DNA of 64,000 nucleotides, taken from assembly GCA_045837725.1 (NCBI GenBank), contig JBEWZL010000304.1, forward strand, positions 62,001 through 126,000, given 5' to 3'. Under the pieces are notes generated by a model. That model did no database searches, was not told the origin of the DNA, and was given only the letters and a program-made list of their open reading frames with translations. The stretch is from Vermamoeba vermiformis. Lineage: Eukaryota. This document shows, piece by piece, positions 1 to 64,000 of this stretch (its first letter is position 1; each line of letters opens with the position of its first letter). The position numbers and the translations under genes were made by a program.

Positions 1-243
1 TTCCTCTTTCTTTATCCATAATTAATTAATTATGATGGATTTTTTCTCGCACGTGCTGTTCTAAACAATCAAAAATAGAAAATGCTCCTAAAATCTATCG
101 GAAGTGGTTGGTCATAGCTAATTAATTATCTGCCAGTACAATGACTAACGTATACTGTAAGTATAGCAATGATAGGTTCAATCAAGAAGCGATGCGAACG
201 TTCCGTGTGGATGCGTTTATTTCTGATAGCGCCGCAAGAAAGC

Positions 244-1296
244 TTAGAAGAACAAGAAAGCAGCGAACAAGAGCATCGACGCGGATGTGATGACGGCATT
301 GCTGGCCTTAGGAGTGGCAGCAGTAGGGGTAGTGCTAGCTTGTGGCGCAGCGACTGGGGTCGGAGCGGTCAAAGAGCACACCAGAGGCGAGCTAGAAACG
401 CCCGTACCGTCCTTAACGGCAGCATTAGGGGAGAGGGTCTTGGGTCTGTTGACCTCTTGGCATTGGTTGGAGGTACTGCGCTTGCCGTTGTAAAATCTGA
501 GCGGGGTAAATCCGGATTTAGGCACGGGTTCGATTGCACTTAAAATAGAGCTAAAACTTACCTGGTAGGGCTGTCCAAAACGGTAATGATATCATACTCA
601 CCCTCAGGGCAAGGAGAGTAGATTTGGAAAGTAGCGCAGTCCTAAGCAGCAGATTAAGTATGACCTCATAAGTTAACGGCTTAAGAAACGTACCAAGGTG
701 CTAATATCAGAAGTAACGTTGACGGTAAAATTACTCTTGCAAAAAGAGGAAGCAGTTCCGGCAAAGGCAGTAGTTCTCTGTTCAAACGTTAGTTACACGA
801 TAGCGCGCGATCGGATTTACTTACGGGAGTGAGGGTCTTAGTGGTGTTGGACCAGAACTGAATATCGTAAACCTTCGCACCAGAGCCGTAGCAAGCAGTA
901 GCGTTGCTTTCCGCGGTAAATTGGTCTACCGATCGGATTTAGTAATTGAAACAGGGTAAATTCAATTATAAAATATTCAGGCTTACAAGTTCCCTCAGAG
1001 AAAAATTCGGCATTCAATTTATCCTCGGTACAGTTGGCGCCGCCGTAGAGCTTGGCAGTAACCATCCAGTGACCGTTAGCCTCGATCTCGTAGGTTCTGA
1101 AGTAGTAGAAAGGGACTAAAATAATAAAAATTAGTATAAATAAAGGTGCGCTAAAAAATACAGAAATAATAATTTACGTACTTCCAGGAGTAACTTGCTC
1201 GCAGTTATCGCTAACCCATTTACCACTAATGTCAGGGAAGGTTTGGCTCATAACAACGGCCGTCAAGGCAAGCACTAACAACAATACTTTCATCAT
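244..1296 (-). CDS. APCDD1-like secreted/GPI-anchored surface protein (multi-exon)
   Basis: Spliced reading gives signal peptide MMKVLLLVLALTAVVMSQ, then ISGKWVSDNCEQ...YYFRTYEI...W....LYGGANC...SEGTYQF...KTLTP...FYNGKR...RP. This follows the APCDD1 domain pattern (GxWVSxxCE, RxxxF, YxDxxC, LFNGQR) as I recall it. It ends in a Thr/Pro/Ala stalk and a hydrophobic tail (ASNAVITSASMLLFAAFLFF*). Confidence 0.6.
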
Positions 1297-2079
1297 TTCG
1301 TATATTTTAGTTGATTTGTGTTGTTTCCTAACAGATCAAAAAAATGGAAGTAGGCAAATAAGCGACAAAACCAAAAATGCCTCCAATCTTGGTGGAGATA
1401 TTAATGTGATTCATATCATACCTTAAAAAATGATTGGAATATATAGAATTGTAGAATTGCGTCAACTAATCAGATCGAATTAAGTATACCACGGTTTCGA
1501 TGAACTCAATCGGCGTTTTGTAAGGCAATAAAGCAACTTATTATTTTAGTCCGATGACCCGCCTTTACAAGTATCCCTCAATAGCGCGAGTTCAGATTTA
1601 GTTGTAACGATCTGCAGCATCTCGCCGTTTTTCCGCCAATCCATTTAAAATGCTTCCTTGCACCTATCTGGCATAATTACGCTATAATTCATGCATGGGT
1701 CGCTTCGTACCTCTGCGACGGACTCCACACAGTGAAACAAGAACACAAAGCGCAATTGATACCGCGCCTACTCCGAAATCTCGTCTATTGCACGCTATTA
1801 ATTTTAAATATTACATGCGCGATGCTATCCATGATATTGAAGACCAACTTAAAATTAGGTCAATTTTCAAACGGTTATTAAATTTTGAACGGTTCGGCAA
1901 CTTAGCCGATGACTATAATGAGCGTCCATATAAACCTATAAAGTAATATAATATTTGAACAATATTAGTACCTTTTGATTTAAAAGCAAGCAAGTCTAGA
2001 CGGTTTAATCAGATGTGTATGAGCATCCAGAACCGTGTAAAGCCACGTGAACTGGCGTGATTATATTTACGGAAATATT

Positions 2080-5000
2080 ATGGACGCAATACTACTGCGT
2101 AATATAATTAAAGCCGCGGTATGTGTTTGTGTTAATCGTGTGAGCTGACAAAATTTAAAAATAGCGCGTTTTAGATTATTTTGTTTACTTTCATTATATG
2201 ATGTACATAAGGCACCTATAAGTGCATATTATTAATGATGCACGTTGTATTTCGAAGCGCATCTATTTGCGCAATAATTTTATTTTGTTATTTCAGCAGT
2301 GGATACGCTCAAGGTCGGTTAAAAATATTCTAACAACAATATTTATACCGTTTATAATAGGCTGCCGTCAAGTTTGCGACAATGCGTACCCGAATACCAT
2401 CGGATTCGACTGCCCAACAGGATTGGGTGGCACTTGGGAGCCGTTGGATCCCTTGTACATTGTAAATTGATTAATCATAATAATTTTATATTAATTTTAG
2501 TATTAATTTTACTTATTAGTGCGAAAATAATTCGACACTGGGCTGTTCAACGTTGGATGTGACGAATATCGATACAGGTGTAAATAGTTCAATATGGTCG
2601 ATTCATTGTGATTGTGCTGATGGTTGGACCGGACAAACGTGCGGAAGTAAGCGAATTTAAATTGATTTAATATAATTTTAATCTTTACACGAGATCCAAA
2701 GTCAAAATTCTGAGAGGGATAACTTAAACACGTTAGATAACTTAGCTCACTTCAATTTTCAATGAAATTCCTTCCTTATATAGCAGTGACCCTCGTGCAC
2801 TGCACCCCCGTCCAAACAACCCTAAGAGACGACTGAGAGGCACTAGGTTGATCTCGAACTTGTCTAGCCCGAAGGTTGGACGAGTCCTGGATCGGGGGCG
2901 GCATGCTGCGCAACGTAGGGAGGCACTACTATATAAGGAAAATAGTTCACAACGAAAACTGGGCTAAGTTAAAAAACGCTCATGAGATATCCCTCTGAAT
3001 TTAATTTCTTTCGCTAACGCTCAACCTACGTTTCCAAATTTCCTAATTTGGTAATACAGTGTGCACAACTAACGACGCATGCACTCAAAACAACACTTTG
3101 ATTGAGTGCAATCGAACGCCTTCTCCGTACAAACGAAAAATACTCGAATGTTATCCGCAACGTACGTTCCTAAATCATATATATTATAGTACTATAGCAA
3201 TCAAGTTAATATTACTCGTCGTTAAATAGAGGATATCGTAAAGCAGTTGTTCGGCGAAGGCACGATCTCGTACATTTACGACGTAGAAGCAGCGCAGTCC
3301 CAGATTTATCGTAGGTTAATTTCTCACGTACATATTTAAATATGATGTTATGAATTCGAATACGCCATTTCTATACAAATTTAAGTTGCCTACATCCGGA
3401 TCATAATTTTTAAATCGATGTAGTGTGGAAGAGAACAGCAGGCCAGCCTTATAAAATTAACTGCACTATGTACGACTGTAAAGTTTCAGACGATGGAAAC
3501 AACAACGTCGTATTTGAATGCAATTCCATTGCTTGCACGTGCAATCCGGATCCGCTTTTGGTCAACTGTTCAGAAACGATTTGTAAGTCGTTATAACAGA
3601 TGATTACTATATTTAGAAATTATGATAGCTAATTCTTGTTAATAGCGCAATTTATCTTGGATAATCTTCGAGGCTATTCTAAATTTTCTTGCGAGAACAA
3701 AGAAAATCCAGTTTGTACCCTCGATCGTAAGCCAAATATAGATTCAACTTTCCTAAAAAGGAAATATTTTCTTAATATTACCTATTATAGAGGTCGATAT
3801 TCCCGTGCAAGTCAGTTTAAGTTGTTCTGCATCCGAGTGCGGAAAACCAACGGGCTTAGTAGCGACTGAAACTGATAAGGTATTTATAATAATTAGTAGT
3901 ACTATTGTCAAATAGTATATTATTAATATTAAACGGAATATTTGCTAATTGTAATTTGCATTTAGGTTACCGGCATCGTTTTGGGTGCGCTAGTTTTACC
4001 GATTGGCATAGCGGTGCTATTAATACTACCGTTTATTATATATGTTGCTGATATGAAACGAGACAGGTACGTCATAATTCATCTATTATTATTTGATATA
4101 CTCGAATGGGCATCGTACTGCTCAGACTGACGTCGTCGAAATATTTAAAAAATGAAATTTTGAAAAGTCCAATAATATTATAACATTGATAATAGGACTA
4201 TTTACCTTTCACATAATATATTGGTACTAATCTCGATAAATTTTGAGGTGTTAAATTCTGAAATTTCTACGGCGATATCAATAATACAGATTTTTCTATG
4301 CGTGTTATGTTTTCCACGAATATTTCGATCTAATTTAATTTGCAGGCCGGCAAACACAGCGATCAGTGCAGCAACAAAGGGCTCAACGCTCGAACTGATC
4401 AATGTCGAGTACAAAGTGACGATCAGATCTGGCAATTCGTGCCAGAAAGACGTGCAAAAGAAAACAGTGCTGAGAAATGTGAATATGAAGATCATGCCCG
4501 GTCAAGTCTGCGCTGTCATGGGCTCGTCTGGTGCTGGCAAAACGACATTGTTGGACATTATGAGTGACGTTGGCAAGCGCGGCGATGTCTTGGGCGATGT
4601 TTTGTTGGATGGAAAACCGTTGCCGAAACACTTCAAAAGAATTACAGGGTAATTACATTCGATCAATTTAGAAATCTTGTTCGTGTAAATGATTCACTGA
4701 AAAAAATTCGTTATTAATATTTGTTTGTACAGTTATGTTACGCAAGAAGAATGTTTGCTCGGAACATTAACAGTCACGGAACAATTGATTTATTCCGCAC
4801 AATTGAGATTGCCCAGCTCCGTGCCGTACTCGCAAATAGAACAAATAGTACGTCGAATCATTTTCTTTGGCGTACCTAGTACTAACTTTCCTTATTAGGT
4901 AAGCAATGTCATTGCCGATCTTCGCTTGAGCCACGTGGCCCACACGCTTATCGGAGATACCTCCGTCCGCGGATTGTCTGGTGGTGAACGACGCAGGTAC

Positions 5001-7317
5001 GTCACGTCGATCAAATGCAACGAAATTTCGCTAATTGTTCCGCGGTGCAGAGTGTCTATTGCGACGGAACTAGTGACTTACCCGCGCATTTTGTTGTTGG
5101 ACGAGCCCACCTCAGGTCTTGACAGCTACAACGCGACAGTAGTGATGCAATTGTTGCAAGATTTGGCCAAAAAGCGCAACTGCAGCATTATTTGCAGCAT
5201 TCATCAGCCGCGACGCATGATCTATCAAATGTTCGATGTGCTCGTGTTGTTGTGGAACGGCAATGTGGTGTATCACGGACCTGCGCAAGAGGCCATGAAT
5301 TTCTTCGCCGAGCAAGGATTCAAGTGTCCGGAATACGAGAACCCTGCGGACTATATGCGTAAGTATTTTAATTGATATGACACTACGAGCCAGTTGACCC
5401 GTGAAAAATTTATGACACGTGAGGATTCGAAATGACACGTGTCAAGTTTGGATGTCATTCTTTGACCTGCTCGCAAAAAGTCGACTAAATGACAGTATTT
5501 GATTTGACACGTGTCAAACGTAGACCTTCACTTGACATTTTTCACAACGTTGTGAAAAACGCCGTAGATGACACTTTGACACGTGTCATTTGTTGAAGTT
5601 CTGTTACTGACTCGTATTTTGTGTTCATAGTGTCAGTTGTCAATGAAGAGAGCGAAGAACAATTGCAAAAATTGACCAGTGCCTATGAAGAATTGCGTTT
5701 GCAGCCTGTTGAAAAATTAGCGTCGAGCATTGCTAACGTGGATGAAATTGACGGTGAAAAACATAATAATGATGACGATAAAGAGGTGTTAGTCAGCATG
5801 GATAAGTTCCCAAAGCAAAACGATGAACCGCAAGGTACGAAGAATTAATTAATTTTTCCTTTTTTGGAAATATTTTTACTTTCCGGATCTGACCTCGTTC
5901 TTTCTTGCAGAAAAAGCTAGCGCTAAAGAAGCGAGATATTCATCGTCTTGGGACAAACAATTCCTAGTATTGGCTCATCGTAATGTAAGTACCAAATTAC
6001 TCTCAGATTTAATACAAACGTAATATTAGGGAACTTTCTTTTTCGCTAAAAAAATAGCAATTTGATAAGTCTAACAATCAATTTTCCTAATTAGGCAGTT
6101 AAAATGTGGCGTAATCCAGCGTTATTAAGAACGCACTTAATTATGTACGTATTAGCTACTACTAAGTAATGTTGAATATATGAGGTCTAATAGTAATCAT
6201 ATTAATATAGTACGGTGGTTGTAGCAGTGTTCATCGGAGTTATTTTCCTCAATCTCGCCAATGACGTGGCAGGATTCCAAAACAGACTAGGAATGATTTT
6301 CTTTTCATTGATTTTGTTCGGATTTGGTTGCTTGAGTGCCATTGATTTGTGTAAGTCCGGATCCAAAATTTGACACTTTTGACACTTTGACACTTACGAA
6401 TTTTTTGGGCTTTTTCACGTGCTCAATTAACATTTTTTGACACTTTTGACACGTTCGGAATTGATATTAATAATATTTCCTTTTTTAGTCATTGGCGATC
6501 GCGTCATGTTCAAAAAAGAACGCGCGAATGGATGTTATTATACGTCCTCGTATTATTTGTCGACGATGTTATCGGATCTGCTGCCGCTACGAATCATTTT
6601 CCCGTTGATTTACGGCGTGGTAGTCTATTGGATGGCTGGATTCGTTGGTGACCCCGAGCACTTTTTGAAGTTCATTTTCGTGTTTTTGTTGTTCAACATG
6701 GTCGTGGCCTCCATGTTCTACGTCATTAGCATTGGCGTGCCTTCTGTCACAGGTAATTTTAAAAAATATCTTACTCACACTTTCCTTATTAGGAAACATA
6801 AATAATACTATTAATAACAATAACAATAACATAGAATAATATTAATATTCTTAAATAATGCCTTAATGAGAAAAAATTTTTGGATCAAGCGAGATCTGAC
6901 GGTTTTTTTTTTTGACAGTTGGAAGCATCGTCAGTGCAGCGATTTTATTGTTCCTGATGCTATTCAGTGGCCTCTTAGTCAACAACGATAGTATTCCTAT
7001 TTGGCTCATTTGGCTGCGTTATCTGTCGTTCTTCAGCTACGCATTCGAATCAATCGCTGCAAATGAATTGACCGGACTGAATTTATCACTGAGCGTGCAA
7101 GGCTACGGATCCGTTGATATAAGTAAGACTATAACAAACATATTAATATAACGGTGCTAATAGTGTTGTATTTTTAGGTGCGAATGTGTTTTTGGTGGCG
7201 TTCAGTTTGAATGCGGACAATTATTGGCGCAATGTGGGTATTTTGGCTGGCATGTTCGTCGTGTTGAATATTCTCGCCTACATTTTACTGCGATTTGTAC
7301 GAAAGCCCAAGCAATAA
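2080..7317 (+). CDS. ABCG half-transporter with Cys-rich/EGF-like N-terminus (yeast ADP1-like architecture), multi-exon
   Basis: Walker A GSSGAGKTT (~4519), signature LSGGERRR (~4974), Walker B LLLDEPTSGLD and SIHQP H-loop. ABC2 membrane domain (KKERANGCY; WLRYLSFFSYAFE). N-terminal CDCADGWTGQTCG/CTTNDAC plus a TM helix before the NBD. Start codon uncertain; stop TAA 7315-7317. Confidence 0.9.
2705..3002. repeat. ~300 bp imperfect fold-back (MITE-like) element inside ABCG intron 2647-3059
   Basis: Nested inverted pairs: AATTCTGAGAGGGATA/TATCCCTCTGAATT, TAACTTAGCTCA/TGGGCTAAGTTA, TTCCTTATATAGCAGTG/CACTACTATATAAGGAA, CCCCCGTCCA/TGGATCGGGGG. The core is GC-rich in an otherwise AT-rich intron. 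Confidence 0.75.
5430..5591. repeat. Symmetric 162 bp intronic element with three TGACACGTGTCA palindromes and perfect 16 bp terminal inverted repeats
   Basis: AAATGACACGTGTCAA (5430-5445) is the exact reverse complement of TTGACACGTGTCATTT (5576-5591). TTTGACACGTGTCAAA (5503-5518) sits at the exact centre. A 22 bp perfect palindrome TTTTTCACAACGTTGTGAAAAA lies at 5538-5559. Confidence 0.8.
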
Positions 7318-7703
7318 AAATTACAGCAATGTTAAAAACTCCCTCCTATGACTACCATTTCATGTTGCATGCACGTCCGCAGCAGTACAAGTCTTAATTC
7401 CTCGACATTAGCCGGTGAGTAATTGACACGTGTCAATTTTGAAAGTTTCAAAAAAACTTTGGTGCGCTTGAGCTAAAAATATTCGATTTTTGCTTTTTAT
7501 TAAAAAAGGATATGAGTAATTTTTTCTTGAGATACAACATAACAAAGTACGTGCCACATCTACCACCAAATTAGGAAATATTTCTATTTTTCTATTTCTG
7601 AAGGTGAAACGGTTAGATTTTGAAACGATGGATACCGGTATTTATTAATTCTTGCTAATAGATAATAGTTGTCACATTTAAAGCAACCGTACGTCACTCT
7701 TCA

Positions 7704-10700
7704 CTAGTGCTCGTCACCAAATACTTTCTCATTCAGTTCTTTTAGTTGTTGCTGCACGTTAGTTCGCCATCTGTCAATGTTGCAAATTTGCACTCGTTGC
7801 AATGACGGGCACTTTTCTTTGAGTAAATTGATTGTTTCCTCGTCAGTTTTGACACTTGCAGTTCTTAAGACTTGAACGTTTTTCAGCAACGCTGCGTATG
7901 CCTTCAAATTATCAGCATCGATATGGGTGATATAAAAATCTTTCAGCGAGTCAGATTGGTGCTGCAGTATTGCCTTCAATAAATCTTTAGCTTCGTTGAG
8001 TTGTTCTCGGCCGGAGTAATGAAATCTCTTCAATTTTTTCTTCGTTAAGAATTTGACGAGCAAATCTTCAGGCAATTGATCGTCGGTCACTATTAAGGCC
8101 TCTAAAGTTCGACACTTTGATAACTGATTGAATAATTTGGTCAATTCATTTTTATAATTGAATTCTTCTTCGGTCCACTGGCTCCTGATTTTGACGGTTT
8201 TCAAACTGGTGCATTGAGCTAATAATAAATATTATTAATATTATTAATATTTAAAAAAATAATTCTGATTTACTTTTCTAAATTACTTACGAATAATTTT
8301 AATGGCGCGTTCGATAATACTTTTGATCAACTCGTTATCGACCGTTAAATTAATCTCCAATGATTTGCAAGTCGTCAAGTCTTCTTGGCTAATTTCTTTG
8401 CAATATTTGTCGTAATTTTCATGCAACCGTTGCCACTGAAACCAAATTGTTAGCATTTCGGCCTCATCGAAGGTGCAATAAAAAATATTAGTAAATCTTA
8501 CTCGTCTTGTTTCAAATTCAGTCTTCTCCGTTAAAAACTGTTCTTTTAACAGTTTGTTGGTTTCGCCTTTAGAAAAATAAGTTCAATTATTGTAATAAAA
8601 ATAATTAAATTTTCTTGGAAGCTTACGCCTAATTTCTAATACTTGAGCTTGCTTCTCTTCGGACAATTCATTGATCGGAATATCTTCGCCATACTTTGCG
8701 ATGAATTTGTCAATTGTTTCCGAATCAAGCTTAGTTGTGCCGTGATAGTAATACGCTTCTTCGGTCAAACAAACGTTCATCCAAGTTGCGGCCAATTCAT
8801 CTCCTTCGAGTGCTTGCAAATTAGTCTGATACGTTGGCTCAAATTGTTCAATCCTGAAGCAATACATATCTATTAGTTACTGCTAGTAAGGCTATTTCTA
8901 AAATGCATTCGTCTCGGATACAAAAAATTGATGAAATTTCGCGGAAAAAGTTTTCGCTGTAATTTGGTGGTGATGGCGTACCTGGCATCCAATTCATGTT
9001 CCTTTTCATCGGCTACGCTTTGCCACTCATTGCTGCGTGGATTAACAATAGTTTCTTCTTTTTTTATTTCGTCAATTTGTGCGTGCCTTATCGCGGTGTT
9101 AATGAATAATTGACTATCGTCGTCGATTTTCGCAAGGCCCGGAATTTGTTGCTAAATTAGGATAAAAAATTAGTACTATAAATTACCTTATTTAGCCAAT
9201 GTTTTTACCTTCAGCAATTCATTCAAGGGCGTATACTCCTCACTTTCATCGATAAAATTGTTGAGCAAGCCACAAATATCTTCATCGTCAAGACTTTCAT
9301 CAGCGAACATATTTTTCTTCTTTTCAGGCTCTTGTGGCGAATATTCGCTCAAATCTTCGTCTTCAACACTGCTGTCTTCATAACTACTTTCATAAGTCTC
9401 GCACTCGCTGTCCGAATACATCATCAATTCGTTCTCGTTCAGCCACTCGTGCTCGCGATAGAGTATATTATGGGAATCATATCCGTTGTCTATAGTCATG
9501 GATATCAATGCTTTTTGAATGTCACTCGAATCAACGTCAATGCCGTTAGTATTTTTCGCTGTCGGATCTTGCTTCTTATTTTCGATGATCGTACTAATAA
9601 CGGTTTTAATATAATCACGAAGCGTCTCAATAGCATATCCTATATTAAAGTTATTAGTATTAGGCTTTATTAGTGAGTTAATTATGAGTACCTGTAGCAT
9701 TTGGCGAGGCAAAAGCCATTCCAGCTCGGCGCATCAATTTAAACATCGATTGGTTGACTGGATTTATAGGTTATTATGATATAATTAAACGTTTAATTTC
9801 ACTTACGAGCAAGCCAATCTGGCAATTTTGGGCCGTTTGCATCCAGATCAGCGTTGAACAGAAAGAAAAAAGAGCTTTCTGCAACGGTTAATTGCAGGAA
9901 GTGTTGCTCAATATTATATACTAGATCAATATTAGTATCTTGCTAGCAATAGTTGAGGGAGTTGTGGCAATTACTTACCTGAATAAATAGTTGCCAAATA
10001 AGGAAAATTCTGCGAAACGAGTTCATGCAGATATAATACATCGATAATGCCTATCATATATAAGGCACATATGATGTGTTGCATGCAGACGATCGAATCG
10101 AGATTAAAAGCTTGTTTGACAAGTTCAAAAAATTGTTCAGCCTCGGATGCGCTCTTTGATAGACTTGATGAACATGAGCAATTCAATTTCTTTATCAAAT
10201 CGTAAGTTAGACCTCAGAATAATACCATGTAATATAAGTGGGCTTACGCTATGTTTAGGGACTTCGTAATCGAGAGCAGGCATGTGACCAGCGGCAGCTC
10301 CGCTCAAGATTTGTAAAAAGAGGCCAAATTGGTCCGAGCCCGATATTTCTCTAAAAATATCACGTTAGACCAAGCGAATCATTATTTTCCGCTCTACAAG
10401 GTCGTCATTTAAATTTCAAGATCTTGGTCTGTCTACTTCAATTAATTACCTGAGAAAAGCTAATGTAGCATCGTGCTCCAAATACTGAGGCTCCATATCA
10501 ACACTTTCATCATCTTCTTCGTCTTTTGCTTCCTCCGAAACCGACGAGATCCGATTTTCATTATCGGAATTTTCGCTCGATTCCTCTTGCGATTCTACGG
10601 AGGAATTATTATTATTTTCTTCTGTAGATACATCGTCATCGTCATCGCTATTTTCTTCTTCGTTCTCCGATTCTGGATTTTGTTGTCGTTTTAACCGTGA

Positions 10701-11571
10701 TTGTTGAGTGCCGTCCAACTTCAAAAACAACTCAAATTGCAATTTTTTCCACCAACAATCGATCGCTAACTCTCTGTAATTCACGCTCGGATCGTAATTC
10801 TCTTTTGAAAGTTCTAGAGGCCTCGGCCAGTACCATTCAGGGCTGTAACCCGCTAACTGACCAAGTGGTTAATATTAAAAGAACATGTAATAAACTAAAA
10901 ATTCGACAAGCTCCCTCCGAGTCAGATTAGCGTATTTTTGTTAAAAGAAATTTATGGCCTAGCAAAAAATAATTGTTCGTATTTGCACTTGTCCCGGCAC
11001 AAAATTACCTCTTCACATTCTCTCTCCGATTGTATGTACGTAGTGGGCGAATTGTAAAGTTCTTGTTGCGCCCTTATCGAATCCAGCGTCAAGTCGGCAC
11101 CATCCAGTTTGTTCATGTTTTCCCAAAATTGAACATCCTCCACTGACGCTCTTATATCAATATGTTGCATGTATTGGTATGGTTACTTACACGTTAATAA
11201 CGAATTGTTCTTAACAGTAGCGCAGGTGACGTGGAATTTGGATTTTAGGTAGATCGAGTGCCACAAACGATTTTCATTCGCTGATTGATCTATATAATCG
11301 TTGAATATTTTGCAAGTCATAGATAATATTTGCGTGGCTATAGGATCATCAGCAAAAGACAGGATGTGAGTAAAAATCTCTCTTGGCAAGCTGCTAAAAT
11401 AATCATGTAGTGCATGATTTTCTCCTGAATTTAATTCATCTAAATATAGCGTTAATTTGATTTTTGCGATTTTTTCGCGGTATTAATTTATTTTTTACCT
11501 GGATCTACTTTTCTTCTCTTCTGCGGGCGATCTTCAGCACCACCATCCCTGGATTTTCTCTTCGTGCTCAT
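7704..11571 (-). CDS. F-box protein with acidic linker and C-terminal LRR-like region (multi-exon)
   Basis: NLS-like start MSTKRKSRDGGAEDRPQKRRK; F-box FSSLPREIFTHILSF...LSMTCKIFN...LWHSIY; D/E-rich stretches; C-terminal LSKCRTLEAL / LKEKCPSLQRVQI LRR-like motifs. Joining all exons into one gene is inferred. Confidence 0.65.
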
Positions 11572-12136
11572 AATTTAATGTTATGAACGGTTGTGTTTTG
11601 TACAAAACGGTGACTAAATCACCAAAAGGTTTGTGCCCGCCTTTTAAATAACAATCGTTCGTGTATTTTAACGAAACGACCAAGTCCAAGTGACCAATCG
11701 TCACGAAGAAATTTCAGAGTACCTTCGTTGGTGCTATACTTGTAAGTTATTTAGCGTAATCGTTGTAATATTTGGTTCCAGAGCCAATCTTTTCTGAACG
11801 GACAAATCTCAGTTCTATGTAATGATCAACTCGACTTTAATGAGATACAAAAAACAATGCAGCTAGAGTAGCTGTTCTGAGGAAACTCAGGTTGCGATAA
11901 TAGTTGATTATGACAACCTTGCCTAGAAGTAACGAAATTTCGTAATCAATCTCTCCCGTACTATTTGATTGACGAAACCTTGTCATATGATAGAGATTTA
12001 ATTGCTAAATCTTTCCAAAACCGGCTAATTAAGCTTACGATTGACCTAAGTAACTAAGCATTTTTAGATTTATCGCATAATGTACACTGTTGGGCCATCA
12101 AAATCTTCTCCAACTGAGCAAACGGCGCCACCAAAA

Positions 12137-13704
12137 TTACATCATTTGGCCAAATTTCTCAGCTAAATTTGCACACAATGTTATCACTGAATCTGGCAAA
12201 CAATTAGCGACGAACAGTAGGCCCGTGTCGTAACCTACAAAGAATAAAAAGTTACATAAATACTGAACCTATGACTAAAACTACACACCAACAGCTCTGC
12301 GTGCAGGAGGATATTTCGCAAGCGCCACTTTTTCTATCGCTTCAACTAACGTATCCAACGTTTTGATGCCAAAATACTTGAAAAGCACTGTTCATGTTTA
12401 GCGATGAGTTATTAGGACTAATATTTAATATACGCACGTCCGAATGCAGCGTTGAAGTTCTTAATCATCGGCGTATATTGTTCCAATTCATATTTTGACT
12501 CGTTTTGGATGTCGTGGATCATCGGACTTTCGAACGTTCCAGGTTCGATAACAGATACTTTAATGCTCCAAAATCTTAACTCGATTCTAAGGGCATCGCC
12601 TATCGCCTCTAGAGCCTATTACAGAGTTACTACCGAAGAATCATCGACCAAAAATATTATCAAACTTACGTGCTTTGAAGCGCAATACATTCCAAGTCCT
12701 TGTGTTGCGAAGAAGCCTGCCAAGCTCGATGTAATACTATGTATCATTAGTATATGGGAGTAATGATAAATTAGGCGTACAGTATGCGCGGAGAGCCTTC
12801 GCCAGTGTACTCGCGTAACATGGGAGCGAATCCACGAACTGTCGAAATCGTGCCATAAACATTCGCTGGATACGTTGGATTAATATATTTTAACATTTAG
12901 TGTACCTCCGAACATTTTGTCAAAAGCGTATCTTGTGGTTGTCTCGATCGGGTACGTTTCAGCAACACCTGCGTTGCAGATCAGGCAAAATAACTGTTTG
13001 TTCGATTGCTTGAGTTCAGTTCGTACAATCTCTACGGCATCGCGCACGTGATCGTCGTTTGTAGTATCTGCATAGAATGGGTCAATGCTAAATAAGGAAA
13101 TAAAATTTGTGATCGACGTGGATGCGTACCCATGATAACAGTTTTGAGGAGATGCTTGTTTTCAGGACACTCACGATGCAATCTCTCAGCGTCCTCGGTC
13201 TTTCGAACTGTAGCAAATACCTGTACCAATTATTTAGATCGAACGCAAAATGAAGAACATAAAACAAACTTACAAGAAGTCCTCGCTTCACTTAATGAAA
13301 AGATAGTTCCTTTCCAATGCCTGTTGAAGTGCCTGTGATAAGAAACACTCCATTTTGAGGTACAGGCAGCTGCAGGTGAGTTTCAAAGGGGAATCTGGTG
13401 CAACAAAATTAGCTACAGAAGGCAGCAATATTCAAAATAAGATTGCAAATGGATTATTGCAGATAAATAATCAACTTATTAATTTTTTATTTATTATCCA
13501 ATGAATCTGTAAATTTACGCGTAATTGAACTAGATCCAGTTCTGAATTTCAACTTCAAATGCATTTATAGAATTTTAATTACCTTCGTACTAGATAAGCC
13601 AATAATGTAGCAAGTCCCAAGACCCAGATGCTGGCGAGAAGCAGATTTGCGAGGTACAACAAACCTACTAGACAAGCGTAGAACACCGCGCTAGGTCTCT
13701 TCAT
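12137..13704 (-). CDS. Short-chain dehydrogenase/reductase, left-arm copy (apparent in-frame stop at 13292-13294)
   Basis: ITGTSTGIG, CNAG and YCASK motifs; mirror of 59998-61563. TAA replaces a Phe codon within a mismatch patch. Confidence 0.75.
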
Positions 13705-14146
13705 TGATATAATTACAAATATACAGTGCTATATAATACAAACGGTCGACATGAAAGAAAACACAAAACCGCCGCCAAATGTAGCTCGCAGTTCGGAGAT
13801 TAAACCAAATTCGCGAGAAGAAAAAGAAAATCAATATTGCAACAAATATACGCTGAAACACCAACCAGCGTGGCACTCATGCAAACAATCCGATGCCTCC
13901 GTTGTAACCGACAACAGATCTATCGTGCAAAATTTCGAGTCAAGATCACGAACGCGCTTCTTCTTTCACCATCACTCGTTGATCAAAGAATTAACCGTAC
14001 GTTAGTATCGTGCCTGGATGGTACCGCGCGTGAATCTGATGTGACAAGCATGATTTTTTATGACAGGTTCACGTCCCAATTCTGTTTTGGCAGGTTACGC
14101 TGGAATACCTTCACCATTATTTAACTATTGCACTCAATACAACGCC

Positions 14147-17100
14147 ATGCGTAGTATAATCACAATACTACTGGCAATGACTAGACAGATTGGCTGTTGC
14201 GTCAGATCTGCATACTGCACGGCGTTTTCAGCCTGGAAGTTTTATTGTAACGAAAATAGACGGAACGTCCAGTAGGTAACTTATGTTTAGTATACCTATA
14301 ATATATTACGTTAATATCTTGCACGTTTGTATTCTAGATTGTGTAATAACTGCTCAAAACCCGCTCGGAAAATCAGTTTCTTTAGTAGAATATGCACTAA
14401 ATGGCACAAAGTTGCAACAAATAGACCTTCCTATGTAAGTGATAGTAATATGCATTAATGGAGATTCAATTGCCGCTATTTCCTTTTATTTAATGAAAAG
14501 CGTTGATGACGAGTGATTGAATACGGGACTATTTACTTTGATTGCCAAGCAATAATTGATCTCTAATACATTATTACTACTTTAAATATTGTTTTCATGA
14601 TTCAATAGTTGCAATTTTGGAATCTTTACGAGAGTAGTGGGCACATCCGGGTCAACCAGCGATAGCCCTAAATGCACGCTTACAGGAAGCATGCTAGAAG
14701 GAAAGCTCGCAATATCTCCCGATAGAACTACATTAGGATTGGCTTGCTATGATTCTGATCCAGCAGCACCGACGCCAACATCCGACCCTCGCGTCTCAGC
14801 CTTCATCGACAATACTGGAGCTATTACCCAGAGCATTTTGTGGGACAATACCTTTGATAGTAATAGTTTTGTCAGCGCTGCCGTCTCAAGTGGAAATGAA
14901 ACGTGGACATCTGGAACACAAAAAGTGGTTCAGAAATCGTTGGACTCGGGTATCGCCAGCGTTGTAGCCACCTCCACCAACATACTTACCGTCAAAATAT
15001 TCAACAACGAGCTATACGTCGGCAACAACACGCACGTCATTCAAGTTTCCAGCTCGCAATCTTTGAATGCGGTTGGATCTTCCTTTTTTGACTTTGCCAT
15101 ACTCGATGCTACGAATACTGTCGTTGGATTTGATACATTATACGTCGTATCGAATAGCTTGGGAAAGGTCCAGAAATTTGTCAAGTCTGGAGATTCGTGG
15201 GTCTCATCCGGATCTGCTGATGTTCTGAGCCCGATCAGTGTTTTTGGCTACATTGACTCCAATGGCGATACCATTTTGCTTGTAGGCACTTCAACAGGAA
15301 AGATCATTAGGTTCATAGACCTTACCGAAGATGCCACTTTGGTCGACGAATCCCCGCTCCAGACTTGGTTCCTTGGCATTACAATGAGTCCTACTACCCT
15401 TTGCAGCGATGGATTATTATCCACGGAGATTGGCGAGACTGACATCGACTGTGGAGGACCATTTTGCGCTCAATGTCCCAGCGGCAAGAGGTGCTCAAAC
15501 AACTTGGATTGCTTGCAAAACTACTGCTCCTCGACCACGAACACGTGTGGTAAGTCAACTTAGTCATGTCCAATCTCCTGGCCATGTGACTTAATTTCCT
15601 TTTTTAGAATCTCCATGTCTTGACGGCATCAAGAACTGGGGCGAGACTGATTTGAACTGCGGAGGAGACAACTGCAATGCGCTGTACAAGTGCGCTAATG
15701 ACCTTCAATGCAACGTCAACGAAGACTGTCAGTCCAACATTTGCACAGGCGGAATTTGCAGTAAGGAGGACTCTTTACACCTTATTTCTTACTCACGACT
15801 ATATTTAGTTGCTCAATCTTGCACTGACGGCATCAAAAACCAAGATGAAACTGGCGTGGACTGCGGTGGAGTTAGCCCTTCGTGTCCCAAAGTGTAGCAT
15901 TGTTTTTTCTTGTCACTTGTCGACGATGACTGCCTGAGCTTGCATTGTAATGGTACCCTCTGTGGTAAGTAGTGTGCGCTTGCGTTGTTTTTTTTTCTTA
16001 GGAGAATAATTTAAAAAACTTAGTCCCCGCAACATGTTCGGATTCGATCCGTAACCAAAACGAAACCGACATTGATTGCGGTGGAGTTTGTGATCCATGT
16101 GGATATAATCAGAGCTGCAATGTTGATACTGATTGCACGAGCTTGCATTGCGTTAGCCTGAAGTGCGGTAAGTTTTTGGGGTGGATCTTCAACGACCTGT
16201 TCTGAGCCTTCTTGTAGCTTTACCAACATGCGACGACACGATTAAGAACGGCAACGAGACCGACACTGACTGTGGAGGAAAATGCTCCCCGCTTGTACTG
16301 ACAAAAAAGCTTGCAAAGATCAACGAAGACAGCACTGATTTGCATTGCAATGGTACCTTCTGTGAAGTAGAAATATACAACTACTAAGTGACGCCTCATT
16401 ACCTTGATGCCTAATCATATCATATTACAGTCGCCCCTGCATGCGACGACCAAATTCTGAACGGCGATGAAACTGGCCACTGACTGCGGTGGCTCGTGCA
16501 TTAAGTGTGGGGACAACAATGTTTGCAAAGTTGAACTCAGACTGCGTAGGTCTTCGTTGCTGACTCTGCTTGCAGTAAGTACAAAGATTGGGAATATTCT
16601 AAGGCTACGATGTTATGCGCTTGATATCCAGTTCAAACCACGTGCTCAGACGGGATCCACAATCAAAATGAAACTGACACTGATTGCGGTCAGGTTTGTG
16701 ATCCTTGTGGATTCCGTCAATCATGTCAAGTAGACACCGATTGCACAAAGCTTGCACTGTTTTGGTTTTAAGTGTGGTAAGTTTTATTCGAGCGGAACAA
16801 AGTGACCAGATCTAATAACTATTTTTTTAAGTTCTGGGGAGCGACGGCGACACGGTAAGAGAACGGCAACGAAACTGACATTGACTGTGGAGGACCATAC
16901 TCAGCTTGCGCTGATAACAAAATGTGCAAAGTCAACGAGGAAAGTACCAGCTTGCATTGTGACAGCGGTACTTACGCGGTAAGTCTACACTCATTAGCAG
17001 AGACTTCTAGACCAACTTACTAATATTCTCTTAAATGCAGTTGCCCCTTCGTGCGACGATCAAATTTTGAACGGCGATGAAACAGCCACCGACTGCGGTG

Positions 17101-20100
17101 GCTCGTGCAACAAGTGTGATGATGGAGACACTTGCAAAGTTGACTCAGACTGCATTAGTCTAGGTAGCGGTACTACTAGCACGGTAAGTGACACGTATTT
17201 ATTGGGTCCCTAAACATGGCGTAATGATTGTTATTAGTAACTGCTACGTGCGCAGACGGGATCCACAACCAAAATGAAACTGACACTGATTGCGGTGGAG
17301 TTTGTGACCCGTGTGGATTCAATCAATCCTGTCAAGTCGATACTGATTGCACGAGCTTGCACTGTGTTGGCTTGAAGTGCGGTAAGTTTTGAAGTTTCTG
17401 CATTGGGGATCCGTGAGTACGTGAGGCTAACCTAGTGAATAGCTTTACCAACATGCGATGACACGATAAAGAACGGCAATGAAACGGATACCGATTGTGG
17501 AGGTACTTGCTCCCCTTGTTCCGATAACAAAACTTGCAAAGCAAACGCGGACTGCACCAGTTTGCATTGCAATGGTACCTTCTGTGGTAAGTATACAACT
17601 ACTACTCGACGCCTCATCGAGCTTGATGCTGATCATATCATAATATAGTCGCCCCTGCATGCGATGACCAAATTCTGAACGGCGATGAAACAGCCACTGA
17701 CTGCGGTGGTTCATGCAACAAGTGTGAGGACAACAATGCTTGCAAAGTTGACTCAGACTGCATTAGTCTTCATTGTGCCGCCGAAGTGTGTGGTAAGTAC
17801 CAATGACCATCGTGAAGCACAATACTAAAGTATAATCAAGTCGCTGCTACTTGTTTCGACGGTATCAAAAATCAGAACGAGACCGACACTGATTGCGGTG
17901 GAGTTTGCGATAAGAAATGCGATGACACCAAGAGTTGCTCTGTCAACAGCGATTGTGTCAGCTTGCACTGCTCGGCATTGACTTGTGGTATGTAGAAATA
18001 CTTAATAAGAAAGTCATTATTGACGCTTCTGTCAGTGGCTGCAACTTGTAACGACACAATTCAAAACAACGAAGAAACGGACGTTGATTGCGGTGGAAAT
18101 TGCGCTAAGTGTGAAGACTCCAAAAAATGTTTGGCCAATTCAGATTGCACTAGTCTTCATTGTGTCAACCATTTTATTGCGGTAAGCAATTCTAATTTAC
18201 CTTTTGTTTTAAGTATTAATGCAACTTGAAGCCGCTCCCACTTGCATCGACACCATTAAAAATCAAGATGAGACCGACACTGATTGCGGTGGTTCCACGT
18301 GCCAATCATGCCCTGATACGAAGGCTTGTTTGGTCAACGCAGACTGTGCCAGTCTTAACTGTTCTAGCCAAATTTGCGGTACGCGAAAATTCTGACACAG
18401 GACGCCTTGCGGGTCCAAATTAACCTTTTCTTACAGTCGCTGCCACATGCTCAGATTCGATTAAGAACCAAGCCGAGACTGACGTTGATTGTGGTGGTCC
18501 TTGCTCTGCTTGTGATCCAGGTCTCGGGTGCAAGGTTGACGCGGACTGCACGAGCAAAAACTGCGTCAATGAAGTGTGTCAAGCACCGACATGTACTGAC
18601 AACATTTTGAACGGTAATGAGACCTCTAAGGACTGCGGAGGCAACGATTGCGGCCAATGCAGTGATGACTCAAGCTGCAAAGTCAACAGCGATTGTGTCA
18701 GCTTGCATTGCGACAACCTCGTTTGCGGTACGTAAAACTCAGTTCTAGTCTTTGCATCTCAGATCTAATGCTCGGATCTTAGTTAAGGCCACGTGCTCGG
18801 ACTCCATTAAGAACCAAGGCGAGACTGACGTTGATTGTGGTGGTCCTTGCTCTGCTTGTGATCCAGGTCTCGGGTGCAAAGTTGATGCTGACTGCACGAG
18901 CAAAAACTGCGTCAACGAAGTGTGTCAAGCACAAACGTGTACTGACCAGCATTTTGGTGACGGCGTAGAGACCTCTAAGAAGTTGTGGAGGCAATAACTG
19001 CGACAAGTGCAGCGATAACTTGAGCTGTAAAGTCAACAGTGATTGTGATAAGGCTTGCATTGTGACACCCTCGTTTGCGGTACGTAAAACTTCACAACAA
19101 CGGCTATCTTTCCTAATCTAATACTTGGATATTAGTTGAGGCCACGTGCTCTGATGGCATTCGTAATCAGAACGAATTTGACGTTGATTGTGGTGGCACT
19201 AAGTGTACCTACAAACAGCCTTGACGATCAAATGTGTTTGGTCAATAATGATTGCACGAGCCTTCACTGCAATGGAACCACTTGTCGTGAGTATAATAAG
19301 ACTATAATACGATGATACAGTAGCGTAATTGATTGCTCTTAGTGGCACCGACGTGCGACGACCAGATCCAAAATCAAGACGAAGTTGATGTCGATTGTGG
19401 CGGTCTTGTTTGTGGTGGATGTGCTCCTGGAGGAAAGTGCCTCGATAGTTCGGGTTGCACGAGCAATAATTGCCTCAACGGCATCTGTCGTAAGTACCGA
19501 AAATAATTTAAGTACCAAATCTGTTCATTTATTAAATTCATTTTAGAATCACCTACGTGCGACGACGGCATCATTAACCAAGGCGAGACCGATTATGACT
19601 GCGGAGGTCCTAATTGTCCCACGTGCTCGCAAGGACAAAAATGCTTGAGCAATTCAGATTGTTCGAGCTTGAGTTGCGCAGAAGGAAAATGCAGTAAGAA
19701 CAATATTCAATATTCTCTATGTATATGATTATTAAGGACTTTTATAGTAATGCCTACTTGCAATGATCGAATCATGAACGGTGCTGAGACGGATGTGGAC
19801 TGCGGTGGTGCTCTAGGCTGTTCACCTTGCGGTAACGGAAAGAACTGTTTGTTGGCTAGTGATTGTACTAGTGGTATATGCATTAACGATACTTGTCGTA
19901 AGTAGATCAAGAACCTTGAAGCGGATCTAATTTTTTCCTAGAAACCCCGACTTGTACCGATAATGTGAAGAACGGTCAAGAGACTAGTACTGATTGCGGT
20001 GGTCCCACGTGCAATGCTTGTCCATCAGGTAGTCGATGCTTCAACGGCAATGATTGTCAGAGCCTCAATTGCGTCTTCTTCACTTGCCGTACGTGCACTT

Positions 20101-21280
20101 AATTTTCATGAACTATGAGATACTAATCAATTATTACAGTGGCTCCTACTTGTACTGATGGAATTCACAATGGCAACGAAACCGACACTGATTGCGGCGG
20201 TTCGTGTACCGGATGTGACGCTGGATTAACTTGCGACAAAAACTCAGATTGTCTTAGTCTTAATTGCGTTGATTATAAGTGTGGTATGTACTTTTACATC
20301 AATTTATTCGTATATTAAGCCAATTATACAGCTAACTCAACGTGCGACGACGCCATTCAAAACGGATTTGAAACTGCCGTGGACTGCGGTGGATCTGACT
20401 GCCAACCTTGCCCAGTAGACAAAACATGCAACATCAATGAAGATTGTACTAGCTTGCATTGTTTGAACGGATTGTGTGGTAAGTCTTGTCTCAAAATTGA
20501 AAACCAGATTCGGATCTGACCTTCAAATTTTATTCCAGTCGCCCCAGCATGCGATGACCAAATTAAGAATGGTGATGAAACGGATCAAGATTGCGGTGGC
20601 TCATGCAGTCTCTCGCTTGCGCTTTAGATTTGAAGTGCCTCATCCGCTCTGACTGCGCTTCGAACAATTGGCCGCAAGGCATTTGCGGTCAGTAACGACA
20701 ACTTGCTTTAACTTCAACAAGTCCTAATACTGTTATTATTAGTGCTCACCCCCGCGACCTGTAACGACGGCATTCTGAATCGAGACGAGACCGACACTGA
20801 CTGTGGTGGCAGTTGCGATAAATATCCCCTCAACCAAATCAACACTCCGTCTCCAACGATTGTTCTTCAGACTCATGCTCGCAACATATCTGCAGTAAGT
20901 CCTCCACGGTCACGTGATTTCCTAATATGGCAAGTCTAACGATGATGATTACAGGCACGCTACCCGCACCCATCCCTACTCCAATCTCGGTACCTGTTGC
21001 TGCTCCAGTTAATACGCCCGTTCATGAAACACCGGTCACTCCAGTAGCTGTGCCAGTCAGTGCACCAGTCAGCTCGCCAGTAACAGTAAATCCACCAATC
21101 AACAACGTACCTGAGCCTATTGCTTCGCCCGTTCCTGTTCCTGTGAGCAACGCACCTGTCCAGGCCGGCAACACACCTCAAGCAGAAACAGCTACGCCTC
21201 ACTCTGCAGCGAGTGGATCACGTGCTACTCATTCCGCACTACAACTCGTGGTTCTATCACTCGTGCTGTACTTCTATTAA
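14147..21280 (+). CDS. Large Cys-rich repeat (ETDxDCGG) surface protein, left-arm copy with apparent frameshifts
   Basis: Mirror of 52478-59561. Frame is disrupted in patches at about 14170-14360, 15870-17210, 18930-19230 and 20610-20890. Confidence 0.75.
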
Positions 21281-21485
21281 TTTGTAATCAAACTCGCGAT
21301 CAGCTGTACAATAAATACTCGTATACTATTGCTAAAATTAAAGAATTTCGGCGATAGCAGTTTATTGAAATGGCAGGGATCCATACAACAACCTCGTTTA
21401 GTTTGAATGTGCAGTCTTAGTAAATGCAGCTTAACTACTTCACCTCAATGCAAGTTTGCTTCATTATTTGAGCGAACAGAAAAAG

Positions 21486-22118
21486 ATGGAGGACAACAGA
21501 ACAGCGGCGTTTGACATCTGCAGCCAAACGACTTGCAAATTGAAGTCCTCGTGCGTTGCTTTTCATATTTGGATGGCGAAGATTTGTTAAGTGTCTCTGG
21601 AACATGATAAATGCTGGTACGCGATCAGCTGCGACAATGAGGCTTGGAAATCTGCTTTCTTGAAGACTTACGGAAATAAAAAAATTGCAATGAAGAAGGG
21701 TAAATATTATTAGCACGTAAACATGTGGATATTGGTAAAAAATGCGAGTGAGAAATAGCAAACTAATTTTGGATGGTTTTAGGAAAAAGAAAACAATTGC
21801 AAAACCAAGCAAAATTAACATATAAAAAAGAACGATATGTTAGAGAATACCGTAAACATGAACAGAGGGAACAAGCTGCGCGAATTTGGCTCACTTTTGA
21901 CTGAAACCCTTATTAATGGCGTACGTCTATTATCTGGACCCTTTATTATTTGCAATATATTAATTCTATATAATGAACGTACTACCTCGGGTCCTGTAGT
22001 AAATTCAGCGGGGATTACACGAGCACTGAAGAGCAGCGCATGGCAAGATTTGGAACTGCGTCACGAGAAGAGGCATAATCCGAATGGCGGTCCCTTCAGT
22101 GAAAAAGCGATAAAATAG
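21486..22118 (+). pseudogene. Small F-box protein, left-arm copy, heavily disrupted (possibly sequence error)
   Basis: Recognisable mirror of 51664-52272 with many indels. Confidence 0.6.
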
Positions 22119-22577
22119 TGCTCGCTTATGTTTATATTATTGAATTTGTAAATAAAGTAATAGATTAGAGGTAATTTGAGATATTTTAAAAAACACGCGC
22201 TTTTGAACTTGGAACACAGAAAACTCAGTGTTATTGTCCACTAAGCTGAATAAAGCACAATACTGTAAGGTAGTGCATATTCACGTTACGAGCTTCCGAG
22301 CCATTCGCTTGATTACATATTGCAGGTCAGTGATCCATTCAATCGACATCGAGCCGTTAATAATGATTCGCGTTAATGCATAATTTTAATATTTTTTATT
22401 TCGGGTTAATTTGATTTCTGACGAATTAAGATGACGCTTTAACCTCTTCGACTATAGCGATAATTTAATTAATCAGTTAATAATTATCTCAATTTATTAT
22501 GAGACATGGGAAAACTGACCTAATATCGTCATTTTACCAGTATAGGGGCTTTAACTGTTAATTTTGAATTAATTAAA

Positions 22578-25500
22578 ATGGACGATCAGTGGGAAGCCAT
22601 TGAAGACCCGCGGAAGCAAGAAGCAATCCACTAATCGTACAGACAACGCGACTAAGGATAAGAAGATAAAGAGCAATAATGATAATAATAACACCCCTCC
22701 TAAAATTACCACGACAAATGAAAAACGGATCCGGCGCTAAAGCAACTGCAACAACAGCAGGCAGTTTGAAGATCCGCCAATCTCCGTTGAGTTCATGTGG
22801 TCCAAGAACGGTAGCACACCTCAGACCTCTAGAACAACTAAGCTAACTAGAAGTCCTAAGCCTGACTTGACCGCGTGACGCACTCCAACTCCCCCATAAA
22901 ACCGACCCTGGGAAGTAAGTTTTCTTTCTTAGGTATTAATAAAATGACTAACAAATGTAAATTTCAGACAGCGAGCGTCGCCTGTTACAACATAGAAGAC
23001 ACCAACTCTGGCCCGGCGGAAAATCAACGACACCAACACGCGTGTCACCGAGTGTCAAACCAGCGATAAAAGTGTCACCCGCTGTCAAGAAACCAAAAGA
23101 TACTTCAACCACCGCTAAAAAGCCTGCGACCACTAGCACGACGGCGGATAAAAGCCACGATTCAAAGGAGGATAATAATACGAATGTGGTGAAACATGAT
23201 GACTCGATAAGCGATCGCATGAAGCGAAGACAAAAAGTCGCCAAGACTCACTGTTACAACAACTAAAGCGAGCCCTACGCACAAACCTTCAACTTCTCCT
23301 CCCAAAGAACCCAACCACAGACACGACAGCGACAAAATCACCGGTCAAGACATCGACGACAACGACACCAAAACCATCCCCTACAAGCACTACTACTGCC
23401 ACTAAAGTATCATGAAAACCCACCTCAACAACGTTAAAGCTTCAACCACTACAACTGTCAAAACATCGCCGACTTCTAAGCCCACTACGACGGCCACAAA
23501 GCCCGTGACAACATCGCTTCCCCCAATGACCATTCACAACGGCGAGGTAACTTTCTGCAGTAAAGAAGCCTGCTGCCACAACCACTGCCCCATCGACGTC
23601 AATTACAGCTTCCAATACCAATAAGACTGAAACCACTTTGACTACATCCACGTTACTAAGCCTGCCGCTGTCTCGGCGAACACCACATCCACTGCCACCC
23701 AAACCCGCCACAACCACTGTAAAGCCAAACCCACCACTTCTGCGGTTAAAGAAGGGCGCTCCTACGACTGCCCACGAAGCCAGCTACCATGGCCACGGCT
23801 GCATCTAAAGGTTCTGCTGCGACAAAACCGACCACATCCACAACAGCGAAGCCAGCTACAGCCAAGACTACCGCAACAAAACCTGCTACTACTGCGGTAA
23901 AACCTACTACTAGCGCGACGGCGAAAGCATCTGTTACTCAGGTATACAGAAAATACCGAAAAATCACAAAGTACCAATATCTATATTTGGGCCAAGACTG
24001 TAGCCGCAGGAACATCCAACGTTGAAAGCCTCAATTAGCGCAATCCAGCGAAAGCTAGATTTTAATCTTTACGATGCCATGCAAAATTTTATTTTGCTTG
24101 AGGTCCGTTCAGTGAAAACGTCCGTTGAAATTCGGTCAAAAATTGCGTCAAAGTAACTTGAACCGTTGAAAGGGATGCTGAATCTCGTTCGATAGAAACA
24201 TTGTATATAATAATAGCATATTTATTTGTATTATAGTATATTTATTTATTTCAACACCACTATGGTTCCTTTCTTGATCTGGCGTTATAGGGATCGGTGC
24301 TTTGGTGACTTGGTACCATGTTAAATACCAAAAGTTCTTGTTGATAGAAGGTCAGAAAATACGGAATTTGCTATGTACGGCATTTTAACTGATTCGAACC
24401 AAATGAATCTGATAAAATTTAATCCAATATTTTAATAGTTACGTTATCCCTAGCAAGTATTTTCAATTTATTATGGCATCGGATAGTATACTATATTTTT
24501 TCGAACGTGTAATTTCGTATTCACGGCACAGAATCTTCGAAACGATTTTAAATTGGATTCGGACATAATTAGACAGTTTCGTAACAATCCTGTTATAATA
24601 GGCTGCTACCGATAAGGCCACCTCAAAACCAGCAACAACGACTAAAACAGAGAAGTCCCAGGTCGATACTAATGGTTCTAAATCTGAAACGAAATCTGAC
24701 GTCAAGCCGGTTGAGAAGAGGTAAGACAATTAAAAATATTAGCAAATTGCCATTAATTCATAATTGACTTAATTACATAAATTAATTTTATTTGTGAATC
24801 GTCTAGTGTCGATCACGAAAAGCCAGGCGAGCAAGTTAAAGCAGAGCCAACAGACGTCAAGCCCATCGAACAACCGAAGCAAATTATCACTTCTGTTGCC
24901 GTTGAAGTCGCTGTCACTGCTTTGGAGCCCAAGCAAACTGAAACTGTCACCGTTGAAGCTGAGCCTGTTGTTGAAACTAAACCAGAGCAACATGTCACTG
25001 AGCACGTGGAAGAAACCAAGCCCGAAGAACACGTTGAGGAGCACAAACCCGAGGAACATGTTGAAGAACACAAGCCCGAAGAGCATGTGGAAGAACCCCA
25101 ACCAGCAGCACACGTTGACCAAAAGGCCGAGGAACACGTCGAAGAGCATGTAGAGCACAAGCCTGAAGAACACGTGGAAGAGCACAAGCCCGAGGAACAT
25201 GTTGAAGAGCACAAACCTGAGGAGCACATTGAAACTCAATCAGAGGAACACGTTGAGGAACATGTCGAGCCCGAGAAGCATGTTGACGAGACTCCAGCGG
25301 AGCATGATTCCACGGATGATGTCAAACCTGAGGTCGAAAGCGATGCTGAACCGGAGGAACATCCCGAAGAACATGTCGAGGAGCCTACTCACGTTGAGGA
25401 ACACCACGAGGAACACGTGGAAGAGACTCACGAGGATAAACACGTCGAAGAAAATGGTGAGCACGAAGATCATCACGAAGATAAGACTGATGAGCACGTT

Positions 25501-26891
25501 GAAGAAACTGTCGAGGAGACTCACGTGACTGACGAGCCTCACGAGAATGGTCACGCCACGGAAGGTGACACTCCTGATGAAAGTGATCAACCTCTCGAAG
25601 ACGGCGAGAACAAGCCTGAAGAACCGGTTGAAGAGCATGACGATGACGTCTATCACGACGAAGAGACTGCTCGTCACACCGCTGCCAATGAATCTGGTGG
25701 CAACAACGCTCCTGCCAGTGACTTGCCCAGGAAACCAAAATTGAAGAAGAGAAAGTCAGTCAAATTCTCTGAAACAGTTGTCGAATTTGCTGAAAACAAT
25801 GACACTGTCGAGACGCACGAGACACATATTAAGGACGAGGAAGAGTCCGGAGGCGTACTTAAAGTCGCTGAGACAGTCTTCCCGCACGAAATTATTGACG
25901 ACGATATTGACGGTGAAACTAATGACGAACCTGCGGATGGCGAGGTAAGAAAACTCCCCCCAAGGAAACAATAACCATAATATAGACCACTAGTATTAAC
26001 ACCTGTTCAGACAAGTGACGAAAAAGTTAAACAAGAAGAAGAGGCCAAACCTGCAGCCATGCCTGATACACCTAGCACATGACTAAGCGCGAAAAATTGA
26101 ATGCACGAAGAGCGTTCTTGAAGAGCAAGAAGAAACTTAGCAAACAAGAAGAAGACGAGTTGTTATTGCTCGAGTACGAAGAAGAGCAATTGAACGAGGT
26201 ACGAAAAAATTACCGAGCGAATCATTGCGCAACGTTAAGTTTAATGAACTTTTCATATTATAGGAGGAAGGTATTACGACCGAATCTGCCGAAGTTAAAG
26301 AGAGGTACGTAGTGTCAAATAATATATAATAGTAGGGCAACTATATTAATCATGTGTATGTAATATAGCCCTCGTAAACCTACTGCCGTGCAAGAAGAAA
26401 AAACTCACCGTGAAGTCGAACAAGAACGTTCACGTCAACGAAGACGAAGTGCATTTAAATACAAAGCCGAAGTTATTTATGAATATAAGAGCGAAGACTC
26501 GCAACGTGAGTACTACGGACTTGCCTAATTAGGAAAAATTGAAGTGGTGCTAACTCGAGGTTTTAGGATTATCGATTAAGCCAGGAGATGTTATTGTTGT
26601 CCTTGAACAAGGCGAGCCTGGTGGTTGGTGGCTCGGTGAATTGAATGGCCAAGAAGGTTACTTCCCTGAAAACTATTGCAAGGTAAGCCAAGTCCAACAT
26701 GATCAGAACTCGATCTGCTTAAAAAACTTCATTAATATAATTTGTTTGCTTAGATTGTTAAGCCCCAACGATCTATTTCACTGAAACAAGATGCTTCGCC
26801 GGCAATCAAAGCCATTCAAGCTCAATTGGGCTTTTTGAATGCGCAATGGTACGACGAACGAAACAAGGCCACCGAAAGCAAAGAGATTTAA
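22578..26891 (+). CDS. Thr/Lys/Pro- and Glu/His-repeat protein with C-terminal SH3 domain, left-arm copy (5' part frameshifted)
   Basis: Mirror of 46950-51209. Positions 24460-26891 are nearly identical to the right arm; 22578-24450 has many indels. Confidence 0.75.
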
Positions 26892-27055
26892 TGTAAGAGT
26901 TGGTCTCTTGTAGTTTTTAATTTAAGCATTGATGTATACTAAGCACATTTGGCTCCTTTTGTAATATGGATTTAATTTTGATAAAACCTCAAAAAAATCA
27001 TTCGCGCGATCGACCAGTTCAATTTTCAACGAACAGTAATGACCACAATATAATA

Positions 27056-28607
27056 ATGAGTTCATTATCTAAAGTACTTGATTGGTCTTTAAGCCTCGAT
27101 GACCGCGAAAATGAAGAGGAGGATGAAATTGAAACAGGTAACGAACTTGATCTGTCCGTAAATAAATTGAATATTATTTAATTTAGTGAGCTAATGCTCT
27201 AATAATATTAATATGGCCTAAATAGTAACGTTCATATTTTAGAAAAATATTTGGAGCAGTTTGACGTAAAATCAATTATCAATGAATATTGGGAGGTCAA
27301 AGCAGCTCAAATAGAACAAATTACGAATAGGAAAATTTCTAAACATGCATTTCCATTGTCGCAAATTAAATACATGATGGATCTGGAGTGCGACGAGGTA
27401 AGATCTATTATTCAATGCTAATTTCAAGAAAGTTTTTAACAATTTATTGTAGGACGTTAAAGTATTAAAAGAATGCGGTGCCCTATTATCAAAATTATCG
27501 GAGATGTTCGTAGAAGAGATTTCAATTAAAAGCTGGTTTATGAAGGCGAGGGACAACGAAGAACGTCAAAATTTAACAGTAAGAATTATTATTATAAGAA
27601 ATAATTATCGTATTAATATTTATTAGCGAAGAGATGTTGAATTTGCTGTGATGAGAACAGAAGAATACGATTTTTTGGTGGAGTTATTTGACGAGGAGCA
27701 ACAAAACAAGGCAAAATCGTTAGATCCGAACAGACTAGACTTGGGATTTTGGCGCGCATCAAAAATATTAGACTCGAGCATTGTTGGTGCTAAAGAGAAC
27801 GTCACAATAGATGATTTGAACATATTTCAAAATGAAGGTAAAAACCCATCACTTACTCATACAAATTTTTATCGAGCTGTATTAGCCAAAATATGGTTAG
27901 ACATTTGTTTTTAAATGATTTTTTTTACCTTAATCAATTCGTTCAATTATTAATAACCGTTCGTTTTATTCTAGATGAAGTTGCCAACTCAGTAATCAAC
28001 CTGCACTTACTAAAAGAGTTCGATGCAGCAACAAAATCGATCTCCATTGCTGTGTACGGCGACATTTTAATTTCAAAATTTCAACTTAAAATCACAAAGG
28101 GCTTTACGTCAGCTTCAACAAGTACGTAAACAAAGCATTTAATAGGTCTGTATAGAAATGTGGCCAACGATCATTTAAGTGCAACACACGAGGAAATTAT
28201 CGTTCGTTTTTGACGTTACAAATGACAAGTCAGTTGTAACTGGCGGTGTTGGCGTCGTCGAAATTTCAATTGCTGACAAAGAGACAATGTCGATGAACTT
28301 GATATTCAACAGAGTCGACGGCCATAAGATTAGATATCAATTCAATTGTGTGCCGTCGTACATGCCAATTACGGACGAAGATGAAAATACCACCAATAAT
28401 AACGATAATACAAATATATTAGGACCTGTTACTTCCATTACGAACGGTCCCGAATTGTTTGTTTACGATGAAAATGATATGCCGAAAATATACGAAAGGA
28501 ATAGCGAAGTCAAATCAGATCCTGACGACAACTTCCTTGATTCAGAGGAAGAAAAAAGTGGGCCTGAATTTTATGAGCCAAGCGACGAAGAAAATGATCA
28601 AGATTAA
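27056..28607 (+). CDS. NF-YC/HAP5-like histone-fold protein with C-terminal extension
   Basis: Spliced HAFPLSQIKYMMDLECDE-DVKVLKECGALLSKLSEMFVEEISIKSW...ERQNLT-RRDVEFAVMRTEEYDFLVELF resembles the NF-YC core (LPLARIKKIMK...ACEMFILELT..SW...KRRTLQ.NDI..A..R.D.FDFL.D). Confidence 0.75.
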
Positions 28608-28692
28608 CGGTTGATCTATTGTAAAATAAAAATCGTTTTTTTTGTTTCTTTCATGCACTCGAATTTAACTAAACTAGCAATACAACTTTATT

Positions 28693-31600
28693 CTAATTGA
28701 CAGGTCTAAAAGCATATTTTACGAGAGTTTTGATTCTGACGTCTCATTTCAAATCGTTGCACGTGATCTTCGTTCATGAACGAGTAGCCGCTGTAACTGA
28801 GACTGCGACGAGCATTGCTTGCCTCGGTTGAATTACTCGGCCAACAGCCTGCCTTATCGATACTAACAGAGCCTTGCGGGCATGCAGAAACGCATCGCCA
28901 AGGTGTCTGTGTGTGATCGCAAACAGATCCGGAACTGCTGTCTTTGCAGTGAGCGTTCACGACACAGCTCAAAAAGTCCGAGTCCGCAGGCACGTTACTC
29001 AGCTCCAAAATGTTGCTCAAGCCATTGCCCAATGACTTGAGATCCAAGTTGAGGGATAAGCGTCGCTCGTGTCCAGCCAGCATGATGACAATGGTCAGCT
29101 CGGGGAAATCTCCGTGCATCACATTTACCAGCGAGAAGTCGCTCAATTCAACGCTCTTCAAGCCAAGCACATTGCCGAGGTTGAATCGAATACCAATGCC
29201 AGCTATGGAAAAATTCACAACGTTAGTCCGGTACGCTCGATGAATCCGTAAATACGTACACAAAATCTCGTCTAATGAAGGCAAGTCAAACGGCAAGATT
29301 CGTTCTATTTTTCCCAGGATGATGTCCGCGAGATTGTCGAATCGAATGCCAAACGAGAGTAACAAATCTGTGACGGGCACATTGCTTACAAGAGTGGTGG
29401 TGGAAGCAACGTCAATAATAATGTTAAGTTTGTTTTGGTTACATTTTCGGCCTTGACTTACTGAGGCTGTTGCAGTCACGCCGGAAAGCTCGGCGTCAGC
29501 TGCAATTCTGAATACCTTCGTGTACAGAATTCCTTGCAACTCTCCGTCTTTTGTTGCGAATGTCAGCAACAGCAAATTGAGTCTGACATTGTCGGGAACA
29601 TCATTGATGTCAATACGATCCAAGAAATCCACATTCAAATCTAAATAAAGTCAGTATATGTGAATGATAGGCTGTCTACAATAAACAGCCCCCCCCCCCC
29701 TTCGTACCTTTGAAGAATTGCACAATGCTCAGTGAAGAACAAATTCTGTACGCGAAAGGCATTGACAAATGAATCGGCCAAGTCGACACTAGCTCTGCCC
29801 AAGAACGAAATCTCAGCGCGACCTATCTGAATAGCGGCACCGAGACCGATCGTGGAAATGATAGGGCCAGGCGCGATACCAATCTCAGCGGTGACGTTGC
29901 CAATGTTAAGTCCGTTGACATTGAACGCGTTGTACCACATTCCAATCATCGAGCCGCCAATCGTGACTTGACCTGACTGAACTTGTCCTTCTACGTGGAA
30001 AATCAAGCTGTCTTGTTCGGGTATTCGTAGCTCGAGCTCAGCTGCCACCGACAAAGTAACTGCTTTGGCAAATGGCCTTGCGATAATTCCAAACCCCAAA
30101 AATCGGAGCTTGGAATCGAGGTCGAAAAGGTGTTGATTTCAAAAGCCCTTCGAACTGGCCTTTGAATCCAGTCACGTCCAATGCATCGAACACAAAAATT
30201 GCGGCGCCCAAGATCAATTCGCCTATGAGAAAGTTACTCACACTGTCGAGAACAATGAATGGACTAAGTGGCCCACCGAAGATTCAGCCAGGGAACAGAT
30301 CTCTGACCGGTCCAATGAGATCCTAATGACCCTTTGACAGCAGGTGTCCCTAGTGTCATTCCTCTGCGGTCACGTGTCAGTTTATGAACGCGCGTGTTCG
30401 GGGGGGATGTTACCTTGTAATCACCATGCCGTTCATCATGAGAGTCAAAGGGCAAAGTTGATTCTGGATTCGAAAACTGCTCGCGATTACCATGCTCATG
30501 CGTCGATTAGAAATGTCGAACTTGTCGCTTAATGACGGCACGTCAATACCAAGCAGCGATTTGATAACCTCGTCTACAACGTGTTAGATCATGGGGGAGA
30601 ATTAGTGGATGAGTTTCTTACCTATGCTCGGCACGTCGAAGTCGTTGACGAAAAAGCCCAAATTTCCGTTGTTGAGGGTGCCAAGCACTTGGGCAGACAT
30701 TTCAGAGATTCTGGGTATGTTTGAACGTGCACCAGTGGGGAGGTATGCTTCAACGCTAAATCTATTGACGAACGAAGTTGCTCTGTTGCGCACGTGCGAT
30801 CGTTGAGCAATGGTGAGATTGAACTGTGTTTTGTCGATTGCCATAGAAGGTACAAAAAAAGTATTGGGCCAAGGTGATATCTCACCTGAATATTCGTTCC
30901 CCCCCCCTAATTATACTATTGACCGAACTGTACGGAACAAGATCATGGCACGTGACTCGGAATAAAAGTTTCCATTGACCGTGGGATTAATTGGGAGGTT
31001 TAGCGGGGCCAAAGGGGGTTTTTTTTTTGTGTGTTCCGTAATCAAGAAGGTCTAGGACCTTGTTAATATATTAATTACTATTTTTTAAATTCGAAGTTGA
31101 CTTACCAATGCCTTCAATACGGAACACAACGCTCGTAGAATGCATTTGCACGGGTCCTAATTGCAGTCCATTGTCGTCTAACAAACTCAACTCAACAAAG
31201 GATTGTTGCTCGTTGATCATAGCGAACAGCAAAGTATAACTTGAGGAATAACTACGTGTCTCCCAATTCCACACAGTAACGTCAGTACTGGGTCTCAAAG
31301 TGCAGCTACGTCAATTGAATACCTATCCAAGAAGCTGCCCAATGAATTGATCAATCCTTGGCCTTCTATTTTAAGTTCATCCACGTGTAAGTGCACGCCA
31401 GGAACGAAGGTGAAATCTCGATTTTTGCGAGTGAATGTAGCGAGTGTTGTTACGGTCAGTGTGCCGCTGCTGATCAATGAAATATCGCTCATCCAAGCAC
31501 CATTGTTAGCTGTGATATTGTGCCCAAAGCTAGTGGCATGTCGTTTGAGCAAAGGCAAGCTCATTAAGGGTTTCCCAGGTAACTGCAACAAAGTTGACCT

Positions 31601-32645
31601 CGAGGAACAAGTTCATATTGGCTGCTGTGAAATCTTCCGTGTCGCCGTTGAACGTCAGAACTGCATTGCATGTGGCATTCCCGATATCTATTATCGATAC
31701 GTGACTTGAAATTTCGATTTTTGCGAGCTGCACGTTGGAACTTCTGTTCACGTAACAAGCACCTTTGCATCGGTGATTGTAATCTTGTCCACGTCCATTG
31801 AATATTGAATAAAAAGTTCCATGAGTGTCGGATTAGGCACTGTGTCACGTGATAATATAACAGTCCCTCCTTCAAATGTTATTCCAATGGCTACTTGTGC
31901 AACTGTCAAGTTTGGATCTGTCAAAAAGTGGGTGCTCGATAAGGTAGATTGGGGGATCTAATCCCAATACCAAAGATGTGACAAAGAATATTGTAGCGGC
32001 TATTAGTATCCACACATGCCCGTTACAGTAACGGCAGACCCAACCCTGGACGAAGATCGCATTTGGCAAGTCCTGGCATGAGTTTAATTGACCCACGTAC
32101 TAAAATATAGGCGCCTGATCCAGGGTTAAAAGAATCTATCCATGCTCGCTTATACCAAGTTAATTCGCCTCTTTCATTAAAATAACCGTATTGCGGTATT
32201 TCAGGATCGCTTTCCACAACGAGTATGAGTGCTCATCGATTAAGTATTCACTTTCTTGTTTCTTCTCGACTAGTAGTAATTGGTAAAATATTCGTGAATA
32301 ATATAATTAAACTAAATGACATACCGCGAAAAGATTCTGCTTGACGGATCGATTGAGAATCTAGACAAAAAAAATTAGTGGCAAGAAATTCTAAATTTAA
32401 TGAATATTAATATCTTGATACGTTCCATCATATTAATAATCGATCGAGCTAAGTTGATGTCAAACCAACCATTAAATATTTTAAAATTATCTTTCATTAT
32501 TACGGTTAATTAATATCCTGCACAATCTGTTATTGAGTTTATTCTTATAAACTGGTTGTAGAACAATTAAATCCTTGGTAATACCTGCAACGCTGACTAC
32601 TGGATCAAACACTTGAGAATAAATTGCTTTGTTCCTTCCTTCCAT
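28693..32645 (-). pseudogene. Large beta-rich membrane-anchored protein, left-arm copy with many frameshifts (possibly sequence error)
   Basis: Mirror of 41271-45159. It has indels and homopolymer substitutions (e.g. C-run 29689-29700, T-run 31019-31028). Confidence 0.65.
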
Positions 32646-32790
32646 TATCGTGTATTCATTATGTATTGAATAGCAAACAGACCAAAAATATCTTACGTGG
32701 TCTAATAAACAAATATGAAATAAATGAACTACCGAAATTTTTACTGGGTGGTTCGTGAATAAAGGTCGGGCTAAATACAAATAAAACACT

Positions 32791-34165
32791 TCACAACAAA
32801 ACGCACCAACGGGACTTCTGCACCTCAGGGGTGGGCTTCCAAGGCTTAAATCCATAAATCTTTTGACCGAGTTCAGTCAGCTGTACGTCCTCGGGAAATG
32901 GGTACATCGGTCTGAACGGAGAGTTGGACTGATAGAACGGCACGACATGTGGATAAGAAGCAGGTGCCATTTTCATGTATTGGATCAAACGGAAGCGATT
33001 GCTGTCATTAGGGAATGTGCCGTGAGGTATCGCCGAGTGCCAGATCAACAAACTGCCCTTGCGCAGTGGCAACTTTTGAATGTCATTTCGAATCGGATCC
33101 ATGCGAGGCACTTGAACTAAAAAAGGTGTCAGCGTCATTTATAATTTGCCTGAGCACGTACCGGTAGTCTCATCATAAATGTTGGGATAAGTGTTTCGTT
33201 GTTCCAGGTGATCCATTTGCTTTACCCTGACCCTCGATGTGCTTGTGGAAGACGGGCACTGAATGAAAACCTCCGTCATTAGGGCCGCAATCATAAAGAC
33301 CCAATATTCCTTGCACCATCAAGTAGTTGAATCCTTTGTTGTGCGGTTGATCTGGATTGTTTCCTTGCCATCCGTACATCGACGTCTTACCAGTCCAAGG
33401 ATCTGTAACTCACTTTTAGTACTCCTCACGCACCACAGTGTATAGTATCTTACTCATATCCCAATGCAGCCACTGGCTCTTAGTCTTCCATTCAGGTTTG
33501 TCCACGGGCTCTTCTTTGCCGGGAAATTTGATTCCCTTTGTTGGCCTCATCATGCCGATGCGATCGACGCTTGTATATAATCTACCAATGTCATAAATTA
33601 CGGGCTGTAACTTCACAAACAGATCTTAACTTACTCTGTCTCGCCGTAAAGTTTACAGAAAAAGTCGTACATATTCGGGTGTTCTCGATTGCTACAGGCT
33701 TGCTGACTTAACGTCAAGTCGCTTCCCAATATACCTAGATGCGCGCCCCAAGGCCAACGTTCCCAGGTACTCGGATCCTAACCACAATTCAGTCCGGACT
33801 GAAAAAAGCTAATTTTAAACTTACATCCTTCTCCGCGTTTAACATTTTTCCTAAATAATCCCATACTTCGTTAGCAGTTCTATCTGCTTCTTCGTCACTA
33901 ATAATGTTCCTTATGACCTTTAAATTTCAAATTTCAAATAAAAATTTAAATAATATTATAAAATCGCCGAAACTCGACTTACCACTATACCGTACGTGTC
34001 AAAAAAATCTCGCCAAGCGGCGACATCGTCTTTTTCAAAACTAATAACGTAACCTTCCTCATCTTTTGGGATCTGCAATGTCGTGTAGCCATAATTTGAA
34101 TTTACTGGCTCGTTAAAGGGATCGTTCGAAGTTTCCTCGATTGTCTTTTCGTTTGATGCTTCCAT
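32791..34165 (-). CDS. PhyH-like 2OG-Fe(II) dioxygenase, left-arm copy (frameshift near 33200)
   Basis: Mirror of 39755-41127; essentially identical except for the patch at ~33140-33265. Confidence 0.75.
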
Positions 34166-34339
34166 GCTGTGGTTTGTGGTGTGGTGTCACAATTAAAAAA
34201 AACACGATTATTTTTGGTGAGGTCTTAATGTCAAAGGTCCTTGCTTCCAGTACTCTGGATACTAACAGCTAATCCATAACGAACTGCTCAAGACAGAGCG
34301 CAAACTAGCGAGCCAGAAGAGGCCAAAAGCAAAAAAGAA

Positions 34340-34410
34340 TGCACTCACCGGGAATCGAACCCGGGTCGCCCGCGTGGCAGGCGGACATCATGCCCCTAGA
34401 CCATGAGTGC
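34340..34410 (-). tRNA. trnG-GCC: tRNA-Gly(GCC)
   Basis: 71 nt cloverleaf GCACTCA-TG-GTCTAGGGGCATGAT-G-TCCGC-CTGCCAC-GCGGG-CGAC-CCGGG-TTCGATT-CCCGG-TGAGTGC-A, followed by a TTCTTTTTT Pol III terminator. Confidence 0.95.
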
Positions 34411-34581
34411 CTTGTTGATTTTTTTCGGCGAGATTTTTCGAGTCACACCACTTCGTTAAGCCATCAAACAGCATTCATTTCTTCTTTGGCCCCTTGGTTG
34501 CATATTGTCCTTTCCTTTTGATGCAGTAATGGCCGCCGACAGCAATACACGTAGTTAATAAATACTTTACTGCTAAGACAG

Positions 34582-36307
34582 TTACTTCCTTGGCGAACCT
34601 CGCTTAGACATTGCGGCAGCTAAATCACCCATCAAGCCACCGCCGCCACCAGGTGGACCAGGACGTGCTCCTCCAGAGGGTGGGCCTCCTCCGCTTTTTT
34701 CTTTTGAAACTATCGGTGCTGACCGATCATTCGTTTGTGCTTTCTTCAAGCCACCTGTGCGCGTGTTAGTTAAAAATTTCTGCTATGTGCAACGCTAGAA
34801 CGCACCTTTTTTGAAATTTGCAATCGATGATAATAGGGCATTTCGTTCACCGCTTGGAGGCGGGGCATCGTACTCTTCGGGTTGCTCAACAGCTTTGAAA
34901 GCTGGTGGTGGAGGTGGAGGCGGACCTCCAGCCTTTGGCATAGGTGGAGGTGGGGGTGGACCTCCGGCGGTTTTTGGAGTTGGCGGAGGTGGAGGAGGAC
35001 CCCCAGCTGTCTTTTGAGGAAGTGGAGGTGGAGCACCGTAAGATTGCTGCGGTGCTTGACTCGCGCGTTGTTGCGGTGGCATTGGTGGCGTGCCTTGCTC
35101 TATGAAACCAATTAGCTATTAGTGCTATTCAAGAAGAAATATGTAGTACGTTTAGGAGGTGCGGCTACTTTGGGCATTTTAGGTGGTGGCGGGTTTGGGG
35201 TTCGCGGTGACGTCATCATTTGTGGCGGAGGTGTAGGCTGTGCTGTCGCTCGAGGAGACGGTGCGCCGGCACTGCTCTTCAACGGCGTTGTATTTTGCTT
35301 GGGTGGCATCATCATTGGCATTCCCATCATCATCGCTAACAACAGTTATTACGTGCTAAAAGTGTAGTATGATTCTTACGTCTGCCACCAGGAGCGCCAC
35401 CGCCTCCGCTGCTTCCTTTGTCCTTTGTTAAGATAGGTGACGAGCGATCGTTTGTTTGTGCTTTTTTCAATCCGCCCTTCTTAAAATTTGAAATTGACGA
35501 CAAGAGCGCATTGCGCTCACCGCTGGGAGCAGGTGTGTCATAATCCTCATGCGTCTCGGCTGCTTTGAATGCAGGTGGCGGTGGGGGCGGAGGACCTCCT
35601 GCTTTGGGCATGGGAGGTGGTGGAGGTGGGCCTCCAGCCGTCTTCGCCATTGGAGGGGGAGGAGCACTTGCTCTTGTAACAGGTGGGGGTGGTGGAGCTG
35701 AACCATATGACGCCGATGGTTGCGCTGAACGCACACCGGGAGGCGGTAATTTGAATGCACCTTGAGGAGGAGGCTGATTAGCGTAACCTTGATCGTAACC
35801 TTGCTGTTGACCGCTGTAATCCTGTTGACCGCTGTAATCACCATAATTATCTTGTTGAGGAGGTGGTGGCTAGTTTTATCAATAAGTGCGTCGGGCACGG
35901 AGTTTAACATGAATGAACTTACTGCAGGGCGGTAAGGATTATTTGGAGGGGGTGGTGGAGGGCCCGGGTTGGTTGGCGCCGGTGCGTTGTAGCTTAAAAA
36001 GCGAATAAAGATGAGTCATGCTTTCTTTCAAATTCAAAGCACGAGTATTGGTACCTTGTGTTTGTCGTAGTGTGCCCTCCAGCGGCGTTTAATGCCGTCG
36101 ACAATTCCTCGGGTAAATTGCTTCCCTATTAAAGTATTGAGACCCTTTTATTAAAGTTAGTGATTCACGGGTACGTACCTCTAAACTACCCTTATCGGGA
36201 TCGTAGCCCACATGACCTACGTGCTTAAAGCCAGTAGGCGTTCCCAAACTAAAATTGGCGTCTTTTTTTTCTTTGTCCTTTCCAAAAATCTTTTTAAATA
36301 CGGACAT
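34582..36307 (-). CDS. CRIB + polyproline + two WH2 actin-regulating protein (WASP/WIP-like)
   Basis: CRIB LGTPTGFKHVGHVG; GGPPPPPP tracts; two WIP-type WH2 motifs ERNALLSSI(S/A)NFKKGGLKKAQTNDRS(S/A)P; stop TAA at 34582-34584. Confidence 0.85.
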
Positions 36308-36757
36308 GCTGCGGAAAACAAACGTATTAATAGATGCGTGCGATCTGTGGAATAGAAATGACTGAGATTTTGACGATAAATATTATGCCTTCGTTAATTA
36401 AATGAGCAAATCAAAATAAGAATTATAAAGGAATTAATCAGTAAGAATCGAAATGATTTTCTATTGGATCCGATAAAAGTAATTGATTTGAAATGCCTGA
36501 ATTAAATCAGGATGCCTTTTTATCAAGTAAAATTTTAAGAGCATTGTCTGTATTTAATATGCAGTTTGTAGGTTAGTCTTACTTTATTAAAAAATTGAAT
36601 TGTGGTTCTTCAGGCTAATTGTTGAGGCTCAATCAACTGGTAGACACCAATATGTCCGGAATATGCTGTGGTGTTGTTGTTGGGCGAGTAAATTTGCGTG
36701 GTCAATCCAAAAACAGATTTTTCTGATCGCGCACCCGTAAAATTTTCTGATCGAGCC

Positions 36758-37973
36758 ATGAAGGCAACAGCCCTTTTCGTGTGCCTCTTTACTGCGTGTA
36801 CCGCGCAGTTTTGTGTGGACTTGGGTTATGGATGCTTGCGGCTTCGAGCAACAGCCTCAGGACTTGGCCAAATTATCGCGTGCATTCCAGATGGAAAATA
36901 CGTGGAGGATCTTGGCTCAAGCAGATGGCTTGACGGATTAATGTGGAGAAATATTAGGTAAATATTGAGGAATGCAATGGAAATTGATATTTTATAGTTA
37001 TTAATCGGCTGACATTTAATAATTTTAAAATAAGATACAACGGTCAATCAGGCTGGGCGGCAGCAGATTATTTAAAGCACTGTGGAGGCTCGCAACCCAT
37101 AGAAGTTACAAACGGAGCTAAAATATTCGGCAGATTACCTTTTAATACCAGCTTCCCGATCGCTCAATTTTATGGCGATACAGCGTCCGCCCGACTGAAT
37201 CAAGGCGTTTTTTATGGAGCTACACAAGTAAGTAACAACTCATTATAATGTCAAACTCTCCTGCCCACCGTAAATGCAAAACGAATTTTCTGACCTAGAT
37301 TGGCTAATCTGTCAACTCAACAGGGCATGCATTCTGGAGTTGATTGGAGCGTAGCATCTGGCACGCGAGTCCATTCTCTATGCACTGGCCTCGTAGTACA
37401 CGCGGGTATGAACTCCCCTTTTGGTGCAGGACCGCGCAGGTAAGCGAACAATGGATCTGTAAGCACGTGTTTAACCTTTCATGCGCAAGTGTGATTGTTC
37501 GTTGTGGGGATTGGTACGTGATGTACGGCCATCTCTCCGGGGAGACCGTGTTTAAAGGCCAAGAGATACAGGAAAGTCACGTAATAGGCGAGTCTGGCCT
37601 GTCAGGGACTTCTCACATGCACCTTGAAATTAGGTACGTCCGCCCGTCGATATTTATGTGGTTAACGCGTATGAGTTGACACCATTGTTTGCAGACCAGT
37701 CCCTGATAGCTTAAAGAATAATTGGGATCATACAGCGCATCCTGTAAGCCCCGGCAAGGCCGTCAATCCGATGCGATTTTTCGTGGACTCTCTAATAGCA
37801 GATCACTTCAACGCTCGATTACAGGTGCTCGGTGGCAATAAGCACTTCTGTACAGGCAACATGGTAAGTTGGCGTGACATGCATTACCTGACGATTACTT
37901 ACTTTTCGACAAGGTTACCCAGCCAGATATTGTTTTTGGAGGACCTCTTAGGAGTGACCCGTGTACCAATTAG
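36758..37973 (+). CDS. Secreted SH3b + M23 family Zn metallopeptidase (lysostaphin/LytM-like), 6 exons
   Basis: Signal peptide MKATALFVCLFTACTA; SH3b-like LRLRATASG...W..IRYNGQSGWAAADYL; M23 motifs HSGVD (HxxxD), YGHL and SHMHLEIR (HxH), then VNP. Five GT-AG introns. Confidence 0.85.
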
Positions 37974-38050
37974 ATGTAATATATATCCCATATTTAGTAT
38001 TTGTGTCGCATGCTTTATTTACAGGTTTACACGTTTTTTTGGAGATCGCG

Positions 38051-39231
38051 TCAATAGTACGATACTGACGATGGGTAAGACAGCACCACAATGAAGAATA
38101 ACAGCAAAAACAACGAAAATAAAATTAACTCGAAGTATTTGCTGGTTACTTGGCTGGATTCTGTTGTTGACTCGTCGACCGTGAAATCTTTCTCAAAGGC
38201 CAAAACCTTGTCCAAAGAATAATCTCCTTCTCTATAGTACAGCTGATAAAAACACTTTGGCGGAAATATCCTCCTCGGTAATTTTGTGTTTAAAGTGCTG
38301 AAATTGTAATCGTTGGCTGCTAGTTGTTCTGCTTCGTGCCCAATAAGCGGAATGTCATCTTTAGTGGGTGGAACATCCTAACGGTAATGATTATTAGCTT
38401 GTTCATAACGATTCAAACATAACCTAACCTACCTGTTTGACCGAATTCACGAATTTATTAATAAGGTCGCTCATCCAACGCCAGTAGACTTTTGACCGAA
38501 AGACTCGCCAAATCTTCACCGTCCTAGTCTTGTGGAAGTAACATATGAAGTCGCACGCCTTACTATCTGTCACCTCCATTTGCATTTGAATCTGTGCCAT
38601 GTACTCGGGAGGAACGTAGTCGTAGTCACGAAAGTACGGGCACTTTATTTCAATGACAATTCTCTCTTGCAGTTCTTGATCGTGTTCCACGATACCATCC
38701 GGTGTAGCACCCACTTGCTCGTTCTCTGGGTGGAAAACAAAGCCGCTTGGTTTAACGACATTACCAGTTATGTGCTACTTAATCTGTCAGATAGGGAAGC
38801 TCATACATAAAGCTTACCTCGTATATTTTGCGTAATTGAGGTTCTAGTTGCTTGCCAAATTTTACACTCTTGCCACTCGCATTTTCGAGTTCTGTCAGAT
38901 CGACACGCTAGACTTCCAATTAGAAGGATTCGAATTAAATTTACTCGATCATTAATACCTCAACACGGCCTGTCTTAACCTCCCAAAGCGACCTTGGGAT
39001 AATGTATCTAAATTTTTAAATTAGTAATTATTTTCCAGTCAAAATATTTTTACTAACTTGCTGATACCAATCGCCACACCGGCTTCACTGCCCGTTATTA
39101 TAGCGTTTCTGTAAATTTTAAAAATTAAAATAACGCTTGTTGAGTAATTAGGAAAGCAGATCACGCAACACTTACGGACCAACGTGCAGAGTCTTCCATT
39201 CAGAAGAATCCTCGGGTATTTCCTTATTCAT
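38051..39231 (-). CDS. YqaJ-like viral recombinase / lambda-exonuclease family PD-(D/E)xK nuclease with C-terminal TM helix, 6 exons
   Basis: Spliced motifs SSEW..L, IITGSEAGVAIG, LWEVKTG, FGKQLEP, GATPDG, IEIKCP, PPEYMAQIQMQMEV..CDF. The last exon (38377-38051) is open for 108 codons and ends KYFELILFSLFLLLFFIVVLSYPSSVSYY*. Confidence 0.85.
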
Positions 39232-39360
39232 TCTTACACTTCCAACATGATGCTTATGTCAAAAGGAGCAAAACAGTATGGCAACAAAAAAGAGACGAAA
39301 ACTAATGCTGCAAGATGGTCATACAAAGTGGTGTGACTCGAAAAATCTCGCCGAACAAAA

Positions 39361-39532
39361 TCAACAAGGCACTCATGGTCTAGGGGCATGATGTGCGCCA
39401 TGACACGCTGTCTTTCGTCCTGAGCAAAATCAACAAGGCACTCATGGTCTAGGGGCATGATGTTCGCGATGACACGCTGTCTTTCGCTTCCTGCAAACTC
39501 AACAAGGCACTCATGGTCTAGGGGCATGATGT
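39361..39532 (+). repeat. Three exact 34 bp direct repeats at 69 bp period: two degenerate tRNA-Gly copies plus the 5' part of the intact tRNA
   Basis: TCAACAAGGCACTCATGGTCTAGGGGCATGATGT at 39361-39394, 39430-39463 and 39499-39532. Confidence 0.92.
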
Positions 39533-39577
39533 CCGCCTGCCACGCGGGCGACCCGGGTTCGATTCCCGGTGAGTGCA
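39507..39577 (+). tRNA. trnG-GCC: tRNA-Gly(GCC)
   Basis: Identical to the 34340-34410 copy; T-run terminator follows. Confidence 0.95.
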
Positions 39578-39754
39578 TTCTTTTTTGCCTTTTGGCCTCT
39601 TCTGGCTCGCTAGTTTGCGCTCTGTCTTGAGCAGTTCGTTATGGATTAGCTGTTAGTATCCAGAGTACTGGAAGCAAGGACCTTTGACATTAAGACCTCA
39701 CCAAAAATAATCGTGTTTTTTTTTTAATTGTGACACCACACCACAAACCACAGC

Positions 39755-41127
39755 ATGGAAGCATCAAACGAAAAGACAATCGAGGAAACTTCGAACGATC
39801 CCTTTAACGAGCCAGTAAATTCAAATTATGGCTACACGACATTGCAGATCCCAAAAGATGAGGAAGGTTACGTTATTAGTTTTGAAAAAGACGATGTCGC
39901 CGCTTGGCGAGATTTTTTTGACACGTACGGTATAGTGGTAAGTCGAGTTTCGGCGATTTTATAATATTATTTAAATTTTTATTTGAAATTTGAAATTTAA
40001 AGGTCATAAGGAACATTATTAGTGACGAAGAAGCAGATAGAACTGCTAACGAAGTATGGGATTATTTAGGAAAAATGTTAAACGCGGAGAAGGATGTAAG
40101 TTTAAAATTAGCTTTTTTCAGTCCGGACTGAATTGTGGTTAGGATCCGAGTACCTGGGAACGTTGGCCTTGGGGCGCGCATCTAGGTATATTGGGAAGCG
40201 ACTTGACGTTAAGTCAGCAAGCCTGTAGCAATCGAGAACACCCGAATATGTACGACTTTTTCTGTAAACTTTACGGCGAGACAGAGTAAGTTAAGATCTG
40301 TTTGTGAAGTTACAGCCCGTAATTTATGACATTGGTAGATTATATACAAGCGTCGATCGCATCGGCATGATGAGGCCAACAAAGGGAATCAAATTTCCCG
40401 GCAAAGAAGAGCCCGTGGACAAACCTGAATGGAAGACTAAGAGCCAGTGGCTGCATTGGGATATGAGTAAGATACTATACACTGTGGTGCGTGAGGAGTA
40501 CTAAAAGTGAGTTACAGATCCTTGGACTGGTAAGACGTCGATGTACGGATGGCAAGGAAACAATCCAGATCAACCGCACAACAAAGGATTCAACTACTTG
40601 ATGGTGCAAGGAATATTGGGTCTTTATGATTGCGGCCCTAATGACGGAGGTTTTCATGCAGTGCCCGGCTTCCACAAGCACATCGAGGCTTGGGGTAAAG
40701 CAAATGATCACCTGCGTGAACGAAACACTTATCCCAACATTTATGATGAGACTACCGGTACGTGCTCAGGCAAATTATAAATGACGCTGACACCTTTTTA
40801 GTTCAAGTGCCTCGCATGGATCCGATTCGAAATGACATTCAAAAGTTGCCACTGCGCAAGGGCAGTTTGTTGATCTGGCACTCGGCGATACCTCACGGCA
40901 CATTCCCTAATGACAGCAATCGCTTCCGTTTGATCCAATACATGAAAATGGCACCTGCTTCTTATCCACATGTCGTGCCGTTCTATCAGTCCAACTCTCC
41001 GTTCAGACCGATGTACCCATTTCCCGAGGACGTACAGCTGACTGAACTCGGTCAAAAGATTTATGGATTTAAGCCTTGGAAGCCCACCCCTGAGGTGCAG
41101 AAGTCCCGTTGGTGCGTTTTGTTGTGA
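39755..41127 (+). CDS. PhyH-like 2OG-Fe(II) dioxygenase (multi-exon)
   Basis: FFDTYGIVV; WLHWDM (HxD); VQGILGLYDCGPNDGGFHAVPGFH; KGSLLIWHSAIPHG..PN...RLIQY. Confidence 0.85.
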
Positions 41128-41270
41128 AGTGTTTTATTTGTATTTAGCCCGACCTTTATTCACGAACCACCCAGTAAAAATTTCGGTAGTTCATTTATTT
41201 CATATTTGTTTATTAGACCACGTAAGAGGCGGTGGTCTGTTTACATTCAATACATAATGAATACACGATA

Positions 41271-44200
41271 ATGGACGCAAGGAACAAAGCAATTTATTCT
41301 CAAGTGTTTGATCCAGCCGTTGCTGCAGGTATTACCAAGGATTTAATTGTTCTACAAACTATACGAATAAACTCAATAACACATTGTGCAGGATATTAAT
41401 TAACCGTAATAATGAAAGATAATTTTAAAATATTTAATGGTTGCTTTCATATCAACTTAGCTCGATCGATTATTAATATGATGGAACGTATCAAGATATT
41501 AATATTCATTAAATTTAGAATTTCAAGCTACTCTTCTGGCACGTTCAGATTCCCAATCGATCCGTCAAGAATCTTTTCGCGGTATGTCATTTAGTTTAAT
41601 TATATTATTCACGAATATTTACCAATTACTACTAGGCGAGAAGAAACAAGAAAGTGAATACTTAATCGATGAGCACTCATACTCGTTAGAAAGCGATCCC
41701 GAAATACCGCAATACGGTTATTTTAATGAAAGAGGCGAATTAACTTGGTATAAGCGAGCATGGATAGACTTTCAAGTGTGGATCAGGCGCCCATATTTTA
41801 GTACGTGGCTGAATTAATCTGAGGCTAGACTTTATTAACGCGATCTTCGTGTAGGGTTGGGTCAAAAGACAGTAACGGGCATGTGGATACTAATAGCTGC
41901 CATAATATTCTTTGTCACATCTTTGGTATTGGGATTAGCTTTGGGACTCACCTTATCGAGCACCCAATTTTTGACAGATCCAAACTTGACAGTTGCACAA
42001 GTAGCCAGCGGAATAACATTTGAAGGAGGGACTGTTATATTATCACGTGACACAGTGCCTAATCCGACACTATGGAACTTTATTCAATATTCAATGGACG
42101 TGGACAAGATTACAATCACCGATGCAAAGGTGCTTGTTACGAACAGAAGTTCCAACGCAGAGCTCGCAAAAATCGAAATTTCAGGACACGTGTCGATAAT
42201 AGATATCGGGAATGCCACATGCAATGCAGTTCTGACGTTCAACGGCGACACGCAAGATTTCACAGCAGCCAATATGAACTTGTTCCTCGAGGTCAACTTT
42301 GCTGTACATTGGAACCCCTTAATGAGCTTGCCTTTGCTCAAACGACATGCCACTAGCTTTGGGCACAATATCACAGCTAACAATGGTGCTTGGATGAGCG
42401 ATATTTCATTGATCAGCAGCGGCACACTGACCGTAACAACACTCGCTACATTCACTCGCAAAAATCGAGATTTCACCTTCGTTCCTGGCGTGCACTTACA
42501 CGTGGATGAACTTAAAATAGAAGGCCAAGGATTGATCAATTCATTGGGCAGCTTCTTGGATAGGTATTCAATTGACGTAGCTGCACTTTGAGCCCAGTAC
42601 TGACGTTACTGCAGGGAATTGGGAGACACGAAGTTATTCCTCAAGTTATACTTGCCGTTCGCTATGATCAACGAGCAACAATCCTTTGCTGAGTTGAGTT
42701 TGTTAGACGACAATGGACTGCAATTAGGACCCGTGCAAATGCATTCTACGAGCGTTGTGTTCCGTATTGAAGGCATTGGTAAGTCAACCTTGAATTTAAA
42801 AAATAGTAATTAATATATTCTGTAGGTCCTAGACCTTTGATTACGTTGCAAACTGATTTAAACATTCCTTTGGCCCCGCTAAACCCCAACTTGAATTTGA
42901 CGGTCAATGGAAACTTTAATTCTGAGTCACGTGCCATGATCTTGAAAGGTACAGTTCGGTCAATAGTATAATTAGAAACTAACGAATATTCAGGTGAGAT
43001 ATCACCTTGGCCCAATCCTTTTGGCCTTCCTTACATGGCAATCGACAAAACACAGTTCAATCTCACCATTGCTCAACGATCGCACGTGCGCAACAGAGCA
43101 ACTTCGTTCGTCAATAGATTTAGCGTTGAAGCATACCTCCTCACTGGTGCACGTGTAAACATACCCAGAATTCCTGAAATGTCTGCCCAAGTGCTTGGCA
43201 CCCTCAACAACGGAAATTTGGCGTTTTTCGTCAACGACCTTGACGTGCCGAGCATAGGTAAGAAACTCATCCACTAATTCTCTCATGATCTAACACGTTG
43301 TAGACGAGGTTATCAAATCGCTGCTTGGTATTGACGTGCCGTCATTAAGCGACAAGTTCGACATTTCTAATCGACGCATGAGCATGGCACTCGCGAGCAG
43401 TTTTCGAACTAGAATCAACTTGCCCTTTGATCACATGATGAACGGCATGGTGATTGGAAGGTAAGGTCTAACATCAACACGCGCGTTCATAAACTGACAC
43501 GTGACCGCAGAGGAATGACACTCGTGACACCTGCTGTCAAAGTGACAGATCTTATTGGACCGGTCAGAGATCTGTTCCCTGGCCGAGACTTCGGTAGGCC
43601 ACTTAGTCCATTCATTACACTCGACAGTGTGACTAACTTCTTCATAGGCGAATTGATCTTGGGCGCGACAGTTCCCGTGTTCGATGCATTGGACGTGACT
43701 GGATTCAAAGGCCAGTTCGAAGTGTTTTTGAAATCAACACCTTTCGACCTCGATTCCAAGCTCCGATTTTTGGGCTTTGGAATTATCGCAAGGCCATTCG
43801 CCGTGCCAGTTACTTTGTCGGTGGCAGCTGAGCTCGAGCTACGAATACCCGAACAAGACAGCTTGATTTTCCACGTAGAAGGACAAGTTCAGTCAGGTCA
43901 AGTCACGATTGGCGGCTCGATGATTGGAATGTGGTACAACGCGTTCAATGTCAACGGACTTAACATTGGCAACGTCACCGCTGAGATTGGTATCGCGCCT
44001 GGCCCTATCATTTCCACGATCGGTCTCGGTGCCGCTATTCAGATAGGTCGCGCTGAGATTTCGTTCTTGGGCAGAGCTAGTGTCGACTTGGCCGATTCAT
44101 TTGTCAACGCCCGCGTACAGAATTTATACCTCACTGACATTGTGCAATTCTTCAAAGGTACGAGCTGTTTATTGTAGACAGCCTATCATTCACATATACT

Positions 44201-45159
44201 GACTTTATTTAGATTTGAATGTGGATTTCCTGGATCGTATTGACATCAATGATGTTCCCGACAATGTCAGACTCAATTTGCTGCTGGTGACATTCGCAAC
44301 AAAAGACGGAGAGTTGCAAGGAATTCCGTACACGAAGGGATTCAGAATTGCAGCTGACGCCGAGCTATTGGGCGTGACTGCAACAGCCTCAGTAAGTCAA
44401 GCAAGAAAATGTAACCAAAACAAACTTAACATTACATTTTAGGTTGCTTCGAACAAAGCTCTTGTGGCCAATGTGCCAGTCACAGATTTGTTACTCTCGT
44501 TTGGCATTCGATTCGACAACCTCGCGGACATCATCCTGGATTTCGTAGAACGAATCTTGCCGTTTGACTTGCCTTCATTAGACGAGATTTTGTGTACGTA
44601 TTTACGGATTCATCGAGCGTACCGGACTAACGTTGTGAATTTTTCCATAGCTGGCATTGGTATTCGATTCAACCTCGGCAATGTGCTTGGCTTGAAGAGC
44701 GTTGAATTGAGCGACTTCTCGCTGGTAAATGTGATGCACGGAGATTTCCCCGAGCTGACCATTGTCATCATGCTGGCTGGACACGAGCGACGCTTATCCC
44801 TCAACTTGGATCTCAAGTCATTGGGCAATGGCTTGAGCAACATTTTGGAGCTGAGTAACGTGCCTGCGGACTCGGACTTTTTGAGCTGTGTCGTGAACGC
44901 TCACTGCAAAGACAGCAGTTCCGGATCTGTTTGCGATCACACACAGACACCTTGGCGATGCGTTTCTGCATGCCCGCAAGGCTCTGTTAGTATCGATAAG
45001 GCAGGCTGTTGGCCGAGTAATTCAACCGAGGCAAGCAATGCTCGTCGCAGTCTCAGTTACAGCGGCTACTCGTTCATGAACGAAGATCACGTGCAACGAT
45101 TTGAAATGAGACGTCAGAATCAAATCCCTGTAAAATATGTTTTTAGACCTGTCAATTAG
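41271..45159 (+). CDS. Large uncharacterised beta-strand-rich type II membrane protein with C-terminal Cys-rich module
   Basis: Short cytosolic N-terminus; TM GMWILIAAIIFFVTSLVLGLALGL; long alternating hydrophobic/Gly/Ser strands; terminal CVVNAHC...C...CVSACP. Start inferred from splice sites. Confidence 0.7.
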
Positions 45160-45242
45160 AATAAAGTTGTATTGCTAGTTTAGTTAAATTCGAGTGCATG
45201 AAGAGCCATTAAAACGATTTTTATTTTACAATAGATCAACCG

Positions 45243-46785
45243 TTAATCTTGATCATTTTCTTCGTCGCTTGGCTCATAAAATTCAGGCCCACTTTTTTCT
45301 TCCTCTGAATCAAGGAAGTTGTCGTCAGGATCTGATTTGACTTCGCTATTCCTTTCGTATATTTTCGGCATATCATTTTCATCGTAAACAAACAATTCGG
45401 GACCGTTCGTAATGGAAGTAACAGGTCCTAATATATTTGTATTATCGTTATTATTGGTGGTATTTTCATCTTCGTCCGTAATTGGCATGTACGACGGCAC
45501 ACAATTGAATTGATATCTAATCTTATGGCCGTCGACTCTGTTGAATATCAAGTTCATCGACATTGTCTCTTTGTCAGCAATTGAAATTTCGACGACGCCA
45601 ACACCGCCAGTTACAACTGACTTGTCATTTGTAACGTCAAAAACGAACGATAATTTCCTCGTGTGTTGCACTTAAATGATCGTTAATATGACTATACAGA
45701 CCTATTAAATGCTTTTTTTACGTACTTGTTGAAGCTGACGTAAAGCCCTTTGTGATTTTAAGTTGAAATTTTGAAATTAAAATGTCGCCGTACACAGCAA
45801 TGGAGATCGATTTTGTTGCTGCATCGAACTCTTTTAGTAAGTGCAGGTTGATTACTGAGTTGGCAACTTCATCTAGAATAAAACGAACGGTTATTAATAA
45901 TTGAACGAATTGATTAAGGTAAAAAAAATCATTTAAAAACAAATGTCTAACCATATTTTGGCTAATACAGCTCGATAAAAATTTGTATGAGTAAGTGATG
46001 GGTTTTTACCTTCATTTTGAAATATGTTCAAATCATCTATTGTGACGTTCTCTTTAGCACCAACAATGCTCGAGTCTAATATTTTTGATGCGCGCCAAAA
46101 TCCCAAGTCTAGTCTGTTCGGATCTAACGATTTTGCCTTGTTTTGTTGCTCCTCGTCAAATAACTCCACCAAAAAATCGTATTCTTCTGTTCTCATCACA
46201 GCAAATTCAACATCTCTTCGCTAATAAATATTAATACGATAATTATTTCTTATAATAATAATTCTTACTGTTAAATTTTGACGTTCTTCGTTGTCCCTCG
46301 CCTTCATAAACCAGCTTTTAATTGAAATCTCTTCTACGAACATCTCCGATAATTTTGATAATAGGGCACCGCATTCTTTTAATACTTTAACGTCCTACAA
46401 TAAATTTTAAAAAACTTTCTTGAAATAAAATAATAGATCTTACCTCGTCGCACTCCAGATCCATCATGTATTTAATTTGCGACAATGGAAATGCATGTTT
46501 AGAAATTTTCCTATTCGTAATTTGTTCTATTTGAGCTGCTTTGACCTCCCAATATTCATTGATAATTGATTTTACGTCAAACTGCTCCAAATATTTTTCT
46601 AAAATATGAACGTTACTATTTAGGCCATATTAATATTATTAGAGCATTAGCTCACTAAATTAAATAATATTCAATTTATTTACGGACAGATCAAGTTCGT
46701 TACCTGTTTCAATTTCATCCTCCTCTTCATTTTCGCGGTCATCGAGGCTTAAAGACCAATCAAGTACTTTAGATAATGAACTCAT
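45243..46785 (-). CDS. NF-YC/HAP5-like histone-fold protein, right-arm copy
   Basis: Mirror of 27056-28607 with the same exons. Confidence 0.75.
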
Positions 46786-46949
46786 TATTATATTGTGGTC
46801 ATTACTGTTCGTTGAAAATTGAACTGGTCGATCGCGCGAATGATTTTTTTGAGGTTTTATCAAAATTAAATCCATATTACAAAAGGAGCCAAATGTGCTT
46901 AGTATACATCAATGCTTAAATTAAAAACTACAAGAGACCAACTCTTACA

Positions 46950-49900
46950 TTAAATCTCTTTGCTTTCGGTGGCCTTGTTTCGTTCGTCGTACCATTGCGC
47001 ATTCAAAAAGCCCAATTGAGCTTGAATGGCTTTGATTGCCGGCGAAGCATCTTGTTTCAGTGAAATAGATCGTTGGGGCTTAACAATCTAAGCAAACAAA
47101 TTATATTAATGAAGTTTTTTAAGCAGATCGAGTTCTGATCATGTTGGACTTGGCTTACCTTGCAATAGTTTTCAGGGAAGTAACCTTCTTGGCCATTCAA
47201 TTCACCGAGCCACCAACCACCAGGCTCGCCTTGTTCAAGGACAACAATAACATCTCCTGGCTTAATCGATAATCCTAAAACCTCGAGTTAGCACCACTTC
47301 AATTTTTCCTAATTAGGCAAGTCCGTAGTACTCACGTTGCGAGTCTTCGCTCTTATATTCATAAATAACTTCGGCTTTGTATTTAAATGCACTTCGTCTT
47401 CGTTGACGTGAACGTTCTTGTTCGACTTCACGGTGAGTTTTTTCTTCTTGCACGGCAGTAGGTTTACGAGGGCTATATTACATACACATGATTAATATAG
47501 TTGCCCTACTATTATATATTATTTGACACTACGTACCTCTCTTTAACTTCGGCAGATTCGGTCGTAATACCTTCCTCCTATAATATGAAAAGTTCATTAA
47601 ACTTAACGTTGCGCAATGATTCGCTCGGTAATTTTTTCGTACCTCGTTCAATTGCTCTTCTTCGTACTCGAGCAATAACAACTCGTCTTCTTCTTGTTTG
47701 CTAAGTTTCTTCTTGCTCTTCAAGAACGCTCTTCGTGCATTCAATTTTTCGCGCTTAGTCATGTTAGTGGTATCAGGCATGGCTGCAGGTTTGGCCTCTT
47801 CTTCTTGTTTAACTTCTTCGTCACTTGTCTGAACAGGTGTTAATACTAGTGGTCTATATTATGGTTATTATTACTTTGGGGGGAGTTTTTACCTCGCCAT
47901 CCGCAGGTTCGTCATTAGTTTCACCGTCAATATCGTCGTCAATAATTTCGTGCGGGAAGACTGTCTCAGCGACTTTAAGTACGCCTCCGGACTCTTCCTC
48001 GTCCTTAATATGTGTCTCGTGCGTCTCGACAGTGTCATTGTTTTCAGCAAATTCGACAACTGTTTCAGAGAATTTGACTGACTTTCTCTTCTTCAATTTT
48101 GGTTTCCTGGGCAAGTCACTGGCAGGAGCGTTGTTGCCACCAGATTCATTGGCAGCGGTGTGACGAGCAGTCTCTTCGTCGTGATAGACGTCATCGTCAT
48201 GCTCTTCAACCGGTTCTTCAGGCTTGTTCTCGCCGTCTTCGAGAGGTTGATCACTTTCATCAGGAGTGTCACCTTCCGTGGCGTGACCATTCTCGTGAGG
48301 CTCGTCAGTCACGTGAGTCTCCTCGACAGTTTCTTCAACGTGCTCATCAGTCTTATCTTCGTGATGATCTTCGTGCTCACCATTTTCTTCGACGTGTTTA
48401 TCCTCGTGAGTCTCTTCCACGTGTTCCTCGTGGTGTTCCTCAACGTGAGTAGGCTCCTCGACATGTTCTTCGGGATGTTCCTCCGGTTCAGCATCGCTTT
48501 CGACCTCAGGTTTGACATCATCCGTGGAATCATGCTCCGCTGGAGTCTCGTCAACATGCTTCTCGGGCTCGACATGTTCCTCAACGTGTTCCTCTGATTG
48601 AGTTTCAATGTGCTCCTCAGGTTTGTGCTCTTCAACATGTTCCTCGGGCTTGTGCTCTTCCACGTGTTCTTCAGGCTTGTGCTCTACATGCTCTTCGACG
48701 TGTTCCTCGGCCTTTTGGTCAACGTGTGCTGCTGGTTGGGGTTCTTCCACATGCTCTTCGGGCTTGTGTTCTTCAACATGTTCCTCGGGTTTGTGCTCCT
48801 CAACGTGTTCTTCGGGCTTGGTTTCTTCCACGTGCTCAGTGACATGTTGCTCTGGTTTAGTTTCAACAACAGGCTCAGCTTCAACGGTGACAGTTTCAGT
48901 TTGCTTGGGCTCCAAAGCAGTGACAGCGACTTCAACGGCAACAGAAGTGATAATTTGCTTCGGTTGTTCGATGGGCTTGACGTCTGTTGGCTCTGCTTTA
49001 ACTTGCTCGCCTGGCTTTTCGTGATCGACACTAGACGATTCACAAATAAAATTAATTTATGTAATTAAGTCAATTATGAATTAATGGCAATTTGCTAATA
49101 TTTTTAATTGTCTTACCTCTTCTCAACCGGCTTGACGTCAGATTTCGTTTCAGATTTAGAACCATTAGTATCGACCTGGGACTTCTCTGTTTTAGTCGTT
49201 GTTGCTGGTTTTGAGGTGGCCTTATCGGTAGCAGCCTATTATAACAGGATTGTTACGAAACTGTCTAATTATGTCCGAATCCAATTTAAAATCGTTTCGA
49301 AGATTCTGTGCCGTGAATACGAAATTACACGTTCGAAAAAATATAGTATACTATCCGATGCCATAATAAATTGAAAATACTTGCTTAGGATAATGTAACC
49401 ATTAAAATATTGGATTAAATTTATCAGATCGATTAATTGAATCATAAAATGCTGTATATAGCAAATTCCGTATTTTCTGACCTTCTCTAACAAGAACTTT
49501 TGGTATTTAACATGGTACCAAGTCACCAAAGCACCGATCCCTAACCAGATCAAGAAAGGAACCATAGTGGTGTTGAAATAAATAAATATACTATAATACA
49601 AATAAATATGCGACCACTATATACAATAAAAATATCGAACGAGATCTGGTATCCCTTTCAACGGTTCAAGTTACTTTTACGCAATTTTTGACCGAATTTC
49701 AACGGACGTTTTCACTGAACGGACCTCAAGCAAAAAAATAATTTGTACGGCATCGTAAAGATTAAAAACGGCTTAAGTGATTGCGCTAATTACCTTTTTA
49801 ACGGCGGATGCGGGTGTGGTTGTAGTCTTGGGCTAAATATAGATATTAGTACTTTGTGATTAGGAGGTATTTTCTGTATACCTTAGTAACAGATGTCTTC

Positions 49901-51209
49901 GCCGTCGCAGTAGTAGGTTTTACCGCAGTAGTAGCAGGTTTTGTTGCGGTAGTCTTGGCTGTAGCTGGCTTCGCTGTTGTGGATGTGGTCGGTTTTGTCG
50001 CAGGAACTTTAGATGCAGTTGTGGTTGTTGTAGCTGGCTTCGTGGCAGTCGTAGTGGCGGGCTTTTTAACCGCAGAAGTGGTGGTCGGCTTAACAGTGGT
50101 TGTGGCGGGTTTGGTGGTAGTGGATGTGGGTTTTGTCGAGACAGCGGCAGGCTTAGTAACGGATGTAGCCGTGCTATCAGTCTTATTGGTATTGGAAGCT
50201 GTGGTCGACGTCGATGTGGCAGTGGTTGTGGCAGCAGGTTTCTTTACTGCAGCGGGTTTCGTGGCCGTTGTGATGGCTGGTTTAGGCGATGTTGTCACGG
50301 GCTTTGTGGCCGTCGTAGTGGGCTTAGAAGTCGGCGATGTTTTGACAGTTGTAGTGGTTGGCTTTAACGTTGTTGAGGTGGGTTTCGGCGATACTTTAGT
50401 GGCAGTAGTAGTGCTTGTAGGGGATGGTTTTGGTGTCGTTGTCGTCGATGTCTTGACCGGTGATTTTGTCGCTGTCGTGGCTGTGGTTGGTTTCTTTGGA
50501 GGAGAAGTTGAAGGCTTGTGCGTAGGGCTAGTTTTAGTTGTTGTAACAGTGAGTCTTGGCGACTTTTTGTCTTCGCTGCTGTGATCGCTTTTCGAGTCAT
50601 CATGTTTCACCACATTCGTATTATTATCCTCCTTTGAATCGTGGCTTTTATCCGCCGTCGTGCTAGTGGTCGCAGGCTTCTTAGCGGTGGTTGAAGTGGT
50701 CGTTGGTTTCTTGACAGCGGGTGACACTTTTATCGCTGGTTTGACACTCGGTGACACGCGTGTTGGTGTCGTTGATTTTCCGCTGGCCAGAGTTGGTGTC
50801 TTCGGCGTTGTAACAGGCGACGCTCGTCTGAAATTTACATTTGTTAGTCATATTATTAATACCTAAGAAAGAAAACCTACTTCCCAGGGCTGGTCTTTGG
50901 CGGAGTTGGAGGCCACGCGGGCAAGTCAGGCTTAGGACTTGAAGTTGGTGTAGTTGTTTTAGAGGTCTTAGGTGTGCTCGTCTTTGGACCAGGCGAACTC
51001 AACGGAGATTTATGGATCTTCAAACTGCCCGCTGTTGTTGCAGCTGTTTTAGCGCTGGATCCGGTTGGCTTTGTCGTGGTAATTTTAGGAGGGGTGTTAT
51101 TATTATCATTATTGCTCTTTATCTTCTTATCCTTAGTCGCGTTGTCTGTACGATTAGTGATTGTTTCTTGCTTCTGCGGGTCTTCGTCGGCTTCCGAGTG
51201 ATCGTCCAT
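46950..51209 (-). CDS. Low-complexity (TTKP and EEHVEEHKP repeats) protein with C-terminal SH3 domain
   Basis: Thr/Lys/Pro exons, a 353 aa Glu/His ORF, a KSVKF motif (RVxF-like) and SH3 AEVIYEY...LSIKPGDVIVVLEQGEPGGWWLGELNGQEGYFPENYC. Confidence 0.8.
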
Positions 51210-51663
51210 TTTAATTAATTCAAAATTAATTGCTAAAGCCCCTATATAATTAAAATGACGATATTAGGCCGCTTTCTGATGTCCATAACAAATTGAGATA
51301 ATTATTAACTGATTAATTAAATTATCGTTGGGGTCGAGAAGAAGAAGTTTCATCTTAATTCGTCAGAAATCAAATTAACCGAAATAAAAAATATTAAAAT
51401 TAATGCATTAACGCGAAACAGCATTAATTGCTGGATGCAGATTGAATGGATCACTGACCTGCAATATGTAATCAAGCGAATGGCTCGAAGTTTGTAACGT
51501 GAATATGCACTACCTTACAGTATTGTGCTTTATTCAGCTTAGTGGACAATAACACTGAGTTTTCTGTGTTCCAAGTCTGCGCGCGTTTTTTAAAATATCT
51601 CAACGTATCTCCAATCTATTACTTTATTTACAAATTCAATACCACAACATAGCGAGCACTATT

Positions 51664-52272
51664 TTACCGCCACTTAGGACCGCCATTCGGATTATGCCTC
51701 TTCTTGCGACGCAGTTCCAAATCTGCCGCGTGCTGCTCTAGTGCTCGTGTGATTAACGCTGAATTTACTACAGGACCCGAGGTAGTACGTCTATTATATA
51801 GAATTAATATATTGCAAATAATAGGGGTCCAGATAATAGACGTACGCTATTGGTTTGGGCGTCAGTCGCGCGAGCCAAATCTGCGCAGCTTGTTCCCTCT
51901 GTTCACATTTACGGTATTCTAAAATATATCGTTCTTTATATGTTAATTTTGCTTGGTTTTGCAATTGTTTTCTTTTTCCTAAATCCATCCAAAATTAGTT
52001 TGCTATTTCTCACTCGCATTTAATACCAATATCCACATGTTTACGTGCTAATAATATTTACCCTTCTTCATTGCAATTTTTTTATTTCCGTAAGTCTTCA
52101 AGAAAGCAGATTTCCAAGCCTCATTGTCGCAGCTGATCGCGTACCACAAAATACACGTCTCAGAGACACTTAACAAATCTTCGCCATCCAAATATGAAAA
52201 ACAACGCACGAGGACTTCATCAGGTAAGTCGTTTACGTAGATGTCAAACGCCGCTGTTCTGTTGTCCTCCAT
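51664..52272 (-). CDS. Small F-box protein (3 exons)
   Basis: VNDLPDEVLVRCFSYLDGEDLLSVSETCILWYAISCDNEAWK; two GT-AG introns; stop at 51664-51666. Confidence 0.8.
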
Positions 52273-52477
52273 CTTTTTCTGTTCGCTCAAATAATGAAGC
52301 AAACTTGCATTGAGGTGAAGTAGTTAAGCTGCATTTACTAAGACTGCACATTCAAACTAAACGAGGTTGTTGTATGGATCCCTGCCATTTCAATAAACTG
52401 CTATCGCCGAAATTCTTTAATTTTAGCAATAGTATACGAGTATTTATTGTACAGCTGATCGCGAGTTTGATTACAAA

Positions 52478-55400
52478 TTAATAGAAGTACAGCACGAGTG
52501 ATAGAACCACGAGTTGTAGTGCGGAATGAGTAGCACGTGATCCACTCGCTGCAGAGTGAGGCGTAGCTGTTTCTGCTTGAGGTGTGTTGCCGGCCTGGAC
52601 AGGTGCGTTGCTCACAGGAACAGGAACGGGCGAAGCAATAGGCTCAGGTACGTTGTTGATTGGTGGATTTACTGTTACTGGCGAGCTGACTGGTGCACTG
52701 ACTGGCACAGCTACTGGAGTGACCGGTGTTTCATGAACGGGCGTATTAACTGGAGCAGCAACAGGTACCGAGATTGGAGTAGGGATGGGTGCGGGTAGCG
52801 TGCCTGTAATCATCATCGTTAGACTTGCCATATTAGGAAATCACGTGACCGTGGAGGACTTACTGCAGATATGTTGCGAGCAATAGCCCGAAGAACAATC
52901 GTTGGAGACGAGGCAAGATTTGTTGAGAGCACATTTCGCGCAACTGCCACCACAGTCAGTGTCGGTCTCGTCTTGATTCAGAATGCCGTCGTTACAGGTC
53001 GCGGGGGTGAGCACTAATAATAACAGTATTAGGACTTGTTGAAGTTAAAGCAAGTTGTCGTTACTTACCGCAAATGCCTTGCGTGCAATTGTCTGAAGCG
53101 CAGTCAGAGTTGATGAGGCACTTCAAATCTAAAGCGCAAGGACTGCATGAGCCACCGCAATCTTGATCCGTTTCATCACCATTCTTAATTTGGTCATCGC
53201 ATGCTGGGGCGACTGGAATAAAATTTGAAGGTCAGATCCGAATCTGGTTTTCAATTTTGAGACAAGACTTACCACACAATCCGTTCAAACAATGCAAGCT
53301 AGTACAATCTTCATTGATGTTGCATGTTTTGTCTACTGGGCAAGGTTGGCAGTCAGATCCACCGCAGTCCACGGCAGTTTCAAATCCGTTTTGAATGGCG
53401 TCGTCGCACGTTGAGTTAGCTGTATAATTGGCTTAATATACGAATAAATTGATGTAAAAGTACATACCACACTTATAATCAACGCAATTAAGACTAAGAC
53501 AATCTGAGTTTTTGTCGCAAGTTAATCCAGCGTCACATCCGGTACACGAACCGCCGCAATCAGTGTCGGTTTCGTTGCCATTGTGAATTCCATCAGTACA
53601 AGTAGGAGCCACTGTAATAATTGATTAGTATCTCATAGTTCATGAAAATTAAGTGCACGTACGGCAAGTGAAGAAGACGCAATTGAGGCTCTGACAATCA
53701 TTGCCGTTGAAGCATCGACTACCTGATGGACAAGCATTGCACGTGGGACCACCGCAATCAGTACTAGTCTCTTGACCGTTCTTCACATTATCGGTACAAG
53801 TCGGGGTTTCTAGGAAAAAATTAGATCCGCTTCAAGGTTCTTGATCTACTTACGACAAGTATCGTTAATGCATATACCACTAGTACAATCACTAGCCAAC
53901 AAACAGTTCTTTCCGTTACCGCAAGGTGAACAGCCTAGAGCACCACCGCAGTCCACATCCGTCTCAGCACCGTTCATGATTCGATCATTGCAAGTAGGCA
54001 TTACTATAAAAGTCCTTAATAATCATATACATAGAGAATATTGAATATTGTTCTTACTGCATTTTCCTTCTGCGCAACTCAAGCTCGAACAATCTGAATT
54101 GCTCAAGCATTTTTGTCCTTGCGAGCACGTGGGACAATTAGGACCTCCGCAGTCATAATCGGTCTCGCCTTGGTTAATGATGCCGTCGTCGCACGTAGGT
54201 GATTCTAAAATGAATTTAATAAATGAACAGATTTGGTACTTAAATTATTTTCGGTACTTACGACAGATGCCGTTGAGGCAATTATTGCTCGTGCAACCCG
54301 AACTATCGAGGCACTTTCCTCCAGGAGCACATCCACCACAAACAAGACCGCCACAATCGACATCAACTTCGTCTTGATTTTGGATCTGGTCGTCGCACGT
54401 CGGTGCCACTAAGAGCAATCAATTACGCTACTGTATCATCGTATTATAGTCTTATTATACTCACGACAAGTGGTTCCATTGCAGTGAAGGCTCGTGCAAT
54501 CATTATTGACCAAACACATTTGATCGTCAAGGCAGTTTGCAGTACACTTAGTGCCACCACAATCAACGTCAGTCTCGTCTTGATTACGAATGCCATCAGA
54601 GCACGTGGCCTCAACTAATATCCAAGCATTAGATTAGGAAAGATGGGCGTTGTTGTGAAGTTTTACGTACCGCAAACGAGGGTGTCACAATGCAAGCTGA
54701 CACAATCACTGTTGACTTTACAGCTCAAGTTATCGCTGCACTTGTCGCAGTTATTGCCTCCACAATCCTTAGAGGTCTCATTGCCGTTCAAAATGTTGTC
54801 AGTACACGTCGGTGCTTGACACACTTCGTTGACGCAGTTTTTGCTCGTGCAGTCAGCATCAACTTTGCACCCGAGACCTGGATCACAAGCAGAGCAAGGA
54901 CCACCACAATCAACGTCAGTCTCGCCTTGGTTCTTAATGGAGTCCGAGCACGTGGCCTTAACTAAGATCCGAGCATTAGATCTGAGATGCAAAGACTAGA
55001 ACTGAGTTTTACGTACCGCAAACGAGGTTGTCGCAATGCAAGCTGACACAATCGCTGTTGACTTTGCAGCTTGAGTCATCACTGCATTGGCCGCAATCGT
55101 TGCCTCCGCAGTCCTTAGAGGTCTCATTACCGTTCAAAATGTTGTCAGTACATGTCGGTGCTTGACACACTTCATTGACGCAGTTTTTGCTCGTGCAGTC
55201 CGCGTCAACCTTGCACCCGAGACCTGGATCACAAGCAGAGCAAGGACCACCACAATCAACGTCAGTCTCGGCTTGGTTCTTAATCGAATCTGAGCATGTG
55301 GCAGCGACTGTAAGAAAAGGTTAATTTGGACCCGCAAGGCGTCCTGTGTCAGAATTTTCGCGTACCGCAAATTTGGCTAGAACAGTTAAGACTGGCACAG

Positions 55401-58400
55401 TCTGCGTTGACCAAACAAGCCTTCGTATCAGGGCATGATTGGCACGTGGAACCACCGCAATCAGTGTCGGTCTCATCTTGATTTTTAATGGTGTCGATGC
55501 AAGTGGGAGCGGCTTCAAGTTGCATTAATACTTAAAACAAAGGTAAATTAGAATTGCTTACCGCACAAATTGTTGACACAATGAAGACTAGTGCAATCTG
55601 AATTGGCCAAACATTTTTTGGAGTCTTCACACTTAGCGCAATTTCCACCGCAATCAACGTCCGTTTCTTCGTTGTTTTGAATTGTGTCGTTACAAGTTGC
55701 AGCCACTGACAGAAGCGTCAATAATGACTTTCTTATTAAGTATTTCTACATACCACAAGTCAATGCCGAGCAGTGCAAGCTGACACAATCGCTGTTGACA
55801 GAGCAACTCTTGGTGTCATCGCATTTCTTATCGCAAACTCCACCGCAATCAGTGTCGGTCTCGTTCTGATTTTTGATACCGTCGAAACAAGTAGCAGCGA
55901 CTTGATTATACTTTAGTATTGTGCTTCACGATGGTCATTGGTACTTACCACACACTTCGGCGGCACAATGAAGACTAATGCAGTCTGAGTCAACTTTGCA
56001 AGCATTGTTGTCCTCACACTTGTTGCATGAACCACCGCAGTCAGTGGCTGTTTCATCGCCGTTCAGAATTTGGTCATCGCATGCAGGGGCGACTATATTA
56101 TGATATGATCAGCATCAAGCTCGATGAGGCGTCGAGTAGTAGTTGTATACTTACCACAGAAGGTACCATTGCAATGCAAACTGGTGCAGTCCGCGTTTGC
56201 TTTGCAAGTTTTGTTATCGGAACAAGGGGAGCAAGTACCTCCACAATCGGTATCCGTTTCATTGCCGTTCTTTATCGTGTCATCGCATGTTGGTAAAGCT
56301 ATTCACTAGGTTAGCCTCACGTACTCACGGATCCCCAATGCAGAAACTTCAAAACTTACCGCACTTCAAGCCAACACAGTGCAAGCTCGTGCAATCAGTA
56401 TCGACTTGACAGGATTGATTGAATCCACACGGGTCACAAACTCCACCGCAATCAGTGTCAGTTTCATTTTGGTTGTGGATCCCGTCTGCGCACGTAGCAG
56501 TTACTAATAACAATCATTACGCCATGTTTAGAGATTAAATAAATACGTGTCACTTACTGCAAGTAGTGTCACAATGGAGACTAATGCAGTCTGAGTCAAC
56601 TTTGCAAGTGTTGCCATCATCACACTTGTTGCACGAGCCACCGCAGTCGGTGGCTGTTTCATCGCCGTTCAAAATTTGATCGTCGCACGAAGGGGCAACT
56701 GCATTAAGAGAATATTAGTAAGTTGGTCTAGAAGTCTCTGCTAATGAGTGTAGACTTACCGCAAGTACCGCTGTCACAATGCAAGCTGGTGCAATCTTCG
56801 TTGACTTTGCACATTTTGTTATCAGCGCAAGCTGAGCATGTGCCTCCACAGTCAATGTCAGTTTCGTTGCCGTTCTTTATCGTGTCGTCGCAGGTCGGTA
56901 GAACTTAAAAAAAATAGTTATTAGATCTGGTCACCGAGATCTGCTCGAATAAACTTACCACACTTTAATCCAAAACAGTGCAAGCTTGTGCAATCGGTGT
57001 CTACTTGACATGATTGATTGAATCCACATGGATCACAAACTCCACCGCAATCAGTGTCAGTTTCATTTTGATTGTGGATCCCGTCTGAGCACGTGGCAGG
57101 AACTGATATCAAGCGTTAACATCGTAGCCTTAGAATATTCCCAATCTTGTACTTACTGCAAGTAGAGTCGCAATGAAGACTAATGCAGTCTGAGTCAACT
57201 TTGCAAGCATTGTTGTCCCCACACTTGTTGCACGAGCCACCGCAGTCAGTGGCTGTTTCATCGCCGTTCAGAATTTGGTCGTCGCATGCAGGGGCGACTG
57301 TAATATGATATGATTAGCATCAAGGTAATGAGGCGTCAAGTAGTAGTTGTATACTTACCACAGAAGGTACCATTGCAATGCAAACTAGTACAGTCTTCGT
57401 TGATCTTGCAAGCTTTTTTGTCAGTACAAGGGGAGCAAGTACCTCCACAGTCAGTGTCGGTCTCGTTGCCGTTCTTAATCGTGTCGTCGCATGTTGGTAA
57501 AGCTACAAGAAGGCTCAGAACAGGTCGTTGAAGATCCACCCCAAAAACTTACCGCACTTCAGGCTAACGCAATGCAAGCTCGTGCAATCAGTATCAACAT
57601 TGCAGCTCTGATTATATCCACATGGATCACAAACTCCACCGCAATCAATGTCGGTTTCGTTTTGGTTACGGATCGAATCCGAACATGTTGCGGGGACTAA
57701 GTTTTTTAATTAGCTCCCTAAGAAAAAAAAAAACATCGCACGCGCACACTACTTACCACAGAGGGTACCATTACAATGCAAGCTCAGGCAGTCATCGTCG
57801 ACAAGACAAGAAATTTCATCGCCACACTTGGGACACGAAGAGGTAACTCCACCGCAGTCCACGCCAGTTTCATCTTGGTTTTTGATGCCGTCAGTGCAAG
57901 ATTGAGCAACTAAATATAGTCGTGAGTAAGAAATAAGGTGTAAAGAGTCCTCCTTACTGCAAATTCCGCCTGTGCAAATGTTGGACTGACAGTCTTCGTT
58001 GACGTTGCATTGAAGGTCATTAGCGCACTTGTACAGCGCATTGCAGTTGTCTCCTCCGCAGTTCAAATCAGTCTCGCCCCAGTTCTTGATGCCGTCAAGA
58101 CATGGAGATTCTAAAAAAGGAAATTAAGTCACATGGCCAGGAGATTGGACATGACTAAGTTGACTTACCACACGTGTTCGTGGTCGAGGAGCAGTAGTTT
58201 TGCAAGCAATCCAAGTTGTTTGAGCACCTCTTGCCGCTGGGACATTGAGCGCAAAATGGTCCTCCACAGTCGATGTCAGTCTCGCCAATCTCCGTGGATA
58301 ATAATCCATCGCTGCAAAGGGTAGTAGGACTCATTGTAATGCCAAGGAACCAAGTCTGGAGCGGGGATTCGTCGACCAAAGTGGCATCTTCGGTAAGGTC

Positions 58401-59561
58401 TATGAACCTAATGATCTTTCCTGTTGAAGTGCCTACAAGCAAAATGGTATCGCCATTGGAGTCAATGTAGCCAAAAACACTGATCGGGCTCAGAACATCA
58501 GCAGATCCGGATGAGACCCACGAATCTCCAGACTTGACAAATTTCTGGACCTTTCCCAAGCTATTCGATACGACGTATAATGTATCAAATCCAACGACAG
58601 TATTCGTAGCATCGAGTATGGCAAAGTCAAAAAAGGAAGATCCAACCGCATTCAAAGATTGCGAGCTGGAAACTTGAATGACGTGCGTGTTGTTGCCGAC
58701 GTATAGCTCGTTGTTGAATATTTTGACGGTAAGTATGTTGGTGGAGGTGGCTACAACGCTGGCGATACCCGAGTCCAACGATTTCTGAACCACTTTTTGT
58801 GTTCCAGATGTCCACGTTTCATTTCCACTTGAGACGGCAGCGCTGACAAAACTATTACTATCAAAGGTATTGTCCCACAAAATGCTCTGGGTAATAGCTC
58901 CAGTATTGTCGATGAAGGCTGAGACGCGAGGGTCGGATGTTGGCGTCGGTGCTGCTGGATCAGAATCATAGCAAGCCAATCCTAATGTAGTTCTATCGGG
59001 AGATATTGCGAGCTTTCCTTCTAGCATGCTTCCTGTAAGCGTGCATTTAGGGCTATCGCTGGTTGACCTGGATGTACTAATTAATACTGTAAAGATTCCA
59101 AAATTGGAACTATTGAATCATGAACAATATTTAAAGTAGTAATAATGTATTAGAGAGCAATTATTGCTTGGCAATCAAAGCAAATAGTCCCGTATTCAAT
59201 CACCTGTCACCAACGCTTTTCATTAAATAAAAGGAAATAGCGCGAATTGAATTCCATTAATGCATATTACTATCACTTACATAGGAAGGTCTATTTGTTG
59301 CAACTTTGTGCCATTTAGCGCATATTCTACTAAAGAAACTGATTTTCCGAGCGGGCCTGAGCAGTTGTTAATAATCTTGAATACAAACGTGCAAGATATT
59401 AACGTAATATATTATAGCATAATAAAATTAAGCTACTCACTGGACGTTCCGTCTATTTTCGTTACAATAAAACTTCCAGGCTGAAACGCCGCGCAGTATG
59501 CAGATCTGACGCAACAGCCAATCAGAATAGCTGCCAGTAGTATTGTGATTATACTACGCAT
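52478..59561 (-). CDS. Large secreted/GPI-type surface protein: N-terminal beta-rich domain, ~28 TCxDxIxNxxETDxDCGG repeats, Pro/Val/Thr stalk, hydrophobic tail
   Basis: Signal MRSIITILLAAILIGCCVRSAYC; ~48-52 aa seven-Cys repeats, nearly all one per exon; ends ...SAASGSRATHSALQLVVLSLVLYFY*. Confidence 0.85.
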
Positions 59562-59997
59562 GGCGTTGTATTGAGTGCAATAGTTAATAATGGCAGCTAT
59601 TCCAGCGTAACCTGCCAAAACAGAATTGGGACGTGAACCTGTCATAAAATGACATGCTTGTCACATCAGATTCACGCGCGGTACCATCCAGGCACGATAC
59701 TAACGCATGCTTAATTCTTTGATCAACGAGTGATGTGAAAGAAGAAGCGCGTTCGTGATCTGGACTTGAAATTTTGCACGATAGATCTGTTGTCGGTTAC
59801 AACGGAGGCATCGGATTGTTTGCATGAGTGCCATTATTTGCTCTTGCAGCGTATATTTGTTGCAATATTGATTTTCTTTTTCTTCTCGCGAATTTGGTTT
59901 AATCTCCGAACTGCGAGCTACATTTGGCGGCGGTTTTGTGTTTTCTTTCATGTCGACCGTTTGTATTATATAGCACTGTATATTTGTAATTATATCA

Positions 59998-61563
59998 ATG
60001 AAGAGACCTAGCGCGGTGTTCTACGCTTGTCTAGTAGGTTTGTTGTACCTCGCAAATCTGCTTCTCGCCAGCATCTGGGTCTTGGGACTTGCTACATTAT
60101 TGGCTTATCTAGTACGAAGGTAATTAAAATTCTATAAATGCATTTGAAGTTGAAATTCAGAACTGGATCTAGTTCAATTACGCGTAAATTTACAGATTCA
60201 TTGGATAATAAATAAAAAATTAATAAGCCGATTATTTATTCGCAATAATCAATGGTAATCTTATTTTGAATATTGCTGCCTCTGTAGCTAATTTTGTTGC
60301 ACCAGATTCGTTTTTGAAACTCACCTGCAGCTGCCTGTACCTCAAAATGGAGCGGTTCTTATCACAGGCACTTCAACAGGCATTGGAAAAGAACTATCTT
60401 TTCATTTCGCGAAGCGAGGATTCCTTGTAAGTTTGCTTTATGTTCTTCATTTTGCGTTCGATCTAAATAATTGGTACAGGTATTTGCTACAGTTCGAAAG
60501 ACCGAGGACGCTGAGAGATTGCATCGTGAGTGTCCTGAAAACAAGCATCTCCTCAAAACTGTTATCATGGGTACGCATCCACGTCGATCACAAATTTTAT
60601 TTCCTTATTTAGCATTGACCCATTCTATGCAGATACTACAAACGACGATCACGTGCGCGATGCCGTAGAGATTGTACGAACTGAACTCAAGCAATCGAAC
60701 AAACAGTTATTTTGCCTGATCTGCAACGCAGGTGTTGCTGAAACGTACCCGATCGAGACAACCACAAGATACGCTTTTGACAAAATGTTCGGAGGTACAC
60801 TAAATGTTAAAATATATTAATCCAACGTATCCAGCGAATGTTTATGGCACGATTTCGACAGTTCGTGGATTCGCTCCCATGTTACGCGAGTACACTGGCG
60901 AAGGCTCTCCGCGCATACTGTACGCCTAATTTATCATTACTCCCATATACTAATGATACATAGTATTACATCGAGCTTGGCAGGCTTCTTCGCAACACAA
61001 GGACTTGGAATGTATTGCGCTTCAAAGCACGTAAGTTTGATAATATTTTTGGTCGATGATTCTTCGGTAGTAACTCTGTAATAGGCTCTAGAGGCGATAG
61101 GCGATGCCCTTAGAATCGAGTTAAGATTTTGGAGCATTAAAGTATCTGTTATCGAACCTGGAACGTTCGAAAGTCCGATGATCCACGACATCCAAAACGA
61201 GTCAAAATATGAATTGGAACAATATACGCCGATGATTAAGAACTTCAACGCTGCATTCGGACGTGCGTATATTAAATATTAGTCCTAATAACTCATCGCT
61301 AAACATGAACAGTGCTTTTCAAGTATTTTGGCATCAAAACGTTGGATACGTTAGTTGAAGCGATAGAAAAAGTGGCGCTTGCGAAATATCCTCCTGCACG
61401 CAGAGCTGTTGGTGTGTAGTTTTAGTCATAGGTTCAGTATTTATGTAACTTTTTATTCTTTGTAGGTTACGACACGGGCCTACTGTTCGTCGCTAATTGT
61501 TTGCCAGATTCAGTGATAACATTGTGTGCAAATTTAGCTGAGAAATTTGGCCAAATGATGTAA
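59998..61563 (+). CDS. Short-chain dehydrogenase/reductase (retinol dehydrogenase/17beta-HSD-like), N-terminal TM
   Basis: AVLITGTSTGIG, VFATVRK, LICNAGV, GMYCASKHALEAIGDALRIEL..W.IKVSVIEPG. Confidence 0.88.
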
Positions 61564-62128
61564 TTTTGGTGGCGCCGTTTGCTCAGTTGGAGAAGATTTT
61601 GATGGCCCAACAGTGTACATTATGCGATAAATCTAAAAATGCTTAGTTACTTAGGTCAATCGTAAGCTTAATTAGCCGGTTTTGGAAAGATTTAGCAATT
61701 AAATCTCTATCATATGACAAGGTTTCGTCAATCAAATAGTACGGGAGAGATTGATTACGAAATTTCGTTACTTCTAGGCAAGGTTGTCATAATCAACTAT
61801 TATCGCAACCTGAGTTTCCTCAGAACAGCTACTCTAGCTGCATTGTTTTTTGTATCTCATTAAAGTCGAGTTGATCATTACATAGAACTGAGATTTGTCC
61901 GTTCAGAAAAGATTGGCTCTGGAACCAAATATTACAACGATTACGCTAAATAACTTACAAGTATAGCACCAACGAAGGTACTCTGAAATTTCTTCGTGAC
62001 GATTGGTCACTTGGACTTGGTCGTTTCGTTAAAATACACGAACGATTGTTATTTAAAAGGCGGGCACAAACCTTTTGGTGATTTAGTCACCGTTTTGTAC
62101 AAAACACAACCGTTCATAACATTAAATT

Positions 62129-64000
62129 ATGAGCACGAAGAGAAAATCCAGGGATGGTGGTGCTGAAGATCGCCCGCAGAAGAGAAGAAAAGTAGATCCA
62201 GGTAAAAAATAAATTAATACCGCGAAAAAATCGCAAAAATCAAATTAACGCTATATTTAGATGAATTAAATTCAGGAGAAAATCATGCACTACATGATTA
62301 TTTTAGCAGCTTGCCAAGAGAGATTTTTACTCACATCCTGTCTTTTGCTGATGATCCTATAGCCACGCAAATATTATCTATGACTTGCAAAATATTCAAC
62401 GATTATATAGATCAATCAGCGAATGAAAATCGTTTGTGGCACTCGATCTACCTAAAATCCAAATTCCACGTCACCTGCGCTACTGTTAAGAACAATTCGT
62501 TATTAACGTGTAAGTAACCATACCAATACATGCAACATATTGATATAAGAGCGTCAGTGGAGGATGTTCAATTTTGGGAAAACATGAACAAACTGGATGG
62601 TGCCGACTTGACGCTGGATTCGATAAGGGCGCAACAAGAACTTTACAATTCGCCCACTACGTACATACAATCGGAGAGAGAATGTGAAGAGGTAATTTTG
62701 TGCCGGGACAAGTGCAAATACGAACAATTATTTTTTGCTAGGCCATAAATTTCTTTTAACAAAAATACGCTAATCTGACTCGGAGGGAGCTTGTCGAATT
62801 TTTAGTTTATTACATGTTCTTTTAATATTAACCACTTGGTCAGTTAGCGGGTTACAGCCCTGAATGGTACTGGCCGAGGCCTCTAGAACTTTCAAAAGAG
62901 AATTACGATCCGAGCGTGAATTACAGAGAGTTAGCGATCGATTGTTGGTGGAAAAAATTGCAATTTGAGTTGTTTTTGAAGTTGGACGGCACTCAACAAT
63001 CACGGTTAAAACGACAACAAAATCCAGAATCGGAGAACGAAGAAGAAAATAGCGATGACGATGACGATGTATCTACAGAAGAAAATAATAATAATTCCTC
63101 CGTAGAATCGCAAGAGGAATCGAGCGAAAATTCCGATAATGAAAATCGGATCTCGTCGGTTTCGGAGGAAGCAAAAGACGAAGAAGATGATGAAAGTGTT
63201 GATATGGAGCCTCAGTATTTGGAGCACGATGCTACATTAGCTTTTCTCAGGTAATTAATTGAAGTAGACAGACCAAGATCTTGAAATTTAAATGACGACC
63301 TTGTAGAGCGGAAAATAATGATTCGCTTGGTCTAACGTGATATTTTTAGAGAAATATCGGGCTCGGACCAATTTGGCCTCTTTTTACAAATCTTGAGCGG
63401 AGCTGCCGCTGGTCACATGCCTGCTCTCGATTACGAAGTCCCTAAACATAGCGTAAGCCCACTTATATTACATGGTATTATTCTGAGGTCTAACTTACGA
63501 TTTGATAAAGAAATTGAATTGCTCATGTTCATCAAGTCTATCAAAGAGCGCATCCGAGGCTGAACAATTTTTTGAACTTGTCAAACAAGCTTTTAATCTC
63601 GATTCGATCGTCTGCATGCAACACATCATATGTGCCTTATATATGATAGGCATTATCGATGTATTATATCTGCATGAACTCGTTTCGCAGAATTTTCCTT
63701 ATTTGGCAACTATTTATTCAGGTAAGTAATTGCCACAACTCCCTCAACTATTGCTAGCAAGATACTAATATTGATCTAGTATATAATATTGAGCAACACT
63801 TCCTGCAATTAACCGTTGCAGAAAGCTCTTTTTTCTTTCTGTTCAACGCTGATCTGGATGCAAACGGCCCAAAATTGCCAGATTGGCTTGCTCGTAAGTG
63901 AAATTAAACGTTTAATTATATCATAATAACCTATAAATCCAGTCAACCAATCGATGTTTAAATTGATGCGCCGAGCTGGAATGGCTTTTGCCTCGCCAAA
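62129..64000 (+). CDS. F-box protein, right-arm copy, truncated by window end
   Basis: Reverse complement of 9700-11571. Confidence 0.7.

Follow-up and report, generated by a model that had tools for sequence, protein, structure and literature searches.

A minus-strand gene at 39231-38051 in a 64,000-nucleotide stretch of the Vermamoeba vermiformis genome (contig JBEWZL010000304.1, positions 62,001 to 126,000; hereafter the window) is predicted to encode a nuclease of the YqaJ/lambda-exonuclease family that ends in a hydrophobic helix, and it lies in the spacer between the arms of a giant inverted repeat. The locus raises the question of what a nuclease of this family would do at an amoebal membrane, and whether its place in the spacer has anything to do with its activity. 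A conserved membrane-fixed nuclease would be a concrete candidate for the handling of foreign DNA by amoebae, be it from giant viruses, prey or symbionts.

The gene was modelled as six exons encoding a product of 304 aa, separated by five introns of 67, 50, 51, 43 and 55 nt, all of which have GT..AG borders. Exon 1 (39176..39231; all exons are on the minus strand) carries the start codon, W12 and H16, and its start and junction are the same in the full-length orthologue P0008 and in the metagenome locus L096. Exon 2 (39058..39108) carries the TGSE motif (T24, S26), exon 3 (38959..39007) was defined by the gene model and the comparison with L096, exon 4 (38818..38907) carries the G-x3-E motif (E74), and exon 5 (38433..38774) encodes the PD-(D/E)XK core (D108, E124, K126, Y140, Q143) together with the last core helix. 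Exon 6 (38051..38377) encodes a clade-specific extension (about residues 197-245), a fast-evolving linker, the membrane helix, an 8-residue tail and the stop. In P0008, 257 of the 304 aligned positions are identical to the window model, every junction is in register and the tail is kept; queries with exon 5 and exon 6 each returned its cluster mate P0003 (88% and 81% identity, respectively). A metagenome scan gave four loci among 104 pattern matches. The metagenome loci L095 and L096, which are one organism as judged from their identical overlap, have the same five introns and the tail of the window gene, so that the five spliceosomal introns read in a preliminary description of the window were confirmed. 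A search of assembly G000 for the YqaJ family gave two copies of the gene and no others, the second being on the same contig (C304:19312-20621, 99%).

Reads and contigs of four runs were compared with the window over 37300-39700; runs X15-X20, with only 6-7% of the words, were left out. Intron 5 (38378..38432, minus strand, 55 nt) holds an in-frame stop at 38424 that would be read if the intron were left unspliced, and it is at the same position in L095 and L096. One contig of X7, for which the RNA label is a guess, joins 38433 to 38377 (99+% alike, depth 4.2), skipping 38378-38432 and reaching 38087 inside the helix; this is the splice on which the earlier reading of a last exon depended. Raw RNA reads of X21 and X23, which come from a more diverged strain (about 85-95% alike), show, at low depth, loose ends consistent with the joining of exon 2 to exon 3 and of exon 3 to exon 4 (both seen in X21), and RNA depth over the nuclease gene was low. 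Low-level retention of intron 5, with a product ending at 38424, may occur. As the true end of the protein this stop was rejected, since it is present solely in prokaryote-style gene calls on DNA (P0010, P0023). A sixth intron that would remove the tail (GT 38149, AG 38065) was also ruled out, since the X7 contig is unspliced from 38376 to 38087.

By its profile matches, the window protein is a member of the YqaJ family, as had been proposed. Pfam YqaJ (PF09588, cut-off 22 bits) matched exon 5 with E 1.3e-10 and 42.2 bits, and full-length P0008 with E 1.1e-24 and 87.8 bits. TIGR03033 gave P0008 a score of 69.1 against a cut-off of 68.05, with P0027 above this cut-off and P0031 slightly below it. 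The motifs TGSE (24-27), GKQLE (70-74), ATPDG (105-109), EIKCP (124-128) and YMAQIQMQ (140-147) are present, and E74, D108, E124, K126 and Q143, aligned with the lambda motifs through the profile, are intact; the equivalent residues of P0008 (E74, D107, E123, K125, Q142) show conservation of 90% or more across 121 rows. An AlphaFold2 model of P0008, the 85% identical orthologue, was built from 121 rows with a pLDDT of 90.7. The top nine Foldseek matches of this model were LHK-Exo and lambda exonuclease chains (E 9e-10 to 9e-8), followed by mimivirus R354. The amoeba nuclease has in common with lambda exonuclease and LHK-Exo (PF09588, TIGR03033; PDB 3SM4, 1AVQ, 3SYY) the fold (E about 1e-9, TM-score 0.65-0.76 on the target) and the W, T-x-S, G-x3-E, PDG, E-x-K and Y-x2-Q motifs. 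However, the amoeba gene has five introns, the protein lacks the R28-equivalent in the window lineage, and its N-terminal loop is about 8-10 residues shorter than that of the solved phage enzymes. In comparison with lambda exonuclease, it also adds the extension, the linker and the C-terminal membrane helix, and it has no linked annealing protein.

The catalytic motif set had been described as complete. This held for the named motifs and the metal-binding residues, but not for the arginine of the W-x3-R motif, which is replaced by H16. In the window protein, in P0008 and in L096, the lambda pattern W-x3-R-x4-T reads W12-x3-H16-x7-T24; three residues are inserted ahead of T24, and no arginine precedes it in any of the three. 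The Arcella protein also has H at W+4, as in the window protein. Where the N-terminus is intact, most of the remaining clade members, such as P0029, P0034, P0037, P0027 and P0031, keep an arginine in this region. R28 of lambda exonuclease contacts the 5' phosphate, and the R28A enzyme is much less active on 5'-phosphate ends, according to the accessible part of the report (PMC5888420). Loss of the R28-equivalent would probably relax 5'-phosphate dependence or lower processivity in the window lineage, and it counts against canonical activity there.

The C-terminal end of the protein was analyzed by hydropathy. The best 19-residue Kyte-Doolittle window (mean 2.78) covers residues 278-296, that is, a predicted transmembrane helix at 38078..38134 on the minus strand, which ends 8 residues before the stop and is the sole strongly hydrophobic stretch of the 304-aa protein; the structure model of P0008 has a helix at 272-295. 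The hydrophobic helix of about 20 aa noticed earlier was therefore confirmed, and it was also found to be kept in P0008, in L095/L096 and in most of the amoebozoan clade described below. The 8 residues after the helix are uncharged (net charge 0) in the window protein, and for the 14 other tailed proteins that were scored the net charge ranges from -1 to +1; basic residues are found just ahead of the helix in many clade members. With one C-terminal helix, a polar N-terminus conserved in orthologues and no signal peptide, the protein has by hydropathy the features of a tail-anchored protein. Exon 6 matched no family in Pfam. For the single pair of window gene and L096, with small counts, dN was 0.10 and dS 1.0 over the 28 codons of helix and tail, dN was 0.66 over 12 codons of the linker, and dN was 0.09 in the catalytic exon, where synonymous sites were saturated. 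The helix and tail thus resemble the catalytic exon rather than the linker, and the tail codons are under purifying selection. The tail encoded by exon 6 is real and conserved. A chance reading of T-rich untranslated sequence was ruled out, since the orthologues retain both frame and hydrophobicity.

The distribution of the tail was investigated by querying 1.84 billion representatives with P0003, which gave 2,940 matches at E 0.001; the best 150 of these were taken for the family analysis. Short-word homologue searches were insensitive (5, 1 and 27 matches), and the family was drawn mostly from the large search. A profile of the approximately 48 residues after the nuclease core matched 22 of the best 150 homologues at E below 0.001. 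Among these 150, a hydrophobic C-terminal helix was present in 18 of the 22 extension-bearing homologues versus 1 of the 128 others (P0076), a count biased toward the tail in that 18 of the 22 proteins were in the alignment chosen for the profile, with a tail in two of the remaining four. The extension-bearing proteins without a tail were P0026 (Arcella), P0038, P0036 and P0107, the last being a 116-aa fragment. A taxon name was obtained for 6 of the 19 clade proteins looked up, and all six were amoebozoan: Protostelium nocturnum, Planoprotostelium fungivorum, Pelomyxa schiedti, Mastigamoeba balamuthi, Amoeba proteus and Arcella intermedia, which together span Tubulinea and Evosea. The tail is present in five of them and absent in Arcella intermedia, and the Mastigamoeba balamuthi record is labelled 'putative C-tail anchored'.

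In a fast tree of 177 rows that included the extension columns, 25 rows, 20 of them tailed, grouped with support 98. In a core-only tree (64 chosen rows, 184 columns), 16 clade rows grouped together with three tail-less long-branch proteins (support 95), and when five long-branch rows were left out the clade formed one side of a branch with SH-aLRT 95. The trees resolved no sister group of the clade and did not tell a phage donor from a giant-virus donor. These comparisons indicate that the tail is a trait of an amoebozoan clade. The domesticated, tail-anchored nuclease put forward in the preliminary description thus gained support from the splice and from tail conservation, and its claim had been drawn too narrowly, as the trait belongs to an amoebozoan clade.

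Tail-less YqaJ proteins were also observed in or beside this clade (P0112, P0122, P0148, P0038 and P0176). P0038 and P0176 have the extension and a basic-acidic C-terminal tail, and P0112 and P0148 match the extension weakly; these five proteins could be viral captures or nuclear forms. Outside the clade, the phage-type YqaJ protein P0076 has a C-terminal hydrophobic helix of its own, which suggests that it gained a tail independently.

We compared the nuclease with other cellular and viral YqaJ proteins. Plants have soluble YqaJ-domain homologues. Other soluble eukaryotic proteins, such as Choanoeca flexa P0069, share the cellular YqaJ domain and have no assigned role; unlike the amoebozoan proteins, those of the P0069 type fall outside the clade and carry neither extension nor tail. 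The covered part of a superfamily survey lists the YqaJ family in bacteria, phages and eukaryotes (PMC3424549). The YqaJ recombinases of NCLDV (NCVOG1192; mimivirus R354, PDB 5YET) have the same domain, R354 being a fold match at E 1e-7, and the nearest Atlas clusters by features were Nucleocytoviricota YqaJ proteins. The extension and tail of P0031 gave no match to the Atlas at 0.9 or above. A scan of viral contigs with one peptide pattern gave 50 loci among 297 pattern matches, and as a weak negative none of the 50 aligned beyond residue 201 of 303 into the extension or tail. Viral YqaJ genes were probably acquired several times from phages, as stated in the part available of one analysis (PMC3493329). 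The window gene differs from an endogenous viral element in its five conserved introns, its host-type neighbours and its best viral matches, which reach 25-45% over part of the core. It also differs from a Red/RecET-type module, since no single-strand annealing gene is linked to it and its neighbours are tRNA-Gly, an M23 peptidase, a WASP-like gene and PhyH. No description of a tail-anchored YqaJ protein was found in the literature searched, which lay mostly outside subscription journals and included the survey PMC3424549 in part. The YqaJ family is known; the tail-anchored amoebozoan form with its extension appears to be new.

The role that we prefer for this protein is that of an ER-tethered amoebozoan nuclease that clears cytosolic DNA ends in the manner of TREX1, a proposal made by analogy and held tentatively, at slightly less than an even chance. 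Amoebozoans would have domesticated a phage or giant-virus YqaJ (lambda-exonuclease) gene long ago, leaving an ordinary-looking and probably single-locus host gene, and its product would have gained the extension of about 48 residues, a flexible linker and the C-terminal membrane helix. The helix would be inserted post-translationally into the ER and the continuous nuclear envelope, so that a putative Mg-dependent 5'-to-3' nuclease would be left facing the cytosol. There it could resect the ends of DNA at membrane surfaces, namely viral genomes or factories, leakage from prey vacuoles or symbionts, and extranuclear chromatin. Such action would be TREX1-like with a different fold and the opposite polarity, as the fold of TREX1 is unrelated to YqaJ and its polarity is 3'-to-5'. 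Profile and fold searches of the nuclease gave no match to the TREX1/DEDDh family or its structures; the likeness is one of architecture (cytosolic nuclease domain, linker, C-terminal membrane anchor) and serves as a working analogy only. TREX1 is described, in the accessible parts of two reports, as a tail-anchored ER DNase that is directed to stray DNA by its ER tether (PMC11904002; 10.1101/2020.05.18.102103).

The predicted topology follows from the tail. The nuclease domain is expected to be cytosolic because the protein has no signal peptide and a single C-terminal helix, and the ER or nuclear envelope is favoured because the helix is strongly hydrophobic and the tail charge is low. This combination favours the ER for tail-anchored proteins in mammalian cells, according to the part of the study available to us (PMC5450235), and the prediction carries targeting rules from mammals and yeast over to an amoeba. 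Degradation of prey DNA had been suggested earlier. In the lumen of a food vacuole it is unlikely, since a tail-anchored protein without a signal peptide would expose its nuclease to the cytosol. Amoebozoa are the main known hosts of giant viruses. A wider claim is that they have recruited a recombination exonuclease of phages or viruses as a guard, tethered to the ER, against DNA in the cytosol, and so arrived at the TREX1 design in a conserved cell-intrinsic defence against giant viruses and the DNA of prey and symbionts; this is possible and rather doubtful. If it were true, the TREX1 layout would have been reached convergently from a lambda-exonuclease fold.

The same anchor would also fit the nuclear side, as the ER and the nuclear envelope are one shared membrane. 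Tethered at the inner membrane, the protein could be an end-resection enzyme that trims double-strand breaks, telomere-like ends and chromatin bridges in annealing-type repair, near its ancestral role. The soluble part is just about 275 residues, the genome is rearranged at inverted tRNA repeats, and the known role of the YqaJ family, in the covered part of the survey, is resection for recombination (PMC3424549). However, no annealing-protein gene adjoins the nuclease in the window or between the tRNA genes of L095/L096, no obvious nuclear signal was seen by eye in the tailed members, and a toroidal trimer, if formed, would presumably be large for passage to the inner membrane. We consider this role unlikely; if it is true, eukaryotes would still have put a phage recombination nuclease to a use that has not been described.

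The altered phosphate pocket bears on two further alternatives to cytosolic DNA clearance. In the first, the enzyme would act at the ER surface on RNA or an RNA-DNA hybrid, in the manner of herpesvirus alkaline nucleases, which cut mRNA as well, and the altered 5'-end pocket and the extension would retune specificity. The pocket arginine is indeed changed, the ER surface is rich in RNA, herpesvirus enzymes are among the distant fold matches of the P0008 model, and herpesvirus alkaline exonucleases of the same superfamily have RNase activity, as given in the covered part of the survey (PMC3424549). This substrate is nevertheless distinctly unlikely, as the closest folds are DNA exonucleases (E about 1e-9, versus 7e-3 or weaker for the herpesvirus enzymes) and the arginine of the W-x3-R region is kept by most of the remaining clade members whose N-terminus is intact. 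In the second, the protein of the window lineage would be a weakly active or inactive binder of nucleic-acid ends, a membrane-tethered sensor or scaffold. The lost R28-equivalent with its 3-residue insertion and the persistence of strong sequence constraint agree with this, but every metal-binding residue is kept, and H16, conserved in three diverged orthologues, could still touch the phosphate; we regard such a binder as improbable.

Anchoring to the outer membrane of mitochondria, to a derived organelle or to peroxisomes, with leaked organelle DNA cleared there, is suggested by the basic residues right before the helix in several members and by the human mitochondrial nuclease MGME1, a distant fold match. 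However, the gene and its tail are kept in Pelomyxa and Mastigamoeba, the organelles of which are not known to contain DNA. The tail charge of -1 to +1 and the high hydrophobicity fit the ER instead, by the rules given in the available part of PMC5450235, and the organelle target is very improbable.

The place of the gene in the spacer was then a separate matter from its role. The arms of the inverted repeat in the window (9700-34456 and 39325-64000, part of contig C304 of G000) are at least 24.7 kb long with 96.3% identity, and their inner ends, at about 34456 and 39325, are further in than 100%-type arms suggest. Both copies of the nuclease gene are inside a 5-kb segment bounded by inverted repeats of about 145 bp with tRNA-Gly(GCC). 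In the window, one of these tRNA genes is at 39507..39577 (plus strand), divergent from the nuclease gene, and its partner is at 34340..34410 (minus strand) at the other end of the segment. The second gene copy is outside the palindrome, next to another upstream flank. Over 4.9 kb, 23 differences separate the two spacer copies; C304 has three copies of the downstream region, and over the first 12 kb these show 496-948 substitutions in a patchy, haplotype-like pattern. In DNA run X1, a possible source of the assembly, the summed depth was 414 on the arm flank beside the tRNA versus 431-468 on the gene; these depths are not copy numbers, and the 1.5-fold arm excess predicted by three arms to two spacers was not seen. 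Had the other upstream flank been present twice in G000, inversion would have been directly visible, but the search gave a single match. The giant inverted repeat reported earlier is thus present in the assembly, but the simplest reading is probably that haplotypes were joined head to head across an invertible, tRNA-bounded segment; it may be a real palindrome. Frame-shifting differences in coding sequence were observed between the arms, for example in the PhyH gene, and a polyploid or heterozygous genome, with its haplotypes and with long-read errors, could account for the arm differences.

The link once suggested between the gene and the centre of the giant repeat found no support, and the gene's position was ruled out as a cause of the palindrome, given the second copy with a different flank and the inverted tRNA-Gly repeats that bound the segment. 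The gene lies in the spacer because of these repeats, not because of the enzyme, and inverted tRNA pairs can give rise to giant palindromes in assemblies of this kind. The nuclease gene of L095/L096 stands alone between a divergent tRNA-Gly pair, with outer flanks unrelated to those of the window; the link of gene and tRNA-Gly pair is conserved in this relative. That the gene is cargo or engine of a mobile cassette between two outward-facing tRNA-Gly genes, with the nuclease helping to make the palindrome, would suit this arrangement in a diverged relative, but is scarcely credible in view of the single locus in two near-identical copies, the five conserved introns, the lack of an empty site (the relative's two outer flanking genes are on separate G000 contigs with no tRNA found beside them), another divergent tRNA-Gly pair (C282) that encloses ordinary-looking genes, and a membrane tail ill-suited to a transposition enzyme.

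Outward-facing tRNA-Gly(GCC) pairs enclosing 1.5-16 kb were observed at window 34340-39577, C282:234114-240530, C73:21471-37545 and L096 3395-5022. The partners of each pair on C304, on C282 and in L096 have in common 30-55 bp of flank that is particular to that pair, which suggests repeated homogenisation or inversion between partners. Two extra 69-bp units precede the tRNA in the window (39369..39506, plus strand), each made of the first 26 nt of the tRNA and a variable 43-nt stretch. They are polymorphic, since they are missing from the other copy of the locus, and part of the first unit was seen without differences in an X1 DNA contig. Within the 43-nt stretch, a conserved start and a variable middle are followed by the upstream leader that belongs to the tRNA itself. 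Between one and three extra units were found before tRNA-Gly(GCC) genes at five loci (21 pattern matches in G000), namely the window locus and those on C11, C227, C235 and C282 of G000 (L019-L033). The units folded no more stably than shuffles (z -0.44 and -0.28). They resemble an insertion targeted to the tRNA or a promoter repeat that has been converted. Dada transposons were rejected as their source, as the units do not match the 6-7 bp target duplication described in the accessible part of PMC3706591.

Two other genes of the spacer are outside the nuclease system, and neither is present between the tRNA pair in L095/L096. A spliced gene at 36692..37975 (plus strand, ends approximate), convergent with the nuclease gene, encodes an SH3_3-like domain and Peptidase M23; its bacterial SH3_3 match is weak (E 0.008), and it is expressed with three introns in X7, the RNA label of which is a guess. 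The gene is probably of bacterial origin and its product a secreted enzyme that hydrolyses the cell walls of prey. The second, at 34600..36380 (minus strand, ends approximate), encodes a WASP/WIP-like protein with CRIB/PBD, proline-rich and WH2 parts. Both arms also contain a cysteine-rich coding repeat of about 25 copies with a period near 200 nt and apparently one intron per repeat, at 15600-20800 on the plus strand and 52900-58100 on the minus strand.
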